Part shown: in pieces, positions 1-64,000 of the stretch
How positions within the stretch are numbered: the first letter of the stretch is position 1
Layout of the letters: every line of letters starts with the position of its first letter
Assembly: GCA_041917755.1 (NCBI GenBank)
Contig: JAYRWY010000016.1
Span: forward strand, 112,866-176,865
DNA: 64,000 bases
Direction: 5' to 3'
Source: Alphaproteobacteria bacterium
Lineage (GTDB): Bacteria > Pseudomonadota > Alphaproteobacteria > UBA9219 > RGZA01
Program-made: the position numbers and the translations under genes
The notes under the pieces: generated by a model
The model's input: only the letters and a program-made list of their open reading frames with translations
What the model was told of the DNA's origin: nothing
The model's database searches: none

Positions 1-1618
1 GAATGATGGCGCAGGATCTGCAGGTGCAGGTTGGGTTGAAGCGGGTTCATACTTCCTGCAACTAGCGGCCGGCGGTAGTAACCGCGTATCGGGTACAGAT
101 ACCTTACCGATTATTACTGGCCCCAAATCCGAACTTATACGTCCTGAAAACGTTCAACAGGCATTCTTTAAAATGGCCGAATGGATTGTTGGAAAATATG
201 TGTCGCACATATCGGGTGGTGGCGCTGTATCCAACATGATTGGTAATACCGTTGCCGGCCGTAAATTTGTCGACTTGCTATTATTATTTATGGATCAGCT
301 AGGTGTCGTTTCTGGCTTATGGTCACCTGGAAGTGTCGCCTTCTATATTGATCTGGGGAATAGTCCGCTCGCAGAGCTGGTGGATTTGGGTCACCGGATG
401 ATCCGAACGTCGCTGGATTGCGTGGGCGCCGCCGTTGACCTTGGCGTGAATGAACCGCAACACGCCATGTATTCATCGCAGGTTGCGAGCAAGGAAAGCA
501 AAGCGTTTGGTCCAAAAGCCGGATTATTCTGGGCACAGATGGCTATTCCGGTACTATCCGCCTTTGCAAGTACATTGATGACGATGGGTGTGCTTATCGG
601 GATATTCACACCGATGTTACCGTTCATGAAGTTTGTATTGTCGGTGATGACGTGGCTGGCATTGGTTGTGGAATCCCTTGTCTGCGCGCCACTTTTGGCA
701 CTCGCTTACCTGACACCTTATGGCGAAGGTTTTGCCGGACAGAAAGTCGAGCCGAGCTATCACATCATCATCCATACCTTCTTAAGGCCGGTGATGACGA
801 TCTTTGGTCTGATTGCATCCATCTTGCTGTTTAATATCGCGGCGCATTTAGTCACCACATTCTATCAAGCGATTACATCAAGTGCGGGTGCGTTTAAAGG
901 TGGTATGTATGTCGTTGCCAAGATTGCATTTGGTAATATGTATGTGTCGATGCTGTACACCTGCTTGAACATGGCACTGAAGGTAATGGATACGTTCGCC
1001 AAGCACGCAACGCGCTGGATTGGTGGTAACAGCCATGAAGAAAATATGGGCGATGCCGCACAAACCATTCAGATGGCAGAAAAAGGTACAGCCATGTTGG
1101 GTCAACTTGCTGGTTCACTTGGCGGTGCCGCTTTGAGTGCTGGTAACACCATGGCGCATGGTAATGCACACGGTTCTGCAGGTGGCGGTGGCCGCAGTGG
1201 ACAAGCCGGCGCCAATGCACGCCAAATGACCGCACCTCAAGGACCAGCACGTTCGCCTGCTGCAGCTGCACCAGCTCCAGCACCTGCTCCGGCACCAGCG
1301 CCTGCGCCTGCTCCGGAACCGGCGGCTCCAGCTCTACCTGCGCCTTCACCTGATCCAGCGGCACCTATTGCAGCTCCGAACGTTGAACAAGGCGTGCAAG
1401 CTGCTGCTGCACAGCATGCACCGCCCGCATCTGCTGGCCCGCAAGCTGCACAACAATTCAGTCAAGCACTTAGTGGTATTAATGCGCTAGGAACCATTTC
1501 AAACCCTGCGCAAGCAGCGGCGGCTGCTAATGCTGTGACCTCACATCTAACTGCCCATCCAAATGACGTGCGTGGAGCTATTCAGGCCGGTCACCAAGCA
1601 CGCTTGAATATCCCATAA
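1..1618 (+). CDS. dotA: DotA/TraY family type IVB secretion inner-membrane protein, 5'-truncated by the window edge
   Basis: Frame is open from base 2 (NDGAGSAGAGWVEAGSYFLQL, a GWxxAGsyf motif). It continues through PLAELVDLGH, TPMLPFMKF..WL..VESLVCAPLLAL, GEGFAG and FLRPVMTIFGL to RWIGG, the DotA/TraY C-terminal membrane signature as I recall it. A Pro/Ala-rich tail follows. Confidence 0.85.
   Translation, partial: NDGAGSAGAGWVEAGSYFLQLAAGGSNRVSGTDTLPIITGPKSELIRPENVQQAFFKMAEWIVGKYVSHISGGGAVSNMIGNTVAGRKFVDLLLLFMDQLGVVSGLWSPGSVAFYIDLGNSPLAELVDLGHRMIRTSLDCVGAAVDLGVNEPQHAMYSSQVASKESKAFGPKAGLFWAQMAIPVLSAFASTLMTMGVLIGIFTPMLPFMKFVLSVMTWLALVVESLVCAPLLALAYLTPYGEGFAGQKVEPSYHIIIHTFLRPVMTIFGLIASILLFNIAAHLVTTFYQAITSSAGAFKGGMYVVAKIAFGNMYVSMLYTCLNMALKVMDTFAKHATRWIGGNSHEENMGDAAQTIQMAEKGTAMLGQLAGSLGGAALSAGNTMAHGNAHGSAGGGGRSGQAGANARQMTAPQGPARSPAAAAPAPAPAPAPAPAPAPEPAAPALPAPSPDPAAPIAAPNVEQGVQAAAAQHAPPASAGPQAAQQFSQALSGINALGTISNPAQAAAAANAVTSHLTAHPNDVRGAIQAGHQARLNIP
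1258..1375 (+). repeat. Low-complexity (Pro-Ala)n coding repeat in the DotA tail
   Basis: Translates to PAAAAPAPAPAPAPAPAPAPEPAAPALPAPSPDPAAPIAAP. Codons are degenerate, so the repeat is at protein level. Confidence 0.9.
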
Positions 1619-1675
1619 CCTTGCCTTTTAAATTCTAAGCTTTACCGACAACCCCAAAAACGATAAGATAGCATC

Positions 1676-2113
1676 ATGTTTGGAACCAATTTTGACCCAT
1701 TCAATCAGCAGCCCGGCGGCCCGTTTAAAGGCCGTGGTCCGATTGCAGGCATTCCGACCGGAAATCAAAAAGAAAAATCGCAGACCGGTAAAATTCTTCG
1801 CTTTATGTTCAACCCTGAACTGGGTGAAGACCTGAAAAACATGCGTGGGCAGCATGGGCATTTTTTAAAGCTCATCTCCAACCTGTTTTTGCAAACCGGT
1901 CTTGTTGATGCATCCTATATCGGGTTTGTTGATCCAAATCAGCTGGGATTGATATCTCTTATTAAAGAAGCACGTAAAAATCTTCGCTTCACCCGCGAAG
2001 GCTTGCCGCAGGTTCTATTATTTTTTGCCTTCGTTGGCAGCTTGGCCGTTGTGGGACTATCGGTTATTTTCTTTATTCTGGCGCTGGGTACCAATCCAGG
2101 CGGGCATCGATAA
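1676..2113 (+). CDS. Hypothetical membrane protein (145 aa, C-terminal TM), possibly DotA-associated
   Basis: Same strand as dotA, 57 bp downstream. Hydrophobic C-terminal segment VLLFFAFVGSLAVVGLSVIFFILAL. Confidence 0.7.
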   Translation: MFGTNFDPFNQQPGGPFKGRGPIAGIPTGNQKEKSQTGKILRFMFNPELGEDLKNMRGQHGHFLKLISNLFLQTGLVDASYIGFVDPNQLGLISLIKEARKNLRFTREGLPQVLLFFAFVGSLAVVGLSVIFFILALGTNPGGHR

Positions 2114-2249
2114 GCCTTATCATTAATCCTTAAATTATAGCTGTAACCATAGCGACTCCTATTGCTATAGGCTTGTTTGTGGTTTGTTTGGCTTGCCCAT
2201 GTGTAACCCCCTTGCATGGGGCGATAAATCACGCTATTTCAAGGCCATC

Positions 2250-2264
2250 TTTTGCAGTGCAAAA
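2250..2264. promoter_or_regulatory. Perfect 7-1-7 dyad TTTTGCA-G-TGCAAAA upstream of sucC (PhaR-like operator candidate)
   Basis: Dyad is seen directly. Its resemblance to TGC-N3-GCA PhaR sites is recalled, not tested. Confidence 0.35.
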
Positions 2265-2317
2265 CAACGTTTTGACTGCCTACTTATTATAAGTTCTTCA
2301 ACCGATAGGCCGAACCA

Positions 2318-3490
2318 ATGAACATTCATGAATACCAAGCCAAAGAACTCCTCCGCCGTTATGGCGTAAACGTGCCCCGTGGCGGCGCTGCATTCACTGT
2401 AGAAGAAGCAGAAAAGGTTGCCAAGGATTTGGGCGGTTCATTATGGGTAGTGAAATCACAAATCCATGCAGGCGGTCGCGGTAAAGCCGGCGGTGTAAAA
2501 GTTGTAAAGAGCATCGATGCTGTGAAACTTGAAGCGCAACGCATGTTGGGCATGACCCTTGTAACACACCAGACAGGCCCCAAGGGACAAAAAGTTGGCC
2601 GTATTTACATTGAAGAAGGTTGCGATATTAAGCGCGAACTTTATTTAGGTCTTCTGGTTGATCGTGCAACCAGCCGCGTAACCGTGATGGCATCCACCGA
2701 AGGCGGTATGGACATCGAAGAAGTTGCAGCAAAGCATCCAGAAAAAATCCAGAAATTCTCCATTGACCCAGCCACCGGCATGCAAGCATTCCATGCGCGC
2801 AAAGTTGCATTTGGTCTTGGACTTGAAGGCGCGCAGGTCAATAACTGCGTGAAATTCCTGCTTGGTATGTGGAAAGCATTCAACGAGCTGGATTGCGCCA
2901 TTGTTGAAATCAACCCGCTGGTTGTAACCGGTGCAGGCGATGTGATTGCCCTTGATGCAAAGGTAAACTTCGATGACAACTCGCTCTTCCGTCAAAAGGA
3001 AGTGTCGGGTATGCGCGATGAAACCGAAGAAGATCCAGCAGAATTGGAAGCAACCAAGAACGACCTGAACTATGTAAAACTCGATGGCAACATCGGCTGC
3101 ATGGTGAACGGTGCAGGCCTTGCTATGGCCACCATGGATATCGTGAAGCTGTATGGCGGCGAACCAGCCAACTTCCTCGATGTGGGCGGCGGCGCAACCA
3201 AGGAACGCGTGACCAAGGCATTCAAGATTATTCTTTCCGATAAGAACGTGAAGGGAATTTTCGTGAACATTTTCGGCGGCATTATGCGCTGCGATATTAT
3301 TGCAGATGGCATCATCGAAGCCTCGAAGGAAGTAAAGCTGAGCGTGCCATTGGTGGTGCGCCTTGAAGGTACCAACGTCGATTTGGGTAAAAAGATGCTC
3401 GCGGAAAGTGGCTTGCCGATTGTTGCCGGCGACAACCTCTCTGATGGCGCAAAGAAAATCGTCGCTGCTATTTCAAAAAAAGCTGCTTAA
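2318..3490 (+). CDS. sucC: Succinyl-CoA synthetase beta subunit
   Basis: [58 protein letters not shown]. Confidence 0.99.
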
Positions 3491-3515
3491 TCACTAGACT
3501 TTAAGGAATTCGATC

Positions 3516-4403
3516 ATGGCTGTTCTCGTAAATAAAGATACCAAAGTAATTTGTCAGGGTTTCACCGGCTCGCAAGGTACCTTCCACTCGCAGCAAGCGA
3601 TTGCGTATGGCACCAAGATGGTTGGCGGCGTAACCCCGGGTAAAGGTGGCGGCGTTCATCTTGACCTTCCTATTTTTGATACCGTGCATGAAGCCGTTTC
3701 AAAAACCGGCGCAAACGCATCGGTGATTTATGTTCCACCTCCATTCGCAGCCGATGCGATTTTGGAAGCAGTGGATGCAGAAATTCCATTAGTTGTTTGC
3801 ATCACCGAAGGTATTCCTGTTCTGGATATGGTGCGCGTAAAGCGTGGCCTGTCGGGCACCAAGACCCGTCTGATTGGACCAAACTGCCCAGGTATTATTA
3901 CCCCAGGCGAATGCAAGATTGGTATTATGCCGGGCCACATTCACATGCGCGGTAAAATCGGTATCGTGTCACGCTCTGGTACATTGACCTATGAAGCCGT
4001 TGCACAAACCACCGCTGCTGGCCTTGGCCAAACCACCTGCATCGGTATCGGCGGCGACCCAGTAAACGGTACCAACTTTGTTGACGCGCTTGACCTGTTC
4101 CTGAATGATCCTGAAACACAAGGCATCATCATGATTGGTGAAATCGGCGGTAGCGCAGAAGAAGAAGGCGCAGAATTCTACAAGCGCTCGAAGATCAAGA
4201 AACCAATCGCTGGCTTTATTGCCGGTGTAACGGCACCTCCGGGTCGCCGCATGGGCCATGCTGGCGCAATCATCTCGGGCGGCAAGGGTTCTGCTCAAGA
4301 CAAGATGGAAGCTATGCGCAGCGCAGGATTTGTTGTAACCGATAATCCAGCTAAGCTCGGCGAAACCATGCAGGCTGCCATGCAAGGTAAGAAAGCTGCT
4401 TAA
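3516..4403 (+). CDS. sucD: Succinyl-CoA synthetase alpha subunit
   Basis: [36 protein letters not shown] (phospho-His). Confidence 0.99.
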
Positions 4404-4433
4404 TACATAGCGCGACTGCGCTATTCCAAACAC

Positions 4434-4472
4434 AAAAATCCCCGCTTGGAAATATCCAGCGGGGATTTTTTT
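4434..4472 (+). terminator. Intrinsic terminator after sucD
   Basis: AAAAATCCCCGCT-loop-AGCGGGGATTTTTTT. Confidence 0.9.
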
Positions 4473-4500
4473 ATGGGCACATGGATGATGGGCATCAGAT

Positions 4501-4545
4501 AAAACAAAGAAGGCAGCCTTGTGTCGCCTAGAGCGAGCTGCCTTC
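4501..4545 (-). terminator. Minus-strand intrinsic terminator downstream of the 22-aa ORF
   Basis: Stem GAAGGCAGC (4509-4517) / GCTGCCTTC (4537-4545). On the minus strand it is followed by TTTGTTTT. Confidence 0.75.
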
Positions 4546-4593
4546 CTAATTTTATCTCAAAACGCCTCGTTCGTAGTGGTCGCTAATCGTAGC

Positions 4594-4662
4594 TTAATGC
4601 ATTACGAAATAGCCAATAACGCCAACTACTAGAACTACGATGAAAAGTACTTCCTTTTTCAT
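4594..4662 (-). CDS. Unannotated 22-aa single-TM microprotein MKKEVLFIVVLVVGVIGYFVMH
   Basis: Translated by hand, below the ORF-track cutoff. ATG at 4662 and TAA at 4594-4596. SD-like AAAGGGAGAG 5 nt upstream, basic N-terminus followed by a hydrophobic helix, and a dedicated terminator. Confidence 0.75.
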   Translation of the reverse strand: MKKEVLFIVVLVVGVIGYFVMH

Positions 4663-4714
4663 AACCGCTCTCCCTTTGGTGTGCCCAACAAACCGCATGG
4701 CTTGTTACAGGATG

Positions 4715-4746
4715 ATTATCCCATAACACGCTTAAACCGCTGTTAA
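4715..4746 (-). promoter_or_regulatory. CtrA-type box TTAA-N7-TTAA (4732-4746) with an extended -10 (TGgGATAAT) 11 nt downstream, facing the microprotein
   Basis: Minus strand reads TTAA CAGCGGT TTAA GCGTGTTATGG GATAAT. The box straddles the expected -35 position. Confidence 0.55.
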
Positions 4747-4929
4747 GCGGGCGGCCAGCAAGGCGCATTGCTGCACAGCATGATGTGCGCTGCGATAAAA
4801 CCAACAGCGAGATAGTTCAATGTTTTAGCGGGTTTTAGGGGTTATTCCTCTCGCAATTGCAAAGCCAGATAACTTCTTGCTATGCTGTGCGTTCATTTAC
4901 AAACCGCTTTTTATGGACAGGCAGAACAC

Positions 4930-7836
4930 ATGTCGCAGTCGAATACGCAGATGGCAAATTTCTCGTTTCTTTTTGGCACCAACGCCGACTTTATCGGCGA
5001 ACTATATGAGCGCTACCTGGCTGATAGCAGCAGCGTTGACCCAAGCTGGCAGAGCTTTTTTTCCGAATTAAAAGATGACGCGCCAAACATCGCCAAAGAA
5101 TTGCGCGGTGCAAGCTGGGATAAACAAACCAGTAAAAAAGTGATTGGCGTGAAAATTGATATGCCTGCACCTGCCAAGGGCGCAAAGGGCGATGCAAAAC
5201 CAGCAGCTGCTGCTAACACCAGCGTTGATGCCCAAGAAGTTGCACGTCAATCAGTGCGCGCGTTAATGATGATCCGCGCCCACCGCGCGGTAGGTCACAT
5301 GATGGCCAATCTTGATCCACTGGGTATCAAAGTGCCTACGCCGATTGCCGAACTCGAGCCATCTTTCTGGGGCTTTGCACCTGAAGATATGGATAAGCCA
5401 ATCTTTATTGATGGTGTGCTTGGCCTGCAGACTGCAACGTTAAAAGAAATTTTGAATGTATGCCGCAGCACCTATTGCCGCAGCGTGGGTTATGAATTCA
5501 TTCACGTACAAAACCACGACCAAAAACAATGGCTGCAATCGCACATTGAAAATACTGTTCCATCCTTCAATAAGGCTGGCAAGACCACCATTTTAGAACA
5601 ACTGACCAAGGCCGAAAGCTTTGAAAAGTTCTTGGCAGTCAAATTCCCTGGCACCAAGCGCTTTGGATTGGAAGGCGGCGAGTCCACCATTCCGGCTATT
5701 CACACCATCTTGGAACGCGCAGCAGATTTAGGCGTGAAAGAAGTTGTGTTTGGTATGGCCCACCGCGGTCGTCTTAATGTGCTGACCAATATTTTGGGTA
5801 AATCCTACACCGCGATGTTTGCAGAATTCCAAGGTACACCTGCTTATCCTGAATCCGTTCAAGGTTCGGGCGACGTGAAGTACCATATGGGTCTTTCCAA
5901 AGACCGTGAATTCAACGGCAAGACCGTGCATCTCACACTCTCCCCTAACCCATCCCATCTTGAATTCGTCAACCCCGTTGTCATGGGCCGTGTACGCGCC
6001 AAGCAACAACAACGCGCGGGTAAAACCAGCAATCTGGAAGATAAGGATTTTAACAGCGTCGTTGGCATTTTGATGCATGGCGACGCCGCGTTTGCTGGTC
6101 AAGGTGTGGTTGCAGAAACCATGGAATTGATGGAGCTGAAAGGTTATCGCACCGGCGGTACCATTCACATCGTCATCAATAACCAAGTAGGCTTTACCAC
6201 CAACCCAGAATATTCCAAGTCATCCTACTATTGCTCCGACATTGCTAAAAAAGTTCAAGCACCAGTATTCCATGTGAACGGTGATGATCCAGAAGCAGTG
6301 GCGCATGTTGCAAAAATTGCGATGGATTACCGCCAAGAATTCAAGCAAGACGTGGTGATGGACATTGTGTGCTATCGCCGCCAAGGCCATAACGAAGGTG
6401 ACGAACCCGCATTCACCCAGCCACGCATGTATAAGGTGATTAAAAACCTGACCACCACGCGTGAATTATATGCGCGCAAATTGGTTGCCGAAGGTAGCCT
6501 GACCCAAGAAGAAACCGACAAGATCCAAAATGATTTTGTCGCTGGTCTTGAAAAAGACTTTGCATCATCCCCAAGCTATAAGCCCAACAAGGCTGAATGG
6601 TTGGAAGGCCAATGGTCGGGCCTTGAAGTTGCATCAGGTGAAGATCGCAGCGGCAACACCGCCGTTGACCTCACTGTATTGCGTGAAATCGGCAAGAGCA
6701 TTTCATCATGGCCGCAAGGTTTTGATATCAACCCGAAAATCGCCAAGCAGCTGGAAGCACGTTTGCAAGCCACCAGCACCGGCGAAGGTATTGATTGGGG
6801 TACAGCAGAAGCACTCGCATTCGGCGCATTACTGATTGAAGGAACGCCTGTGCGTTTATCCGGCCAGGATTGCGGCCGTGGTACATTCTCGCAGCGTCAC
6901 TCGGTGCTGGTCGATCAAACCAATGAAAACCGTCATGTTCCGCTCAGCCATTTGCGTGAAGGCAAACAATCCACTTATGAAGTGATTGATAGCCCGCTGT
7001 CCGAAACATCGGTGCTTGGCTTTGAATATGGCTATGCGCTTGCTGAACCACACGCCTTGGTGATGTGGGAAGGCCAGTTTGGTGACTTTGCCAACGGCGC
7101 GCAGGTGATTATCGATCAGTTCATCGCATCATCGGAAACGAAGTGGTTGCGTATGTCCGGTCTTACCCTGCTTCTGCCACACGGCTATGAAGGACAAGGT
7201 CCAGAGCATTCATCAGCGCGTCTTGAACGTTTCTTGCAACTATCGGCAGAAGATAATTGGCAAGTTGCCAATTGCACCACGCCCGCAAACTACTTCCATA
7301 TTTTGCGTCGCCAAATCCGCCGTCCATTCCGCAAGCCACTTATTTTGATGACGCCAAAATCACTCCTGCGTCACAAGATGTGCGTGTCATCGCTTGCCGA
7401 TATGGGCCCTGGCACCAAGTTCCAGCGCGTAATTGGCGAAACCAATACCAATCTGGTGGAAGATAAGAAAATTCGCCGCGTGGTATTGTGCACCGGTAAA
7501 GTCTATTACGATCTGGTGGCTGAACGTGATGCACGCGGTATCAAGGATATTGCGATTGTCCGCGTGGAAGAACTGTATCCATTCCCTGCCAAGCCATTGG
7601 CGGAGCAGTTCAAGCGTTACTCCAAGGCGGAAGTGGTATGGTGCCAAGAAGAACCCGCGAATATGGGTGCGTGGTTCTTCGTTGATCGCAAGATTGAAGC
7701 GGTACTCAATGATTGTGGCCGCAAGGAACGCCCAAGCTATGTGGGCCGCGTGGAAGCCGCATCCCCTGCAACCGGTTACCTGAAACGTCACAACAAGGAA
7801 CAAGCCGAGTTGATTGATAAGGCGCTTGGTAAGTAA
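4930..7836 (+). CDS. sucA: 2-oxoglutarate dehydrogenase E1
   Basis: KRFGLEGGE, GMAHRGRLN, GDVKYH, HGDAAFAGQG, YEGQGPEHSSARLERFLQ. Start moved from the track's 4882 to the ATG at 4930. Confidence 0.99.
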   Translation: MSQSNTQMANFSFLFGTNADFIGELYERYLADSSSVDPSWQSFFSELKDDAPNIAKELRGASWDKQTSKKVIGVKIDMPAPAKGAKGDAKPAAAANTSVDAQEVARQSVRALMMIRAHRAVGHMMANLDPLGIKVPTPIAELEPSFWGFAPEDMDKPIFIDGVLGLQTATLKEILNVCRSTYCRSVGYEFIHVQNHDQKQWLQSHIENTVPSFNKAGKTTILEQLTKAESFEKFLAVKFPGTKRFGLEGGESTIPAIHTILERAADLGVKEVVFGMAHRGRLNVLTNILGKSYTAMFAEFQGTPAYPESVQGSGDVKYHMGLSKDREFNGKTVHLTLSPNPSHLEFVNPVVMGRVRAKQQQRAGKTSNLEDKDFNSVVGILMHGDAAFAGQGVVAETMELMELKGYRTGGTIHIVINNQVGFTTNPEYSKSSYYCSDIAKKVQAPVFHVNGDDPEAVAHVAKIAMDYRQEFKQDVVMDIVCYRRQGHNEGDEPAFTQPRMYKVIKNLTTTRELYARKLVAEGSLTQEETDKIQNDFVAGLEKDFASSPSYKPNKAEWLEGQWSGLEVASGEDRSGNTAVDLTVLREIGKSISSWPQGFDINPKIAKQLEARLQATSTGEGIDWGTAEALAFGALLIEGTPVRLSGQDCGRGTFSQRHSVLVDQTNENRHVPLSHLREGKQSTYEVIDSPLSETSVLGFEYGYALAEPHALVMWEGQFGDFANGAQVIIDQFIASSETKWLRMSGLTLLLPHGYEGQGPEHSSARLERFLQLSAEDNWQVANCTTPANYFHILRRQIRRPFRKPLILMTPKSLLRHKMCVSSLADMGPGTKFQRVIGETNTNLVEDKKIRRVVLCTGKVYYDLVAERDARGIKDIAIVRVEELYPFPAKPLAEQFKRYSKAEVVWCQEEPANMGAWFFVDRKIEAVLNDCGRKERPSYVGRVEAASPATGYLKRHNKEQAELIDKALGK

Positions 7837-7863
7837 GGCTTACTACAAAATATTGATTTCGGG

Positions 7864-7891
7864 GGCGGTGCTGGTGCAAACCAGCGCCGCC
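7864..7891 (+). other. Strong GCAA-tetraloop hairpin between sucA and sucB
   Basis: GGCGGTGCTGGT-GCAA-ACCAGCGCCGCC, with no clear U-tract. Confidence 0.6.
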
Positions 7892-8037
7892 TTCGTGCAT
7901 TTGGGCATAACCACCCCTCCCGGCACCAATCGATAAGGCCAATGGATAAAGCATTTCCTAAATTGGCTTGCGAAAATGCCTAATATTTAGGAATATGCGC
8001 CCTTCAGATCAGCCCTTTATGAAGGTGAGTTTTTCTT

Positions 8038-9246
8038 ATGCCTGTTGAAATTCGCGTACCCGCTCTTGGTGAATCCGTTTCCGAAGCTACCGTGGCCAAA
8101 TGGCTGAAAAAGGTTGGCGACGTTGTGAAGGTGGATGAGCCACTTGTAGAACTTGAAACCGATAAAGTTACTTTGGAAGTGAACGCATCCTCCGCTGGCG
8201 TCATTACCGAGATTGCAGTGCAGCAAGGCGGCAACGTTGCCGTTGGCGCGCTTCTTGGCACAATTGGCGAAGCCGACGCCGCTGCATTAAAAGCATCTGC
8301 TGCGAATGCAAATAAAACTGCTGCCCCTGCTGCTGCTCCTGTGGCCGCACCGGCCGCTGCTGCTGCTGCATCATCCACACAGCCACTATCCCCTGCTGTT
8401 CGCAAGATGACCGATGACAACAACATCAACGCAGCAGCAATTGGCACCGGCACCGGTAAAGATGGCCGCTTGACCAAGGAAGATGTTCAAAATTATATGG
8501 CCAAACCAGCCGCTGCGCCAAAGGCATCTGGCCCACGCGCACGCGCAGATTTGGAAGAACGCGTGAAGATGACGCGCCTTCGTCAACGTATCGCACAACG
8601 CCTGAAAGAGGCACAAAATACCGCCGCCATGCTCACCACTTTCAACGAAGTGGATATGGGCAACCTGATGGCGATGCGCAAGCAATACAACGAAACCTTT
8701 GAAAAGAAGCACGGCGTAAAGCTTGGCTTTATGTCATTGTTCGTGAAGGCTTGCATTCAAGCTCTCAAGGCATTGCCAGCCGTGAACGCCGAAATTGATG
8801 GCGATGAATTGGTATACAAGAACTACTACGATATCGGAGTTGCCGTTGGCACCGAAAACGGTTTGGTAGTTCCTGTCGTTCGCGATGCAGACCAGCTTGG
8901 TTTTGCCGACATTGAAAAAACCATCAGCAAGTTGGCCGTGAAAGCACGCGATGGTAAGTTGTCGATGGATGAACTGACCGGTGGTACGTTCACCATTACC
9001 AATGGCGGTATCTATGGTTCATTGATGAGCACACCGATTTTGAACCCGCCCCAATCCGGTATTTTGGGCATGCACAAAATTCAGGAACGCCCCATGGTCG
9101 TGAATGGCCAAGTGGTGGTGCGCCCGATGATGTATCTTGCACTTTCCTATGACCATCGCATTATCGATGGCCGCGAAGCGGTAACCTTCCTTGTGAAGGT
9201 TAAGGAATGCCTTGAAGATCCACAGCGTATGCTGCTCGACCTGTAA
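8038..9246 (+). CDS. sucB: Dihydrolipoamide succinyltransferase E2
   Basis: Lipoyl domain ELETDKVT, Ala/Pro linkers, [13 protein letters not shown], catalytic SYDHRIIDG. Confidence 0.99.
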
Positions 9247-9272
9247 TCGAACACCTTCCATAGGATACTATT

Positions 9273-10682
9273 ATGTCTGAACAATCATTTGACCTCGTCG
9301 TTATCGGCGGCGGCCCTGGTGGCTATGTCGCTGCAATTCGTGCTGCACAACTCGGCCTTAAAACTGCCTGCGTGGAAATGCGCGAAACCCTTGGTGGTAC
9401 CTGCCTGAATGTGGGCTGCATTCCATCCAAGGCGTTGCTCACTTCATCGGAAAAATTCCATGAAGCACAACATGGCCTTGCCGTGCATGGTGTAAAAGTT
9501 GGCGCGGTGAGCCTCGATTTACCCGCCATGATGGCGCATAAGAACAAGGTTGTGAAAGATAACACCGCTGGTATCGATTTCTTGTTCAAGAAAAACAAGG
9601 TGACCCGTTTCAAGGGTAAGGGCAGCATTCCTGCGGTTGGGAAAGTTTTGGTGACAGCAGCAGATGGTAAGCAAGAAACCATCTCGGCCAAAAAAATCCT
9701 GATTGCGACAGGTTCGGATGTGATGCCACTTCCCGGCGTGACCGTGGATGAAAAACAAATCGTGTCATCAACCGGCGCGCTATCATTATCATCCGTTCCA
9801 AAACGTCTTATCGTGATTGGCGGCGGCGTAATCGGGCTAGAACTCGGTTCTGTATGGCAACGCCTTGGCGCTGAAGTAACGGTTGTGGAATTCCTCGACC
9901 GTCTGATGCCCGGTATGGATGCCGATTTGGCAAATGGCATGAAGAAAATCCTGGAAAAGCAAGGCATGAAGTTCAAGCTGTCTTCCAAGGTCACTGGCGC
10001 GAAAACCGAAAGTAACAAAGTTACGCTTACCGTTGAAGCTGCCGCAGGCGGCAGTCCAGAAAAGCTGGAAGCGGATGTTGTGCTGGTCTGCATTGGCCGC
10101 CGTCCTTACACCGAAGGCCTTGGCCTTGAAGCAGTTGGCGTGCAGCTTGATGAACGCAAGCGCGTGAAGGTTGATCATCATTTCCAAAGCAACGTGCCCG
10201 GCATTTACGCCATTGGCGATGTGATTGCAGGCCCGATGCTTGCCCATAAAGCCGAAGATGAAGGTGTTGTGTGCGCAGAAATGATGGCAGGTCAATCCGG
10301 TCACATCAATTATGATGCTATCCCTAGCGTTGTATACACCCACCCCGAAATTGCCAGCGTAGGCAAGACCGAGGATGAGTTGAAGAAGGCAGGCGTTGCG
10401 TATAAGGCGGGTAAGTTCCCCTTCTCCGCCAATGGCCGTGCCCGCGCGATGAACGACGTGGAAGGCTTTGTTAAAATTCTGGCGGATGCAAAAACCGACC
10501 GCGTGCTGGGTTGCCATATCCTTGGCCCCGATGCCGGTACGTTGATTGCCGAAGTTGGCCTTGCCATGGAATTCAGTGCATCCAGCGAAGATATCGCCCG
10601 CACCTGCCATGCGCATCCAACCCTCAATGAAACTGTGAAGGAAGCGGCCTTAGCCGTGGATGGCCGTCCAATCCATATCTAG
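9273..10682 (+). CDS. lpdA: Dihydrolipoamide dehydrogenase E3
   Basis: GGGPGGY, GGTCLNVGCIPSK, HAHPTLNE. Confidence 0.99.
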   Translation: MSEQSFDLVVIGGGPGGYVAAIRAAQLGLKTACVEMRETLGGTCLNVGCIPSKALLTSSEKFHEAQHGLAVHGVKVGAVSLDLPAMMAHKNKVVKDNTAGIDFLFKKNKVTRFKGKGSIPAVGKVLVTAADGKQETISAKKILIATGSDVMPLPGVTVDEKQIVSSTGALSLSSVPKRLIVIGGGVIGLELGSVWQRLGAEVTVVEFLDRLMPGMDADLANGMKKILEKQGMKFKLSSKVTGAKTESNKVTLTVEAAAGGSPEKLEADVVLVCIGRRPYTEGLGLEAVGVQLDERKRVKVDHHFQSNVPGIYAIGDVIAGPMLAHKAEDEGVVCAEMMAGQSGHINYDAIPSVVYTHPEIASVGKTEDELKKAGVAYKAGKFPFSANGRARAMNDVEGFVKILADAKTDRVLGCHILGPDAGTLIAEVGLAMEFSASSEDIARTCHAHPTLNETVKEAALAVDGRPIHI

Positions 10683-10701
10683 GGAATAAGGGGAGCGCAC
10701 C

Positions 10702-11253
10702 ATGATTATTGATATTGGCAGCGGCCCCAACCCAAGAAAATTTGCCGATATCCGCATGGATATGCATGATTGGCCGCACGTCAATCTCAAGCACGACCTT
10801 TTACAAATCCCCTACCCCATTGAAGATAATGTTGCCGATGTCATTTTCTTTGGCGATGTGATTGAGCATATCGATAAATTCAAACTGCCCGAAGTGCTGA
10901 AAGAAATTTATCGCATCACCAAACCGGGCGGCACAGTGGATGTGACCTGCCCCGATGTGCAATGGATTGCCGAACGCATTGCCAAAGATGACTGGAATGA
11001 AATGGCCAATGTGCCATGGCTGCATTTCTTCCCGGATGATCCGTTTGAAAATGCGATGCTGTGTCTGTTTGGTGGATGGGTAAACCCCAATGAACATCAC
11101 ATTCCCGGCATGGGCCATGTAAATGGCTTTAATGAAAAGAAGCTGAAACGCGTGCTAAAAGAAGCCGGTTTTCAGCATGTGGGCCGCGTACCCGATACGC
11201 GCAACCCCGAACCTGCACGCGGCGTTGTGCTGCGGATGCTGGCGACGAAGTAG
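10702..11253 (+). CDS. Class I SAM-dependent methyltransferase
   Basis: IDIGSG motif I, DVIEHI, and the RITKPGG motif. Confidence 0.75.
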   Translation: MIIDIGSGPNPRKFADIRMDMHDWPHVNLKHDLLQIPYPIEDNVADVIFFGDVIEHIDKFKLPEVLKEIYRITKPGGTVDVTCPDVQWIAERIAKDDWNEMANVPWLHFFPDDPFENAMLCLFGGWVNPNEHHIPGMGHVNGFNEKKLKRVLKEAGFQHVGRVPDTRNPEPARGVVLRMLATK

Positions 11254-11255
11254 AC

Positions 11256-11999
11256 CTACTTCAATTTTTTTTCTAATTCCGCAACGGTCTTGAAGAATGC
11301 CTTCTTGGCATGTGCGGTGTATGGATTGTCGCGCTCAATCGTGCGGAACAATTCATCACTATCATAGCGCACCATTTCCACCATTTGCTTGAGCAGATCA
11401 TAGGTTTTGGTGGTTTGGGCAAATTCAGGCAAATCTAGGCCTACGAACACTTTACCAATCAAATGCGTGAGGCCTTGGACATAGGCAAGTTCCTGATCAT
11501 GTTTGGTGGGCGTGGAAATGATGACATTGAGGCCGAGTTTTTGTTTGAAAAACTTGATGAGCTTTACATCACGTTTGCCGCGCACATTACACACGGTGAT
11601 GTTTAGCCCCTTAATACCATTTTTGCCCGATTGCGGGCCAAAGAGTGGATGAAGGCCAATAATATCAACGCCCGCGGGTAAATGCTTTTTCAGGATTTTA
11701 GCTGGAAGTTCTTTAACTGACCCCACATCAATCACCAGCTGCCCTTTGCGTAGATGTTTAGCGATTGATTTTACAACTTCTTCGAATGCTCTGACCGGCG
11801 TTGCAATCATCACAATATCACTATTGCATACATCCTCAATTTTTGTGACGTGCTGTGCGTTATGTTTTTTTGCAATCGTCTTTAATTGGGCAGGCTTGCG
11901 AAATTTATCGTAAACCTTGACTTTAAAATGCTTGGCAAGATGCGGCAGAATGAATTCGCCAAATGCACCAAGCCCGATGATACCAACCGTGTCCGTCAT
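11256..11999 (-). CDS. tyrA: TyrA family prephenate/arogenate dehydrogenase (short, plant-like type)
   Basis: GIIGLGAFG Rossmann motif, DVGSVK, HPLFGPQS, HDQELAYVQGLTH. Confidence 0.9.
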   Translation of the reverse strand: MTDTVGIIGLGAFGEFILPHLAKHFKVKVYDKFRKPAQLKTIAKKHNAQHVTKIEDVCNSDIVMIATPVRAFEEVVKSIAKHLRKGQLVIDVGSVKELPAKILKKHLPAGVDIIGLHPLFGPQSGKNGIKGLNITVCNVRGKRDVKLIKFFKQKLGLNVIISTPTKHDQELAYVQGLTHLIGKVFVGLDLPEFAQTTKTYDLLKQMVEMVRYDSDELFRTIERDNPYTAHAKKAFFKTVAELEKKLK

Positions 12000-12000
12000 A

Positions 12001-13101
12001 TTATTTCCAGTTAAATGATTTTAGTGCAGCAAACAGTGCCAGCATTTCATGTTCTTGCCCGACCGTAAAGCGCAAGCAATCAATCAGGCCATAGCCCGCC
12101 ATGGAACGCACCAGAATACTGTTGGCCTTGAGGTGTTTAAACATAGCTACCGACTGTTCGGGCGAGGCAAAGCGTACCAGCACAAAGTTTGCTTTGCTGG
12201 GGTATGGCTTTGCGCCAAGGCTTTGCAGCTTCTGGAACAGTTTTTCACGCCAGATGGTGTTATGCGCACGGCTACGTTCAATGAACGCATCATCGTTCAA
12301 ACTGGCGATAGCGGCTGCTTCGCCCGCACGCGATACGTTAAAGGGCTTGCGCACCAAATTCATGCACGTGGCAATTTTTTTGGGGGCATAGGCATAGCCC
12401 ACACGCATGCCGCCAAGCCCGTGAATTTTTGAGAAGGTGCGCAATACCACCACGCGGCCTTCTTCAGCGACCCATTCAAAGCCATCGGAATAATCTTCAT
12501 CATCGACATAATCAGCATAGGCCGCGTCATACACAAAGATAATGTCTTCACGTAAGTCACGCAGGAAATGTTGAATATCACTGCGGGCGAGCCAACTGCC
12601 GGTCGGGTTATTGGGGTTGGCCATAAATACCATGCGGGTTTTTGGCGTCACTGCCTTCAGCATTGCAGCCAAATCCATCTGAAGATCATTTTCAGGGATC
12701 ATGATGGGCTTTGCGCCAACCAAGCGCGCAGCGACCTCATACATTGAAAAGGCATATTTGCTGATGATGACTTCATCACCTTCTTTGAGATAGCCATTCA
12801 CCAATACGCTGATGAGTTCATCTGAACCGGCGCCTGCAATAATGCGCTCTTCATCAAGGTTATAACGCTGCGCAACCGCTTTGCGTAAATCGGAATAGAC
12901 CATATCGGGGTAGCGATGGGTCAGCGGCAGCGTGGCAGTAATCGCCTCCAGCGCCTTGGGGCTGGGGCCAAAGGCGCCCTCGTTATAGCATAAACGATAG
13001 GTAAAGCCTTCATCCGCCACCTTGTTGGGGCTGGATAAATAGCTGGTCATGTTTTCAAGAAACGGGAGCGGCTTTGGTTGAGGATTTAGTTCATCAGACA
13101 T
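12001..13101 (-). CDS. hisC: Histidinol-phosphate aminotransferase
   Basis: GAGSDELI, ANPNNPTG, DAAY, RTFSKIHGLGGMRVGY (PLP Lys). Confidence 0.93.
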   Translation of the reverse strand: MSDELNPQPKPLPFLENMTSYLSSPNKVADEGFTYRLCYNEGAFGPSPKALEAITATLPLTHRYPDMVYSDLRKAVAQRYNLDEERIIAGAGSDELISVLVNGYLKEGDEVIISKYAFSMYEVAARLVGAKPIMIPENDLQMDLAAMLKAVTPKTRMVFMANPNNPTGSWLARSDIQHFLRDLREDIIFVYDAAYADYVDDEDYSDGFEWVAEEGRVVVLRTFSKIHGLGGMRVGYAYAPKKIATCMNLVRKPFNVSRAGEAAAIASLNDDAFIERSRAHNTIWREKLFQKLQSLGAKPYPSKANFVLVRFASPEQSVAMFKHLKANSILVRSMAGYGLIDCLRFTVGQEHEMLALFAALKSFNWK

Positions 13102-13112
13102 TGCAAACTCAT

Positions 13113-13958
13113 TTACTTAATGGGAACAGGATAGGCACCAATAATTTTATGACGTAGCAAATGTCGTTTATGTTCATTCGTCCATTCCAGCAATTGTGGA
13201 TTGGCGCGTTCGATAAATCCTTCCAGCTCTATCCAGCTGCAAGCAGGTTCATTGCCTTTGGGTGTAAAAACATGGGTTGTGCGGGTAAATGGCAATTTAT
13301 CACACAATGCTTCAACCGTTTTTTTATCCGCTGCGTCTTGCCATTCCAGCACCAATATTGTGCGGTCTTGGCCAGTGGCCTCTGGCGGAATTGCGCCAAT
13401 AACCACGCCTTGGTGATCGGTTTTGCGGGCATTGCCGCGTACGCCATCAAACGGGAATGCGTAGAATACATTTGGTACGCTGGGTTGTTCGGCCAATAGC
13501 AACCGCCACCATACATCACTGTCGCCTTCACGTGGGAATGGCAGTGCCGCCAATTCATGGCTGAGGCTTAATACCGCGCGCAAGGCTGCGGTTGGATTGG
13601 CAAAACCCTGCATGGGCGTAAAGCTGCCAAAATGGTCGCGGGCAATATCCCAGAAGCCCTGCTCACCTGCGATTTCAGGTAGAGCGACTTTCATGGCGCC
13701 TTCTTGCAAGGTAAATGCGCCAATCATCTCGCGCCATAAGCGATGGATAAGGCCGGGTGGCAAATGCCCCATGGGTTGTTTTACAAGAATACGCAACATG
13801 GATGCTTCGCGGCCCGGGCGAATATAGACCGCTTGTTTGCCCTTCACGCCGCGCACTTCTTCAATCACGTTAGCGCGGGCACGCAGTAAATCCAGTATCT
13901 GGTTATCAATCGCATCAATCTTGTTGCGCAGAGCCGTGAGTTGATTTTGATCAACCAT
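13113..13958 (-). CDS. pheA: Chorismate mutase (AroQ) with a degenerate PDT-like C-terminal region
   Basis: [29 protein letters not shown], and C-terminal IIGAYPVP. Confidence 0.85.
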
Positions 13959-14946
13959 GTTTCACCGCCAGCATACGCTCCACCGACAAACGGGCACGGT
14001 CAATCAGTTCCGGCGCGATGGTAACTTCGGTTCCACCACCTTGCAGGCATTCCAGAATTTTGGGCAACGTAATGCGCTTCATATGCGGGCAAAGATTGCA
14101 TGGGCGCACAAATTCAACGTTGGGATTTTCAATCGCCACATTGTCGCTCATGGAGCATTCGGTAATCATAATTACCTTGGCGGGTTGCTTATCCTTCACA
14201 TATTGACTCATGCGGTAGGTGGAGCCAACAAAGTCAGCCTCCCCCAATACATCAGGGGGGCATTCAGGATGAGCCAGAATAATTGCGCCGGGATTGCTCT
14301 TGCGGTAATCACGCAATTCTTGCGCGGTGAAGCGTTCATGCACTTCGCAATGGCCCTTCCAGCTGATGATTTCAACCTTGGTATTCTTCGCAATGTAGCT
14401 GGATAGGTATTCATCCGGTAAACAAATCACCCGCGGCACGCCTAATGACTCAACCACGCGTACGGCATTGCCCGAAGTAATACAAATATCGGATTCAGCT
14501 TTTACTTCAACCGAGGAGTTCACATACGTCACCACCGGTACACCTGGATATTTTTGGCGGAGCAAACGCACATCCGCGCCTGTGATGGATTCAGCCAGTG
14601 AGCAACCCGCGAGCTTATCCGGGATAAGCACCTTCTTATCTGGATTTAGCAGCTTGGCCGTTTCTGCCATAAAGTAGACGCCCGCCATGATGATGGTGGA
14701 TGCCTTGGTATTGGCGGCTTCGTGCGCCAGTTGCAAACTGTCTCCCACGATGTCGGCTACGCAGTGATAAATTTCAGGTGTTTGGTAATTATGCGCGAGG
14801 ATCACCGCGCCTTGTTCACGCTTGAGGCGATTAATCTCGGAAATATAGGGCGCGAAAAACGGCCACTCCATCTCGGGGATGACCTTGGCTACCTTTTGGT
14901 AGAGCGGCGCTGTGCTTTTTGCAATTTCAGGCGTGTAGGCCAACAT
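13951..14946 (-). CDS. nadA: Quinolinate synthase
   Basis: ILAHNYQ, AGCSLA, YVNS, HPEC, CNLCPHM. Start taken as the ATG at 14946 after GGGGAAG. Confidence 0.97.
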
Positions 14947-15131
14947 TAACTTCCCCAAACTTCTTTATTTTACAGTATTTTGCTCTATCCGCTTTTGTCA
15001 CATTGCCCTAAACTTAAGCTTCAGAAATTATAAAAAAGTCTGGATTTCAGCCTTAGGAAACGCTAAACGAATAGCCTTCTTATATAATCTCAAACATTAA
15101 AGCTCTCGTCTAGCCTAAAGGATAGTTTGGC

Positions 15132-15464
15132 ATGCCATATGTAGTTACTGAACTCTGCATCCGCTGCAAATACATGGATTGCATCGAAGTTTGTCCGGTG
15201 GATTGCTTCTATGAAGGCGAGAACATGCTGGTTATTAACCCAGATGAATGCATTGATTGCGGCGTGTGTGAGCCAGAATGCCCTGCAGAAGCTATTGTTT
15301 CAGACACTAACTCGGTTGCTGAAAAGTGGCTGGAAATGAACCGTGAATACGCCAACCAATGGCCAAATATTACGCGCAAGAAAGCCGCGCCAGCAGACGC
15401 CGATGAATTCAAAAATGTTGAAAACAAGTTTGAAAAGTTCTTCAGCAAAAATCCTGGTAAGTAA
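15132..15464 (+). CDS. fdxA: 7Fe ferredoxin (FdxA family)
   Basis: [30 protein letters not shown]. Confidence 0.97.
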
Positions 15465-15492
15465 TATTACCAACTAAATTCAGTGAATTTGG

Positions 15493-15523
15493 AACGGGGC
15501 GGATTTTTCTGCCCCGTTTTTTT
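15493..15523 (+). terminator. Intrinsic terminator after fdxA
   Basis: AACGGGGC-loop-GCCCCGTTTTTTT. Confidence 0.85.
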
Positions 15524-15573
15524 ACCCCGCATAGATATTTCATCAGTTAAAGCCTGTAGCGGTATCAATGCGC

Positions 15574-15819
15574 TTACAGCAAGGCTTCATATGGAAAAGC
15601 CATTAACGGCTGCCCCATTCTACCCATATACAGAATCTGTGCCCCAAGTGTTGCAGCTGCCACCGCCCCAGTAAAAAAAGTACTAACGAAACTAAATACC
15701 TGCATGAAAGGTTTTGAAATCAATACTTTCACTGTTATATTACTCTTGTGATTGAGTTTTTGGCGAAGTTGCTGGGTCGGGGTGTTGTTAAGGTTTAGGA
15801 TAAAAGGTTGCGGGCTCAT
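15574..15819 (-). CDS. Putative small membrane protein (81 aa)
   Basis: Lies in an otherwise empty 556-bp gap. AGGGG SD 5 nt before the ATG, and a hydrophobic stretch VFSFVSTFFTGAVAAATLGAQILY. Confidence 0.45.
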   Translation of the reverse strand: MSPQPFILNLNNTPTQQLRQKLNHKSNITVKVLISKPFMQVFSFVSTFFTGAVAAATLGAQILYMGRMGQPLMAFPYEALL

Positions 15820-16020
15820 GTTAGCCCCTATTCTTTTCCAGAAAATAAAAGCTTTTGATAACAGATAGATAGAAATCTGTAGCGCTTTTTTTTACCTTTC
15901 CAGCCAAACGCACAAAATTTAAGCACAATGTTGGGTTAGTGACTATCAGTTGTTGTTAATTTCTGCTGGTTCATTTTTCAGATAATTAACGTTTGGTTCT
16001 GTTTCTTAGAGGGAGTCCAC

Positions 16021-16791
16021 ATGGCTACGAAGGCAGCAAAAACCGTTTCTAAATCAGTACAATTAAAAGCACAGGCTAAAGCATCGCAAGCGAAAATCGG
16101 CGCGAAAATTCAAGCTAAGTCCAGTTCTGTAAAGAGCCCAGTTAAGGCTGCTATCAAGGCTCCTGCTCCTAAGGCTGTTGAAGCCAAGGCAGCAGAAAAC
16201 AAGGTTGTAGCCTTGAAGAAGGAAACCGCAGCATCAAAGGCTTCTGAATTCAAGAAGGGCGATTTTGTGGTCTACCCTGTTCACGGCGTTGGCCTTGTGG
16301 TTGGCGTTGAAGAAGCAACCGTTCCTGCGCTCAACAAGACCATGAAGCCAGAAAGCGTAAAGCTTTACAAAATTTCCTTTGAAAACGACCGCATGATCCT
16401 CAAGGTTCCTGTGATCAAGGCTGAAGTATCGGGTCTTCGTCGTTTATCATCGAAGGATCGTATGAAAGATGCGATGGCAACCCTGCAAGGCCGCGTGCGT
16501 ATTCGCCGCGTAATGTGGAGCCGCCGCGCACAAGAATACGAAACCAAGATTAATTCGGGTGACCCAGTAGCAATTGCGGAAGTGCTTCGCGATTTACACC
16601 GTGGCAATGAACAGCCTGAGCAATCCTATAGCGAACGTCAGATTTACCAATCGGCGCTTGACCGCTTGGCACGTGAGCTTGCTGCGATTGAAAAGATTGA
16701 CCAAAACAAAGCCGCTGAAAAGCTGGAAACTGTTTTGGGTAAAGACAAGCCAGCCAAATCTGAAAAACTCGCTGAAAAGGCTGCTGCTTAA
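16021..16791 (+). CDS. carD: CarD/CdnL family RNA polymerase-binding regulator with a Lys/Ala-rich N-terminal extension
   Basis: FKKGDFVVYPVHGVG, MWSRRAQEYETKINSGD, SYSERQIY, with a strong SD (GAGGGAG). Confidence 0.95.
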   Translation: MATKAAKTVSKSVQLKAQAKASQAKIGAKIQAKSSSVKSPVKAAIKAPAPKAVEAKAAENKVVALKKETAASKASEFKKGDFVVYPVHGVGLVVGVEEATVPALNKTMKPESVKLYKISFENDRMILKVPVIKAEVSGLRRLSSKDRMKDAMATLQGRVRIRRVMWSRRAQEYETKINSGDPVAIAEVLRDLHRGNEQPEQSYSERQIYQSALDRLARELAAIEKIDQNKAAEKLETVLGKDKPAKSEKLAEKAAA

Positions 16792-16822
16792 GTCGTAACT
16801 GTTTAAGGTGGTAAAACTTCAG

Positions 16823-16857
16823 AACCGGTCCCTTTTTAGTAAGGGGCCGGTTTTTTT
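16823..16857 (+). terminator. Intrinsic terminator after carD
   Basis: AACCGGTCCCTT-loop-AAGGGGCCGGTTTTTTT. Confidence 0.85.
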
Positions 16858-16948
16858 ATGTGCGTAATTGGCGCTCGCTCATTGGCCTGAACTTGATTCG
16901 CTGGGTAGTCTAAAGGCCATCCGAATCAACGTCTAACCCAGCTGTGTT

Positions 16949-17812
16949 ATGCCACTCGATACTGGTCTTCATGCCATTCCTCGCCTGAAAGGTGATGAAC
17001 GTCTTGCCCCACTTGGCAGGCCGCAACGCATATGGGTGGTTGGAAGTTTATATGGCCGTTACGGCGCGCTATGTCAGTTGCATGATGTGCTGACCCACCG
17101 CATTAAAGCCAAGGACCGCGTTATCTATCTTGGCAATTATTTAGGCGAGCATTCGCAGTGGACGGGCGAAGGACCGGCACTCATTGACGAACTCATCACG
17201 TTCCGTAATGCCGTAATGGCTATTCCAGGTTTTTTTGCCAGCGATATCACGTTCCTGCATGGGCGCGGCGAAGATTTATTACAAGAAGCGATGCGATTGC
17301 CCTTCCAGAAAAATCCCAGCGGCTGGCTTCATGAAGCCAAGCGCTTTGGCCTTGAATGGTACACGGGGGCTTATGGCGGCGTGGATGTAGACAGCATAAT
17401 GCAGGCAGGCCTTATCGGGATGAATAAATGGACGTATCATGTCAAACACATGATTAACCGCCATGCAGGCCATGCTGATTTCTTTAAGGATATGAAGACA
17501 GCCGCCTATACCCAATATCGCAAGAAGCAATATGATATGGCGTTTGTGCCAGCTGGGTTGCATCCGCATTATTCGCTTAACCTGCAGCATGAATTACTAT
17601 GCTGGCCTGAGCAGGATATTCATACCCTCACCGCTTATCAGCCATTTTCCCGGATTGTGCGCGGGCAAGCTCTTAATCAAATCACGCCTGATAAAAACCG
17701 TTATGTGCTGACCCTAGATGACGGGCGTAGCCAAACAGGAGAAATGGGCGGCACGCTCTATGCGGCATGCATTAGTTACCAAGGACATATTTTGGAGTGG
17801 TTAGAATTTTAA
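16949..17812 (+). CDS. Metallophosphoesterase-fold protein with degenerate catalytic motifs
   Basis: Motif spacing matches the calcineurin-like family (VVGSLYG, IYLGNYLG, LHGRGE, VPAGL, IVRGQ), but the metal ligands are substituted. Confidence 0.65.
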   Translation: MPLDTGLHAIPRLKGDERLAPLGRPQRIWVVGSLYGRYGALCQLHDVLTHRIKAKDRVIYLGNYLGEHSQWTGEGPALIDELITFRNAVMAIPGFFASDITFLHGRGEDLLQEAMRLPFQKNPSGWLHEAKRFGLEWYTGAYGGVDVDSIMQAGLIGMNKWTYHVKHMINRHAGHADFFKDMKTAAYTQYRKKQYDMAFVPAGLHPHYSLNLQHELLCWPEQDIHTLTAYQPFSRIVRGQALNQITPDKNRYVLTLDDGRSQTGEMGGTLYAACISYQGHILEWLEF

Positions 17813-17813
17813 G

Positions 17814-20219
17814 ATGAGCAGCAGATTATTATCCCACCGCGTTATTCACGAACGCAGCAAATCGAGCCGCCAGCTTCTGCCGGATTCCGTGCGTGAGTTT
17901 CTAGTACGCCGCTTTGCCGAGGTCATTGGCATTGTGTTATTGGCGGTTGCTGCCGCCCTGTGGATTAGCTTGCTGACCTATAACAGTAATGATCCATCAC
18001 TAAATACAGCGGCCAATACCGGCGCGGATACCATCCATAACTGGCTGGGTCGCCCAGGGAGCTATACAGGTGATTTGTTACAACAAAGCTTCGGGCTTGG
18101 ATCATATTTGCTCGTTATTATCTTTGTTGCATGGGCATGGCGCGTAGCAACACTGCGCGGGCTTAGCCCGTTTTTGTTGCGCGTTGTAGCCGCCATTCTT
18201 ACGCTGAGCTTTTCTGCAGTAGCCTTGCAATCCCTTGTTATCGGGATGGGCAGCAATTTTTCACCCCTGAGCATTCCAATTGGCGGATTCATTGGCCAGT
18301 TTACGTTGGCCGTATCTGAACATTACGCGCTGCCTAAATTCATTATGCTCACCATTGCGGTGCTGCAAATTGTATTGATGCTCAGCACGCTATATTTATG
18401 CTGCGGGTTATCATTGGATGAATGGCATGTGGTGTTGCGGTTTATTCAACGCCTGATTATGCATGCAGGTGCATTTGTATGGTGGGCCGCACAAAGTGCC
18501 TATGCCCGAATTGCCCATCAGGATGTTGGCGAAGCTCCAAAACTGGATCTGCATGATGATGACGATGAAGATGAAAGTCTTCTGGATGTGGTAGAAGAAA
18601 AGCCAGCCAAGACCAGCAACAAGACCAAGATTAAGCCGCCTGCAGTTAAAAAGGCCAAAAAGCCGGTACAGACGCGTCTTGATTTCACGCGTGAGAAAGG
18701 CAGCGAGGCATTGCCCCCATTGCAACTATTGCAAATGCCAGATGGCGAGCGCAACACCACTGAGGAATTAAGTGAGGCAGACCTACAGAAGAATGCACGC
18801 ATGTTGGAAGGCGTGCTGGGTGATTTTGGCGTGGAAGGTAAGATTACCGAAGTTAGCCCCGGCCCTGTCGTTACCCTTTACGAACTAGAACCAGCACCTG
18901 GTATTAAATCATCGCGCGTGATTGGGCTAGCTGATGATATCGCACGTTCCATGAGTGCCTTATCTGTTCGTGTGGCAGTTGTACCGGGGCGCAATGTGAT
19001 TGGTATTGAATTACCCAACCGCAAGCGCGAGACGGTGTATCTTCGTGAACTGTTGATGTCGGAAGCCTATTCCGGCACGTCATGCAAGCTTCCGCTTGCC
19101 ATGGGCAAGGATATTGGCGGCAGCCCTGTGGTAGCTGACCTTGCACGTATGCCGCATTTATTGGTGGCCGGTACGACGGGTTCGGGTAAATCGGTTGCGA
19201 TTAATACCATGATTTTATCGCTGCTATATCGTTATAGCCCGCGTGAATGCCGCTTCATCATGGTTGACCCCAAGATGCTGGAATTATCAGTGTATGAAGG
19301 CATTCCGCATTTGCTCGCCCCAGTGGTGACCGAGCCAAAGAAAGCCGTCGTGGCGCTTAAATGGACCGTGCGTGAGATGGAAGAACGCTATCGCGCAATG
19401 TCTAAACTGGGCGTGCGTAATATTGATGGTTATAATATGCGGGTGAAGGAAGCGCGCGATCGCGGTGAAACCTTGATGCGCAAAGTACAAACCGGATTTG
19501 ACCCCGACACAGGCAAACCGATTTTTGAAGATCAGCCGTTGGATTTGAAAGACCTGCCATTCATTGTGGTGATTGTTGACGAAATGGCAGATTTGATGAT
19601 TGTGGCAGGGAAGGATATTGAAGCAACCATTCAACGTCTGGCACAGATGGCGCGCGCCGCAGGTATCCATTTGATTATGGCCACCCAGCGCCCATCGGTT
19701 GACGTGATTACCGGTACGATTAAAGCAAACTTCCCGTCCCGCGTGAGCTTTCAGGTAACCAGTAAAATTGACAGCCGCACCATTTTGGGCGAACAGGGCG
19801 CAGAACAGCTTTTGGGACAAGGCGATATGTTGTACATGGCTGGCGGTGGGCGCATCACGCGTGTGCATGGCCCATTTGTCAGCGATAAGGAAGTTGAAGA
19901 AGTAGTTACCTTCCTCAAAGAACAAGGCGGCGATCCTGAATACCTTGAGGAAATTACGGCGGAAACCGAAAGCGGTGATGGTGAAGGCGGCAGTAGCATG
20001 GTGGGTGGCAACACCTCATCCGGGGATGAGTTGTATGACAAGGCCGTCGACATTGTGTTGCGGGAACGCAAGGCAAGCACCAGCTTTATCCAGCGCCATC
20101 TGCAAATCGGTTATAACCGAGCCGCACGCTTGATGGAACAAATGGAAAAAGAAGGCGTGGTAGGCGCGCCAAACCACGTGGGTAAACGTGAAATCCTTGG
20201 CCGGAGCCTGGATGATTAA
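17814..20219 (+). CDS. ftsK: DNA translocase FtsK
   Basis: N-terminal TMs, AGTTGSGKS, VDPKMLELS, ATQRPSVDVITG, gamma domain LQIGYNRAAR. Confidence 0.98.
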   Translation: MSSRLLSHRVIHERSKSSRQLLPDSVREFLVRRFAEVIGIVLLAVAAALWISLLTYNSNDPSLNTAANTGADTIHNWLGRPGSYTGDLLQQSFGLGSYLLVIIFVAWAWRVATLRGLSPFLLRVVAAILTLSFSAVALQSLVIGMGSNFSPLSIPIGGFIGQFTLAVSEHYALPKFIMLTIAVLQIVLMLSTLYLCCGLSLDEWHVVLRFIQRLIMHAGAFVWWAAQSAYARIAHQDVGEAPKLDLHDDDDEDESLLDVVEEKPAKTSNKTKIKPPAVKKAKKPVQTRLDFTREKGSEALPPLQLLQMPDGERNTTEELSEADLQKNARMLEGVLGDFGVEGKITEVSPGPVVTLYELEPAPGIKSSRVIGLADDIARSMSALSVRVAVVPGRNVIGIELPNRKRETVYLRELLMSEAYSGTSCKLPLAMGKDIGGSPVVADLARMPHLLVAGTTGSGKSVAINTMILSLLYRYSPRECRFIMVDPKMLELSVYEGIPHLLAPVVTEPKKAVVALKWTVREMEERYRAMSKLGVRNIDGYNMRVKEARDRGETLMRKVQTGFDPDTGKPIFEDQPLDLKDLPFIVVIVDEMADLMIVAGKDIEATIQRLAQMARAAGIHLIMATQRPSVDVITGTIKANFPSRVSFQVTSKIDSRTILGEQGAEQLLGQGDMLYMAGGGRITRVHGPFVSDKEVEEVVTFLKEQGGDPEYLEEITAETESGDGEGGSSMVGGNTSSGDELYDKAVDIVLRERKASTSFIQRHLQIGYNRAARLMEQMEKEGVVGAPNHVGKREILGRSLDD

Positions 20220-20317
20220 TTAAAAGAATATGCCTGTTTTTATGGGTAAAACTCTGCTAATTCATATCTTCAGTATCAAGCCTGATTATTGCCACAAAAC
20301 CCAGCGATATTACCCCC

Positions 20318-21040
20318 ATGAAAATCATCCCTATTATCTCCATTTCGCTTCTTGCCCTTCTTGCTGCACCGCTTCATGCCGAAGACAACAGCGCAAAAGG
20401 CGGTGCATATAGCCCCGGCAATTCCTTGATGCAAAAATTGTCTAAATCGCATGCTGATGGAAAACAGGATGATGATGCAGTTGCAGAAATTAAAACCGGC
20501 GATAAAGCGGAAGTAGCGCGCATTCAAGATTATCTGAATGGCATTAAAACACTGCGCGCCGATTTCATGCAGACATTTTCCGATGGCACAACCATGAACG
20601 GCAAGGTTGCCATTGCACGCCCTGGTAAAATGCGTCTTGAATATGACCCGCCCAATGAAAATATGATGGTGGCCGATGGCGCATTCATGCATGTGTGGGA
20701 CGGCCAAGCCAAAACAGGATCTAGCATTCCGCTTGGTTCATCCCTTGCGGATATTATCTTGCGAGATGATTTGAAATTAGGCGGGGATATTGCCGTTACC
20801 GAACTTAAGAAATATCCAGCGGCGGTTCACCTTACCTTAGTGCAAACAGATAATCCTGCTGCCGGGTCTATCACCCTTGAATTTGAAGACAAGCCGCTTA
20901 AGCTCAAGAATTGGCGCATTGTAGATGGTCAGGGCATTGAAACGCGCGTTGCCATATATAACCAACGCACTGACGTATCCATCCCCTCCTCCACCTTCTT
21001 CTACCGTGACCCTAATATGCACGGTGGGCACATCAAGTAG
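20318..21040 (+). CDS. lolA: Outer-membrane lipoprotein carrier LolA family protein
   Basis: Signal peptide, ADFMQ, RPGKMRLEYD, VADG. The ftsK-lolA-xth synteny is conserved. Confidence 0.88.
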   Translation: MKIIPIISISLLALLAAPLHAEDNSAKGGAYSPGNSLMQKLSKSHADGKQDDDAVAEIKTGDKAEVARIQDYLNGIKTLRADFMQTFSDGTTMNGKVAIARPGKMRLEYDPPNENMMVADGAFMHVWDGQAKTGSSIPLGSSLADIILRDDLKLGGDIAVTELKKYPAAVHLTLVQTDNPAAGSITLEFEDKPLKLKNWRIVDGQGIETRVAIYNQRTDVSIPSSTFFYRDPNMHGGHIK

Positions 21041-21054
21041 ATACGGGGTGCTGG

Positions 21055-21846
21055 ATGCGTATAGCAACCTGGAACATTAATTCGGTTCGCCTTCGCCAAG
21101 ATATGGTGAAACGCTTTATGAGCGAGCATGCGCCGGATGTAGTGTGTCTGCAGGAAACCAAAACACCTGATGAATTATTCCCTACTGAACCCTTCAAAGA
21201 ACTGGGCTATGTGCATCAGCATATTCACGGGATGAAGGGATATAATGGGGTGGCCATTCTATCCCGCTTGCCACTGAGCAATTTAAAAATCGAACGCTGG
21301 GCAGGCAAAGATGATTGCCGCCACATTTATGCGACCCTGCCTGATAAGACCGAAGTGCATTGCTTATATGTGCCAGCTGGCGGGGATATTCCCGATGTGG
21401 AGCAAAACGAAAAGTTTGCCCATAAGTTGCAGTTACTGGATGAGCTCAGCGGATGGTGGAAAAAACAATCTGCCCATGGTTCCCGCAAGATATTGGTAGG
21501 CGATTTGAATATTGCGCCCTTGGAACATGATGTGTGGTCACATAAACAATTACTGGATGTTGTATCACACACCCCGATTGAGGTTGAAAAACTTGGCCAT
21601 TTGCAGGCCTCCAATGGATGGCATGATGCTGTCAGGCATTTTGTACCAGCCAGCCAAAAGCTGTACTCATGGTGGAGTTACCGTGCAGGTGATTGGGCCG
21701 CATCAAACCGTGGCCGCCGGCTTGATCATATCTGGGTTAGCAAGCCATTAGTGTCATCATTGAAAAGTACATCCATCTTGCGTGAAGCGCGCGGATGGGA
21801 ACCCAAGCCAAGTGACCATGTTCCAGTAATGGTTGATTTTACGTAA
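21055..21846 (+). CDS. xthA: Exodeoxyribonuclease III
   Basis: TWNINSVR, CLQETK, GDLN, RRLDHIW, SDHVPV. Confidence 0.96.
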   Translation: MRIATWNINSVRLRQDMVKRFMSEHAPDVVCLQETKTPDELFPTEPFKELGYVHQHIHGMKGYNGVAILSRLPLSNLKIERWAGKDDCRHIYATLPDKTEVHCLYVPAGGDIPDVEQNEKFAHKLQLLDELSGWWKKQSAHGSRKILVGDLNIAPLEHDVWSHKQLLDVVSHTPIEVEKLGHLQASNGWHDAVRHFVPASQKLYSWWSYRAGDWAASNRGRRLDHIWVSKPLVSSLKSTSILREARGWEPKPSDHVPVMVDFT

Positions 21847-21850
21847 TGCG

Positions 21851-22768
21851 TTAACCCTGCGCGGTTGGTGCTTGCCGCACAACCGGAGCCCTGTTGCCAG
21901 TTTGCGGGTCTGGTTGTACCTGTGCAATTGCAGTATCCGCGCGGTAGCCCGGTATTTGTTGTAAAGCGCGCGCAAGACCATTCTGCACTAAATGATTATG
22001 GTGACCCGTTTCTTCGTAAATTCTCACATTATGCTGCCTTGTGAGTTGACTAGTGGACAACATATTGCGGCTGGCGAAATACGTACTGAGCTGAGTATTG
22101 GTTTGTTCAGTTAATGGATATCTATTATTTTCGATATAATTGCTGACCACATAAGGGCGATGGGGCTGGTTTGCAAAGCGTTGAATGGTGTCACTGCCAC
22201 CATAGAGTGTGTCAAGCAACACGGCTCCTTGTATGCGCTGTCCAAGGGTTTGTTGGCCGTTTGCCTGTGTGATGCCTGATAATCCGGACATTTCGTTCTG
22301 GCGCATGGATTGTTCAAGAATTGCAAGGCTGGCACCATATCCACCACTATAGCTGACTACGGTAATTGGCATATTACGGAAGGTATTTAGCGTTTGCTGG
22401 CTTGGACGAGCTTGGTTGTGTTGTTGAGCATGCATGTTGGCAAGCTTCATGGCCGCTTCTTCAAAAAAACGATTGGCAAACCCAGGTTCTGCGAAACGAC
22501 CGGCATCTGAATTTTTTGCGTTATATGCAAGTTGAGGTGCAACCAGGACCGCATTTAAACCTGCGCGTTCCAATTGCTGGAGAACTTGTTGACGGCTGAC
22601 AATATCACGTTCCAGAATTGCCTTATGGCCATGCGCAAAAAACACCATGACTGCGGGGCGATTGATATCGAAATTTCTGGTAAATGAAAGTTCAGTTGCA
22701 TTGCGCGGCGAATTCGGATTTCGCTGCGGGTCTGGAAAAGGCGCAAAAATGAACGGCGTAATTGCCAT
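21851..22768 (-). CDS. Alpha/beta hydrolase-like protein without a signal peptide
   Basis: VFFAHGH, VLVAPQL, nucleophile elbow SYSGGY, LLDTLYG, candidate catalytic His in GHHNHL. Confidence 0.65.
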   Translation of the reverse strand: MAITPFIFAPFPDPQRNPNSPRNATELSFTRNFDINRPAVMVFFAHGHKAILERDIVSRQQVLQQLERAGLNAVLVAPQLAYNAKNSDAGRFAEPGFANRFFEEAAMKLANMHAQQHNQARPSQQTLNTFRNMPITVVSYSGGYGASLAILEQSMRQNEMSGLSGITQANGQQTLGQRIQGAVLLDTLYGGSDTIQRFANQPHRPYVVSNYIENNRYPLTEQTNTQLSTYFASRNMLSTSQLTRQHNVRIYEETGHHNHLVQNGLARALQQIPGYRADTAIAQVQPDPQTGNRAPVVRQAPTAQG

Positions 22769-22869
22769 AACTTCATCCCATCAATAGGGGATAAGTTTAG
22801 CCGTGAACCATTGATAGACGGCTAATAGGCGGGATACAATTTTATCTTTGTTTTTGAATGGGTTAAAGC

Positions 22870-24204
22870 CTATTCGATGCTAGGGAGAACCTTGGTCGGG
22901 GTTATGCCCTTTGGCTGGCCCACGAAAAATGTGACCATTTGGTCTTCTTGCAAGATGCGCTTTGCAACACGCTGGATGTCGTCTGCAGTGACGGCATTCA
23001 GCCCAACTTCGTTATCCCGCTGGTCATTCACACTTAGTTTCTGACGTTGCAATTCCAGATAATGCCCAGCCACATGTTTGGTGGAGGTCAGGCTGAGGCC
23101 ATAAGAGCCAATTAGATAATCTTTGGCTGCCTTGAGTTCGTCACTGCTGACTTTGGTATCACGCAATTTTGTAATTTCTTTTTTTACAAGCGATAATACC
23201 TCGGCTGCATTTTCATTTTTAAATGATGCCTGAATGGTATATGTCGCGGCACGATCAAACAAAGACATGCCCGATGAAATACCGTAGGTGAGGCCACGTT
23301 TTTCACGCACTTCGCTCATCAACCGGGATGAAAAGCTGCCACCGCCAAGAATATAATTCATGACTTCTGCTGCATACCAGTCTTTGTCACGGCGATAAAT
23401 GCCCGGCCATAGCAAAATCATGCTGCTTTGCGGCCCGTTGTAATTGACCGTAAACACCTGCTGTTTGCCTTTAATTTCAGCTTCTGGGGTTTGGTTTTGT
23501 ACGGCATTTTCCGGCAATGCACCAAAGGCATCATCGACGAGCTTACCGGCCTCTTCCTTGGTAATGTCGCCGGTGATACTGACCATCAGTTGCCCACGGT
23601 TGAGGCGCTTGTGCCAGTTTTTTAAGTCATCTTTGGTAATCGAGGTGATGGTTGCCTGTGTGCCCAAGGTACGTTTGGTATAAGGATGCCCGGCAAAGAC
23701 CTCACTCATCATCAGGCGCGAGAGCATCCATTCCGGATCGGATTGATATTGTTTTAGCGCGCTGATGTTTTCTGCCTTTAAGTGTTCAAGGCTATCTCCA
23801 TCAAAGCGCGGAGCATTTACACTGTCGCGCAACATGTCTTTGGCAATCGGTAATGTTTCCTTCAGGCTGCGGAACTGGCCATAGATGGTGTCACGTTGCG
23901 CCGTGAAATCGATGCGAATGGCATTGTCCTGCATCTTTTTCTGAAAACTGTTTTCATCATCTTGACCTGCACCCTTGGTCAGCATGTCTGCGGCAAGATG
24001 GCTTAGGCCTTGTTTGGCTTCATCATCCATCTCGACGCCGCCGCGCCATGCAAACGACATGGATACAATCGGCAAATGGTGATCTTCAACCAACCATGTA
24101 TCAACACCCTTGGGGGTTTTGAATATCTGCACTTCAGTTGCAATGGCTAGCCCAGGCAAGGTCGTCACAGCGACAAGCATGATAGCAGCAAGCTTATGTT
24201 TCAT
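22870..24204 (-). CDS. M16B peptidase, non-catalytic subunit
   Basis: WLVEDHHLPIV, HLAADM replacing HXXEH, GGGSFSSRLMSEVREKRGLTY. Confidence 0.92.
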   Translation of the reverse strand: MKHKLAAIMLVAVTTLPGLAIATEVQIFKTPKGVDTWLVEDHHLPIVSMSFAWRGGVEMDDEAKQGLSHLAADMLTKGAGQDDENSFQKKMQDNAIRIDFTAQRDTIYGQFRSLKETLPIAKDMLRDSVNAPRFDGDSLEHLKAENISALKQYQSDPEWMLSRLMMSEVFAGHPYTKRTLGTQATITSITKDDLKNWHKRLNRGQLMVSITGDITKEEAGKLVDDAFGALPENAVQNQTPEAEIKGKQQVFTVNYNGPQSSMILLWPGIYRRDKDWYAAEVMNYILGGGSFSSRLMSEVREKRGLTYGISSGMSLFDRAATYTIQASFKNENAAEVLSLVKKEITKLRDTKVSSDELKAAKDYLIGSYGLSLTSTKHVAGHYLELQRQKLSVNDQRDNEVGLNAVTADDIQRVAKRILQEDQMVTFFVGQPKGITPTKVLPSIE

Positions 24205-25574
24205 CGGATTGGCCCTCCCAGCTGAGGTGGGGCTGGTGGCGGTGCGCTTGTATCAACGCCGCTTTTTGGCTTTAAAACACCAACGACATAAGGCGTTTGC
24301 AGGATGGCCTTGAGTGCGGCCTGCACCTGTTCAGGCTTTACCGCGCCAATATTCTCTGGCCATTTTTCAATATCATCCAGTGTCTGACCTATCGCCAGAG
24401 TAAGGCCGATGGTTTGTGCAGGGCCCATGACGCTGTCACGCGCCAAGATGGCGCGGCGTTGCAAGCTACGTTTTGCGGCATTCATGTCATCATCGCTGGG
24501 AATACGTTTTACAAATTCAGCCAACGCGGCATCAAGTTCAGATAGCACATTATCATTTGAAATATTTGGTTTTGGCACAATAGAGATGCTGAATTGTCCA
24601 TCATCATACATATCGCCCTCATAACTTGCGCTGACGCTGCTGGCGAGATTTTTTTCTTTGACCAAGCGTTTGGGCAGGAATGACGCGTCTGAGCCATCTA
24701 ACAATTCTTCAAGCATTTGTATGGCAAGGGCATTGGCAGGGTTGAGGCGAGCCGACTGAATCTTATAGCTGCGCACAATGGTTGTTTCGCGTACATGTTC
24801 GTCTTCCAATTCAATGCGCGCATTACCTTTGAATGGCGGATCGGTGGCGCGCATGCGCGGCGGAATAGTTTTTGTAGGGAGTACACCGTAGGTCTTCTTA
24901 GCAAGTTCAAATACCTCGTCAGCTCTTACATCGCCGCTGACGACCACCACGGTGTTAGATGGCTCATACCATGTTTTATAAAAGCGTTTGGCGTCTTCTG
25001 CTGTAAATTTTTCAATTTCTTCTTTCCAGCCAATGACGGGCGTGCCGTATGGATGATGCGGGAATTGCATGGCAGCCATTTGTTGGATTAGTGGTGAGAA
25101 CGGTTCGTTCTCCACACGTTGTCGGCGTTCATCTAGTACGACCGCTAATTCAGGCTTTGCCAGCTCGGGCTTGATTTCAAGATTAACAAGGCGGTCTGCT
25201 TCCAGCTGCATGACCATTGGCAAATTCGCCTTGGATACTGTGGCAAAATAGGCCGTATAATCCCACGATGTGAAGGCGTTTTCAGATCCGCCGACAGCTG
25301 CTATGCGTTTACTGTATTCGCCATTGGGAACTTTTTTTGTGCCCTTGAACATCAAATGTTCAAGGTAATGTGCAATGCCTGATACGCCGTGACCTTCATC
25401 GGCTGCACCCGCTTTGATCCACATCATATGGGTAACAACCGGGGCCATATGGTTTTCAACCACCACGACCTGCAAGCCATTGGGCAGAGTTGTTGTTTTT
25501 GGATTAAAGACAGCCGCCTGAGCAGATGATGCCCCAAGCACGAAAGCCAGTACCACAAGCCAGTTTTGGCGCAT
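24201..25574 (-). CDS. M16B zinc peptidase, catalytic subunit
   Basis: TTLPNGL, GIAHYLEHLMFKGT, NAFTSWDYT, EADR. Confidence 0.95.
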   Translation of the reverse strand: MRQNWLVVLAFVLGASSAQAAVFNPKTTTLPNGLQVVVVENHMAPVVTHMMWIKAGAADEGHGVSGIAHYLEHLMFKGTKKVPNGEYSKRIAAVGGSENAFTSWDYTAYFATVSKANLPMVMQLEADRLVNLEIKPELAKPELAVVLDERRQRVENEPFSPLIQQMAAMQFPHHPYGTPVIGWKEEIEKFTAEDAKRFYKTWYEPSNTVVVVSGDVRADEVFELAKKTYGVLPTKTIPPRMRATDPPFKGNARIELEDEHVRETTIVRSYKIQSARLNPANALAIQMLEELLDGSDASFLPKRLVKEKNLASSVSASYEGDMYDDGQFSISIVPKPNISNDNVLSELDAALAEFVKRIPSDDDMNAAKRSLQRRAILARDSVMGPAQTIGLTLAIGQTLDDIEKWPENIGAVKPEQVQAALKAILQTPYVVGVLKPKSGVDTSAPPPAPPQLGGPIR

Positions 25575-26161
25575 TATTGAACAACCACTGAGTTATTTTT
25601 TTCAATTGCCGGGGTGCCGCCTGAGGTTACGGGCTGGCCATCGCGGCGAGCCTTATCAAGGCGGGCTTTTTCTTCAACTGCATCAACAACGGTGCCCTGT
25701 TCCTGCTTTTGCGGGTCTTTCCAGAACGTAATCGCTTCGAGCAGACGGCGGCTGCCTACAACTTGCTGGCCGGCCTCTTTATCGAGTTTTGAGCGAATGC
25801 GCGGATCGGCACGATCACTGGCTGTTTGGCCAATCAACGCTTTTTCAGCAGGGCTAAGCGCATCCATCTTAAGTGATGTAACACCTTGCTGCGGGACGGT
25901 TTCCATTTTGCCTTCGCCGTATAATGCTTTGGCTGCATTGGTGGCAGGATTTACAGAGTTGGTTGGCTGTGCGCCGGGACGCGGCGGGCGCAATTCAAAA
26001 TCAGGCGGCATTGAAAGTGGCGGACGATCAATCACGGCAAATTCATCGGGCGGGGTATTAACAAGGCCAACAGCTTCGCGCACTTCACCACAGCCCGTAA
26101 GGGCAACCAGTGTCGCGGTAACAATAAAAAGCTGCTTGGTGTGTGCGGTGATTGTTTTCAT
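25574..26161 (-). CDS. DUF3035-type lipoprotein
   Basis: Lipobox LTGC, PPDEFAVIDRPPLSMPPDFELRPPRPG. Confidence 0.85.
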   Translation of the reverse strand: MKTITAHTKQLFIVTATLVALTGCGEVREAVGLVNTPPDEFAVIDRPPLSMPPDFELRPPRPGAQPTNSVNPATNAAKALYGEGKMETVPQQGVTSLKMDALSPAEKALIGQTASDRADPRIRSKLDKEAGQQVVGSRRLLEAITFWKDPQKQEQGTVVDAVEEKARLDKARRDGQPVTSGGTPAIEKNNSVVVQ

Positions 26162-26166
26162 AGCGT

Positions 26167-26679
26167 CTATTTTTGAAGTGTCTTTTTGTCAAAAGCAAGG
26201 CTGTCGATAAATAGCAAGCCAACCCCGCCCACAATGGCACTATCGGCAATATTGAAGGAAGGCCAATGATAGGCGGCAGCGTTAAATGTGACATAAAAAT
26301 CAAGGAAATCGATAACCGCCCCGTGCAGCACACGGTCGATGGCGTTGCCAATTGCCCCGCCAACAACAAGGCCAATGGCAATCGAAATCAATCGGCTACG
26401 GGTGCGGAACAACCAGACCAATAGCGCGATGGTAATGGAAATGGAGATTGCCAAAAATATGATGGGTTGCGCATCAACCGGAGCCTTGTTGAACAAGCCA
26501 AAGCTGATGCCGTGATTATAGACCAACACCAGATTGAAAAAAGATGTAACGACCTGCGACATGCCTTCGGTTGGAAACATGCCAAGGATGATGGTTTTAC
26601 TAATCTGGTCAATCACCGCAACAAACACCGCAAGGCAAAGCGCAATGATTTTAATGTGGGATAGATTTGCGACTTGCAT
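26167..26679 (-). CDS. lspA: Lipoprotein signal peptidase II
   Basis: DQISK, YNHGISFG, GGAIGNAIDR, GAVIDF, FNIADSAI. Start placed just after the ileS stop. Confidence 0.97.
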   Translation of the reverse strand: MQVANLSHIKIIALCLAVFVAVIDQISKTIILGMFPTEGMSQVVTSFFNLVLVYNHGISFGLFNKAPVDAQPIIFLAISISITIALLVWLFRTRSRLISIAIGLVVGGAIGNAIDRVLHGAVIDFLDFYVTFNAAAYHWPSFNIADSAIVGGVGLLFIDSLAFDKKTLQK

Positions 26680-26680
26680 G

Positions 26681-29548
26681 TTATGCGGCCACTGGCATTT
26701 GTTCGACGGTGCCTTCGCAGCGCACACATAATGTAGGGTGCTTGGCACTCTTGCCAACTTCTTCCTTCACGCACCAGCAACGTTCACACTTATTGCCTTT
26801 GGCGGCATCGACCACCACCGCCACATCAGGTACTTCGGGAAGTTTAAACGCATCGGCTGGTGCAGCCGCATCCACCACCATATGAAGGTGCGATGTAATG
26901 CAAATATCAGCAAAATCGATGGTTTTGAGCAAAGCGGCATCGGATTGTTTGACATAAATGGTGGGCGTTGCCTGCAAGCTGGAGCCGACCACTTTTTCTG
27001 CACGTTTCTTTTCAATTGCGCCGGTAACCACACTGCGCAGCGCGCGAATGCGTTGCCATTTTTCAGCCAAGGCATCATCCCGCCATTCATCAGGGATTGC
27101 TTCAAAGGTGGTTGCGTGAACCGATTTTTCCTGCGCATCGTCTTTGCCAGCTAACCACGCTTCTTCTGCAGTGAAGCACAAAATGGGGGCAAGCCATTTG
27201 GTGAGAGTGATAAACAGAATATGCATCACACTGCGCACTGCGCGGCGACGTGTTTCATCCGGGTGGTCGCAATAAAGGCTGTCTTTGCGAATATCAAAAT
27301 ACAACGCCGATAAATCTACCGCGCAGAAATTATGTAACTCGGTCAATACGGCGTTGAATTTGTATTCTGAAATAGCTTTTTCGATTGATGCGTTTACTTC
27401 CGCCAAGCGGTGAAGAACCCAGCGTTCCAATTCCGGCATTTGCGTAGCAGGCAACGCTTCCTTCGCGCTGTAACCATCTAGCGCGCCGAGCATATAACGA
27501 AGGGTGTTACGCAAACGACGATAGGTCTCCGCCGATTGCTTGAGGATTTCTTTGCCCACACGCAAATCTTCGGTGTAGTCCGTGCTGATAATCCAAAGAC
27601 GCAGAATATCTGCACCCATTTCTTTAATCACTTCTTGCGGGGCAACAACATTGCCAAGCGACTTGGACATTTTGCGTCCCTGTTCATCAAGCGCAAAGCC
27701 ATGCGTCAATACCGCCTTGAACGGTGCATGACCACGTGTGCCGCAAGATTCCAGCAAGGATGAATGGAACCAGCCACGATGTTGATCGGAACCCTCCAGA
27801 TATAAATCTGCAGGAACTTCAAACCCGCGTGCTTCCAAGACAAAGGCATGGGTGGAGCCGGATTCAAACCACACATCGACAATGTCTTTAACCTGGTCGT
27901 AATCATCGGCCTTGTACTTATCGCCCAAGAATTCCTGTGCCGGACGTGCAAACCACGCATCCGCGCCATCTTTTTCAAAGGCATCGGCAATACGTTTATT
28001 GACTGCCTCATCGCGGATGATTTCACCAGTGACTTTATGCGCGAAAATGGCAATTGGAACGCCCCATGCGCGTTGGCGCGAAATGCACCAATCTGGACGG
28101 GTTTCTACCATGGAGCGAATGCGGTTTTCACCTATCGCCGGAACCCATTTGGTTTCGCCAATGGCTTTGAGTGCCTTTTTGCGCAGATCGTTCTTCTCCA
28201 TCGAGATAAACCATTGCGGCGTAGTGCGGAAAATAACCGGAGCCTTTGAGCGCCATGAGTGTGGATAGCTGTGTTGGAATGAATGACTGGCGAGTAATGC
28301 GCCCACTTCGGTCAGCTTGGCCAGCACAGCTTTATTCGCGCCGCCGGCCTTGCCTTGCAGATTATAAATGTATTCGCCCGCAAAGAGTGGTGTGTGCGGT
28401 TTATATCGACCTTCGCCATCGACAAAATCGGATTGTGACAAATCACCACTTTCACCGTAAATGTCATAGCGATGCGCTTTGCCCAACAAATAATCGTCTT
28501 CACCATGGTTGGGCGCAATATGCACGAAGCCCGTACCGGTTTCGGTTGTGACAAAATCACCTGCAAAGAGTGGCACGTCGAACTCGTAGCCGAGACCGCG
28601 CAGTGGGTGGGCGCAAAGGACAGGTTTCAAATATGGGATTTCAAATGATGCACTTACGTTTTTTTGAACGATGCCCGCCACATTGCAGAATTTTTCAACT
28701 AGTTCTGCTGCTACAAGATATTGTTCGCCCGGTTTGGCGCCTGACTTATCAGCAACTTCTGATACCTTGATGCAGACATATGGAATCTTGCTGCCAAAGG
28801 CGATGGCGCGGTTTCCGGGCAATGTCCAAGGCGTGGTTGTCCAGATAACTACCTTCGCGCCAACTAATTCAGAATTCCATGCATGGGTAATTGGAAATGC
28901 CACATAAGCAGCCGTGGAGGTATGGTCGTGATATTCCACTTCGGCATCGGCGAGTGCGGTTTTTTCAACCGTGGACCACATGACGGGTTTAACATCGCGG
29001 TATAAGCCGCCATTCATCGCGAATTTGTGGATTTCCTTCACGATGCCGGCTTCGGCCGCATAAGTCATGGTGGTGTAAGGATTAGCCCAGTTACCCATGA
29101 CGCCGAGGCGCTGGAACTCCTCACTTTGAATGCCCACCCATTCCTTGGCGAAATCGCGGCATTCCTGACGGAATTGGAGCAAGGGAACTTCATCCTTGTT
29201 CTTTTTTTGAGCGCGGTATTTTTCTTCAATCTTCCATTCAATCGGTAGCCCGTGGCAATCCCAACCCGGGACATAATCGGTGGCAAAGCCTTGCATCTGC
29301 TTGGTGCGGTTGACGACGTCTTTCAGAATTTTATTGACCGCATGGCCGATATGCAGATTGCCATTGGCATAGGGCGGACCATCGTGAAGGATGAATGGTT
29401 CTTTGCCCTTGGAGGCATCACGGGTGAGTGATTGCAGATTAATATCCTGCCAGTATTTTAAAAGTTCCGGTTCTTTTTGTGGCAAACCACCACGCATTGG
29501 AAAATCGGTTTTGGGAAGAAAAACGGTATTTTTATAATCGGCAGTCAT
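26681..29548 (-). CDS. ileS: Isoleucine--tRNA ligase (type 1)
   Basis: HDGPPYANGNLHIGH, WTTTPWT, EGSDQHRGWF, KMSKS, C-terminal Zn motif CERCW..CVRC. Confidence 0.99.
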   Translation of the reverse strand: MTADYKNTVFLPKTDFPMRGGLPQKEPELLKYWQDINLQSLTRDASKGKEPFILHDGPPYANGNLHIGHAVNKILKDVVNRTKQMQGFATDYVPGWDCHGLPIEWKIEEKYRAQKKNKDEVPLLQFRQECRDFAKEWVGIQSEEFQRLGVMGNWANPYTTMTYAAEAGIVKEIHKFAMNGGLYRDVKPVMWSTVEKTALADAEVEYHDHTSTAAYVAFPITHAWNSELVGAKVVIWTTTPWTLPGNRAIAFGSKIPYVCIKVSEVADKSGAKPGEQYLVAAELVEKFCNVAGIVQKNVSASFEIPYLKPVLCAHPLRGLGYEFDVPLFAGDFVTTETGTGFVHIAPNHGEDDYLLGKAHRYDIYGESGDLSQSDFVDGEGRYKPHTPLFAGEYIYNLQGKAGGANKAVLAKLTEVGALLASHSFQHSYPHSWRSKAPVIFRTTPQWFISMEKNDLRKKALKAIGETKWVPAIGENRIRSMVETRPDWCISRQRAWGVPIAIFAHKVTGEIIRDEAVNKRIADAFEKDGADAWFARPAQEFLGDKYKADDYDQVKDIVDVWFESGSTHAFVLEARGFEVPADLYLEGSDQHRGWFHSSLLESCGTRGHAPFKAVLTHGFALDEQGRKMSKSLGNVVAPQEVIKEMGADILRLWIISTDYTEDLRVGKEILKQSAETYRRLRNTLRYMLGALDGYSAKEALPATQMPELERWVLHRLAEVNASIEKAISEYKFNAVLTELHNFCAVDLSALYFDIRKDSLYCDHPDETRRRAVRSVMHILFITLTKWLAPILCFTAEEAWLAGKDDAQEKSVHATTFEAIPDEWRDDALAEKWQRIRALRSVVTGAIEKKRAEKVVGSSLQATPTIYVKQSDAALLKTIDFADICITSHLHMVVDAAAPADAFKLPEVPDVAVVVDAAKGNKCERCWCVKEEVGKSAKHPTLCVRCEGTVEQMPVAA

Positions 29549-29596
29549 GGGGCGTCTTTTACTTATGGCAATCGTCAAAAATTGTGAAAAACGAGA

Positions 29597-30520
29597 TTAT
29601 GCCAGCAGGCCTTTTGCCACAAGACAATCCTGTTTGATTTGGGTTTTAAGGGCTTCCAGGCCATCAAACCGCGCCTCCGCCCTTATAAAATCGACAAAAC
29701 CAACACGGATGCTTTGGTCGTAAATATCGCCTGCAAAATCGAAGATATGCACCTCGAGGCTTTCACGCTCCCCATCTACCGTGGGGCGCACCCCGATATT
29801 GGCAACACCGTTATGCTTTTGCCCTGCGATAGCGACCTTTACTGCATAGACGCCAAAACGTGGGCGAAGAAATTCGCCGAGGCCCAGATTGGCAGTTGGA
29901 AAACCAAGACTGCGCCCGCGTTTTTCACCGTGCAGTACGGTACCTTCAATTTCCCAGTTGCGTCCAAGAACGATGGCGGCCTTTTTGGGTTCTCCTGCCA
30001 TTAGATGTTCGCGGATACGGGTGGATGACCACAAGACATGCGACGTATCCATCACGGGAGCAATTTCATCGACCGCGTGGTGATGTTTTTTCATCAGGTC
30101 TTTAAGCAAGCGCATGTTACCGCCACGTTTGTGCCCAAAGACAAAATCATGGCCGGCAACTGCATGGGTGATGCCGAGGTTTCCCAACAATAAATCCTCA
30201 ACGAAGGCCTGCGCCGATAATTTTGAAAATTCATAGGTGAATGGGATTTCAAAACAGACATCCACGCCAATTTCAGAAAGAATGCGGCGTTTGGTGTGCG
30301 CGGGAGTGATACGAAACGGCGCGTCGGCTGGCGAAAAAATACTGCGCGGATGAGGCTCAAAGGTGACCACGCCAAAAGGCTTGTTATGCTTGCGTGCCTT
30401 TTCACGGGCCTTTTCCAGCACAACCTGATGGCCCAAATGCACGCCATCAAAATTGCCAAGCGCGACGACCGCGCCCTGCATGGCTTTGGGTGGCTTGGAA
30501 GATGTGTCAAAAATAAGCAT
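29597..30520 (-). CDS. ribF: Riboflavin kinase / FAD synthetase
   Basis: GNFDGVHLGH, TFEPHP, GFPTAN, NIGVRPT, LEVH. Confidence 0.98.
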   Translation of the reverse strand: MLIFDTSSKPPKAMQGAVVALGNFDGVHLGHQVVLEKAREKARKHNKPFGVVTFEPHPRSIFSPADAPFRITPAHTKRRILSEIGVDVCFEIPFTYEFSKLSAQAFVEDLLLGNLGITHAVAGHDFVFGHKRGGNMRLLKDLMKKHHHAVDEIAPVMDTSHVLWSSTRIREHLMAGEPKKAAIVLGRNWEIEGTVLHGEKRGRSLGFPTANLGLGEFLRPRFGVYAVKVAIAGQKHNGVANIGVRPTVDGERESLEVHIFDFAGDIYDQSIRVGFVDFIRAEARFDGLEALKTQIKQDCLVAKGLLA

Positions 30521-30588
30521 GGTTCATCAATCTAGGGGAGCAAATCAGCCTGTCAATAACACTATTCAGCAGGCTTTGTTTTGGTAAT

Positions 30589-31509
30589 ATGGACGCTATG
30601 AATCTAACTACCCACGTCCTCCCCTGCTCCTTTGAAGGTGATATGCGCTTTGGCAAGAGCGCAGCCGCAAACCCGTCGATGGGAAGCGTGCTCATATTAG
30701 TTGGTTGGGGTGAGTGGATTGAAAAATATACCGATGTCATTCGCAACTGGAATGAGCGTGGTTATGACGTGGTGATTGCGGAATGGCGAGGACAAGGAAA
30801 GTCATCACGCTTTTTGATGGATCGCAATAAAACATGGTTGCCTAGTTTTGATTTACTGGTGGATGATCTGGAACGGTTATTTCGCACCGAATTGCTGGAT
30901 GCAAAAAAAGTAATTCTGTTTTGCCATTCGATGGGTGCACATATTGGTCTGCGTTGGTATTTGGGACGCGGACGTAAATACGCATCCATTAAAGGCATAA
31001 TCCTGACATCGCCCTTGCATCAATTCAAATCAGCCCCTATTCCGCCACTTGCTGCGCGCGTCATCATTAGTGTGGCGGCATGGCTTGGCTTTGATCAGGC
31101 GTATGCCATCGGACAAAAGGATTTTGACCAAGCAGCAGGTGATTTTGCATCCAACCCGCTGACCACGGATGAAACAGCATTCAATGCCATGAAGGCACAA
31201 TTGGTGAGCGACCCTAGTTTGAAGGTCGGAGGCATCACCTATGGCTGGCTGTATGCCTTGTTACAATCGGCCAAACGATTGGAATTGGATTTATCACGCG
31301 GCGCACCACGCATCGCCTATATGGTGATGGGGCCCAATAACGACCCGTTGGTAGACGAAAAAAGCTTTGCCCTGATTTCATCGATGCTGCCAAACTGCAC
31401 GACGCATTATCTGGCCGGTGCCAAGCATGAATTAGTACAAGAAGCACCAGCCTTGCGCGCACAGGCATGGCGTTGGGTAGATGATTTCCTCAGCAAGCTG
31501 AAAGCATAA
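30589..31509 (+). CDS. Lysophospholipase L2-like alpha/beta hydrolase
   Basis: EWRGQGKS, CHSMG, AKHEL. Confidence 0.85.
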   Translation: MDAMNLTTHVLPCSFEGDMRFGKSAAANPSMGSVLILVGWGEWIEKYTDVIRNWNERGYDVVIAEWRGQGKSSRFLMDRNKTWLPSFDLLVDDLERLFRTELLDAKKVILFCHSMGAHIGLRWYLGRGRKYASIKGIILTSPLHQFKSAPIPPLAARVIISVAAWLGFDQAYAIGQKDFDQAAGDFASNPLTTDETAFNAMKAQLVSDPSLKVGGITYGWLYALLQSAKRLELDLSRGAPRIAYMVMGPNNDPLVDEKSFALISSMLPNCTTHYLAGAKHELVQEAPALRAQAWRWVDDFLSKLKA

Positions 31510-31593
31510 GTATAGCGGCTTGCGTAGCAATGCCTGTTTATATTACCTTTGGGTACCGCCAATTGTGGCATATCCCATACGCACCTAATTATT

Positions 31594-32220
31594 ATGAATA
31601 AGCAAGAAATTCTCGATGCGCTGGCCAAAATCCAGGCGGTGATTACCGATAGCCATCTGGTCTATACATCCGGCAAGCATGGCTCGACCTATTTTAACAA
31701 AGATGCGATTTACCCGCATACCGAACTGACATCGCAGCTATGCGAAGAAATTGCCAAGCATTTTGCAGGACGCGGCATTGAAGTGGTGATTGCGCCAGCC
31801 GTAGGCGGCATTATTTTATCGCAGTGGGTTGCGTATCATCTAACCAAAATCACGGGCCGTGAGGTATTGGGTGTGTATGCCGAAAAAGATGGCGATGGAT
31901 TTGTGATCAAACGCGGTTATGACAAATTATCATCCGGTAAAAAAGTTTTGATTGTTGAAGATATTTTGACCACTGGCGGATCGGTTAAAAAAGTAATTGA
32001 TACTGCACGAAATATTGGCGCCAATATTGTTGGGCTTGGCGTGCTGTGCAATCGTGGCGGTATAACGGCGAATGATGTATCTAACCCGCCAGAATTATTT
32101 GCATTGGTAGATGTGAAGTTTGATGCATGGGATGAGGCTGATTGCCCCTTATGCGCCAAGAAAATGCCCGTGAACACGGATGTGGGCCACGGCCGCAAAT
32201 ACGTTCAAAGCAAAGCTTAG
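31594..32220 (+). CDS. pyrE: Orotate phosphoribosyltransferase-like PRTase
   Basis: HLVYTSGKH, APAVGG, PRPP motif VLIVEDILTTGGS. Start taken as the ATG at 31594. Confidence 0.85.
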   Translation: MNKQEILDALAKIQAVITDSHLVYTSGKHGSTYFNKDAIYPHTELTSQLCEEIAKHFAGRGIEVVIAPAVGGIILSQWVAYHLTKITGREVLGVYAEKDGDGFVIKRGYDKLSSGKKVLIVEDILTTGGSVKKVIDTARNIGANIVGLGVLCNRGGITANDVSNPPELFALVDVKFDAWDEADCPLCAKKMPVNTDVGHGRKYVQSKA

Positions 32221-33206
32221 CGCTTATCTTTCAGTGAATTCGGCACATTGATGCCTTGTGCGTTGGCAAGCTGTGCCATGCGGGCAATTTGCCGTTCAAT
32301 ATAGGTATTAATCATACCAATGCGTTCTTCGCGGATAAGTGCGCGAATGGGGTCACCATTGTTATCTTCTTCGGTGAAGATGTAACGGATATATGGGCCT
32401 TGCGGGCCAAGCACCTGATGCACGGCGGCAGTGAGCGCCTGCGCTAATACGTTTTTGGCTGCGCCGCCAAGATTTTGAGCAGCAAGTTGCAATAAACCCA
32501 GCAAACTATCTTCAATCGAGCCTGCGTGAATGGTGGTGAGCACCAAGTGGCCTGTGGTAGCGGCACGTAAAATTTGTTCGGCAGCTGCAGGAGAGCGTAC
32601 CTCGCCCACCAGCAAATAGCGCGGCGTCCAACGTAAGGTGCGCTTCAATGGGGTTGCCCAGTCTTCACTGTTAGCCACCTGGATTTGATAGCAATAACCT
32701 TTATCGCCACATGGGCCTTCCAGAATATATTCAACGGGGTCTTCCACCGTCATGCCCACGCCGCCATAGCTGTTCAGGTATTCTTGCAGCAATGAAAAGC
32801 AGGTAGTGGTTTTACCGTGGCCGGTAGCACCGGAAAATACAATCAAGCCATCGCGGCGGCCAAGGTTACGCAAATAATTGGCAATATGCGGAGCATAACC
32901 CAGACCTTCTAACTTTGGGACATTGGGATTGATTTTACGCAACACCGCCCATACTTCGCCATTGGCCATGTTTTGATGGGCAAGACGAAAGCGCATGCCA
33001 TCATACGTAAAAGCAGCTTCGACATTATTGGCTTCGGCACGGAATTTTGCGGCCAACCGTTCAACGTCTTCGGCATAATCGGAATGCAGCGGTTGAATCC
33101 ATACGTTATTTTTGTCGCGTTGTGGTGTGCGATAGCGTGGCTGAGCGGGGGCATCAAGGCGTACATATAAATCCATGAATAATAAATCACGAAGCTTCTT
33201 ACTCAT
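32217..33206 (-). CDS. PilT-like secretion/pilus ATPase, copy 2
   Basis: Walker A GATGHGKTT, EDPVEY, Walker B LLVGEVR, His box TGHLVLTTIHA, C-terminal PIRALIRE. Confidence 0.88.
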   Translation of the reverse strand: MSKKLRDLLFMDLYVRLDAPAQPRYRTPQRDKNNVWIQPLHSDYAEDVERLAAKFRAEANNVEAAFTYDGMRFRLAHQNMANGEVWAVLRKINPNVPKLEGLGYAPHIANYLRNLGRRDGLIVFSGATGHGKTTTCFSLLQEYLNSYGGVGMTVEDPVEYILEGPCGDKGYCYQIQVANSEDWATPLKRTLRWTPRYLLVGEVRSPAAAEQILRAATTGHLVLTTIHAGSIEDSLLGLLQLAAQNLGGAAKNVLAQALTAAVHQVLGPQGPYIRYIFTEEDNNGDPIRALIREERIGMINTYIERQIARMAQLANAQGINVPNSLKDKR

Positions 33207-34219
33207 TTATCACCTATGCGTAAAAGTTTCGCGGATGTCTTATCAAGGTAAGTGGTAATCATACCCACTTTGTTTTCACGAATAAGGGAACGGACGGGAT
33301 CGCCCATATTGCCTGCTTCGGTCCATGCCATACGAACAGCTGGACCGGCCTCTGACATGGTTTGGTGGACCACAGCCGTTAAGCCTGCAGCAAGAATGTG
33401 GTTAGCGCCGCCGCCCATACCCTGTTCGGCAAGATGCATAAGACCCATAAGTGCTTCTTCGGCAGAACCGGCGTGCACCGTGGTTATTACCAAGTGGCCC
33501 GTGGTTGCTGCGCGCAATACCTGTTCGGCTGCTTGCGGGGTTCTGATTTCACCCACGAATATATAGTGAGGTGCCCAGCGCAGACTGCGTTTAATAGCAG
33601 GTGCCCAGCCGTCAGAGCCTTCAACTTCAACCTGAAAACAGAAGCCGCTTTCGCCGTGGCGACCTTTCATCACGTATTCCACCGGATCTTCAATGGTGAC
33701 CGCAATACCGCCATGGGCAGCCAAATAATCAATAAGCAACGAGCATGAAGTAGTGGTTTTACCGTGACCAGTAGCACCTGTAATCATAATCAAGCCATCG
33801 CGTTTTCCCAAATCACGTAGCGCCTGCACATAAGCGGGAACCATGCCCAGCTTATCCATTTTTGGAACATCGGTTTTAATCACACGAAGACACATCCAGT
33901 CTTCGCCATCGGCCATTTTTTGGCGCGACATACGCATACGCGTACCTTTGAATTGAAGAATGCTGTCTTCTTTTAAACCCTGGTTGCGCACGAAGTCGGT
34001 AATTTGACGCACTTCATCATCGAACTGGTGTGGCACTACGGCGTTGATGCGTTGCTTGCCTTTTTTCTGTCCCTGATAGATCGCCGCGCCATTGGAATCG
34101 AGGCGAATATACAAATCGCTCAGCTTGAGATCGCGAAAGAGTGATGGAGGAGACATGAACTGACCTGAAGACTGTTTGGAACCACCAGAAAAACTTTTCA
34201 TAGCTTTTAACCTTGTCAT
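33203..34219 (-). CDS. PilT-like secretion/pilus ATPase, copy 1
   Basis: GATGHGKTT, EDPVEY, IFVGEIR, TGHLVITTVHA, PVRSLIRE. Alignment with the paralog suggests the true start may be the ATG at 34156. Confidence 0.88.
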   Translation of the reverse strand: MTRLKAMKSFSGGSKQSSGQFMSPPSLFRDLKLSDLYIRLDSNGAAIYQGQKKGKQRINAVVPHQFDDEVRQITDFVRNQGLKEDSILQFKGTRMRMSRQKMADGEDWMCLRVIKTDVPKMDKLGMVPAYVQALRDLGKRDGLIMITGATGHGKTTTSCSLLIDYLAAHGGIAVTIEDPVEYVMKGRHGESGFCFQVEVEGSDGWAPAIKRSLRWAPHYIFVGEIRTPQAAEQVLRAATTGHLVITTVHAGSAEEALMGLMHLAEQGMGGGANHILAAGLTAVVHQTMSEAGPAVRMAWTEAGNMGDPVRSLIRENKVGMITTYLDKTSAKLLRIGDK

Positions 34220-34434
34220 ACTCGGCTTAAGATAGCGTTATTGAATGGTAAACTGTTGTTTTACAATTATCTCTAAATCCTTATTATCTTTGTACTGAAT
34301 CCGAAAGGAATGAGGGCGACGGTAGTGCCACAAAGCCATTGATAACAGGCCTTCGTGCAAGTCAGTGGATTTTTTAATCACCAAACGCTACCTCTAAACC
34401 TTCGTCATGATAGCACAGTGCCCCGATAGATAAA

Positions 34435-35766
34435 ATGAGCCAGACCATTATCACCCCAAAAACGCCAACCGGAACCATGGAATTGCTGCCACGCGAGCAG
34501 ATGATGTTCCAAAAAATGCTGGATACCATTCGCCAGAAATTCGAGCGTTACGGTTTTCAACCCATCGAAACACCAGTGTTTGAAGAAACCAATATTCTGC
34601 TTACCAAAAGTGGCGGTGAAACAGAAAAGCAAGTTTACTTCGTGCAATCAACTGGTTCCCGTCAGCAAGGCCATGAACCGGATTTGGCATTACGTTTTGA
34701 CCTGACGGTTCCCCTCGCCCGCTATGTAGCACAGCACCAGAATGAACTGGCATTCCCGTTCCGCAGATACCAGATGCAACGCGTCTACCGAGGGGAGCGC
34801 GCACAAAAAGGCCGCTTCCGCGAATTCTACCAATGCGATATCGACGTGATTGGCCGCGAGACATTATCACCGGCCTATGATGCAGAAATGCCCGTGGTGA
34901 TTGCCGATATCTTCCGTGATTTGAAAATTGGCGCATTCACCATCAATGTTTCAAACCGCAAGATTTTGAAGGGATATTTGGACAGCATCGGCATTACCGC
35001 CGCTGATGCCAAGGCGCAGGTATTGCGTGAAATTGATAAGGCCGATAAAATTGGCTGGGGTGAAGTTGAAAAGAACCTGACAGCTGCAGGTCATACAAAC
35101 CTTGGTGCATTACTCAAGCTACTTAGCCATGATGCAGATAATCAAACACGCCTGAATGAGCTTAAAGCACTATGCGGTACAAATGCTGAAGCCGTTGAAG
35201 GTTTGAATGAAATTGCACTATTGCTGAGCACCACTGCAGATATGGGCGCGGGTGATGTTATCCGCTTTAATCCTGCTATCACGCGTGGCCTCGATTACTA
35301 TACGGGCACAGTGTATGAAACATTCCTGAATGAACACAAAGCCTTTGGCAGCATTTGTTCAGGCGGGCGTTATGACAACCTTGCCAGCTATTATACCAAA
35401 TCGAAATTGCCGGGCGTAGGCATCTCGATTGGTCTCACCCGCCTTTTCGATCAGATGCGTCATGCAGGTTTGGTGAATGATGCGCCCAGCAGCGTGAAGG
35501 TGCTTATTACCATGATGGATGAAACATTGGGCAGTGATTATCGCCGCATCGCAACGCAATTGCGTGCCGCAGGTATTAATACCGAGATTTATCTGGAAGC
35601 CGATAAACTCGGCAAACAGATTAAATACGCGGATAAAGCTGGCATTCCATTTGCCCTTGTGATGGGCAGTGATGAAAAAGCCAAAGGCGTCGTTGCGCTG
35701 AAGAATTTAAAAACCAGCGAACAGATTCAAGGCGATGTGCCAAGCATCATCAAACATCTAGCCTAG
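34435..35766 (+). CDS. hisS: Histidine--tRNA ligase
   Basis: LRFDLTVPLAR, RGERAQKGRFREFYQCD, RGLDYYTG, GGRYD. Confidence 0.98.
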   Translation: MSQTIITPKTPTGTMELLPREQMMFQKMLDTIRQKFERYGFQPIETPVFEETNILLTKSGGETEKQVYFVQSTGSRQQGHEPDLALRFDLTVPLARYVAQHQNELAFPFRRYQMQRVYRGERAQKGRFREFYQCDIDVIGRETLSPAYDAEMPVVIADIFRDLKIGAFTINVSNRKILKGYLDSIGITAADAKAQVLREIDKADKIGWGEVEKNLTAAGHTNLGALLKLLSHDADNQTRLNELKALCGTNAEAVEGLNEIALLLSTTADMGAGDVIRFNPAITRGLDYYTGTVYETFLNEHKAFGSICSGGRYDNLASYYTKSKLPGVGISIGLTRLFDQMRHAGLVNDAPSSVKVLITMMDETLGSDYRRIATQLRAAGINTEIYLEADKLGKQIKYADKAGIPFALVMGSDEKAKGVVALKNLKTSEQIQGDVPSIIKHLA

Positions 35767-35767
35767 A

Positions 35768-37156
35768 TTACGCGACGCGGGAAAAGCCCGCAGGCGCAGC
35801 AGCTGCGTGCCTGTCAAACACATGGCAAATCACACGAATAGGCATGCGCCACGCCGACGTTAAGCGGTAGATTGTGCCTTTGCGTTGGATTAAACCGCGT
35901 TGTTCAAACTCTGCCAAGCGTTCGAATTCCGGAACGAGCTGCGCAATGTCCACGTGAAACTCCTCGCAGATTTTGCCGAAATCACAAGACAGATTACACA
36001 TGAATTCCTCGATGATGCGCGCGCGAAATACATCATCTCCATTCAACAAGTAACCACGCGTGGTAGCCAGCGTGCCCTGAGCAATCATGGTTTGATACGC
36101 ATCGGTCAGGCGTTCATTCTGGAAAAAGCCATCTGCCGTTTGCGAGATGGAGGACGGCCCCAATGCAAGCAAGGTCTTCACATTATCATCCGTATAGCCT
36201 TGGAAATTGCGGTGGAGATTTCCGGCTTTCATCGCCTTTACCAAGCCATCATCGGGCCGCGCAAAATGATCCATGCCCACTGCGACATAGCCAGCCTCAA
36301 TAAACACCTGCCGCGCAGCGTCATCCATTGCCAAACGTTGCTCAGGCCCCGGAATGCCATATGCTTCCAATGGCTTTTGGTGTTTTTTCAGACGCGGCAA
36401 GTGAGCGTAGGAAAATAATGCGATGCGGTCGGGCGCAAGTTCGCATACCTGACGCGCAGTTTGTGCAACACTATCCGGGGTTTGCAACGGCAAGCCATAC
36501 ATCAAGTCAAAATTGATATTGGTAATATTATGGGCGCGAAGCCATTCGCAGGTCTGGGCAACCATGGCATAGGGTTGCAGGCGATGCACAAGTTCCTGCA
36601 CATCATCTTTGAAATCCTGCACGCCTAAACTGGCACGCGTAACCCCACATTCGGCAAAGGCTTTGATTTTATCTTCTGTCACTACGCGTGGGTCGAGTTC
36701 CACTGCGATTTCCTTACATGATGAAAAATCAAAATGCTGATGCAGATGATTGAATAACTCATGCGTCATATCGGGTGTGAGAATATTAGGGGTCCCGCCA
36801 CCAAAATGCAGATGGCTGACACGGCATGTTTTACCTGTCAGCTCTGTCACCAGCTCCACTTCTTGTTTGAGCGCCTTTAGATAACGCTCGATACGGCTCT
36901 CGCGGCGCGTAACGCCGGTATTACAACCGCAATAAAGGCATAATGAGTCACAGAACGGAATGTGCAGATAGAGCGAAATGGTTTCATCGGGCGCGAATTT
37001 GACCAGCGAGCTTTTAAAGTCCGCAGCCCCTACGCCCCCATGAAACGCAGTTGCGGGCGGATAGCTTGTGTAACGTGGCACAGCGGCATTTAGCCACAAA
37101 TCATATGCAGCATCTGAAGCAGTCTGGCTACGTAAAGGGGTTACTCGATTTTCCAT
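35768..37156 (-). CDS. hemN: Oxygen-independent coproporphyrinogen III oxidase
   Basis: PRYTSYP, YLHIPFCDSLCLYCGC, HFGGGTP, HRNFQGY. Start corrected to the ATG at 37156. Confidence 0.96.
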   Translation of the reverse strand: MENRVTPLRSQTASDAAYDLWLNAAVPRYTSYPPATAFHGGVGAADFKSSLVKFAPDETISLYLHIPFCDSLCLYCGCNTGVTRRESRIERYLKALKQEVELVTELTGKTCRVSHLHFGGGTPNILTPDMTHELFNHLHQHFDFSSCKEIAVELDPRVVTEDKIKAFAECGVTRASLGVQDFKDDVQELVHRLQPYAMVAQTCEWLRAHNITNINFDLMYGLPLQTPDSVAQTARQVCELAPDRIALFSYAHLPRLKKHQKPLEAYGIPGPEQRLAMDDAARQVFIEAGYVAVGMDHFARPDDGLVKAMKAGNLHRNFQGYTDDNVKTLLALGPSSISQTADGFFQNERLTDAYQTMIAQGTLATTRGYLLNGDDVFRARIIEEFMCNLSCDFGKICEEFHVDIAQLVPEFERLAEFEQRGLIQRKGTIYRLTSAWRMPIRVICHVFDRHAAAAPAGFSRVA

Positions 37157-37208
37157 ACCCCTTAAGATAGCGAATTGCTCCGTAGACGCTCGTGGCAAAA
37201 TGCCGCAG

Positions 37209-37796
37209 CTATAAATGAATGTTATCACCCACCAGAACCAACACGCCGATAAGCACAAATAATACCGCAACGATGCGGTGAATAACCGGCAGTGGCAATT
37301 TGGCGATAATCTTTTTGCCAAAATAAACCACCGGTACATTTGCCGCCATCATACCCAGTGTAGACCCCGCCACCACCATGATGAAGGCCTGATACTTTGC
37401 AGCCAAGGCAATGGTCGCCAATTGCGTTTTATCGCCCATTTCGGCCATGAAGAATGCGATGAAGGTGGTAATGAAAATGCCGACATCACCCTTGCCTTTG
37501 CGTTTTACATCAACGTCATCATCCAGCTTATCGGGAATAAGTACCCAGCCCGCCATCGCGATAAATGAAATGCCAAGTATCCAGCGCAGCAAATCGGGCC
37601 CGATATAGTTGGTGACCATTTCTCCAAAAAACGCCGCGCCAGCGTGATTGAAAATGGTAGAAAACAGAATGCCAAGAACAATCGGTATGGGTTTATGAAA
37701 GCGGCAGATGAGGCAGAGCGATAGCAACTGCGTTTTATCGCCAAGCTCGGCCAAGGCAACGAGCATACCTGATACAAAAAAAGGTTCGATGTTCAT
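37209..37796 (-). CDS. TMEM165/GDT1 (UPF0016) putative Mn2+ exporter
   Basis: Two E-x-G-D-K-T-Q motifs (AELGDKTQL, AEMGDKTQL). Confidence 0.95.
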   Translation of the reverse strand: MNIEPFFVSGMLVALAELGDKTQLLSLCLICRFHKPIPIVLGILFSTIFNHAGAAFFGEMVTNYIGPDLLRWILGISFIAMAGWVLIPDKLDDDVDVKRKGKGDVGIFITTFIAFFMAEMGDKTQLATIALAAKYQAFIMVVAGSTLGMMAANVPVVYFGKKIIAKLPLPVIHRIVAVLFVLIGVLVLVGDNIHL

Positions 37797-37869
37797 GAGT
37801 ACTCCGACATTCTTGCCGGAAATGAGAACATATTGATTAACCCCTGCACACTCCGGCGGCGTGCAGCGT

Positions 37870-37985
37870 TAATCAAAAGTCTCGCGAGGCCTTGTGAGGC
37901 TGTTTGTACCATGCCGCCAAAGGCTGCAATTGTGTTGGCACAAACCCTGCTGGAGATGCAGGAAGCTACTCCCTAATGAGTGAGG
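37870..37985 (-). ncRNA. yybP-ykoY Mn2+ riboswitch
   Basis: Minus strand has AGGGAGUAGC ... GCCAACACAAUU ... GGCAUGGU ... GCGAGAC directly upstream of a UPF0016 gene, the known context for this riboswitch. Boundaries are approximate. Confidence 0.8.
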
Positions 37986-38109
37986 TTGTTTTAAAACGAT
38001 TTTTTGACGCTGTCGAGGAAAATTTTGTCACATAACAGATTTGCTTAGCACTTGTTTTTGCAAGGCAAGCGCTTATTCTAACGTTCTATTCTCAACATTG
38101 CAGGTGCAT

Positions 38110-38421
38110 ATGGTTTCGTTCTTCTACGTGATTGATATTTTGCTGGGTTTCCTTGAAACCATGATGGCCGTCTACGGTATCTTCAGCCTGCTGTTATTCT
38201 TTGGGGTTCTTAATCCCTATGGCCGGATTACCGGCATGATCTGGATGAATTTGCAGGGGTTGTTTGAGCCCATGCTTAAGTACATCCGCCGCTACGTGCC
38301 TGCTTATCGCGGGTTTGATTGGTCATTCCTGATCCTGTATCTGGTTATCATTTTTGTGCGCATGTTGCTGCGTGAATATGGCCCGTTGGGTGCGCATGCG
38401 GTTGCGGTGGGTGTGCAATGA
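38110..38421 (+). CDS. YggT family membrane protein
   Basis: [26 protein letters not shown]. yggT-folD synteny. Confidence 0.88.
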
Positions 38422-39269
38422 GTGCCAAAATTATTGATGGCAAAGATGCAGCGGCACGCCTGCGCGCAAAGATTGCGGGCGAAGTTAAGCAGCTCCATCA
38501 CACTAAGCCGGGCTTAGCTGTTATATTGGTTGGCGCAGATCCTGCCAGCGAAGTGTATGTGCGCAACAAGGAAAAAGCAGTATTGGAAGTGGGTATGGCA
38601 TCATTCCCCCATCATTTACCTGCTTCGACCAGCGAAGACGAATTACTGAAACTAATTGATATATTGAATGCGGATGCACGCGTGCATGGCATTTTGGTGC
38701 AATTGCCGTTGCCCGCCCATATCAACTCACAAAAAGTACTGGAACACATCAGCCCGCATAAAGATGTGGACGGGTTTCACCCCGTGAATGCAGGCAAATT
38801 GGCAGTGGGGCAGAATGCCCTGGTGCCGTGTACCCCGCTGGGCTGCATTATCATGCTGCGTGAAAATTTGCCCAATTTGGCGGGCTTAAATGCCGTGGTG
38901 GTTGGTCGTTCCAACATTGTGGGCAAGCCGATTGCGCAGTTGTTATTACAAGCCGATTGCACCGTAACCATCACCCATTCCAAGACCAAGGATTTGGCCG
39001 AGGTATGCCGCAAGGCTGATATTCTTATTGCCGCAATCGGTAAGCCCGAATTCATCAAAGGGGATTGGATTAAGCCTGGTGCAACCGTGATTGATGTGGG
39101 CATCAACCGCATCACCGTAGATGGCAAAACCAAATTGGTGGGCGATGTGGCGTTTAGTGAAGCCGCGCAAGTTGCAGGCGCGATTACCCCCGTGCCCGGC
39201 GGCGTTGGCCCGATGACGATTGCGTGCTTACTCGCCAACACCCTGCGTGCAGCAACTGGACATGGCTAA
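38418..39269 (+). CDS. folD: Methylene-THF dehydrogenase/cyclohydrolase
   Basis: [38 protein letters not shown]. Confidence 0.99.
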
Positions 39270-39792
39270 ATCAAACAAAAAGCAAACCACCCCACCACAA
39301 GATGTGGTGATGTATATGGGCCTGCCCAATGGCAATATTGCCCAAGCAATTGGCGAGCTGGTGGTGCGTTCAAACCAGCATGAACACTGCATCAAAAACC
39401 TTTATGCAACGATCATTGGGGTAACACCAGAACAAGCCCATACCATTCTAGGTAAGCGCCGGATTGCCGATATCCGCGATGAATGCGAACAGTTATTCGT
39501 GATTAAAACAAAAAATAATGCCGCTATACAAAAGCTTGGCAGGTTGATGAACTCATCGCGTGAGCTGATGAGCCAGCGCAATGACTTTATCCATTCCATA
39601 TCGGGCGTTTCGCTTGATGGAGACTATTTGAAAAAGAACAAAAAGAATTCAAGATATATTGAACAAGACGCAGGCACATTCCGCCGAATAGCCGAACAGC
39701 TTCATAAACTGAATACAGAGCTGATAGCTGCACGCCACAGCGATGCAGGCAAAAATGCTTTTGTCTTGCTAGCCCTTGGTAAAACCAAATAG
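39262..39792 (+). CDS. Hypothetical protein with a HEPN-like RxxxxH motif
   Basis: ATG at 39262 overlaps the folD end. All-helical-looking sequence with IGELVV..NQHE and RNDFIH. Confidence 0.6.
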
Positions 39793-39805
39793 CAAATTAT
39801 GCAGC

Positions 39806-41029
39806 TTACTTTTTCTTAGCCATCGTGCTGAGACGCAGACGCAATGCGTTTAGTTTGATGAAGCCTGCAGCATCCGCTTGATTGTACACGCTGTCTTCCT
39901 CGAACGTCACGTAATCCAGACGGTAGAGGGAGTTTGGCGATTTGCGGCCAACCACAATCGTGTTGCCCTTATACAGTTTCAAGCGAACGGTACCGTTCAC
40001 ATTGGTTTGCGTATGGTCAATCAACGCCTGCAAGGCTTCGCGTTCCGGCGAGAACCAGTAACCGAAATAAACCAGTTCAGCATAGCGTGGCATAATATCG
40101 TCTTTGAGATGCGCAGCGCCTCTATCAAGCGTGATGGATTCAATCGCACGGTGAGCCACATACAGAATGGTGCCACCCGGGGTTTCATACACGCCGCGTG
40201 ATTTCATGCCCACATAACGGTTTTCAACCAAATCCAAACGGCCAATACCGTTCTTCTTGCCGTATTCATTGAGCTTGGTCAGCAAGGTGGCTGGTGACAT
40301 GCGCTGGCCGTTAATGGCCACGGCATCGCCGCGTTCAAACTCGATTTCGATGTATTCGGCTTTATCAGGGGCAGCTTCAGGGGAAATGGTACGTTGATAG
40401 ACCATTTCATCGGCTTCTACCCATGGGTCTTCCAACACGCGACCTTCCGAGCTGGAGTGCAACAGATTTGCATCCACGGAGAATGGTGCTTCGCCCGTCT
40501 TGGCCTTGGTGATGGGGATTTGATGCTTTTCAGCATATTCCAGCAACACAGTGCGCGAATTCAAATCCCATTCACGCCATGGCGCAATCACCTTGATATC
40601 TGGCTTTAAGGCATAATAGGCAAGTTCAAAGCGTACCTGGTCATTACCCTTACCGGTTGCACCATGCGCCACTGCATCTGCGCCAGTTTTATTGGCGATT
40701 TCAATTTGCTTCTTTGCAATCAATGGACGTGCAATTGAGGTGCCCAGCAAATACATGCCTTCATATAAAGCATTCGCACGGAACATAGGGAACACATAAT
40801 CACGCACAAACTCTTCGCGCAAATCTTCAATGAAGATTTCTTTGCAACCGAGCAGTTCTGCCTTTTTACGTGCGGGCTCTACTTCTTCGCCTTGACCTAA
40901 ATCTGCGGTGAAGGTAACAACTTCGGCGCGATAATTATCTTGAAGCCAGCGCAAAATTACGGAGGTGTCCAAGCCGCCGGAAAATGCCAGCACAATTTTT
41001 TTCACGTCTTTTTTATTATCGGTCGCCAT
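39806..41029 (-). CDS. argG: Argininosuccinate synthase
   Basis: [33 protein letters not shown]. Confidence 0.99.
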
Positions 41030-41064
41030 CTTGATACCTTTAGGGGGGATTTGATTTGGAGATG

Positions 41065-42939
41065 TTATGCAACGGCCTTGAGGCTGAGTCTAGTCAAACG
41101 TTCCGAAAAGGCTAACGGGTCGGCAAGGGTTTCGCCTTCCAATAAACGCGCCTGATCAAGCAATAACCACGCTAAATCAGCTAGCTGTTCGCTATTTCCG
41201 GCACCCGCCATGGTTGCCATTTTAACAATCAGGCTATGGGTGGGGTTAATTTCAAGGAAACGGCGTGGGTTAAAGCCGTTGCCAAGGCCAGCGGCCTTAT
41301 TCTGGCGCAGCAGCTTCTCGAGGTGAATATCGAGCTCCCCGTCTGCCGCAACAATACACACCGGGCTACTGGTGAGACGGTTGGAGGTGCGAACATCTTT
41401 TACCTGATCGCCATAAATGTCTTTGAGCGATTTAATAAGCAGGGCAATGGTGTCGCTGGAGGCCTTGTTTTCCTCCGGCGTTTCCACCTTCTTGATTTTA
41501 TCAAGATTCATATCACCGCGTGTGGCCGACTTGAACACTTTGTCCTTATAGGTACCCATCGCGCCAACCCAGAAATCATCAATCGCATCGCTGAGCAATA
41601 ACACTTCGATATCACGCGCGCGGAACCCTTCCAGTTGCGGAGAGCGTGCAAGGGATGCCGCATCTTCGCCTGTGATATAATAGATCGCATCCTGTTCAGG
41701 CGGCATGCGTGATACATATTCTTCCAATGTGACGAGTTGCTTTTCCTGCGCGGAAGTTTTGGTGGAATAGGCACGGAAGAGTTTAAGCAAATCTTCACGA
41801 TGATCGAAATCATCGTACAAGCCTTCTTTCAATACTGCGCCGAAATTGCCCCAGAATTTGGCATATTCATCAGCGTTTTCAGATAGTTTTACTAATTCCG
41901 ATAGCACGCGCTTGGTAATGCCGTTCTTCATTTTATGAAGGACAGGATTGTTTTGCAGCATTTCGCGGCTGACATTAAGCGGCAAATCTTCGCTATCAAT
42001 CACGCCTTTGAGGAAACGCAGATATGGCGGCAACAAACCCTCAGCCGCTTCGGTGATGAATACGCGTTTTACGTAGAGCTTTACGCGATGCTGACGGCGT
42101 GGGTCAAACAAATCATGTGGTTTTTGGGTTGGGATAAATAACAGACCTGTGTATTCCAACATACCTTCGGCGCGCCAATGGATGGTTTGCGATGGTTCAT
42201 CATAGGCGTGTGCAACATGATGATAGAATTCTTTATATTCATCGGCAGTGATATCCGACTTTGAGCGCATCCATAAGGCTGCGGCGCGGTTTAGCTTTTC
42301 TGCTTCGTCCTCCCCAAAATAAATAGGGATGGGAATATGATCAGAATAGGCCTGAACGATTGCTTTTAGGCGGTCAATTTCCTGAAACTCACCCTCATCC
42401 TCTTTGAGATGAAGAATGATGTCTGTTCCGGCGATGTTTTTATTAGCTGGCTCAATTGTGTAGGCGCTTTTTCCGTCGGAAACCCAGCGCCATGCTTGTG
42501 CCTCCCCTGCCTTGCGGCTGATGACCTCCACCTTATCGGCGACCATGAATGCGGAATAAAAGCCAACACCGAATTGACCGATGAGGTTCATATCTTTTTT
42601 GGCATCGCCGCTCATTTGTTCCAGAAACGCCTTGGTGCCTGATCGTGCAATGGTGCCAAGATTATCGACGATTTCTTCACGGCTCATGCCGATGCCATTA
42701 TCAGACACGGTTAAGGTACGTTCAGGAATATCGGTGATCAGATGAATGGAAAATTTGGCGGGCGCCAATTCCGGTTGTGTCAACGCAGCATAACGAAGTT
42801 TATCACAGGCATCTGCCGCATTTGAAATCAACTCACGAAGAAAGATTTCTTTTTGGCTATACAGCGCATGCACCACGATATCGAGCAAGCGGCCAACTTC
42901 CGCTTGAAATTCGTGTTGTTCTGGTTTTGCATCAGTCAT
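41065..42939 (-). CDS. htpG: Hsp90 chaperone HtpG
   Basis: [33 protein letters not shown]. Confidence 0.99.
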
Positions 42940-42959
42940 GGATTGCTCCTTTCTTTTGG

Positions 42960-44642
42960 TTATTTGCGAACAAGTGGACGATATTTAATACGATGCGGTT
43001 GATCAGCATCCGCGCCCAGACGGCGGCGGCGGTCAGCTTCATAGTCTTGATAATTACCTTCAAACCATTCGACATGGCTGTCGCCTTCGAAGGCAAGAAT
43101 ATGCGTTGCGAGCCTGTCAAGGAACCAACGATCATGGCTGATGACGACAGCGCAACCTGCAAAGTCATTCAGCGCGTCTTCAAGTGCACGCAAGGTATCA
43201 ACATCCAAGTCGTTGGTTGGTTCATCGAGCAGCAATACGTTTGCGCCGGACTTCAACATTTTGGCAAGATGCACGCGGTTGCGTTCACCGCCCGATAGCA
43301 CGCCGACCTTTTTCTGTTGGTCCGTACCCTTGAAGTTAAAGGACGACACATAAGCGCGTGATGGCATGGATTTGGTTCCCAGTTCCAGCACATCATGCCC
43401 GCCGGAAATTTCTTGCCAGACGGTGTTATCATCTTTGAGCGCATCGCGGCTTTGGTCGACATAACCCAACACCACGCTATCGGCAACTTTAAATGTGCCG
43501 GTATCTGGTTTTTCAACGCCGGTAATCATTTTAAACAATGTGGTTTTACCCGCACCGTTTGGCCCGATAACCCCCACGATGCCACCGCGTGGTAGACGGA
43601 AGGTTAGATCATCAATCAATAAGCGATCACCATATGATTTGCTGATGTGTTCGACATCAATAACGTTTTCGCCAAGACGCGGCGGGGTTGGAATAATAAT
43701 TTTAGCGACACCTGATACATCAGCCTGCGTTTGATTGAGCAATTCTTCATACGCTGTAATACGAGCCTTGCTTTTAGCCTGGCGTGCTTTGGGTGATGAA
43801 CGCACCCACTCCAATTCCTTGGCCAATTCCTTTTGACGGCTGTCTTCTTCGCGACCTTCTTGTTCAAGGCGCTTTTGTTTCTGCACCAGCCACGAGGTAT
43901 AGTTACCTTCGTAGGGAATGCCGTGGCCTCTATCGAGTTCTAAAATCCAACCGGTCACATTATCGAGGAAGTATCTATCGTGGGTGACCATCACCACAGT
44001 GCCTTTATAATCAGCCAAAAAGCGCTGTAACCATGCAACTGATTCAGCATCCAAATGGTTGGTTGGTTCATCGAGCAGCAGCATGTCTGGCTTGGATAAT
44101 AGCAACTTACATAGCGCAACGCGGCGACGTTCACCGCCCGAGAGCTTTGTAACATCAGCATCACCCGGCGGGCAACGCAATGCATCCATAGCCAATTCAA
44201 CGGTGCGGCCAATTTCCCATGCACCGGTGCTTTCAATTTTTTCTTGAAGCGCAGCTTGTACTTCAATCAATTTCATCATTTCATCTTCGTCAGTCACTTC
44301 ACCGAGTTTATTGCTGACGTCTTCGAATTCTTTGAGCAGCGCATTGGCATCGCCCATAGCGAGTTCAATATTTTGTTGAACGTTTAATGTAGGATCAAGT
44401 TGTGGTTCTTGGGATAGATAGCCAACCCTCACCCCTTCGGCAGACCATGCTTCACCTGTAAAATCCTTATCGATGCCAGCCATAATACGCATGAGGGTAG
44501 ATTTACCCGAGCCGTTCACACCCAAAACACCGATTTTTGCGCCCGGATAGAAGGATAAAAAGATGTTATCCAGCACCTTTTTGCCACCGGGGTAGGCCTT
44601 TGAAAGGCCCTTCATCACATAGGTATATTGACCAGCCGTCAT
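42960..44642 (-). CDS. ettA: Energy-dependent translational throttle ABC-F protein
   Basis: [24 protein letters not shown], second ABC domain LSGGERNR, C-terminal PHRIKYRPL. Confidence 0.97.
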
Positions 44643-44758
44643 TGCATCATTCCTTGTAAGATTAAGCTGTTGTATTTGTGCATCTTTTGAGCTTCTGTCA
44701 ATGGCTTCGCAGCAGATTTATTCTGATTTTTGACATAGTTGATGGCTATGATACGGGC

Positions 44759-45979
44759 ATGTTGTACGCAAACGCATTTTTTATAGCCAGTTTGACCTTG
44801 CTGGCACTTTCAGGCGCACCCGCCATGGCGGCGCCTGATCACGGTGTGCGTCAAGACAACGCTGTGCGGATTGGTGTATTGACCGATATGAGCGGCGGGA
44901 TGGCAGCGGCTTCGGGCCTTGGTTCTGTTGAAGCAGCGCAGCTTGCCGTTGAGGATATGGGAAATAATGTGAATGGCCGGCCGGTGGTGGTCATTAATGC
45001 CGATTTCCAAAATCGCGGAGATCTGGCGCAACATATTTCTGAAAGCTGGATCAACAAACAAGGTGTGGATGTTGTGGTGGATGTACCCAACGGTCCGATA
45101 GCATCACGGTTGCAGGAATATTTTAAAGAACAGAAGAAACTGTTACTGACCTCAAGCCCGAGCTCCACCCGCTTTCGTGATGCATCGTGTCATGGCAATA
45201 GCCTGTCATGGCTGTATGATCGCGACACATTAACTGTGAACTTGATTCAAGCGTTGGTAGATGAAAAAAAGAAACGCTGGTTCATCGTTAAAAGTGATGA
45301 TGGATATAGCAATGATTTGGCCAAAGTTGCAAAAAAACGTATTGCGGAAAGTGGCGGCGAACTGGTTGGCGAAGCACAATTTGGCCGCCGCATGAGTGGC
45401 CTACCCATTATTTTGGAACAAGCGGAAGCCGTTGGCGCAGACATTCTATTTCTGTCATTTGACAGACCCGATAGCATGCACTTGCTAAACCACTGGCCAC
45501 ATGCAGATAGTCATAAAAATATTCCTGTTGCATTCACAACCTTGTCGTTGTGCGATGTGCATGAATTAGGCAGTAAGGATATTCCGCCTCTTTATACCAT
45601 TTCACCGTTTTACTGGAACCAGGATAGCACCACCCGCGATTGGTCAAATAAATTTGCAAGCCGCAATCGTGGTGCAATGCCCACCGATATTCAGGCCAGC
45701 GTTTACTCTTCCGTACGGCATTTCCTGCAAAGCCTGAAAGCATCAACATCCGATGGCGCGCCCGATGTGCTCGCGCGCATGAAATCGATGCTGTTGGATG
45801 ATCCGTTATTCGGCGCCAGCCACATACGCAACGATGGATTGGTTGCGCATCGTTTGCTGCTTTTATCATCGATCAAAGAAAGCGAACGCAGCAAGCCATG
45901 GGATGTGTACAAGATTGTGCGCACCATAAACCCGCAAAACGTGATACTGCCTGCGGAAACCATCTGCAGCAAAGAATAG
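44759..45979 (+). CDS. LivJ/K-type periplasmic substrate-binding protein (orphan)
   Basis: Signal peptide, VRIGVLTDMSG, AAQLAVED, ADFQN, YWNQD. Start taken as the ATG at 44759. Confidence 0.85.
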   Translation: MLYANAFFIASLTLLALSGAPAMAAPDHGVRQDNAVRIGVLTDMSGGMAAASGLGSVEAAQLAVEDMGNNVNGRPVVVINADFQNRGDLAQHISESWINKQGVDVVVDVPNGPIASRLQEYFKEQKKLLLTSSPSSTRFRDASCHGNSLSWLYDRDTLTVNLIQALVDEKKKRWFIVKSDDGYSNDLAKVAKKRIAESGGELVGEAQFGRRMSGLPIILEQAEAVGADILFLSFDRPDSMHLLNHWPHADSHKNIPVAFTTLSLCDVHELGSKDIPPLYTISPFYWNQDSTTRDWSNKFASRNRGAMPTDIQASVYSSVRHFLQSLKASTSDGAPDVLARMKSMLLDDPLFGASHIRNDGLVAHRLLLLSSIKESERSKPWDVYKIVRTINPQNVILPAETICSKE

Positions 45980-45981
45980 AA

Positions 45982-47013
45982 CTATCCAACAAGCTTCTGA
46001 ATATCGAGGGTGCTTTTCACGCCGACATATTCAAAATTGTCATTAAGCCATTTTTTGGTTGCAGATCTCCCTGCTTCACGCAATTGCAACAGCATGGTCC
46101 AGTCGGGATTGAATTTACTTTCCAATGGCAATGTGGACATGATTTTTTCATCGCCCACCATATGCAAATGCAATTCACGCAGGCCGCAGAACTGCTCGTT
46201 CAAGTGGCCTTGGCGCATAAGGGTGTTAATGAGATGCATGCCGCGCAACTCCACCAATAAAGGCGAATTAAAGCTGATTTCATTAAGGCGATCGGCAATG
46301 CTGTCTGGGGTTCGCGGCACTGCATCGCGGTAAATGGGGTCAATCTGGACAATCATGATGTCTTTAGTGGCATCGCATTCGGTAAGCGGAAAGAGGCTTG
46401 GGTTTCCCATAAAGCCGCCATCCCAATAATAATTTCCATCGATCATTACCGATTGAAACAGTTGCGGCAGGCATGCAGATGCAAGAACAGCGTCCACAGT
46501 CACCTGTGAGCCTGTAAATATTTTTAGCTTACTTTTTAATACATCAGTTGCAGAAATATGCAGATTGATATTATCGCTGTGACGCAGCTCATCAAAATCT
46601 ATCATGCCCAACAAAATATCCTTGAGCGGATTTACACCCAGTGGATTGAGTTGGTAGGGTGAAAAATATTTTGAAATCATATCAAAGCCAGCCATTGCGC
46701 TGGAGGCCATGATTTTCATGGGGTCGATGAAATGGTCTATTGCGCTGGGGGGCGTAAAGCCACCAAAACGGCCAGAATCGCTGACCTTGCGCCAGAATTG
46801 TTCCATCATTTTTATGGCTTTGTCAGGCCCGCCTTTCAGCATGCCATAAGCAAATACCACCGCATTCATGCTTCCTGCGCTTGTGCCGCTGATGGTTTTG
46901 AATGCCACCCGCCCATCAAGCAACAACTGTTCGAGCACACCCCATGTGAATGCACCATGCGCCCCACCGCCTTGCAAGGCGAGGTTGATGATTTTCTTTT
47001 TTTGTTCGGTCAT
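45982..47013 (-). CDS. Patatin-like phospholipase (candidate PHB depolymerase)
   Basis: LQGGGAHGAF, GTSAG, WDGG. Confidence 0.9.
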   Translation of the reverse strand: MTEQKKKIINLALQGGGAHGAFTWGVLEQLLLDGRVAFKTISGTSAGSMNAVVFAYGMLKGGPDKAIKMMEQFWRKVSDSGRFGGFTPPSAIDHFIDPMKIMASSAMAGFDMISKYFSPYQLNPLGVNPLKDILLGMIDFDELRHSDNINLHISATDVLKSKLKIFTGSQVTVDAVLASACLPQLFQSVMIDGNYYWDGGFMGNPSLFPLTECDATKDIMIVQIDPIYRDAVPRTPDSIADRLNEISFNSPLLVELRGMHLINTLMRQGHLNEQFCGLRELHLHMVGDEKIMSTLPLESKFNPDWTMLLQLREAGRSATKKWLNDNFEYVGVKSTLDIQKLVG

Positions 47014-47053
47014 TTTTATTGAAAGAGTTATATCGTGTATGTACTAGCAAAAA

Positions 47054-47845
47054 TTATTGTGCAGACCAGCCGCCATCCATCGTCATGGCTGCACCGGTAA
47101 TCTGTGCGGCGGCATCGCTGCACAAAAATACCAAGAATGCACCCAGTTCTTCTGGTGTTGCAAATTGCTTGGAAGGTTGTTTTTCTGAAAGCAGTTTTTC
47201 TTTTGCTGCATCATTACTGATTTTCTGTTCGGCGGCGATGGCATCAATCTGCTTTTGTACCAATGGGGTCAATACCCAGCCAGGGCAGATTGCATTACAG
47301 GTAATGCCGGAGCCTGCGGTTTCCAGTGCGACCACTTTGGTGAGGCCAATAATTCCGTGTTTTGCAGCGACATAGGCAGCTTTATGGGTTGATGCGACGA
47401 GCCCATGCACCGAAGCGGTGCTGACGATACGGCCCCATTTTTTAGCCTTCATGAGAGGCAACGCATATTTAATGCCGTAAAACGCCGATGATAAGTTAGT
47501 TGCCAAAATGGCATCCCATTTATCGAGCGGAAAGTCTTCAGCAGGAGATGTGAACTGGATGCCCGCATTGTTGACCAGAATATCCACCGAACCCAATTCG
47601 CTGTTGGTTGTTTTAATCATCGCTTCGACTTGGTCGGGCTTGGAAATATCGGCGCCATGATAACGCACCTTCACGCCGAATTCTTTTTCCATACCTGCGC
47701 GTTCAGCTTCAATAGCAGCGGCATCGCCAAAGCCGTTAATCATCACATGCACGCCTTGCGCGGCAAGCACCTTCGCCATTCCCATACCAATTCCGCTGGT
47801 TGAACCGGTAATCACAGCGCATTTGCCTTTGAGTGAATTGGCCAT
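47054..47845 (-). CDS. bdhA: D-3-hydroxybutyrate dehydrogenase
   Basis: TGSTSGIG, NNAGIQ, SVHGLVAS, YVAAKHG, CPGWVLTPLVQKQI. Start corrected to 47845. Confidence 0.95.
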   Translation of the reverse strand: MANSLKGKCAVITGSTSGIGMGMAKVLAAQGVHVMINGFGDAAAIEAERAGMEKEFGVKVRYHGADISKPDQVEAMIKTTNSELGSVDILVNNAGIQFTSPAEDFPLDKWDAILATNLSSAFYGIKYALPLMKAKKWGRIVSTASVHGLVASTHKAAYVAAKHGIIGLTKVVALETAGSGITCNAICPGWVLTPLVQKQIDAIAAEQKISNDAAKEKLLSEKQPSKQFATPEELGAFLVFLCSDAAAQITGAAMTMDGGWSAQ

Positions 47846-47877
47846 GGGTATCTCCTTAATAATGATGATGTGGCTTG

Positions 47878-49107
47878 TTATACACCAGCCACGGCACGTT
47901 GTGCGTTTGTTTTTTTGCGAAGCACTTCCACGCCCGGTAATGCGCAACCTTCAAGCCATTCGAGGAATGCACCGCCAGCTGTGGAGACATAAGACAGGCT
48001 ATCACCCACCTTTGCCATATTCACAGCTGCCACAGTGTCGCCACCACCAGCAACGGATAATACCGCGCCCTTTGATGTAAGGCTGGATACGGTTTTGGCA
48101 ATGGCCATGGTTGCGCGTTCGAACGGCGGAATTTCAAATGCGCCAAGCGGGCCATTCCATACTACGGTTTTAGCAGTGTTTAATGCAGCTTCAATTGCCA
48201 CCACAGTTTTCGGGCCAACATCCAATGCCATTTTATCTGCAGGAATTGCATTTACGGTAACAGTTTCGGTTGGCGCATTGGCAGCGAACGCGCCGGCCAC
48301 CACGACATCGGTTGGCAATAAAATGGTGCAGCCCTTGGCTTGGCTTTCGGCCATAATTTTACGGGCAGTATCCAGCATGTCGGGCTCATAGAGTGATTTA
48401 CCGACTGCGTGACCTTGTGCCGCTAGGAATGTGTTTGCCATACCACCGCCAAGCACCAATACATTCACGCGTCCGGTTAAGTTGCTGAGCAAGGCAAGCT
48501 TGGTTGAAACTTTTGAACCACCGACAATCGCCACCACAGGACGCACTGGCTTTTCCAGCGCTTTGGCCAAGGCTTCGAGCTCGTGCTGCATATCACGGCC
48601 GCAGCAGGACGGCATGATATGCGCAATGCCTTCGGTTGATGAATGGGCACGATGCGTAACGGAAAACGCATCATTCACAAACACATCGCCAAGGGATGCA
48701 AAGGCATTGGACAATGCGGGATCGTTTTCTTCCTCACCTTTGTGAAAGCGTGTGTTTTCAAGCACCAACACATCGCCAGCTTTTAATTTTGCAATGGCAG
48801 CTTTGGCCTTATCGCCAATTGATTCATCACAAAAGCCAACCCGTTCATTGAGCAGGCCAGATAACACAGGAACGATTTGTTCCAATGACATGGAATGATC
48901 AACTTTTCCTTTCGGACGACCAAAATGCGAGAGCACCACGATGCGCGCTTTTTTGGATTTCAATTCATGGATAGTTTTCAGCAGGCGTTGCAATCGGGTC
49001 ATATCGCCCACTACACCGTTTTGCACCGGGACATTTAAATCGCCGCGCAGCAATACAACCTTATTGGATACGTCAACGTCATCCAGAGTGAGAAATTCCC
49101 CGCTCAT
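47878..49107 (-). CDS. pgk: Phosphoglycerate kinase
   Basis: DLNVP, SHFGRP, LENTRF, WNGPLG, STAGGAFLEWLEG. Confidence 0.99.
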   Translation of the reverse strand: MSGEFLTLDDVDVSNKVVLLRGDLNVPVQNGVVGDMTRLQRLLKTIHELKSKKARIVVLSHFGRPKGKVDHSMSLEQIVPVLSGLLNERVGFCDESIGDKAKAAIAKLKAGDVLVLENTRFHKGEEENDPALSNAFASLGDVFVNDAFSVTHRAHSSTEGIAHIMPSCCGRDMQHELEALAKALEKPVRPVVAIVGGSKVSTKLALLSNLTGRVNVLVLGGGMANTFLAAQGHAVGKSLYEPDMLDTARKIMAESQAKGCTILLPTDVVVAGAFAANAPTETVTVNAIPADKMALDVGPKTVVAIEAALNTAKTVVWNGPLGAFEIPPFERATMAIAKTVSSLTSKGAVLSVAGGGDTVAAVNMAKVGDSLSYVSTAGGAFLEWLEGCALPGVEVLRKKTNAQRAVAGV

Positions 49108-49140
49108 AGCTTCTTCCTATCTATATGTATGAATTAAAAA

Positions 49141-49329
49141 TTACTGATGGTCTGCTTTATCGAGCACGTTGCGTACCAAGACGCCCAGACACAACAAGGA
49201 CAATCCGAATAACACCAAGCCAAACGCGTATGCGTCCTGGGTGCCACCCTTGGCGGCTACAAAAAGGCCAGCTAAAGATACGATGCATAACATAGCGCCA
49301 AGCAGCCAGTTTACTAAACCTTGCAACAT
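49141..49329 (-). CDS. Small two-TM membrane protein (62 aa)
   Basis: AAGAGG SD before the ATG at 49329, followed by two hydrophobic helices. Confidence 0.65.
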   Translation of the reverse strand: MLQGLVNWLLGAMLCIVSLAGLFVAAKGGTQDAYAFGLVLFGLSLLCLGVLVRNVLDKADHQ

Positions 49330-49539
49330 GAGGGGCCTCTTAATCATTGAAGTGTTAATTTTTGAGACCTGTTTTATGACGCAAAAGGCCTTTTCCGGCA
49401 AGGCCTTACCTAAGCAAGCATATCGATCAAGATAAACTATTGACTTGGGGGCTGTTTTTCCTCTACAAACCCTCACTTCAGCGCCATGTTTTGGCAGCTG
49501 TCACCATGTATTAAGTTTGAGTTTTTAGGAGTTCGCGGA

Positions 49540-49674
49540 ATGAAACGTACATATCAACCAAGTCGCTTAGTTCGTAAGCGCCGCCACGGTTTCCGCGCAC
49601 GTATGGCCACCAAGAACGGTCGCCGCGTTATTTCAGCACGCCGTGCGCAAGGCCGCGCCAAGCTTGCTGCTTAA
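49540..49674 (+). CDS. rpmH: 50S ribosomal protein L34
   Basis: [24 protein letters not shown]. Confidence 0.99.
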
Positions 49675-49682
49675 TTGTTCAG

Positions 49683-50033
49683 TTGAACGCGACCAATCAT
49701 CCAAAACAAAATCGTCTACTGTCTAGAAGTGACTTTTTGCGTGTTGCAGCAAGCGGTATTCGTTTTGTTGCGCCGGGATTTGTCTTGCAAAAGGCCAAAG
49801 AAGAATCAGCCCTTCCCCGCTACGGGCTGACCGCCACCAAAAAGCTGGGCAATGCCGTTATACGCAACCGCGCCCGCAGACGGCTTCGCTCCCTTGCAGA
49901 ACAACATTTAATACCCCATGCACAAGCGTTTGATTTTGTTTTGGTTGCGCGCGAAGCAATTTCCAGCAGACCCTATGAACAATTGATTGCCGACCTGGAA
50001 AAAGCGCTTAAGGTTTTGAAGTGTCAAAAATAA
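49683..50033 (+). CDS. rnpA: RNase P protein component
   Basis: GLTATKKLGNAVIRNRARRRLR (RNR motif). Confidence 0.96.
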   Translation: MNATNHPKQNRLLSRSDFLRVAASGIRFVAPGFVLQKAKEESALPRYGLTATKKLGNAVIRNRARRRLRSLAEQHLIPHAQAFDFVLVAREAISSRPYEQLIADLEKALKVLKCQK

Positions 50034-50329
50034 AGCCGCTTGAGCTATTAGAGTATATTATTGCCACCATCATGATTGGTGTTGTTCAGCTTTACCGCTG
50101 GACGCTGTCGCCCCTTATTGGGCGCTTCTGCCGATTTCAGCCCACTTGCTCGGTTTATACCCTTGAAGCCATTAAGGTTCATGGGCCATGGACAGGTGGG
50201 TGGCTGGGTGTTAAACGAATTTGCCGCTGTCATCCGGCAGGTGGTTTTGGGTTTGATCCCGTGCCGCCGCATGTTAAGAAGCGTGCACAAACCAGTGACA
50301 ATACAGGGTCATCCCCGCAACCAAAGTAG
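50021..50329 (+). CDS. yidD: Membrane protein insertion efficiency factor
   Basis: YRWTLSP, CRFQPTCSVY, RICRCHP, GFDPVP. Confidence 0.95.
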   Translation: MSKIKPLELLEYIIATIMIGVVQLYRWTLSPLIGRFCRFQPTCSVYTLEAIKVHGPWTGGWLGVKRICRCHPAGGFGFDPVPPHVKKRAQTSDNTGSSPQPK

Positions 50330-50338
50330 TTCCCCGCC

Positions 50339-52045
50339 ATGAATGATAATACGAATTTTTTCCTAGCTATCGGCCTTTCCATCATGATCTTGATGGGGTT
50401 CCACTGGTTCTATGAAGTGCCCAAGCAACGTGCCGCGCAAGCCCAAGCTCAAGCCAGCGCGATTATTGAAAAAGCACAGCCTGCGGTTGAAGCCATCATC
50501 GCGCCAAAGCAACGCAGCGAAGCGATCGCCTCCAGCAAGCGTGTTACATTGGAAAACAAGAATCTGCATGGTTCAATTAACTTAAAGGGTGGCCGATTTG
50601 ATGACATCACGCTTATCCGCTACCGTGAAACAGCCGATAAGAACAGCCCGGAAATCGTTTTGCTTTCCCCTACCGGAAGCAATGAAGAACATCCCGCATA
50701 CTATGCTGAACTAGGATGGTTAGGCACAGACGAAAAAATCAAACTGCCTACGGCGGATACCGAATGGCAAGCCGATGTATCGAAACTGACGCCTGATAAA
50801 GCGCTGATCCTTCGTTGGGATAACGGCCAGGGATTGAAGTTTGAACGCAGCATCAGCCTTGACGATGATTATCTTTTTACAGTGACCGAAAAAGTAACCA
50901 ATACATCAGGACAAGATGTCACCCTGGTTCCGTTTGGCCTTGTATCACGCCATGGCTTGCCAAAAAACCGTCCTGCGCAGCAAACATCGCATGAAGGATT
51001 AACCGGCGTATTAGACGGACAGTTGCGCGAAAAGGATTATAACAAACTTAAAGATGATCCATTGACCAGCTATACCAGCAAGGGTGGCTGGGTTGGGATG
51101 GCCGATGTGTATTGGTTTACCGGCATCATTCCAGACCAAAACGATAATCTGACAGCACGATTTGTGTACAGCGAAGTAAATAACCAGAAGCGTTATCAAA
51201 CCGATGTGAAGAGCGACCCCGTGACCTTGGCGTCAGGCAATAGCACCAGCAAAACCTACCACGTATTTGCAGGCGCAAAAGAAGTGAGCGCACTTGAACA
51301 CTATGGTGAGGCCTTAAAAGTTCCAATGTTTGATAAGGCCGTCGATTTTGGCTGGTTCTATATCATTGCCAAGCCATTCTTTTATGTCATTGATTGGCTC
51401 GGTAAAACATTAGGTAATTATGGTTTGGCAATTATCGCCTTCACCATTTTGTTGCGTTTAGTGTTCTTCCCGCTTTCGGAAAGCTCCTATCGTTCGATGG
51501 CGCGCATGAAGGAACTGCAGCCAGAAATGACACGCCTGAAAGAGCGTTATGGCAACGACCCTGTAAAAATGAACGAGGAAGTGGCCAAGCTTTACCAGAA
51601 GGAAAAAATCAATCCGCTCTCTGGCTGCTTGCCGATTTTGATTCAAATTCCGGTGTTCTTTGCACTCTATAAAGTATTGCTGGTTAGCATCGAAATGCGT
51701 CATGCACCATTCTATGGATGGATTCATGATTTATCTGCGCCGGATCCATCAAACATCTTCACCTTATTTGGCTTATTGCCATTCGAGGCGCCATCCTTCC
51801 TGCACCTCGGTGCATGGCCGTTATTGATGGGTGCCACGATGTTCATTCAACAAAAATTGACGCCGCCGCAGGCTGATAAAACCACGCAGCAAGTGTTTAT
51901 GTTGATGCCCATCATGTTTACGTTCCTGTTCGCCAGTATGTCGGCAGGATTGGTGATATACTGGACGCTTAGCAACGTTCTTGCTATTGCGCAGCAAACC
52001 CTTATCAAGCATCGCAGCGACAAAGCTGCGGTCGCGAAATCGTAA
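50339..52045 (+). CDS. yidC: Membrane protein insertase YidC
   Basis: DFGWF, YRSMARMK, NPLSGCLPILIQIPVF, GLVIYW. Confidence 0.98.
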   Translation: MNDNTNFFLAIGLSIMILMGFHWFYEVPKQRAAQAQAQASAIIEKAQPAVEAIIAPKQRSEAIASSKRVTLENKNLHGSINLKGGRFDDITLIRYRETADKNSPEIVLLSPTGSNEEHPAYYAELGWLGTDEKIKLPTADTEWQADVSKLTPDKALILRWDNGQGLKFERSISLDDDYLFTVTEKVTNTSGQDVTLVPFGLVSRHGLPKNRPAQQTSHEGLTGVLDGQLREKDYNKLKDDPLTSYTSKGGWVGMADVYWFTGIIPDQNDNLTARFVYSEVNNQKRYQTDVKSDPVTLASGNSTSKTYHVFAGAKEVSALEHYGEALKVPMFDKAVDFGWFYIIAKPFFYVIDWLGKTLGNYGLAIIAFTILLRLVFFPLSESSYRSMARMKELQPEMTRLKERYGNDPVKMNEEVAKLYQKEKINPLSGCLPILIQIPVFFALYKVLLVSIEMRHAPFYGWIHDLSAPDPSNIFTLFGLLPFEAPSFLHLGAWPLLMGATMFIQQKLTPPQADKTTQQVFMLMPIMFTFLFASMSAGLVIYWTLSNVLAIAQQTLIKHRSDKAAVAKS

Positions 52046-52671
52046 TGGCCAGCATTAGCACACCCAAGAAAGCAGAAGCCTTTTTCACCGGTAATTGTGT
52101 GTTTGCCGCGGGTGCGCCATCGCCTGAATCATTGCCCGCCGAACACTTTCCGGAGATTGCATTCATCGGCCGATCGAATGTCGGCAAATCCAGCTTGGTG
52201 AATGCGATTACGGGTAAAGATACACTAGCCCGTGTATCCAACACGCCCGGCCGCACGCAGCAACTAAACTTCTTTCGTCTTGGCGACCGGATGATGTTGG
52301 TGGATATGCCGGGCTATGGGTATGCCAAGGCATCTAAAGATGCTATTTACGAATGGAATGCATTGATTGATGCATATCTTAAAGATCGTGGGACATTAAA
52401 GCGGCTTTGCCTGCTGATTGATGCACGCCATGGCATCAAAGAAAACGACCGCGAATTTATGCATAAGCTGCACGTCTATGCCGTGCCGTTTGTCACCATC
52501 ATCACCAAAATCGATAAAGTCAAAAAGACCGAGCTGGCTGACGTAAAAGCCAGCGTTGAGGCCGAGATTAAAAAAATTGGCCCGGCGTGGCCGACCGCCT
52601 TCCTTACCAGTTCGGAAAAGGGAATTGGAATTGACGAAGTACGCCTGTTTTTGGCCCAATATGTGGACTAA
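52045..52671 (+). CDS. engB: Ribosome biogenesis GTPase YihA/EngB
   Basis: GRSNVGKSS, TPGRT, DMPGYG, TKID. Confidence 0.96.
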   Translation: MASISTPKKAEAFFTGNCVFAAGAPSPESLPAEHFPEIAFIGRSNVGKSSLVNAITGKDTLARVSNTPGRTQQLNFFRLGDRMMLVDMPGYGYAKASKDAIYEWNALIDAYLKDRGTLKRLCLLIDARHGIKENDREFMHKLHVYAVPFVTIITKIDKVKKTELADVKASVEAEIKKIGPAWPTAFLTSSEKGIGIDEVRLFLAQYVD

Positions 52672-52732
52672 CTTTCTGCTTTAAGCGCGACGCAGCGGTG
52701 ATATAATCGCCGCTCACTTAAGGAAACAGGTA

Positions 52733-53605
52733 ATGATTAATACACAAAATCCAAGCATGGAAGAATGGGGCAGCATTGCCCGTATTTTAGCCGAAGCGCT
52801 ACCCTTTCTGCGGCGTTATCGCGGCCAATGCTTTGTAATCAAATATGGCGGCCACGCGATGGACGACAACGCAACCGCATTGCGGTTTGCGCGCGATATC
52901 GTGTTGCTCAAGCAAGTTGGTATTAACCCCGTGATTGTTCACGGCGGCGGCCCGCAAATTGATGCGTTCCTTAAAAAGCTGAATATCCAAAGCACCTTTA
53001 AAAACGGTTTGCGCGTGACCGATGCCGCCACTATGGAAGTGGTTGAAATGGTATTGGCCGGTAAGGTGAATAAGGAACTGGTGCAGTCCATCAGCAATGC
53101 TGGTGGTGTTGCGCTTGGCCTCACAGGTAAAGACGGCAATCTGGTGCAGGCCCGCAAGATTACACCCGATGGCGTTGATTTAGGATTGGTGGGTGAACCG
53201 GTAAAAATCAACACTTACATTTTGAAAAAGATTTTGGAAGAAGATGGCATTCCTGTTATCGCGCCGATTGGCGTGGATGAAAATGGCCAGACTTTAAACA
53301 TCAATGCCGATACGTTGGCAGGTGCGATTGCATCAGCGCTTGGCGCGGTGCGCTTTATGCTGCTAACGGATGTGGCAGGTTTTCTTGATAAAAATGGCCA
53401 ATTGGTGCCAGAAATGACGATCGCGGAAACCGAAAAAGCCATTGCAGAAGGTGTCGCCAAAGGCGGGATGATACCCAAACTGCAAACCTGCATTTCAGCA
53501 GTACGTGGCGGGGTAAAAGGCGCAGTAATATTGAATGGAAAAGACCCGCACAGCGTTCTTTTGGAACTGCTGACGCCCAAGGGTAATGGAACACTGATTA
53601 GCTAA
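52733..53605 (+). CDS. argB: Acetylglutamate kinase
   Basis: VIKYGGHAM, VHGGGPQI, GLRVTD, NINAD, GGMIPK. Confidence 0.98.
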   Translation: MINTQNPSMEEWGSIARILAEALPFLRRYRGQCFVIKYGGHAMDDNATALRFARDIVLLKQVGINPVIVHGGGPQIDAFLKKLNIQSTFKNGLRVTDAATMEVVEMVLAGKVNKELVQSISNAGGVALGLTGKDGNLVQARKITPDGVDLGLVGEPVKINTYILKKILEEDGIPVIAPIGVDENGQTLNINADTLAGAIASALGAVRFMLLTDVAGFLDKNGQLVPEMTIAETEKAIAEGVAKGGMIPKLQTCISAVRGGVKGAVILNGKDPHSVLLELLTPKGNGTLIS

Positions 53606-54283
53606 ATGCCGACACCGCTACGCGACATTCGCTGCTGGATTTTCGATCTCGATAACACGCTGTATTCTCCAGATAGCAACCTCTTCCCTCAGATTCATGA
53701 GCGCATGGGGTTATATCTGATGGAATATTTCAAGATTGACCGTGAAGCCGCGCACGATATGCGCTTTCACTATTTCAAGAAATACGGCACCACCATGCGC
53801 GGCATGATGACCGAGCACAAGATTGATCCACATGAATTTATGGAATACGTCCATAATGTGGAGCTGAGTGATATTGGCCCCTGCCCCAAAATTTCTGCGC
53901 TATTTGATAAATTGCAGGGTCGCAAGTTTATCTTTACCAACGCCGATCACCGGCATGCCAATCGTATTTTGAACCATTTGCAATTGCGTCATCACTTTGA
54001 GGCAATTTTTGATATCGCGGATGGCGAGTTTGTATGCAAGCCGGAAGTTGGTCCATACGAAACCTTGTTGCAGCGTTATAACCTTAAAGCCAGTGAATGC
54101 TGTATGATTGACGATATGCAGGTTAATTTGAAGGCAGCTGCTGAATTAGGTATGACCACCGTATGGATGCGCCATGAGGCAGAATGGCTGCGAACCAAGC
54201 CCCAATCGCCTGAACACTATCCACATTGCCATCATGTGATAAATGATTTAACACTTTTTCTAGAGCACATTACGGAACAGTAA
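53606..54283 (+). CDS. HAD-family pyrimidine 5'-nucleotidase
   Basis: [25 protein letters not shown]. Confidence 0.9.
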
Positions 54284-54284
54284 G

Positions 54285-55136
54285 ATGAACACGATTAAAC
54301 CCGAAGAACTCCAAGGCCTGATTGAAGAAGCATGGGAAAACCGCGACGCGATTAAGCCGCGCGAAGATACCCGTTACCGTTATGCGGTGATTCAGGTTTT
54401 AAACGACCTTGATAAGGGCGTACGCCGCGTATGCGAAAAAACAGATGGTAAATGGATTACCCATCAATGGATCAAGAAAGCTATTTTGCTTTCTTTCCGC
54501 GTGAATGATAGCGTGCGCATTGCAGGCGGCCCTGGCGGCGCATCATGGTATGATAAAGTACCAAGCAAGTTCCAGCATTGGAGCGAAGATACATTTGCTA
54601 AATCCGGTTTCCGCGCAGTACCCAACGCGATTGTTCGCCATTCTGCATTTATTGCGCCAGGCGCAGTGTTAATGCCATCCTTTGTAAATGTTGGCGCCTA
54701 TGTAGGTGAAGGCACGATGGTAGACACATGGTCCACTATCGGTTCATGCGCACAAATTGGCCGTAACGTGCACGTATCGGGTGGTGTAGGCATTGGCGGC
54801 GTGTTGGAGCCGTTGCAGGCCAACCCTGTTATCATTGAAGATGATTGCTTTATTGGTGCACGCAGTGAAGTTGCCGAAGGCGTAATTGTTGAACGCGGCG
54901 CAGTTATTTCTATGGGTGTATTCCTTGGTGCATCAACCAAAATCATCGACCGCGAAACGGGCGAAGTGTTTATGGGCCGCGTGCCAAGCTATTCGGTGGT
55001 TGTTCCAGGTACATTACCAGGCAAGCCGATGAAAGACGGTTCACCAGGGTTGTCATTATCATGCGCGGTGATTGTAAAGCGCGTGGACGAAAAGACGCGC
55101 TCCAAGACATCCATCAACGAATTACTTCGCGATTAA
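54285..55136 (+). CDS. dapD: Tetrahydrodipicolinate N-succinyltransferase
   Basis: [37 protein letters not shown]. Confidence 0.98.
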
Positions 55137-56021
55137 TCAGCTTTCATCAACGCCTAGATAAAACCATTCCTGCCCAACAGGGCAATCGGCATGGGGCAAT
55201 ACGATGCGTCCGGTAAATGGCGCTGGGATTTGTTCGCCGTCTTCAAAGGTGGCAATCAATTCACCCTGCTTGATTTCATCCAGATGTTTCCATGGCTTGG
55301 CGTAACTGCCTACGCGCTGCTTATAAAACAGCTTTTTAATACGGGTGCGGCGCAGATTTCCTTCACGCGGTGGGACTGATAATTGGGCAATGCCGAGATA
55401 AGCGAGTGCACCTTCAATTGCGCGAATGGCAACCGGAACAGCCGTTGCATCCAAATGCTGGCCGCATTCAATGGTAGTAGCAATAGCACCATGAGCGCGG
55501 GCATATTCGGTTGTGCCAACGGATTCAATCGGATCAATCTTCACGCCGCTGGCTGCATAGGCTTCGGACCAGCCATAAATCACATGATTGAGACCAAGTG
55601 ATGCAATAAAGGGTTCTTCGCGGTCACGTAATTCATCGCCGCCACGAAATGCAAATGCAGGACCACCAGCACGGTAGGAATGGATATCCAGCAATACGTC
55701 GCATTCTTCGAGGAGAACCGCCAACTCGTTCATCAGGAATTCTTCATACGCCTTGGGTTCTGCGCGCTTGGTCAATGCACGGTTTAGATTGCGGTCGATA
55801 AAACGTTTGTTTTCGGCGTAGGCACGCGGATTGCAGATGGGCACAAAGGTAACTGTACCCGCCTGCATCTGAATCTTTCCGGAATTAAACAAGCCAAGGA
55901 TATGGTCGATGGCAGCAGGGCCGCAGACTTCATTGCCATGAACACCGCCCAGCACCAAAAGGTGCGGGCCTGGTTTGGATGAAGTGAAGACTACAGGGCT
56001 TAAAGCATGGGTATTGGACAT
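55137..56021 (-). CDS. Succinylglutamate desuccinylase/aspartoacylase family zinc hydrolase
   Basis: GGVHGNE, RNLNR, LDIHS, TIECG. Confidence 0.88.
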   Translation of the reverse strand: MSNTHALSPVVFTSSKPGPHLLVLGGVHGNEVCGPAAIDHILGLFNSGKIQMQAGTVTFVPICNPRAYAENKRFIDRNLNRALTKRAEPKAYEEFLMNELAVLLEECDVLLDIHSYRAGGPAFAFRGGDELRDREEPFIASLGLNHVIYGWSEAYAASGVKIDPIESVGTTEYARAHGAIATTIECGQHLDATAVPVAIRAIEGALAYLGIAQLSVPPREGNLRRTRIKKLFYKQRVGSYAKPWKHLDEIKQGELIATFEDGEQIPAPFTGRIVLPHADCPVGQEWFYLGVDES

Positions 56022-56074
56022 GCGCTGATTATAACGGCATCAGCACATCGGTCTAGCCCTTGAAAGAAGATTAT

Positions 56075-56464
56075 TTATACTTTTCCGGAAATACGACGTA
56101 AATCGCTGGAAAGTTCGGCAGAACGAATATGGGAAATAGCCCAGATATCCTGTTCACGGATTAAATCAATCAAACGATGGCTGCACACAATCATCACCTG
56201 CCCCATGGCCGTGGCAGAGACACTGGAAAGTTCGTTGGAGAGATTATCATTCTTTACCCAGTCACGAAGGACTTGAATAAATTCATGTGCCGCGTGGCAG
56301 CGGATTTCGTTCATCAATACGCGTGATGCTTCGCGATTTTCCGGAACATGAAGCTCGATGAAATAACGGCTGTAAGTTGGCTTCTTGGCCGTTGATACAA
56401 CAGGCGCAGCATTAGCAGTTACGGCTGTTTGTTTTTGTTCGTCTGGTAAAATGGCTTCAATCAT
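56075..56464 (-). CDS. Hypothetical protein (129 aa)
   Basis: Fills the gap between the desuccinylase and the divergent promoter region. No motif recognised. Confidence 0.7.
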   Translation of the reverse strand: MIEAILPDEQKQTAVTANAAPVVSTAKKPTYSRYFIELHVPENREASRVLMNEIRCHAAHEFIQVLRDWVKNDNLSNELSSVSATAMGQVMIVCSHRLIDLIREQDIWAISHIRSAELSSDLRRISGKV

Positions 56465-56512
56465 TACAGTTTGCCTAAAATTTTATATATGCCTAGAATA
56501 CAGGCAGGCAAC

Positions 56513-56552
56513 TTAAAAAATGTTTAAGTTCATATACTTAACAGATTATTAA
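56513..56552. promoter_or_regulatory. Two tandem CtrA-type TTAA-N7-TTAA boxes (56513-56527, 56538-56552)
   Basis: TTAA-AAAATGT-TTAA and TTAA-CAGATTA-TTAA in the 134-bp divergent gap. Confidence 0.6.
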
Positions 56553-56598
56553 AATAGAATCCGGGTTTACTTTCTCCTTTGATATCAACCACCCACCT

Positions 56599-57162
56599 AT
56601 GAACGAAACGCAGCAAAAAAAAATAAGGCTCAGAAAGCCAAAACCGCTCAACAAGGAACGGTTGGAATTCTTGGCGCTGCGTTACATCACGCGTTATGCG
56701 TCAACGCGCGGAATGCTTGCACGGGTATTACAACGCCATATTGATAAAGCAGCCTATGCGGACGCCAATCTTGTCAAAAGTGAGGCGGAGCGTTGGAAAG
56801 AAAATATCCTCAATCGCTATGAAGAAAAAAACTGGATCAATGATGGTGATTTAGCCAAACGGTTTATTGAGCACGCCCAGCACGCCGGATTATCCAGCCA
56901 GAAGATGCAACAAAAGCTGTTGCATAAAGGTGTATCCAAACATCTGATTAAAGAAAAAATTCTGGAAACACTTGAAGATCAGAGCGTGGACGAGATGGAT
57001 TTGAAATCTGCGCAGGTATTTGCCAAAAAAAAGAAGCTTGGCATCTACCGTACCAGCAAAGATGCAGACCCCAAGAAAGAATTGGCCAAAATGTGCCGGG
57101 CGGGCTTTTCATTTGAAACCGCACGCAAAGCGTTAAACGTAACTATCGAGGAAGATGATTAG
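56599..57162 (+). CDS. recX: RecX family regulatory protein
   Basis: ALRYITRYAST, WIND..LA, SSQKMQQKLLHKG, RAGFS. Confidence 0.8.
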   Translation: MNETQQKKIRLRKPKPLNKERLEFLALRYITRYASTRGMLARVLQRHIDKAAYADANLVKSEAERWKENILNRYEEKNWINDGDLAKRFIEHAQHAGLSSQKMQQKLLHKGVSKHLIKEKILETLEDQSVDEMDLKSAQVFAKKKKLGIYRTSKDADPKKELAKMCRAGFSFETARKALNVTIEEDD

Positions 57163-58172
57163 GCCGCTGGCGCTTGCTGGCTGCGCACTAAAAACGCATA
57201 GGCTCGCGCGTAAAATGCCGAAACAAGAGCAAACGCAAATATCATATAAAGCGAACCGATGGTTTTATAAAATAAATGCTCGGCAAATCCTGTTTCAATA
57301 TCCTTGCTAATGGTACCATCCGGCAAGGTGGGCGCCCCCATGTTAATCAGGTAACTTGCCCCTACCACAACGACCATAGTCACAATCGTGACAGGAAAAG
57401 ACATCATGAGGAAACCGAGCATAATACGTCCGGCTTGATGCTTGGTCATTGACCATGACTCTTTTATCGGCGCGTCATAGCGGCCCATCATGGTCAAGGG
57501 GTAGCTCATGGAGAGGCGGGACACGAGATACAACATGAGTACGCAGCCACCAACATACAAGCCTGTGTAGTCGGCCAAGTGAATAGGCTCTCCTTCGGCA
57601 AAACCGGGGATGGATGCCATATAATAACTCATGAGCACCAGCACAATTGGCGCAAGCACGATGCCCGATTTCATGGCAGTTAAGCCAAAGTTCCATTCCA
57701 GCTTTCCGAAATGAAGAAATACAGTGGAGCCCTTTTTCTCGTTAAACAGAAGCTGCTTGTACCATGCAACCGAAAAGGAAAAGATTAATAGTAATTGCAA
57801 AAGGCTTAATCCCATCATGATCATCACATGGGTTGGGTCAACGCGACTGGCTTGTTCCATCGTTGCGTCTTTGGTGACATCAGATGTTGTATTATCGGTT
57901 GGCGCTTTTTCAGATGATTTTTTTTCAGTAGATGGCAAATCCAGTTTGGAAGCATCTACGATTTGACTGGCTTCGACACGCTTTTCAGGATGCACGGAAT
58001 AATAAACTTCACGCTGCACCATTAGCATCGGCAATTCAACAAACAGGACCATCATCAATAAAATGACCCAGATGATCTTTAAAAAGCCGAAAAAATCATT
58101 GCAGACATCGCCATAGGCAGCTTTAACAGTTGCGAGCAATGGAAGCGATAACGGTTGGGTCATATGCCACAC
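57159..58172 (-). CDS. Polytopic membrane protein of unknown function
   Basis: About 6 hydrophobic segments, RLSMSYP, ESWSMTK..AGRI pattern. Confidence 0.75.
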   Translation of the reverse strand: MWHMTQPLSLPLLATVKAAYGDVCNDFFGFLKIIWVILLMMVLFVELPMLMVQREVYYSVHPEKRVEASQIVDASKLDLPSTEKKSSEKAPTDNTTSDVTKDATMEQASRVDPTHVMIMMGLSLLQLLLIFSFSVAWYKQLLFNEKKGSTVFLHFGKLEWNFGLTAMKSGIVLAPIVLVLMSYYMASIPGFAEGEPIHLADYTGLYVGGCVLMLYLVSRLSMSYPLTMMGRYDAPIKESWSMTKHQAGRIMLGFLMMSFPVTIVTMVVVVGASYLINMGAPTLPDGTISKDIETGFAEHLFYKTIGSLYMIFAFALVSAFYARAYAFLVRSQQAPAA

Positions 58173-58271
58173 GAGTAAAAAGTGGTGGAAGCAGGCTGAT
58201 ATTATTCTATGATAATGGACAATGCCCTATTAATTGAAAGCACATTTACCTTAGATTCGAACCTGCCAGCT

Positions 58272-59435
58272 ATGCAACATCATATAATCAAGACATTACA
58301 TGCCATTCAGACCCCTGCCTATGTGGTGGATGAAGCACGCCTTAAGCATAATCTGCAGAGATTGTCGGATATTAAAAAGCAAAGTGGTGCTAAAATCCTG
58401 TTTGCGATAAAGGGCTGCCCATTGATGCCTATCTTCCAGATGATCGGCGATACGTTGGATGGATTTACCGCCAGCGGCGTTTATGAAGCGAGGTTGGCCA
58501 AGGACGGCCATACATCTGGCGAGACAGAAATTCATACGTTTTGTCCAGCCTATAGCGAACAAGAAATTCATGAATTATTGTCGCTACAAAATAACATTCA
58601 CATTTATTTTAATTCATTAGAACAGCTTGGCCGCTTTGCACCTGTCATACGCGCAAAAAGCAAAACCGCAAAAATTGGATTGCGGGTCAACCCCGCCCTA
58701 TCGGTTGCCAAATTTGCCAAATATGACCCATGCCGCGCAGGTTCACATTTTGGTATATCGGTTAGCGAACTTTCAAAAGTTGATTGGGCATTTGTTGATA
58801 CACTCCATGTTCATGCCTTGTGCGAAAACATGGCGGAAGAATCCGCAAAGCTCATCAATCATGTTGGGCAATACCTCAAAGAATATTTGCCATATGTGAA
58901 AACAGTAAATTTCGGGGGCGGTCATTTTATGACCCATACCGATTACAAAGTAGATGTGCTTATTCGTGCGCTAAACCAATTTAAACAAACTTACCCGCAT
59001 ATCACGCCTGTGCTGGAGCCCGGCGCAGCCGTTGTGTATGATGCCGGATATCTGGTCTCCACTGTTTTGGGATTGCAGGACAATGAAGGAACAAGGAATG
59101 TGGTGCTCGATGCCTCGGCCAATGCCCACGTGCCAGATGTGATGAAGGCAGGCATAAGATTGCCGGTGATGGGCGAAAGCGAACATGGCCCTAATGCCTA
59201 TACCTTTGTATCCCGTACTTGCATGGCACGGGATGTGTGGGGTGAATATGCGTTTGATAAGCCATTGTCGGTTGGCGACAAGGTGGTGTTTTTAGACGGG
59301 TTGCAATACTCGCTGGGTGAGGCAAACTGGTTTAACGGGCACCCAAGGCCGGATCTGGCTATCCTGCTCCAATCGGGCGAATACCGCATTTGGAGGCATT
59401 TTAGCTATGCTGATTTCAAGCAGAATTACAGCTAA
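58272..59435 (+). CDS. nspC: Carboxy(nor)spermidine decarboxylase
   Basis: TPAYVVD, LFAIKG, ASGVYEA, YDPC..GSHFG, HVHALCE, NFGGGH, WFNG. Adjacent to the dehydrogenase; start is uncertain. Confidence 0.88.
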   Translation: MQHHIIKTLHAIQTPAYVVDEARLKHNLQRLSDIKKQSGAKILFAIKGCPLMPIFQMIGDTLDGFTASGVYEARLAKDGHTSGETEIHTFCPAYSEQEIHELLSLQNNIHIYFNSLEQLGRFAPVIRAKSKTAKIGLRVNPALSVAKFAKYDPCRAGSHFGISVSELSKVDWAFVDTLHVHALCENMAEESAKLINHVGQYLKEYLPYVKTVNFGGGHFMTHTDYKVDVLIRALNQFKQTYPHITPVLEPGAAVVYDAGYLVSTVLGLQDNEGTRNVVLDASANAHVPDVMKAGIRLPVMGESEHGPNAYTFVSRTCMARDVWGEYAFDKPLSVGDKVVFLDGLQYSLGEANWFNGHPRPDLAILLQSGEYRIWRHFSYADFKQNYS

Positions 59436-59538
59436 TTAGCCTGGCCCTAAAACACATTGTTTTTCCCAAAACAGCTGATATGTTTCGTGGATGTGATGGC
59501 TTTTTGGCCATCGGCAGCCCTTACTAGTGGAGTGTTGA

Positions 59539-60747
59539 ATGGGTAGTGTGTTGATTATTGGCGCAGGTGCAGCAGGCAATGTGATTGCAAAAAAATGCGC
59601 CATGAACCGTGATGTATTCACAAAAATTCATCTTGCTTCACGCACGCTTTCCAAATGCGAACAAATTAAACGCGAGTGCAAAAGCGAAATCACCATTTCG
59701 CAAATCGACGCGGATGATACCAACGCGGTTATCGCGCTAATCAATCAAGTGAAGCCTGATCTGGTTATTAACATCGCGCTGCCCTACCAAGATTTGACCA
59801 TCATGGATGCCTGCCTTGCAACGGGCGTGCACTACCTTGATACCGCCAATTACGAGCCAAAGGATGAGGCAAAGTTCTCTTATAAGTGGCAATGGCCATA
59901 CCATGACCGTTTCAAGGCCAAGGGTATTATTGGCGTGCTGGGCTGCGGCTTTGACCCAGGCGTGAGCAATATTTACTGCGCCTATGCGCAAAACAATTTA
60001 TTCGATAGCATCGACTACATCGATATTATTGACTGCAATGACGGCAACCATGGCAAATCATTTGCGACCAATTTCAATCCTGAAATCAATCTGCGTGAAG
60101 TTACGCAGCGCGGCAAGTATTGGGAAAATGGCCAGTGGATTGAAATCGACCCGCTAAGCATTTCCCGCATGATTGATTACCCTGAAGTTGGGCCACGTAA
60201 ATCATATTTGATTTATCATGAAGAAGAAGAATCTCTGGTTCTCAACATCAAAGGCTTGAAGCGCATTCGTTTCTGGATGACGTTCTCTGATAATTACATC
60301 AAGCATCTGGATGTATTACAAAGCGTTGGCCTGACCAGCATCACGCCAGTGAAGTATAAAGGCGTTGATATTGTGCCATTGCAATTCCTCACCTCATTGC
60401 TGCCAGTACCATCAACCTTGGCTGAAAACTATACCGGCAAGACATCAATTGGCTGCATCGTGCAGGGCACCAAGAATGGCAAGCCACGCAAGACCCTGAT
60501 TTATAATGTGTGCGATCACGCCGAAACCGCCAAGGAAGTTGGCGCACAGGCAGTATCCTACACCACCGGTGTGCCCGCCGTTGTTGGCGCAATGATGATT
60601 TTGAAGGGCATGTGGAAGGGCCAAGGCATTTACAATGTCGAGCAACTGCCACCTGAACCATTCCTTGAAGAAGTGGCCAAGCAAGGCTTGCCATGGCATG
60701 TGAAGGAATTGGCCGTTGAAGATCTAAAAGAACCGCTAGCTGCGTAA
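59539..60747 (+). CDS. Carboxy(nor)spermidine dehydrogenase (saccharopine dehydrogenase family)
   Basis: IIGAGAAG, YLDTANYEP, GCGFDPG, FATNFNPEINLRE, QAVSYTTGVP. Confidence 0.93.
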   Translation: MGSVLIIGAGAAGNVIAKKCAMNRDVFTKIHLASRTLSKCEQIKRECKSEITISQIDADDTNAVIALINQVKPDLVINIALPYQDLTIMDACLATGVHYLDTANYEPKDEAKFSYKWQWPYHDRFKAKGIIGVLGCGFDPGVSNIYCAYAQNNLFDSIDYIDIIDCNDGNHGKSFATNFNPEINLREVTQRGKYWENGQWIEIDPLSISRMIDYPEVGPRKSYLIYHEEEESLVLNIKGLKRIRFWMTFSDNYIKHLDVLQSVGLTSITPVKYKGVDIVPLQFLTSLLPVPSTLAENYTGKTSIGCIVQGTKNGKPRKTLIYNVCDHAETAKEVGAQAVSYTTGVPAVVGAMMILKGMWKGQGIYNVEQLPPEPFLEEVAKQGLPWHVKELAVEDLKEPLAA

Positions 60748-60759
60748 GCTGCGATTATT

Positions 60760-60936
60760 TTAAAAATCGGTACAACGTCCGCCTTTTTCCCAATCGCCAA
60801 ATCGCGTGGGTTCGGGCCCTTGTGGGCCGCCCGTTTCACCGCTTTTTTGTTGTGGCACGGTTTTGTTAACCACGTCTTTTTCAGGCGTGGCAGGGGCTGG
60901 TGGATTATTCTTTAATGGGCTTTGTTTTTCGGTCAT
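60760..60936 (-). CDS. DUF1674 (SDHAF4-like) small protein
   Basis: GGPQGPEPTRFGDWEKGGRCTDF. Confidence 0.9.
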   Translation of the reverse strand: MTEKQSPLKNNPPAPATPEKDVVNKTVPQQKSGETGGPQGPEPTRFGDWEKGGRCTDF

Positions 60937-60945
60937 AAGCATACC

Positions 60946-62286
60946 ATGCCAGAACAGACCAAACATGCCAAGCCACCTGTAAAACAACCCGCGAAAAAAG
61001 AACCGCGTATAAAAGATGCGCGTGCCGTCGCACATAAAATGCTGCTTAAAATTACCAATGAATCCCTATCATTGGAAGATGCGTGGGAGCAGACCAAAGA
61101 AGTTAATCTGCTGGAGCAACGTGACCGCTCGCTATGCCGGTTATTGGTTCTTACTACTCTGCGCCAATGCGGCTTCATTGATTACCGTATTCGCCAATAT
61201 GCCAAGACCATGGAAAAACTTCCGCTATCTGCGTTGATGGCATTGCGCATTGGCTTTGCGCATATTCTTTTTTTACATTCGCCCGCACATGCGGTTGTGA
61301 ATACTTGCGTAAATTTGCTTGAGCCGCACGACAAAGTGATGCGCGGACTAGTCAATGCCGTTTTACGTAAAGCTGCAGCAAATGAAGCGCAAATCCATGA
61401 TGCAACCCAAGGCTGGCAACAGGCCATTCCCAACTGGTTGCTCAGCACATGGAAGAAGGATTATGGTCTCGACCATTTAGGCCATATTGCGCAGGCGTGT
61501 CTGCGTGAACCGACGCTTGATATTTCGGTGAAAGAAAACCGCGAGTATTGGCAAAAAGAATTGGGCGCGACGTTGCTGCCCACAGGTACGCTGCGGTTGC
61601 AGCACCAGGATGATATCGCGCAATTGCCGGGCTTTGCCGAAGGTGCATGGTGGGTACAAGATGCTGCAGCCGCCCTTCCCGCGATGATGGCTGGAGATGT
61701 AAAAGACAAGCTGGTTTATGATTGTTGTGCTGCACCAGGCGGTAAAACCGCGCAGTTTTTGGCAGCGGGCGCAAAGGTTGTGGCGATTGATCAATCATCG
61801 GACCGTTTATTGCGCCTACGTGAAAATTTGCAGCGCATAAAAATGAATGCGAATATTTTATCCGTCGATATTCTGACCTTTAAGCCCAACAATCTGGCAG
61901 ATGTTATCTTTCTTGATGCGCCATGCAGTGCGACCGGCACGCTGCGCCGCCATCCAGATTTGATGATCCATAAAAAGCCTAGCGATGTACCACGTCTGGC
62001 TAAGCTTCAGCTAAGTATGCTGAACCATGTGGCGGGGCTACTGAAAAAAGACGGGCTACTGATTTACGCAGTTTGTTCCTTGCAAAACGAAGAAGGCCCG
62101 GACGTCGTTGAGGCATTCCTCAAGCAAAATCCAGGCTTCACGCGCGTGCCCGTAACGGCAAAGGATTTCAATGGCTGGCAAGAAGGGGTGACAAGCGCAG
62201 GAGATTTGCGTACACTACCCCATTATATGCAGGCGTTTGGCGGTATGGACGGGTTCTATGCGGCGCGCCTGAAAAAAGTAGCTTAG
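60946..62286 (+). CDS. rsmB: RsmB/Sun 16S rRNA m5C methyltransferase with NusB-like N-terminal domain
   Basis: LVNAVLR, WVQDAAA, DCCAAPGGKT, DAPCSATGT, YAVCSL. Confidence 0.95.
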   Translation: MPEQTKHAKPPVKQPAKKEPRIKDARAVAHKMLLKITNESLSLEDAWEQTKEVNLLEQRDRSLCRLLVLTTLRQCGFIDYRIRQYAKTMEKLPLSALMALRIGFAHILFLHSPAHAVVNTCVNLLEPHDKVMRGLVNAVLRKAAANEAQIHDATQGWQQAIPNWLLSTWKKDYGLDHLGHIAQACLREPTLDISVKENREYWQKELGATLLPTGTLRLQHQDDIAQLPGFAEGAWWVQDAAAALPAMMAGDVKDKLVYDCCAAPGGKTAQFLAAGAKVVAIDQSSDRLLRLRENLQRIKMNANILSVDILTFKPNNLADVIFLDAPCSATGTLRRHPDLMIHKKPSDVPRLAKLQLSMLNHVAGLLKKDGLLIYAVCSLQNEEGPDVVEAFLKQNPGFTRVPVTAKDFNGWQEGVTSAGDLRTLPHYMQAFGGMDGFYAARLKKVA

Positions 62287-62307
62287 AAAATTGCTTAAGA
62301 GACCAAT

Positions 62308-62970
62308 ATGGCCCAACAAAAAACGCGCATTGCCCCTTCCATATTATCAGCGGATTTTGCCAAATTAGGCGAAGAGATACGCGCGATTGATGCAGCGGGC
62401 GCGGATTACATTCACGTTGATGTGATGGATGGCCATTTTGTACCGAACCTGACCATCGGGCCGTTAGTGGTTAAGGCATTGCGTTCACATTCCAAGAAAA
62501 TATTTGATGTGCATTTGATGATTGCACCTGTTGATCCGTATATTGCCGAATTTGCTGCAGCAGGCGCAGATATCATTACCGTGCATCCCGAAAGCGGGCC
62601 GCATTTACACCGCACATTACAGCTTATCAAATCTTTGGGCAAAAAAGCAGGCGTAGCACTGAACCCCGCAACACCGATTGAAGCAATCACTCATGTGATT
62701 AGCGATGTAGATTTGATTTTGGTGATGAGTGTAAACCCAGGATTTGGCGGGCAAGCCTTTATTGATAGCCAGCTGGATAAAATCAAGCAGCTACGTAAGT
62801 TGATTGACGCAACAGGCAAGGCGATTGATTTGGAAGTGGATGGCGGTATTCACGCAGAAAACGCCAAACAAGTTGTAGCTGCAGGCGCGGATGTATTGGT
62901 GGCCGGTACAGCGAGCTTTAAGGGCGGCGCCGCAAACTATGCCGCCAACATCAAAGCACTGCGTGGATAA
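62308..62970 (+). CDS. rpe: Ribulose-phosphate 3-epimerase
   Basis: [36 protein letters not shown]. Confidence 0.99.
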
Positions 62971-62979
62971 GTCAGCCAA

Positions 62980-64000
62980 TTAATGTGTTGGCTCATCAGT
63001 TAGTTCATCATCTTCCATGATGAGTTCTTCATCCTGATCCAGTTGTGTATCTGAAGCAGGCGATGTTGCAGGCGCTGGGCCGCCTTTTTCAGGCAATTTT
63101 GGATCCAGCCCTTCGGGCATGACTAATGGTTTTGGCAGCGCCTTAGCAGGATCACGTTTCATCACTTCAATCAGCAAATCACGGGCAATAGGCGCGGCAT
63201 TCTTTGAACCACCGCCGCCATGCTCCACCACTACGCAGCAGACGTAACGCGGGTTTTGTGCTGGAGCAAAGCTAATGAATAACGCATGGTCACGTTCTTC
63301 CCATGGCCGCTTTTCATTAGGAATGACGCCTTTTGAACGTTCGGCTTTACTAATCCGGCGCACCTGTGATGTGCCGGTTTTTCCGCCGATTTCATAGCCA
63401 GCGACAGGAATTTGTGAGGCAGCTGCCGTACCACCGGGCTTACAGACAGCAAGCATGGCATCTTGAATAAACTGAATATTTTCAGGTTTAAGGGGAAGCG
63501 GCGGAAAGGTTTCCTGAGCGCGTTTCAGGTCTTTGACGCTTTGCATAACATGCGGTTTGATTGCCAAGCCGCCACTTGCGATGCGCGCAGTCATTACGGC
63601 CAGCTGTAATGGAGTTGCCAGCATATAGCCCTGACCAATCGACGCGACAAGCGTTTCACCCGGTTGCCATGCTTCTTTATAATTTTTCTGTTTCCATTCG
63701 CGATTGGGAACAAGGCCGGCTTTTTCATTGGGCAAATCAACACCCAGTTTTTGCGATAGGCCAAGCATCTTTGCCATATCATAAATCTTGTCGATGCCGA
63801 TTTTCTGACTGACATGATAAAAGAAAACGTCGCAGGATTGAAATAGACCCTTCTTCATATCCACGCTGCCGTGGCCGCCTTTTTTCCAGCAATGGAAGCG
63901 ATGGTTTCCAAAATCAAGATGGCCGGGACAGAAATAGCTTGTCTTGGGGCTGATACCCATTTCAAGTGCCGCAAGGGCTACAACCACCTTAAACGTTGAC
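62980..64000 (-). CDS. mrdA: Penicillin-binding protein 2, C-terminal part (5'-truncated by the window edge)
   Basis: Frame is open to the edge, reading STFK (SxxK) at 63999-63988, then SCD and KTGTSQV. Confidence 0.95.
   Translation of the reverse strand, partial: STFKVVVALAALEMGISPKTSYFCPGHLDFGNHRFHCWKKGGHGSVDMKKGLFQSCDVFFYHVSQKIGIDKIYDMAKMLGLSQKLGVDLPNEKAGLVPNREWKQKNYKEAWQPGETLVASIGQGYMLATPLQLAVMTARIASGGLAIKPHVMQSVKDLKRAQETFPPLPLKPENIQFIQDAMLAVCKPGGTAAASQIPVAGYEIGGKTGTSQVRRISKAERSKGVIPNEKRPWEERDHALFISFAPAQNPRYVCCVVVEHGGGGSKNAAPIARDLLIEVMKRDPAKALPKPLVMPEGLDPKLPEKGGPAPATSPASDTQLDQDEELIMEDDELTDEPTH

Follow-up and report, generated by a model that had tools for sequence, protein, structure and literature searches.

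A chromosomal, Dot/Icm-like type IVB secretion system with two unequal DotA proteins in an alphaproteobacterial family related to Micavibrio

Type IVB secretion systems (T4BSSs) are a known class of machine, and the DotA/TraY proteins are a known family. In Legionella, a DotA pentamer lies under an IcmX pentamer in the inner membrane and forms a conduit that opens on activation (Yue et al. 2025, doi 10.1101/2025.06.23.660953), and DotA evolves fast and recombines (PMC6761968). In IncI plasmids, TraY and ExcA set entry exclusion (PMC6112013). The best-studied relaxase-less T4BSSs, those of the Legionellales, act on eukaryotes (PMC11338181), and the T4BSS of Pseudomonas putida IsoF is reported to kill bacteria on contact (PMC9519443). 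A published rule recognizes a non-conjugative T4BSS (pT4SSi) by IcmB/DotO and at least six other components in one cluster without a relaxase (bioRxiv 10.1101/852004, PMC9418006), and one sentence of Needham et al. 2022 (PMC9418006) places such relaxase-less pT4SSi in seven marine Micavibrionales genomes. Micavibrio aeruginosavorus ARL-13 is an obligate epibiotic predator whose genome paper states that evidence for a type IV system is lacking (PMC3189940). Here we describe a DotA gene at the edge of a 64,000-nucleotide (nt) stretch of alphaproteobacterial DNA (the window), together with its paralogue, the machine to which they probably belong and the distribution of that machine.

The window comes from contig C16 of an uncultured, metagenome-assembled genome (2.14 Mb, rated 100% complete, with no 16S gene in the assembly). 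Its first reading frame (2..1618, forward strand) is open and scores 130.5 bits (E 8e-38) in a profile search with the DotA_TraY model TIGR04346, whose curated cut-off is 100 bits. The window edge cuts this gene, dotA2, which starts 971 nt before it; the intact gene (C16:111895-114483) encodes 862 residues, and the whole protein reaches 223 bits. Following the domain plan of Yue et al. 2025, hydropathy divides DotA2 into a signal peptide, two transmembrane (TM) helices, an extended domain and C-terminal hydrophobic helices (Table 1). Identity among congeners is 90-91% over residues 201-480, 96-97% over residues 481-680 and about 55% in the tail (residues 681-862). An AlphaFold model of the mature protein (pLDDT 79.9) has Legionella DotA (9ngy) as its sole significant Foldseek match (E 9.9e-16, TM-score 0.56). 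Against NF033886, the equivalog model for Legionella-type DotA, the two paralogues of this genome score 167 and 199 bits, both below the cut-off of 500. Neither of the two window proteins has a Pfam match, and scans for promoters and terminators returned nothing above the level of shuffled sequence. An earlier note, made from the letters alone, had recognized a DotA/TraY signature here; with a profile match above the curated cut-off and a DotA fold match, dotA2 is confirmed as a true, intact member of the family.

Table 1. Coordinates of features at the dotA2 locus (window positions) and of the linked pilus operons (contig C17)
Feature	Coordinates	Strand	Evidence
dotA2 3′ part, residues 325-862, DotA/TraY/VirB6 family	1..1618	+	TIGR04346, AlphaFold model
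DotA2 periplasmic extended domain, second half, residues 325-480	2..469	+	Hydropathy, regional identity, dN 0.07
DotA2 C-terminal hydrophobic helices, VirB6-like core, residues 481-680	470..1069	+	Hydropathy, identity, model
DotA2 low-complexity Ala/Pro/Gly tail, residues 681-862	1070..1615	+	Sequence
orf145, single-TM protein of 145 residues, separately encoded form of the DotA N-domain (~110 residues)	1676..2113	+	Profile, alignments
sucC, flanking housekeeping gene outside the secretion system	2318..3490	+	Adjoins dotA2/orf145 only in this family
Type IVb pilus and Tad/Flp-like operons	C17:226734-238002 and 239229-247562		Synteny after dotB-icmT

The end of dotA2 lies 699 nt before sucC on the same strand, in agreement with the distance of some 700 bp first noted. 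A second DotA gene, dotA1 (970 residues, 287 bits against TIGR04346), is located 1.5 kb upstream of dotA2, outside the window, with alaS divergent in front of it and a 372-residue gene between the twins. The gene order alaS-dotA1-variable genes-dotA2-orf145-sucC is kept in three congeners and partly in a sister genus. A scan of the locus found no att-like repeat and no tRNA gene near dotA2, and the nearest integrase on the contig is about 70 kb away, at a tRNA-Ser gene, which upholds the earlier observation that mobility features are absent. By contrast, the significance that the earlier note attached to the TCA-cycle neighbourhood did not survive: dotA stands beside sucC only in this family and is placed elsewhere in others, so the neighbourhood is incidental. 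A functional link between dotA and the TCA operon was rejected, as dotA adjoins unrelated genes in other families. The upstream contig, in which further dot/icm genes might have been sought, holds dotA1, alaS and housekeeping genes and no other dot/icm gene; the machine is encoded on contig C17. In a relative (G026), a single dotA adjoins SLT-dotD-dotC-dotB. Elsewhere in the window (32490-34219; C16:145355-146760), a tandem pair of genes for PilT-like ATPases matches the DotB model weakly.

The main cluster on C17 (198-227 kb) encodes two DotI proteins, DotH, DotG, a DotF-like protein, a TraQ/DotE-like protein with two small paralogues, DotN, DotO, DotM, DotL, SLT, a DsbC-like protein, DotD, DotC, DotB and IcmT. 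Directly after dotB-icmT come a type IVb pilus operon of the R64 kind (pilN, P, Q, R and S) and then a Tad/Flp-like operon. The Walker A motifs of DotO, DotL and DotB are intact, and in GC3 the main machine genes depart from the genome mean by no more than about 1 SD. Four unnamed genes (212, 523, 296 and 674 residues), some with signal peptides, occupy the interval from dotL to the SLT gene (C17:215019-220367) and are too divergent for BLAST matches in other families. The 503/523-residue protein after dotL, for which neither NCBIfam nor BLAST gave a match, resembles TraW-like PF28212 clusters in language-model features (0.91-0.92, with low recognition), a lead towards an IcmX/TraW-like protein.

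Searches of the genome gave no match for IcmV, NikA/NikB, Sog primase, ExcA, TraX or a shufflon recombinase. For IcmS/IcmW, neither PF12608 (for which no control genome passed the cut-off) nor a BLASTP search with Piscirickettsia IcmW gave a match, and distant forms could escape both. Relaxases of the classes MOBP, MOBQ, MOBF and MOBH (PF03432, PF03389, PF08751 and PF07514), whose models were positive in control genomes, were not found in the genome. Because DotO is clustered with DotI, DotH, DotG, DotN, DotM, DotL, DotD, DotC, DotB, IcmT and a TraQ-like protein, and these four relaxase classes are absent, the machine is a pT4SSi under the published rule. The marks of an MPF-I conjugative element (relaxase/oriT, integrase/att and a patchy distribution) were not found. 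The machine is a near-complete, Dot/Icm-like system that is non-conjugative by this rule.

The source order comprises 71 species-level genomes and differs from the order of Micavibrio. DotA was found in 57 of 61 of its genomes and DotH in 60, always as a single copy; DotA passed the cut-off in 34 of 401 sampled Alphaproteobacteria genomes. Three genomes (G008, G016 and G045) keep DotH, and G008 also DotO, with no DotA match; G008 and G016 are rated 100% complete, and the missing DotA reflects either an assembly gap or loss. One genome marked as unpublished (G046) contributes a row to the tallies for the order (DotA, DotH, MOBP and N-domain) and another so marked (G092) a row to the 401-genome sample, and both are in the DotA tree and the AxA count described below; no conclusion hinges on either. 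The trees are quick LG+G4 reconstructions with SH-aLRT support only; DotO rows with fewer than 500 aligned residues and RpoB rows with fewer than 900 were left out, as were two thirds of the DotA rows of family f2 in the DotA tree. For 30 genomes from 13 families, the DotO tree and the unrooted RpoB tree have 21 of 27 splits in common (label shuffles: mean 0.3, maximum 4). The patristic correlation is 0.79, and well-supported splits disagree once, at a long branch. This sharing of splits indicates that the machine was inherited vertically. The DotO proteins of R64, Komagataeibacter, Bosea and Piscirickettsia fall outside a supported 34-row DotO clade. In the DotA tree, DotA2 groups with chromosomal DotAs of related lineages and is not nested among plasmid TraY proteins, and the plasmid DotA/TraY copies are 23-25% identical to DotA1. 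The near-universal, single-copy DotH, the congruence of the trees and the divergence from plasmid copies together make the machine a core feature rather than a mobile element. The earlier interpretation therefore stands in part: the gene is a true DotA, chromosomal, non-plasmid and, as now seen, part of a vertically inherited machine, whereas neither the TCA-cycle meaning nor the expected dot/icm genes upstream held, and the effector delivery or prey contact that it suggested is putative. A further order, which holds three genomes, G247 among them, was considered as Micavibrionales, and this identification was rejected.

The same data bear on whether the machine still moves DNA, mobilizing relaxase-bearing islands in trans or pieces of chromosome. 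Its genes resemble an IncI set, with a coupling protein, an SLT, a TrbB-like thioredoxin and a thin-pilus operon, a MOBP relaxase above cut-off occurs in 30 of the 61 genomes, M. aeruginosavorus has two MOBQ genes, and a Phaeobacter DotA with the N-terminal domain found in this clade sits in an element with a relaxase and a coupling protein. However, the source genome keeps the machine intact with none of the four relaxase classes searched; the MOBP genes are scattered and often multi-copy, in contrast to the single-copy, near-universal DotH; and the congruent trees argue that the machine itself does not spread. We therefore consider DNA transfer very unlikely.

In the order of M. aeruginosavorus, DotH was found in 234 of 240 genomes, and one family sits in the DotO clade. 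In M. aeruginosavorus ARL-13, a syntenic dot/icm cluster lies at 2.42-2.445 Mb; unlinked from it, at 201-210 kb, are three tandem DotA genes, the lengths of which match GMV_196-198, annotated merely as putative membrane proteins. Expression values for the three dotA genes and icmO, which are low to medium and rest on one library per phase, are 11.9/3.9, 4.8/1.7, 3.6/2.8 and 4.3/3.5, respectively (GEI, attack/attachment; PMC3189940 suppl. 4). In the attack (prey-seeking) phase, just 33% of genes are transcribed, and dnaA or rpsT stands at 0 (PMC3189940). At 2426357-2427959 in ARL-13, reads cover the short spacers of GMV_2424/2425 densely, next to small genes for TraQ/TraR pilin-like proteins; the coverage of intergenic85 is 18.8 in attack and 179 in attachment, in columns that are unlabelled in the source table. 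This spacer coverage hints at strong pilin expression on prey.

The two DotA proteins of the source genome are about 28% identical to each other. The DotA tree confines their duplication to this family (support 100) and the triplication to the family of Micavibrio, and DotA multiplies and diversifies in several lineages. G330 has three dotA copies in tandem (C6:298640-306110), two of which share one 1,812-codon frame that possibly encodes a double-DotA polyprotein. The twins evolve at opposite rates. Mature DotA2 is 90-97% identical among congeners, similar to SucC and AlaS, and this includes the periplasmic domain. The periplasmic domain of DotA1 is 33-48% identical, with a dN of 0.30-0.66, that is, 4-9 times faster than that of DotA2. 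The part of DotA1 that matches the C-terminal core aligns with residues 684-845 of Legionella DotA (E 4e-24). The dN/dS of dotA1 is below 1, but synonymous sites in dotA1 are near or at saturation, more so than in the flanking genes, so the ratio cannot separate positive selection from old, exchanged alleles, and the two explanations are equally likely. Among congeners, the number and the sequence of the genes lying between the twins differ too. The 372-residue gene of the source genome (C16:110561-111679; GC3 0.36) has no family match, and a homologue was found only in G003; at this site, the congeners have one or two divergent, Ala/Gly-rich genes. It is a candidate for a variable partner or substrate of DotA1.

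An alternative is that only DotA1 serves the machine, DotA2 having been recruited to another task as an envelope protein independent of it. Following the duplication, DotA2 changed along a long branch (0.96) and has since been frozen, its TIGR04346 score is lower than that of DotA1, the dotA genes are not linked to the other machine genes, and in G006, a member of this family, the only copy seen is of the DotA1 type. Against this, the dotA genes of Micavibrio are unlinked as well, and there the remaining machine is present; the single dotA of G026 adjoins machine genes; and DotA2 keeps the whole DotA fold. Re-use of DotA2 outside the machine has only a slim chance of being correct.

The gap between dotA2 and sucC contains orf145, which is conserved and matches the first 110-130 residues of DotA in two sister families. 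A profile of this N-domain shows that most lineages of the clade begin their DotA with it, as do all three Micavibrio copies and, among DotAs of some roseobacter elements, one from Phaeobacter, and gives no match in the R64, Komagataeibacter and Piscirickettsia proteins. It occurs in 737 clusters at 50% identity, and in most of the 150 listed it lies at the start of proteins of 840-1,800 residues; it is encoded apart also in family f42. Of 50 fused proteins, 47 have an AxA motif after the single TM helix of the N-domain, against a background of 26% per 24 residues, and none of six free copies has one; orf145 lacks it, and DotA1 and DotA2 have their own signal peptides. The simplest reading of these sequences is that the fused form may be a polyprotein, cut by signal peptidase into a small membrane-anchored domain and mature DotA, which in this family would be made from two genes. 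From the gene fusion, orf145 is a putative DotA-binding partner. In size and position it recalls IcmV/TraX, although none of 34 members matches the NCBIfam IcmV or TraX models and the N-domain profile misses R64 TraX. Fold searches of the N-domain in the Atlas and the PDB gave no match (TM-score at most 0.36, best Z 5.7, helical noise), nor did Atlas feature searches, which does not make it a new fold. On the Phaeobacter inhibens chromosome (L226:10001-12865), the fused N-domain DotA belongs to an element with a relaxase, MobC, a coupling protein, ArdA and a recombinase, with no other dot gene within 10 kb.

What the machine delivers, and to whom, can be approached from this gene content. The absence of a relaxase of the classes searched, the retained coupling ATPase, a predator among the relatives and the precedent of a T4BSS that kills bacteria (PMC9519443) make protein delivery into contacted bacteria the most likely function. 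We judge it somewhat better than an even chance that this is a non-conjugative protein-delivery machine aimed at contacted bacteria, with substrates and target putative. Counted against a bacterial target are that no substrate or effector was identified, that the source organism belongs to another order than Micavibrio, that IcmS/IcmW gave no match, that the Micavibrio expression values are low to medium and that half of the relatives carry MOBP somewhere. By extension from Legionella, DotA would be exported via a cleaved signal peptide and form a pentamer under an IcmX/TraW pentamer, opening into a conduit on contact, into which DotL-DotM-DotN would feed proteins. The adjoining type IVb pilus may make the contact. 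DotA2 would serve as the fixed structural subunit, and specificity would be set by the fast-changing DotA1, either interchanged with it or mixed into the pentamer. The 145-residue protein would be a membrane-anchored DotA partner that other lineages may produce 1:1 with DotA, as a pro-domain set free by signal peptidase. The likeliest target would be another bacterium held in contact, prey or host.

The same non-conjugative machine could instead deliver effectors into a eukaryotic (protist) host, as in the Legionellales. The genome is small (2.1 Mb), and DotL matches Legionella DotL over 650 aligned residues (E 2e-130) and is closer to Piscirickettsia DotL (42% identity) than to R64 TrbC (30%). 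Yet a protist host is quite unlikely, given that IcmS/IcmW gave no match, that a crude pattern found no ankyrin-motif proteins, that an ATP/ADP translocase was not found in 26 genomes (a search without a positive control), that bacteria are the prey of the only member of the clade identified as a cultured organism, and that the DotO clade is separate from Piscirickettsia. A third use would be as a contact or feeding conduit for adhesion, pore formation or import of prey contents, rather than as an effector injector. Epibiotic feeding requires a junction, no effector was found, and the multiplication and diversification of DotA would suit such a role, but the export-side DotL-DotM-DotN coupling complex is kept with its ATPase motif intact, and we give this use very little weight. 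A more specific history can be drawn, in which a conjugation machine was domesticated once, in the ancestor of several small-genome orders of Alphaproteobacteria, as an epibiotic prey-attack conduit with mixed pentamers of fixed and prey-variable DotA and with the pro-domain, cut off by signal peptidase or encoded separately as in the source genome, as an assembly factor; we regard this scenario as unlikely.

The machine is a candidate means by which these bacteria attack or contact other cells. For Micavibrio, our analysis names candidate genes for the killing and draining of prey (GMV_196-198, the dotL gene GMV_383 and the dot/icm cluster at 2.42-2.445 Mb). Vertical inheritance of a T4BSS in Micavibrio and some 290 related genomes suggests a contact-dependent way of life common to a mostly uncultured group of orders, and, next to the Legionellales, would mark a second case in which an I-type conjugation machine was domesticated long ago. 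The fixed/variable DotA pair and the split N-domain offer handles on the assembly and the specificity of the channel. In the literature searched, which does not include one relevant 2014 paper in ISME J that compares epibiotic with periplasmic predators, we found no account of a T4BSS in cultured Micavibrio, of a cleavable or split N-domain, of a fixed/variable DotA pair or of vertical inheritance of such a machine over several orders.

Among described systems, the machine shares with Legionella Dot/Icm (PDB 9ngy and 9nh0) the DotA plan (TM-score 0.56), a chromosomal, relaxase-less and split arrangement of loci, DotL/M/N, DotO, DotB, DotC/D/H/G/I and IcmT, and a fast-evolving DotA. It differs in that DotA2 falls below the equivalog cut-off (167 versus 500 bits) and has a shorter extended domain, in its two paralogues with opposite rates, in the lack of an IcmS/IcmW/IcmV match, in a short DotG (458 residues), in the linked type IVb pilus and in the extra N-terminal domain, a separate gene in the source genome. 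TIGR04346 also covers R64 TraY, and homologues of the R64 MPF-I proteins TraH, I, J, M, N, O, Q and U, TrbA, TrbC and PilN, Q, R and S are present; the pairing of a variable DotA with a variable small gene behind it is reminiscent of traY-excA. However, identity to R64 is 20-24% over a short stretch, and the source system is chromosomal and vertical. The bacteria-killing T4BSS of P. putida IsoF is a strain-level system of a free-living gammaproteobacterium. The pT4SSi of Needham et al. is of the same machine class and from a related lineage, and the DotO proteins of the Micavibrio order and the source order form one supported clade; that paper did not cover a phylogeny against the species tree, DotA paralogues, the N-domain or the source order.

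Follow-up and report, generated by a model that had tools for sequence, protein, structure and literature searches.

A candidate stand-alone gene for a 22-residue membrane peptide in the gap between sucD and sucA of an uncultured alphaproteobacterial lineage

The gene described here comes closest in kind to those of three single-helix proteins with a stabilising or regulatory role towards transporters, namely KdpF (29 aa), MgtR (30 aa) and MgtS (31 aa) (PMC12648545). Like them, its predicted product of 22 residues falls under about 30 residues and has one putative transmembrane helix, few flanking residues and no soluble domain; genes of this sort, the present one included, are typically missed by annotation, and any action of the encoded peptides must come from packing against a partner in the membrane. 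There is, however, no sequence relationship between the peptide and KdpF, MgtR or MgtS, and it is shorter than any of them. In addition, whereas the genes of these three proteins are found in or next to the operon of the partner or in a stress regulon, the present gene stands alone behind a cell-cycle-type promoter, with no partner gene nearby.

The inner-membrane proteins AcrZ (49 aa) and MgrB (47 aa) are small modulators of larger membrane proteins, a role that we also propose for the 22-residue peptide, and the original prediction for this locus had already drawn the comparison with them. The comparison stands as an analogy of kind but not as homology, as the peptide has no Pfam, NCBIfam or PDB match. 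It also matches none of the sequence models of AcrZ, MgrB, KdpF, CydX and similar families, and AcrZ and MgrB are twice as long. MgrB acts through its periplasmic tail, whereas the peptide has neither a periplasmic tail nor a soluble domain of the MgrB kind.

Among toxins, the closest in size is IbsC (19 aa). This and other type I toxins share with the peptide a similar size, a sequence that lies nearly entirely in one hydrophobic helix and a short stand-alone transcript, but the present gene differs from them in that no antisense partner was found, in that it is single-copy and syntenic, and in that its ribosome-binding site shows no selected sequestration. The gene therefore represents a new family within a known kind, the small membrane proteins, and not a new kind.

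The window (the whole stretch of 64,000 nucleotides that was analysed) belongs to a host genome of 2.14 Mb in 17 contigs, in which the small gene occurs in a single copy, on the minus strand within the gap between sucD and sucA. The features of the locus are as follows, with positions counted in the window and listed in plus-strand order.

2318-3490, plus strand: sucC, the name being deduced from its place in the gene order, its size and the Pfam families that called genes have at related loci.
3516-4403, plus strand: sucD, the name inferred from order, size and the Pfam families of related loci.
4434-4470, plus strand: sucD terminator, AAAAATCCCCGCT...AGCGGGGATTTTT, with arms of 13 nt that are 100% complementary; it faces the terminator of the small gene.
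4497-4568, minus strand: terminator hairpin of the small gene, 26 pairs, with an A-tract before and a U-tract after, bidirectional in form.
4569-4593, minus strand: 3′ spacer of 25 nt from stop codon to terminator, 35% identical among relatives and changing in length.
4594-4662, minus strand: ORF of 22 codons plus stop, encoding MKKEVLFIVVLVVGVIGYFVMH.
4668-4674, minus strand: Shine-Dalgarno sequence GGGAGAG, its GGAG 7 nt before the ATG.
4687-4706, minus strand: stem-loop of 8 bp, starting 1-3 nt into the predicted transcript.
4715-4723, minus strand: extended -10 element TGgGATAAT, 11 nt after the CtrA-type box, with the -10 hexamer at 4720-4715.
4732-4746, minus strand: CtrA-type box TTAA-CAGCGGT-TTAA, at about -38 to -24 from the predicted start.
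4771-4790, no strand assigned: imperfect palindrome GCACA-TCATGC-TGTGC, between the two divergent promoters; relatives have TGCA-N10-TGCA.
4857-4885: conserved promoter-like site of sucA, TTGCAA-N17-CTATGC, about 110 nt from the TTAA box.
Beyond the gap after sucD, plus strand: sucA, assigned by Pfam, and sucB and lpdA, inferred from order, size and related loci.

The original prediction had described a self-contained minus-strand gene for a 22-residue, single-helix peptide, and had listed a CtrA-type box at the -35 position, an extended -10, a leader of about 45 nt, a Shine-Dalgarno sequence and an ORF. Each of these parts was recovered: the box TTAA-CAGCGGT-TTAA is read at 4746-4732, TG-n-GATAAT at 4723-4715, a start near 4708 gives a leader of about 46 nt, and GGGAGAG (4674-4668) is followed by the ORF at 4662-4594. 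The gene as a whole is upheld by frame-specific selection, a fixed length, the conservation of promoter, Shine-Dalgarno sequence and terminator, a covarying 5′ hairpin and a second genomic context. The ORF program lists MKKEVLFIVVLVVGVIGYFVMH only as the inner portion of a 34-aa ORF; this longer form, which would start from an in-frame upstream ATG at 4698, was rejected, as that ATG is not conserved and relatives have other upstream ATGs or none.

When 40 relatives were searched at the DNA level, each of the four that belong to the same genus proved to contain the stretch 4498-4788, with 72-81% identity; in a second genus (represented by the genome G006) the match was confined to the ORF. Further assemblies fetched by way of SucA relatives added seven loci in which the ORF again lies in the sucD-sucA gap on the minus strand. 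The copies analysed are 12 distinct DNA versions, all of which come from MAGs or assemblies of uncultured bacteria, among them GCA_033762625.1, ERZ2855122 and JGI 3300081716. Synteny and dN/dS in relatives had been suggested as a check on the gene, and both speak in its favour: every one of the 12 copies has exactly 22 codons with identical start and stop positions, and the median dN/dS is 0.125 at a median dS of 0.79 (method of Nei and Gojobori, NG86). For instance, G000 and L045 are separated by a dS of 0.93 and a dN of 0.02. Control frames of the same stretch behave otherwise, frame +2 having a dN/dS of 2.0 and frame +1 containing stops. Variable sites are distributed over the codon positions as 11/4/20 (chi-square p = 0.004, a value that overstates the significance, as the copies are related), and the ORF is free of indels, of which both untranslated regions have many. 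Length, start, stop and peptide were thus retained across a dS of about 0.8-1.2 and in two genomic contexts.

The original prediction had also envisaged an unconserved ORF between conserved flanks as an outcome against it, and the opposite is seen. Within the window's genus, represented by five genomes (G000-G004), identity is 92% in the promoter block, 86% in the ORF and 89% in the hairpin core, as compared with 35-46% in the flanks outside the unit. Four-fold sites of sucD are only about 60% identical among four genomes of the genus, which indicates that the flanks diverged while the unit was kept. Purifying selection on the peptide frame, and on that frame only, is supported by these comparisons, and we consider it very probable that the small gene is a real, translated gene.

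The encoded peptide consists of an invariant MKKE followed by an apolar region. In the window this region covers residues 5-21 with a Kyte-Doolittle mean of 3.0, and in all eight peptide variants the apolar run comprises 17-18 residues (5-21 or 5-22, depending on the variant) with a mean of 2.8-3.4, as calculated from composition only. In addition to MKKE, the residues V10, V13, V15, G17 and F19 are invariant, position 18 is either Y or F, and the replacements among copies are conservative, namely swaps among V, I, L and M and the change of Y to F. The 22-aa peptide contains no signal-peptidase site. We think it probable, with good but not overwhelming confidence, that the peptide spans the membrane as a single helix, and its composition suits a single-pass helix in N-in orientation, positively charged on the cytoplasmic side, in which an aromatic pair would mark the outer interface and a periplasmic tail is missing. 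Seventeen apolar residues are the lower limit for spanning a bilayer.

Profile searches with Pfam and NCBIfam returned 0 matches below E = 0.1 for the peptide, and the sole match in a PDB search was a signal peptide at E = 1.3. A look-up of six of the eight peptide variants of 22 residues, together with two forms extended at the N-terminus, found none of these eight sequences among about 15 billion predicted proteins. The small gene was found in five of seven other genomes of the family, and a third genus of the family, with two genomes, gave no match anywhere. An HMM search of 63 further genomes of the order and of a sample of 400 genomes from the class likewise detected no copy. A permissive IUPAC pattern scan for the ORF hit four MAGs among 185,579 species genomes, and such a scan of the metagenome set gave no match. 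As judged from these searches, the small gene is restricted to its lineage. The weak HMM matches that were seen in genomes of the order and class correspond to helices inside large proteins.

The unit lies between sucD and sucA in 11 of the 12 copies. The exception is G006, in which the ORF has aat on one side and the end of a transpeptidase (penicillin-binding protein) gene on the other, all three in the same orientation, and sucD is on another contig. The G006 unit nevertheless retains TGcGATACT 11 nt past the second TTAA and GGAGG 7 nt before the ATG, and it has its own hairpin followed by the U-tract TTCTTTGTT. Because G006 carries the unit away from the suc genes, it is not functionally bound to them; the placement within the suc cluster that the original prediction had given is correct for the window but does not hold as a functional meaning. 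The gene neighbourhood suggests no candidate for a partner, and contexts differ between the genera.

CtrA-activated promoters of Caulobacter usually have a single box at -35 (PMC11264516). The putative promoter of the small gene resembles those of Caulobacter fliQ, fliL and pilA (site 1) in that its -10 element is preceded by a TTAA-N7-TTAA box covering the -35 position (PMC11264516). The genome also carries a CtrA orthologue, at G000:C10:109805-110476, which scores 425 bits where the cut-off is 350 bits. The predicted promoter is unlike those of Caulobacter in belonging to an uncultured host lineage far from that genus and in having one copy with an 8-nt spacer. Both half-sites and the 7-nt spacing are kept in 10 of the 12 copies, the other two being L046, which has TTTA in one half-site, and G006, which has N8. 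The spacer itself varies at four of its seven positions (CAGCGGT, CAACGGC, CAGCGAT, TACCGGT and GTCCAAC). The downstream element TGnGAyAmT is present in 11 of the 12 copies, always 11 nt past the second TTAA, G006 included, and L049 has CAAGAT in place of the extended -10.

The chance expectation of TTAA-N7-TTAA in a gap of this size is about 0.1, so that the box taken alone is weak evidence. Genome-wide, 44 of 57 such sites are intergenic, whereas spacings of 4-6 and 8-10 give only 14-27 intergenic sites, and this intergenic enrichment of the N7 spacing suggests that a CtrA-type box is in use throughout the genome. Several of the intergenic boxes show the extended form TTAACCAT. The inspected genes near the other boxes of the genome are not classical CtrA targets. 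On balance, we give control of the small gene by CtrA an even chance. The palindrome at 4771-4790 lies in a block (4760-4799) with 79% identity within the genus; it is present in L046 and L049 and missing 5′ of sucA where the small gene is absent, and its membership of the small-gene unit is uncertain.

A transcription start predicted at about 4708 places the stem-loop of 4687-4706 almost at the 5′ end of the leader. Across eight sequences, pairing is retained in 98.4% of its pair cells, compensatory double changes are seen at three pairs, and 11 cells contain a G.U that the plus strand would read as A.C. This score was reached by 2 of 500 column shuffles, and slid registers are only 22-53% paired. 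As the covariation and the G.U cells fit only the minus strand, they lend indirect support to a minus-strand RNA. The 212-nt stretch as a whole folds at -68 kcal/mol on the minus strand versus -56 kcal/mol on the plus strand. A stem at the extreme 5′ end is a classical stabiliser of mRNA. Downstream of the stem-loop, GGAG or GGAGG occurs at the same spacing in all copies.

At the other end of the transcript, the hairpin core GAAGGCAGC...GCTGCCTTC is followed by TCTTTGTTTT ending at 4501, and the consensus, flanked by AAAA in front and UCUUUGUUUU behind, has a folding energy of -29 kcal/mol. The original prediction had proposed a terminator with a stem of 9 bp; the hairpin and its U-tract are confirmed, but the stem is in fact far longer, with 26 pairs when the base formed by the A-tract and U-tract is included. 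A simple terminator scan misses it only because of a loop limit of 8. The prediction that this terminator stands back-to-back with that of sucD also proved correct, the two being convergent with a gap of 30 nt. The 3′ spacer before the hairpin carries an insert of about 80 nt in G002.

By its sequence, the hairpin would qualify as a bidirectional intrinsic terminator, having a G+C-rich stem, a U-tract after it and an A-tract before it. Like described terminators of this type (PMC1852404; bioRxiv 10.1101/2022.10.23.513370), it is an A-tract/U-tract hairpin between convergent genes, and it is shared in five relatives (G003, G004, L044, L045 and L046), where it stands directly at the sucD stop as the sole terminator for both genes. 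Unlike those terminators, it has an unusually conserved upper stem and loop, and in G000 there is a second, separate sucD terminator. Additional sucD terminators were observed in G000, L040, L042, G001 and L049; the one at 4434-4470 is not conserved among relatives. Since the hairpin is kept even behind a separate sucD terminator, its conservation is best tied to the minus-strand transcript.

Based on these observations, we propose that the unit is an independently transcribed gene for an accessory or modulatory membrane peptide, an explanation to which, as a whole, we assign a probability of roughly 0.6. An extended -10 with a CtrA-type box over the -35 would give an RNA of about 210 nt from near position 4708, the 5′ end of which is probably protected by the stem-loop. 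This RNA would carry a good ribosome-binding site and the 22-codon ORF and would end at the long hairpin terminator, which in several relatives would also stop the convergent sucD transcript. The peptide would have a short cytoplasmic Met-Lys-Lys-Glu and then an apolar helix of 17-18 residues, just enough for the inner membrane, with Gly17, the aromatic residue 18 and Phe19 at the outer face and essentially no periplasmic tail. As a chain of 22 residues would still be inside the ribosome tunnel at release, it would enter the membrane after leaving the ribosome, i.e., post-translationally, and small membrane proteins are indeed inserted in this manner (PMC12648545). Having no soluble domain, the peptide could act solely by helix-to-helix packing within the membrane. 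We therefore suggest, as its likeliest role, that it assists or modulates a larger membrane protein as one of the subunits and is produced while CtrA is active, and that this partner would not be a suc enzyme. Partner packing is favoured over a disturbance of the membrane by the single copy, the synteny, the purifying selection, the strong and unhindered Shine-Dalgarno sequence and the failure to find a complementary RNA; by analogy with the described proteins, a partner-binding modulator rather than a toxin is a tentative assignment, to which we give slightly less than even odds.

Of the alternatives, the one that survives best, although we consider it unlikely, is a type I toxin like IbsC (19 aa), ShoB or TisB, silenced by an antisense RNA and by the structure of its mRNA. 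The size, the near-total hydrophobicity and a stand-alone transcript with structured untranslated regions do resemble IbsC-like toxins (PMC12648545), and regulation could act on the 3′ hairpin, whose sequence is invariant. Folding predictions also pair the start codon for the most part (AUGAAAA with UUUUCAU), leaving it an unpaired probability of 0.02-0.18 in eight of nine copies. When set against 500 synonymous recodings in nine copies, however, the start-codon hairpin showed no extra stability (fraction as stable, 0.05-0.57), which argues that it is a by-product of the lysine and phenylalanine codons, and a selected, toxin-like sequestration of the Shine-Dalgarno sequence and start was rejected for this reason. 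A pairing of the Shine-Dalgarno region with the terminator loop (CGCUCU with AGAGCG) was likewise discarded, the duplex predictions varying from copy to copy. The Shine-Dalgarno sequence is, moreover, strong and well spaced. A comparison of the upstream sequence with the mRNA found no adequate repeat for a divergent antitoxin-like RNA: the mRNA and the divergent region upstream share no direct repeat of more than 12 nt, no partner of the IstR/OhsC type is apparent, and a promoter scan of both strands gave no promoter-like site. Type I loci are usually multi-copy and patchy, whereas the present gene is single-copy, holds the same place across the genus and beyond, and has the low dN/dS reported above.

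A second alternative, which we regard as rather improbable, is that the RNA acts mainly or additionally as a regulator, with SgrS/SgrT and RNAIII/hld as precedents; the 3′ hairpin would then base-pair, bind Hfq or target the RNA to the membrane, and the ORF would be a further function. The hairpin itself provides the incentive for such a reading. Its core (4509-4546) is nearly unchanged in L049 too, although SucA there has no more than 62% identity in its N-terminal region, and the upper stem and loop, inner stem included, are almost invariant in most copies, which exceeds what termination alone explains; the whole RNA would be only about 210 nt, and Hfq is encoded in the genome. The strong frame-specific coding signal excludes a purely non-coding reading in practice. 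In addition, L045 and G006 have a different hairpin sequence of the same shape, retaining the stem and the U-tract as a terminator would, and no plausible target suggests itself. Within the host genome the core sequence occurs only once, and an Rfam search of 4000-5300 gave sub-threshold matches only, none at or near the gathering score and all driven by terminators. Seven contigs from a metagenome scan with the hairpin core were dismissed as chance matches in GC-rich coding DNA without a hairpin.

It is very unlikely that the unit serves the suc genes, whether as an insulator or antisense element between sucCD and sucAB or through a box acting on sucA, with the ORF as a leader or by-product. 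The prevailing position between sucD and sucA would fit such a role, as would the five relatives in which the hairpin is the only sucD terminator, and a citrate-synthase-like gene at a different place in the genome likewise has a strong CtrA-type box in front of it. However, the G006 unit stands away from the suc genes, and an insulator fails to explain purifying selection on the peptide. In four relatives whose SucA N-terminal regions are 66-67% identical, there is no small gene 5′ of sucA and, with one mismatch allowed, no box there either; the box thus accompanies the small gene rather than sucA. The promoter-like site that sucA has of its own at 4857-4885 is conserved as well, and the box was rejected as a regulator of sucA because it lies too far from that site and is absent without the small gene.

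Finally, although short hydrophobic ORFs commonly arise by chance and the only PDB match is a signal peptide, a chance ORF or the decaying signal-peptide end of a lost gene is scarcely credible and effectively refuted by the codon pattern, the dN/dS and the fixed length kept over the divergence and in the two contexts given above.

With the independently transcribed membrane-peptide gene as the preferred explanation, a further step can be considered, which we put forward as a long shot: a CtrA-timed, dual-purpose RNA that would encode a 22-residue non-toxin peptide modulating a cell-cycle-controlled envelope or polar complex, and whose 3′ hairpin would have a second job. Such a job would be, for example, that of a regulatory RNA end, a handle for Hfq or another protein, or a signal bringing the mRNA to the membrane insertion machinery. 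If this reading were true, the peptide would be one of the shortest conserved non-toxin membrane proteins known.

Genes as short as this one are invisible to standard annotation, and the present gene is nevertheless defensible by sequence comparison alone, since its promoter, 5′ stem-loop, Shine-Dalgarno sequence, ORF and terminator are conserved as one movable unit. Its product of 22 residues, smaller than KdpF, MgtR and MgtS, would lie near the lower size limit of membrane-spanning proteins. If the link to CtrA is true, a very small membrane protein would join the cell-cycle regulon of a poorly known alphaproteobacterial lineage.

The start of sucA, and with it the extent of the intergenic region that holds the small gene (a predicted 22-codon membrane peptide, 4662-4594, minus strand), differs from the ORF list, in which sucA begins at 4882 (+). 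The start used by relatives corresponds to an ATG at 4930, and MSQSNTQMANFSFLFGT aligned to residue 1 of P0001 and P0007, which supports this ATG. Two conserved features lie upstream of it:

4857-4885, plus strand: promoter-like TTGCAA-N17-CTATGC
4760-4799, core about 4771-4790: imperfect palindrome GCACA-TCATGC-TGTGC, between the small-gene and sucA promoters

Because the promoter-like sequence occupies 4857-4885, the ATG at 4882 falls within its -10 element. The sucD-sucA gap proper is 4404-4929. The palindrome takes the form TGCA-N10-TGCA in relatives, with CATG at the centre, and is retained across the window's genus and also in L046 and L049, two loci of relatives; relatives without the small gene do not have it upstream of sucA. 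It resembles a dimeric-regulator site and is a candidate element for either flanking gene.

The predicted hairpin terminator of the small gene (4497-4568, minus strand) adjoins the sucD stop codon in five loci of relatives (L002, L003, L044, L045 and L046), where it is the sole terminator for both convergent genes. In the window's genome and four other loci, an additional sucD terminator, unrelated to the hairpin, is interposed. In one species (G002, locus L004) the 3' untranslated spacer from the ORF stop to the hairpin is longer by an insert of about 80 nt, which shows that this spacer tolerates variation; neither the ORF nor the hairpin does. Most copies have a near-invariant inner terminator stem and loop, CUCGCUCUAGGCGAC (4509-4546), among them that of L049, a relative with just 62% identity in the N-terminal region of SucA. 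Such near-invariance is not accounted for by termination alone.

Throughout the window's genome (G000), 44 of the 57 TTAA-N7-TTAA sites, the CtrA-type box, are intergenic, compared with 14-27 intergenic sites for other spacings; the enrichment is specific to the N7 spacing. Example sites, by contig and position, are:

C2:24225
C16:200665
C9:526
C17:98440

Within this genome, TTAACACGCCGTTAACCAT sits 46 nt upstream of a citrate-synthase-like gene, and another box lies 60 nt upstream of a gene that, judged by eye, probably encodes a D-Ala-D-Ala carboxypeptidase. A CtrA regulon could be derived for this lineage.

What the first reader, a model, noticed from the sequence alone, without database searches (positions are those of the whole stretch)
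32217..34219. Orphan tandem pair of divergent PilT-like retraction ATPases
Two overlapping paralogs share unusual substitutions: Walker A GATGHGKT, LRW(T/A)P(R/H)Y instead of LRQDPD, N-terminal DLY(V/I)RLD, and G-x-[HC]-G-x-x-G-[FY]-C-x-Q. They keep an AIRNLIRE-like helix (PIRALIRE, PVRSLIRE) and lack the PilB tetra-Cys motif. The DLY and G..G.C.Q features recall type IVb pilus PilT2-type ATPases of ICEs (from memory). No pilin or assembly genes are adjacent. Inference: a lineage-specific PilT/PilU-like two-motor or hetero-hexameric engine for a type IVb pilus or the Dot/Icm machine.
Basis: partly seen in the sequence, partly recalled or inferred. Interest (0 to 1): 0.68.

Follow-up and report, generated by a model that had tools for sequence, protein, structure and literature searches.

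The report
Duplicated type IVb pilus retraction motors
These two neighbouring genes encode intact relatives of BfpF, the motor that retracts E. coli bundle-forming pili; they have left their type IVb pilus operon and are kept side by side across a whole order of uncultured Alphaproteobacteria, possibly as a main motor plus a helper motor.

Summary
Observation confirmed: two intact, 46%-identical ATPase genes overlap by ATGA between pyrE and hisS, with every motif as described. They are not PilT/PilU or DotB/TraJ; AU tests reject both groupings. They fall in a 100/100 clade with BfpF and the 'PilT2-slot' ATPases of type IVb pilus (T4bP) operons, so most of the 'unusual' motifs are family traits.

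They are orphans only locally. The genome holds a T4bP operon beside Dot/Icm genes, with no ATPase after pilS, where outgroup alphaproteobacteria and plasmids carry this gene. It also holds a third paralogue and no canonical PilT. In 301 alphaproteobacteria the family tracks the T4bP secretin (35/36) far better than DotB (17/36).

The pair is adjacent in 52/61 genomes of the order, and both copies are under purifying selection here (dN/dS about 0.05). The downstream copy is invariant at catalytic sites; the upstream copy is faster, sometimes degenerate or lost.

Best reading: core plus accessory T4bP retraction motor, parallel to PilT/PilU. Cooperation and the hetero-hexamer are untested, and service to another pilus system remains possible. 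The scan noted this pair and lone BfpF-type orphans in other genomes before.

The parts
32217..33206 (-). Paralogue A (downstream), 329-aa BfpF-family ATPase; putative core T4bP retraction motor
   Evidence: no deviation at 15 catalytic positions in 29 genomes; dN/dS 0.05-0.07; AF2 pLDDT 93
33203..34219 (-). Paralogue B (upstream), 338-aa BfpF-family ATPase; putative accessory motor. True start may be a later ATG, since congeners are 318-332 aa
   Evidence: all 15 catalytic positions intact here, dN/dS 0.04-0.05; faster-evolving across the order
33203..33206 (-). ATGA overlap of the B stop and the A start; suggests translational coupling (inferred)
   Evidence: sequence; spacing of -4 to +23 nt in most order members
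34220..34434 (.). 215-bp AT-rich divergent intergenic region between B and hisS; presumed promoter region, no sigma-70 match on the minus strand
   Evidence: 5 promoter-like hits against 3.5 expected: not significant
31549..32220 (+). PyrE-like phosphoribosyltransferase, convergent, stop codons overlapping A's; flanking gene only (likely start 31594)
   Evidence: this flank is kept in the genus only
34435..35766 (+). hisS, divergent; flanking gene only
   Evidence: also beside a family member in G178 and G230
173..1618 (+). DotA/TraY-family ORF, 30.6 kb from the pair; part of the dispersed Dot/Icm system, not of the pair's unit
   Evidence: TIGR04346 125 bits against cut-off 100

Best explanation
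A and B are BfpF-family ATPases, the retraction-motor family of type IVb pili. SHOWN: family membership, intact catalytic residues, purifying selection, and a chromosomal T4bP operon elsewhere (G000 C17: pilL-N-O-P-Q-R-S-M-V) with no ATPase after pilS, where relatives carry this gene. FROM KNOWN FAMILIES: such proteins form hexameric rings that bind the inner-membrane platform and hydrolyse ATP to pull pilins back into the membrane; BfpF does this for the EPEC bundle-forming pilus. INFERRED: the gene left the operon and duplicated near the base of this order. A is the core retraction motor acting on PilR in trans. B is a co-expressed, dispensable helper, most likely a separate ring, that adds force or tunes retraction, a parallel to PilT/PilU. 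I put family identity at about 0.97, at least one copy retracting the T4bP at about 0.8, and the core-plus-helper arrangement on that same pilus at about 0.55.
For: Tree: 100/100 clade with BfpF and pilS-adjacent plasmid ATPases; AU rejects PilT/PilU and DotB/TraJ. Profile match to BfpF is full-length, E 1e-35, against E 1e-23 from residue 54 for PilT. Homologues sit after pilR/pilS in plasmid T4bP operons and in G107, G131, G204, G222, G352; none was seen within 1.5 kb after pilR in the 30 order loci read, two of which end at pilR. Co-occurrence with a PilN-type secretin is 35/36 against 16/265. PilR is found in 59/61 and canonical PilT in 0/61 order genomes. Asymmetry: mean identity A 70%, B 60%; catalytic deviations 0 in A, 13 in B; B missing with A kept in G029, G054, G059. 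In four genomes of one genus A lies three genes from pilL.
Against: There is no physical or genetic evidence that A and B interact, or that either binds PilR. The genome has two other pilus-type systems with no retraction ATPase of their own (C3, C7), and a third paralogue. In G027 the pair lies directly downstream of the C7-type operon. B in this genome has no PilU-like C-terminal tail, which PilT-PilU coupling needs (bioRxiv 10.1101/2025.10.30.685630). Tandem retention could reflect co-regulation alone. Retraction is inferred from BfpF only; I found no functional data on the PilT2-slot proteins.
Confidence: 0.55

Rival explanations
1. Division of labour between machines: the paralogues are BfpF-family motors, but one serves the T4bP and the others were recruited to the genome's other type IV filament systems (the MSHA-like operon on C3 or the atypical secretin/PilB/PilC operon on C7).
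For: Three paralogues and three PilB/PilQ-type systems, with no canonical PilT. Close orthologues of the C7 platform occur only in this order plus G178, G210, G230, the lineage that holds the A/B/C subclade. The pair follows the C7-type operon in G027. A and B have different conserved N-terminal loops. V. cholerae PilT serves two different pili (PMC6762196).
Against: The G027 adjacency is one case among the 23 order genomes compared. Five genomes with distant C7-type platforms have no family member. G204, G352 and G080 have 2-4 paralogues with no strong PilB-type hit. Persistent tandem coupling and one-sided loss of B fit a shared job better. The lineage overlap is one event, not independent evidence.
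Confidence: 0.25
2. A and B form an obligate hetero-hexamer that retracts the T4bP.
For: Overlapping genes, adjacent in 52/61 genomes despite changing flanks; B loses catalytic residues in some lineages yet stays full-length, as a structural subunit might.
Against: B is cleanly absent with an unchanged A in three genomes; most outgroup genomes have a single gene; PilT and PilU, the known pair, act as separate homohexamers (PMC6821130).
Confidence: 0.1
3. The pair energises or remodels the Dot/Icm type IVB secretion system.
For: The genome has dotD, a DotB, icmT, a coupling-protein-like gene and dotA, and dotD-C-B runs into the T4bP operon in many order members; the family is over-represented in DotB-positive genomes (17/21).
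Against: A true DotB is present (TIGR02524 408 bits against 50-70 for the pair); AU rejects pair+DotB/TraJ; 19/36 family-positive genomes have no DotB hit, while 35/36 have PilN.
Confidence: 0.06
4. They are canonical PilT/PilU of a type IVa system, or one copy is a decaying duplicate.
For: TIGR01420 is the best NCBIfam hit, solved-structure hits are PilT/PilU, and JGI names relatives 'PilT'. B is degenerate or broken in a few relatives.
Against: Scores of 121 and 137 bits against a cut-off of 319; BfpF itself scores 129; no BfpF chain appeared among the PDB hits, so PilT wins by default; AU p=2e-9; dN/dS 0.04-0.07 for both.
Confidence: 0.02

Closest known systems
BfpF, retraction ATPase of the EPEC bundle-forming (type IVb) pilus
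   Same: Same clade (99/96 subclade); about 320 aa; full-length match with 29-31% identity; aromatic-x-P-R-Y before Walker B (MRYNPRY against LRWTPRY); glycine-rich insertion after the Asp box; no tetra-Cys; ends one helix after the AIRNLIRE-like helix.
   Different: bfpF is single, plasmid-borne and inside its operon after bfpE. Here there are three chromosomal, vertically kept paralogues, all outside the operon, two of them a conserved overlapping pair.
PilT2-slot ATPases of R64/PAPI-1-type T4bP operons (PAPI-1 pilL2-M2; Burkholderia pseudomallei Tfp7 PilT2)
   Same: Same 100/100 clade; same operon type as G000 C17. B. pseudomallei pilT2 also lies outside its operon (PMC3984277), a precedent for detachment.
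   Different: Those are single genes after pilS or next to the operon; here they are unlinked and duplicated. The gene after pilS in an IncI1 (R64-type) plasmid is a lytic transglycosylase, not an ATPase.
PilT/PilU pair of type IVa pili
   Same: Tandem paralogous ATPases, one conserved and one accessory; same fold (TM about 0.7) and catalytic residues; often unlinked from assembly genes (own knowledge).
   Different: Different clade, so an independent duplication; lacks PilT's C-terminal helices and PilU's tail; the conserved copy is downstream here, whereas pilU follows pilT (PMC6762196).
DotB / TraJ of type IVB secretion systems
   Same: PilT-like ATPase without the PilB N-terminal domains; a Dot/Icm system is present in the same genome.
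   Different: Separate clade; the genome's real DotB is at C17:225000-226202.

Membership tests
BfpF clade of PilT-like ATPases | Groups with BfpF, apart from PilT/PilU, DotB/TraJ and extension ATPases | tested here: met
   (100/100); clade recognised in PMC5424180
BfpF clade of PilT-like ATPases | Walker A and B, Asp-box glutamates, two arginine fingers, His box | tested here: met
   15 of 15 positions match BfpF and PilT in both copies, apart from T/S after the Walker A lysine
BfpF clade of PilT-like ATPases | No tetra-cysteine zinc motif and no PilB N-terminal domain | tested here: met
   PMC5424180
BfpF clade of PilT-like ATPases | Host encodes a T4bP (PilN secretin, PilO, PilQ, PilR, PilS/bundlin pilin) | tested here: met
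   35/36 co-occurrence
BfpF clade of PilT-like ATPases | Gene lies inside the T4bP operon | tested here: not met
   On another contig here; in-operon in outgroups. This is typical, not defining: B. pseudomallei pilT2 is also outside
BfpF clade of PilT-like ATPases | Drives pilus retraction through the platform protein | not testable with these tools
PilT/PilU (TIGR01420) | Score over the curated cut-off of 319 | tested here: not met
   121 and 137 bits
PilT/PilU (TIGR01420) | One clade with PilT and PilU | tested here: not met
   AU p=2.3e-9
PilT/PilU (TIGR01420) | AIRNLIRE-type helix | tested here: met
   PIRALIRE and PVRSLIRE align to it; also present in variant form across the BfpF clade
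PilT/PilU (TIGR01420) | Second motor depends on the first and couples through a C-terminal tail | tested here: inconclusive
   B is never seen without A in the genomes searched, but has no tail in this genome; dependence itself is untestable here
DotB/TraJ (TIGR02524, TIGR02525) | Score over cut-off and one clade with DotB/TraJ | tested here: not met
   50-85 bits against cut-offs of 463 and 368; AU p=1.7e-55
DotB/TraJ (TIGR02524, TIGR02525) | dotD-dotC-dotB-icmT context | tested here: not met
   That context belongs to C17:225000

The most novel reading that the evidence does not exclude
Type IVb pili in this alphaproteobacterial order evolved a two-motor retraction engine independently of PilT/PilU, by duplicating BfpF: a conserved core ATPase plus a physically coupled partner (stacked or mixed ring, without PilU's tail) that in some lineages has become a catalytically impaired regulator.
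Probability: 0.35. Interest if true: 0.62.

Novelty: new variant of a known kind. Interest (0 to 1): 0.42.

Why it matters
Among type IVb pili, BfpF is the only retraction ATPase for which I found functional data, and my library searches found no paper joining BfpF with Alphaproteobacteria. A conserved duplicate pair would be a second, independent origin of a two-motor pilus engine and a natural test of why PilT needs PilU. It also shows that these small-genome uncultured bacteria keep a probably retractile type IVb pilus next to a Dot/Icm system, which fits a host- or prey-contact lifestyle (inference). It corrects the database label 'PilT', since no NCBIfam model for this family scored. The proteins themselves belong to a known family, which caps the surprise.

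Tried and rejected
The Pfam DotA model rang nowhere (uninformative); NCBIfam found dotA. Promoter and terminator scans gave nothing usable. GC content of the pair is like the rest of the window, with no sign of an island. PDB sequence and fold searches rank PilT/PilU first, but no BfpF chain was among the hits, so they cannot place the family. The ESM Atlas gave only generic PF00437 clusters. The original PAPI-1 and BfpF papers were not held. Rejected: chance ORFs; a decaying copy; canonical PilT/PilU; DotB; a functional link to pyrE or hisS (flanks change outside the genus); H in the Walker A as a special signature (H, N, Q, A, S and M all occur there). Fisher tests on co-occurrence overstate significance because kin are not independent, so only counts are used. 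dS is near saturation, so the dN/dS values are rough. The careful tree and AU tests used 40 of the 109 rows.

Full report
OBSERVATION. The window holds two minus-strand ORFs: B at 33203-34219 (338 aa) and A at 32217-33206 (329 aa), overlapping by ATGA. They are 46% identical and both hit PF00437. An AlphaFold2 model of A (pLDDT 93, pTM 0.88) has the two-domain PilT-like fold, TM about 0.7 to PilT, PilU and DotB.

FAMILY. The best NCBIfam hit is PilT (TIGR01420), but at 121 and 137 bits against a cut-off of 319; BfpF itself scores 129. In plasmids, the full-length matches include annotated BfpF and ATPases lying after pilR or pilS in type IVb pilus (T4bP) operons of Cupriavidus, Polaromonas, Pseudomonas, Vibrio, Serratia, Nitratidesulfovibrio and Escherichia; the top hits are unlinked homologues on alphaproteobacterial megaplasmids. 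A 109-row tree and a careful 40-row tree place A, B and these proteins in one clade (100/100, stem 1.46), apart from PilT, PilU, DotB/TraJ and extension ATPases; inside it A and B join BfpF in a 99/96 subclade. AU tests reject pair+PilT/PilU (p=2e-9) and pair+DotB/TraJ (p=2e-55). A profile of A matches BfpF end to end (E 1e-35) and PilT only from residue 54 (E 1e-23). The 'unusual' motifs are mostly family traits: BfpF reads MRYNPRY where A reads LRWTPRY, the glycine-rich insertion ending in Q is clade-wide, and the Walker A position holding H varies freely; only the RLD after DLY and the W of LRW are narrower. A BfpF clade without the tetra-Cys motif is recognised in PMC5424180. BfpF drives retraction of the EPEC bundle-forming pilus (PMC12531336; PMC4810605).

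GENOME CONTEXT. The genome is a 2.14-Mb, 100%-complete alphaproteobacterium. It has a third paralogue, C, at C10:81436-82584 behind secD, with a proline-rich tail. Contig C17 carries Dot/Icm genes (coupling-protein-like gene, dotD, dotB, icmT) followed by a T4bP operon: TcpQ-domain pilL, pilN, pilO, a pilP-position gene, pilQ, pilR, pilS, a pilM-position gene and a pilV-like pilin, then a Tad-like locus. Only about 130 bp separate pilS from the next gene. In other alphaproteobacteria (G107, G131, G204, G222, G352) the family gene sits in that operon after pilR/pilS, so the gene here has most likely moved out. Two more pilus-type systems exist, on C3 and C7. No canonical PilT passes the cut-off in this genome or in 60 others of the order. 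A DotA-family ORF lies at window 173-1618.

DISTRIBUTION. In 301 alphaproteobacterial genomes the family occurs in 36; 35 of these have a PilN-type secretin (the miss is 78% complete), against 16 of the other 265. DotB is found in only 17 of the 36, and 4 DotB-positive genomes lack the family. Kin are not independent, so these are counts, not tests. In the order, A and B are adjacent in 52 of 61 genomes (my count), PilR is found in 59, and many carry a third copy. The flanks change while the pair stays together. G046 (one of the 52) and G100 (one of the 16 and of the 4) are unpublished genomes; removing them changes each count by one.

ASYMMETRY. Both copies are under purifying selection against four congeners (dN/dS 0.04-0.07, dS near saturation), so neither is decaying here. 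Across 26 genomes A orthologues average 70% identity and B 60%, A higher in 322 of 325 comparisons (these loci were mostly picked by score to A, which may inflate the gap). At 15 catalytic positions A shows no deviation in 29 genomes; B shows 13 deviations in 5, including loss of the Walker B glutamate, an arginine finger and a His-box histidine in G044. In G029, G054 and G059 a dihydroorotase-like gene, which precedes B in G020 and G028, runs straight into A, so B was lost. B without A was not seen in the genomes searched. A and B keep different conserved N-terminal loops.

MECHANISM. Shown: family, intact active sites, selection, a cognate pilus operon lacking this gene. From known families: a hexameric ATPase that engages the platform protein and depolymerises the pilus. 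Inferred: A is the core T4bP retraction motor acting in trans on PilR, and B is a co-expressed, dispensable helper, as PilU is to PilT (PMC6821130; PMC6762196). I give this 0.55. The main rival (0.25) is that paralogues serve different machines: close orthologues of the C7 system occur in the same lineage as the A/B/C subclade, the pair follows that operon in G027, and one PilT serves two pili in V. cholerae. Against it, A lies three genes from pilL in four genomes of another genus, so both adjacencies may be rearrangement accidents; distant C7-type systems run without this family; and other lineages multiplied the gene without a strong PilB-type hit. An obligate hetero-hexamer (0.10) fits poorly with clean loss of B. 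A Dot/Icm role (0.06) and canonical PilT/PilU or decay (0.02) are largely excluded. Unlike PilU, B here has no C-terminal tail (compare bioRxiv 10.1101/2025.10.30.685630), so any coupling would differ. No complex could be modelled.

NOVELTY. The proteins are members of a known, little-studied family, and detachment from the operon has a precedent in Burkholderia pilT2 (PMC3984277). What I did not find described is an order-wide, coupled, asymmetric duplicate pair of BfpF-type motors (the library is incomplete). Earlier notes of this scan saw the same pair in another genome and BfpF-type orphans elsewhere; they are leads, not support. Verdict: new variant of a known kind, interest 0.42.

Noticed in passing
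G000 C10:81436-82584 (L023:8437-9585, minus strand): Third BfpF-family paralogue behind secD, with an approximately 75-aa proline-rich C-terminal tail; conserved at this site in the family, dN/dS about 0.1.
   Followed up: partly
G000 C17:204500-247600 (L021, L022): Dot/Icm genes, a T4bP operon and a Tad-like locus lie in one 43-kb run; dotD-dotC-dotB-pilL...pilR order is kept across the order.
   Followed up: partly
G000 C7:256887-266415 (L025): Atypical type IV filament operon: secretin, an ASH/Ig-domain protein, PilB-like ATPase, PilC-like platform, two unknown genes and a pilin-like gene without an N-methyl Pfam hit. Close orthologues only in this order and three other genomes of 301.
   Followed up: partly
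L261-L299 (order relatives); G000 C17:235322, C5:123054, C11:79437: PilS-type major pilins are tandemly expanded (2-4 copies after pilR) in most order members; G000 has one in the operon and two elsewhere.
   Followed up: no
L058:8995-11512 and L180:3995-6509 (Polaromonas JS666 plasmids): These T4bP operons carry two small ATPases either side of pilM: one BfpF-clade, one falling outside that clade. A second, unrelated two-ATPase arrangement in a T4bP.
   Followed up: partly
L016 (G044) and L019 (G032), upstream copy: Full-length B orthologues with several catalytic residues replaced; possible pseudo-ATPases.
   Followed up: partly
window 173-1618: DotA/TraY-family ORF on a different contig from the main Dot/Icm cluster.
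   Followed up: partly
L056, L171, L177 (Bosea and Acetobacter large plasmids): Stand-alone members of the same ATPase family on alphaproteobacterial megaplasmids, away from pilus genes.
   Followed up: no
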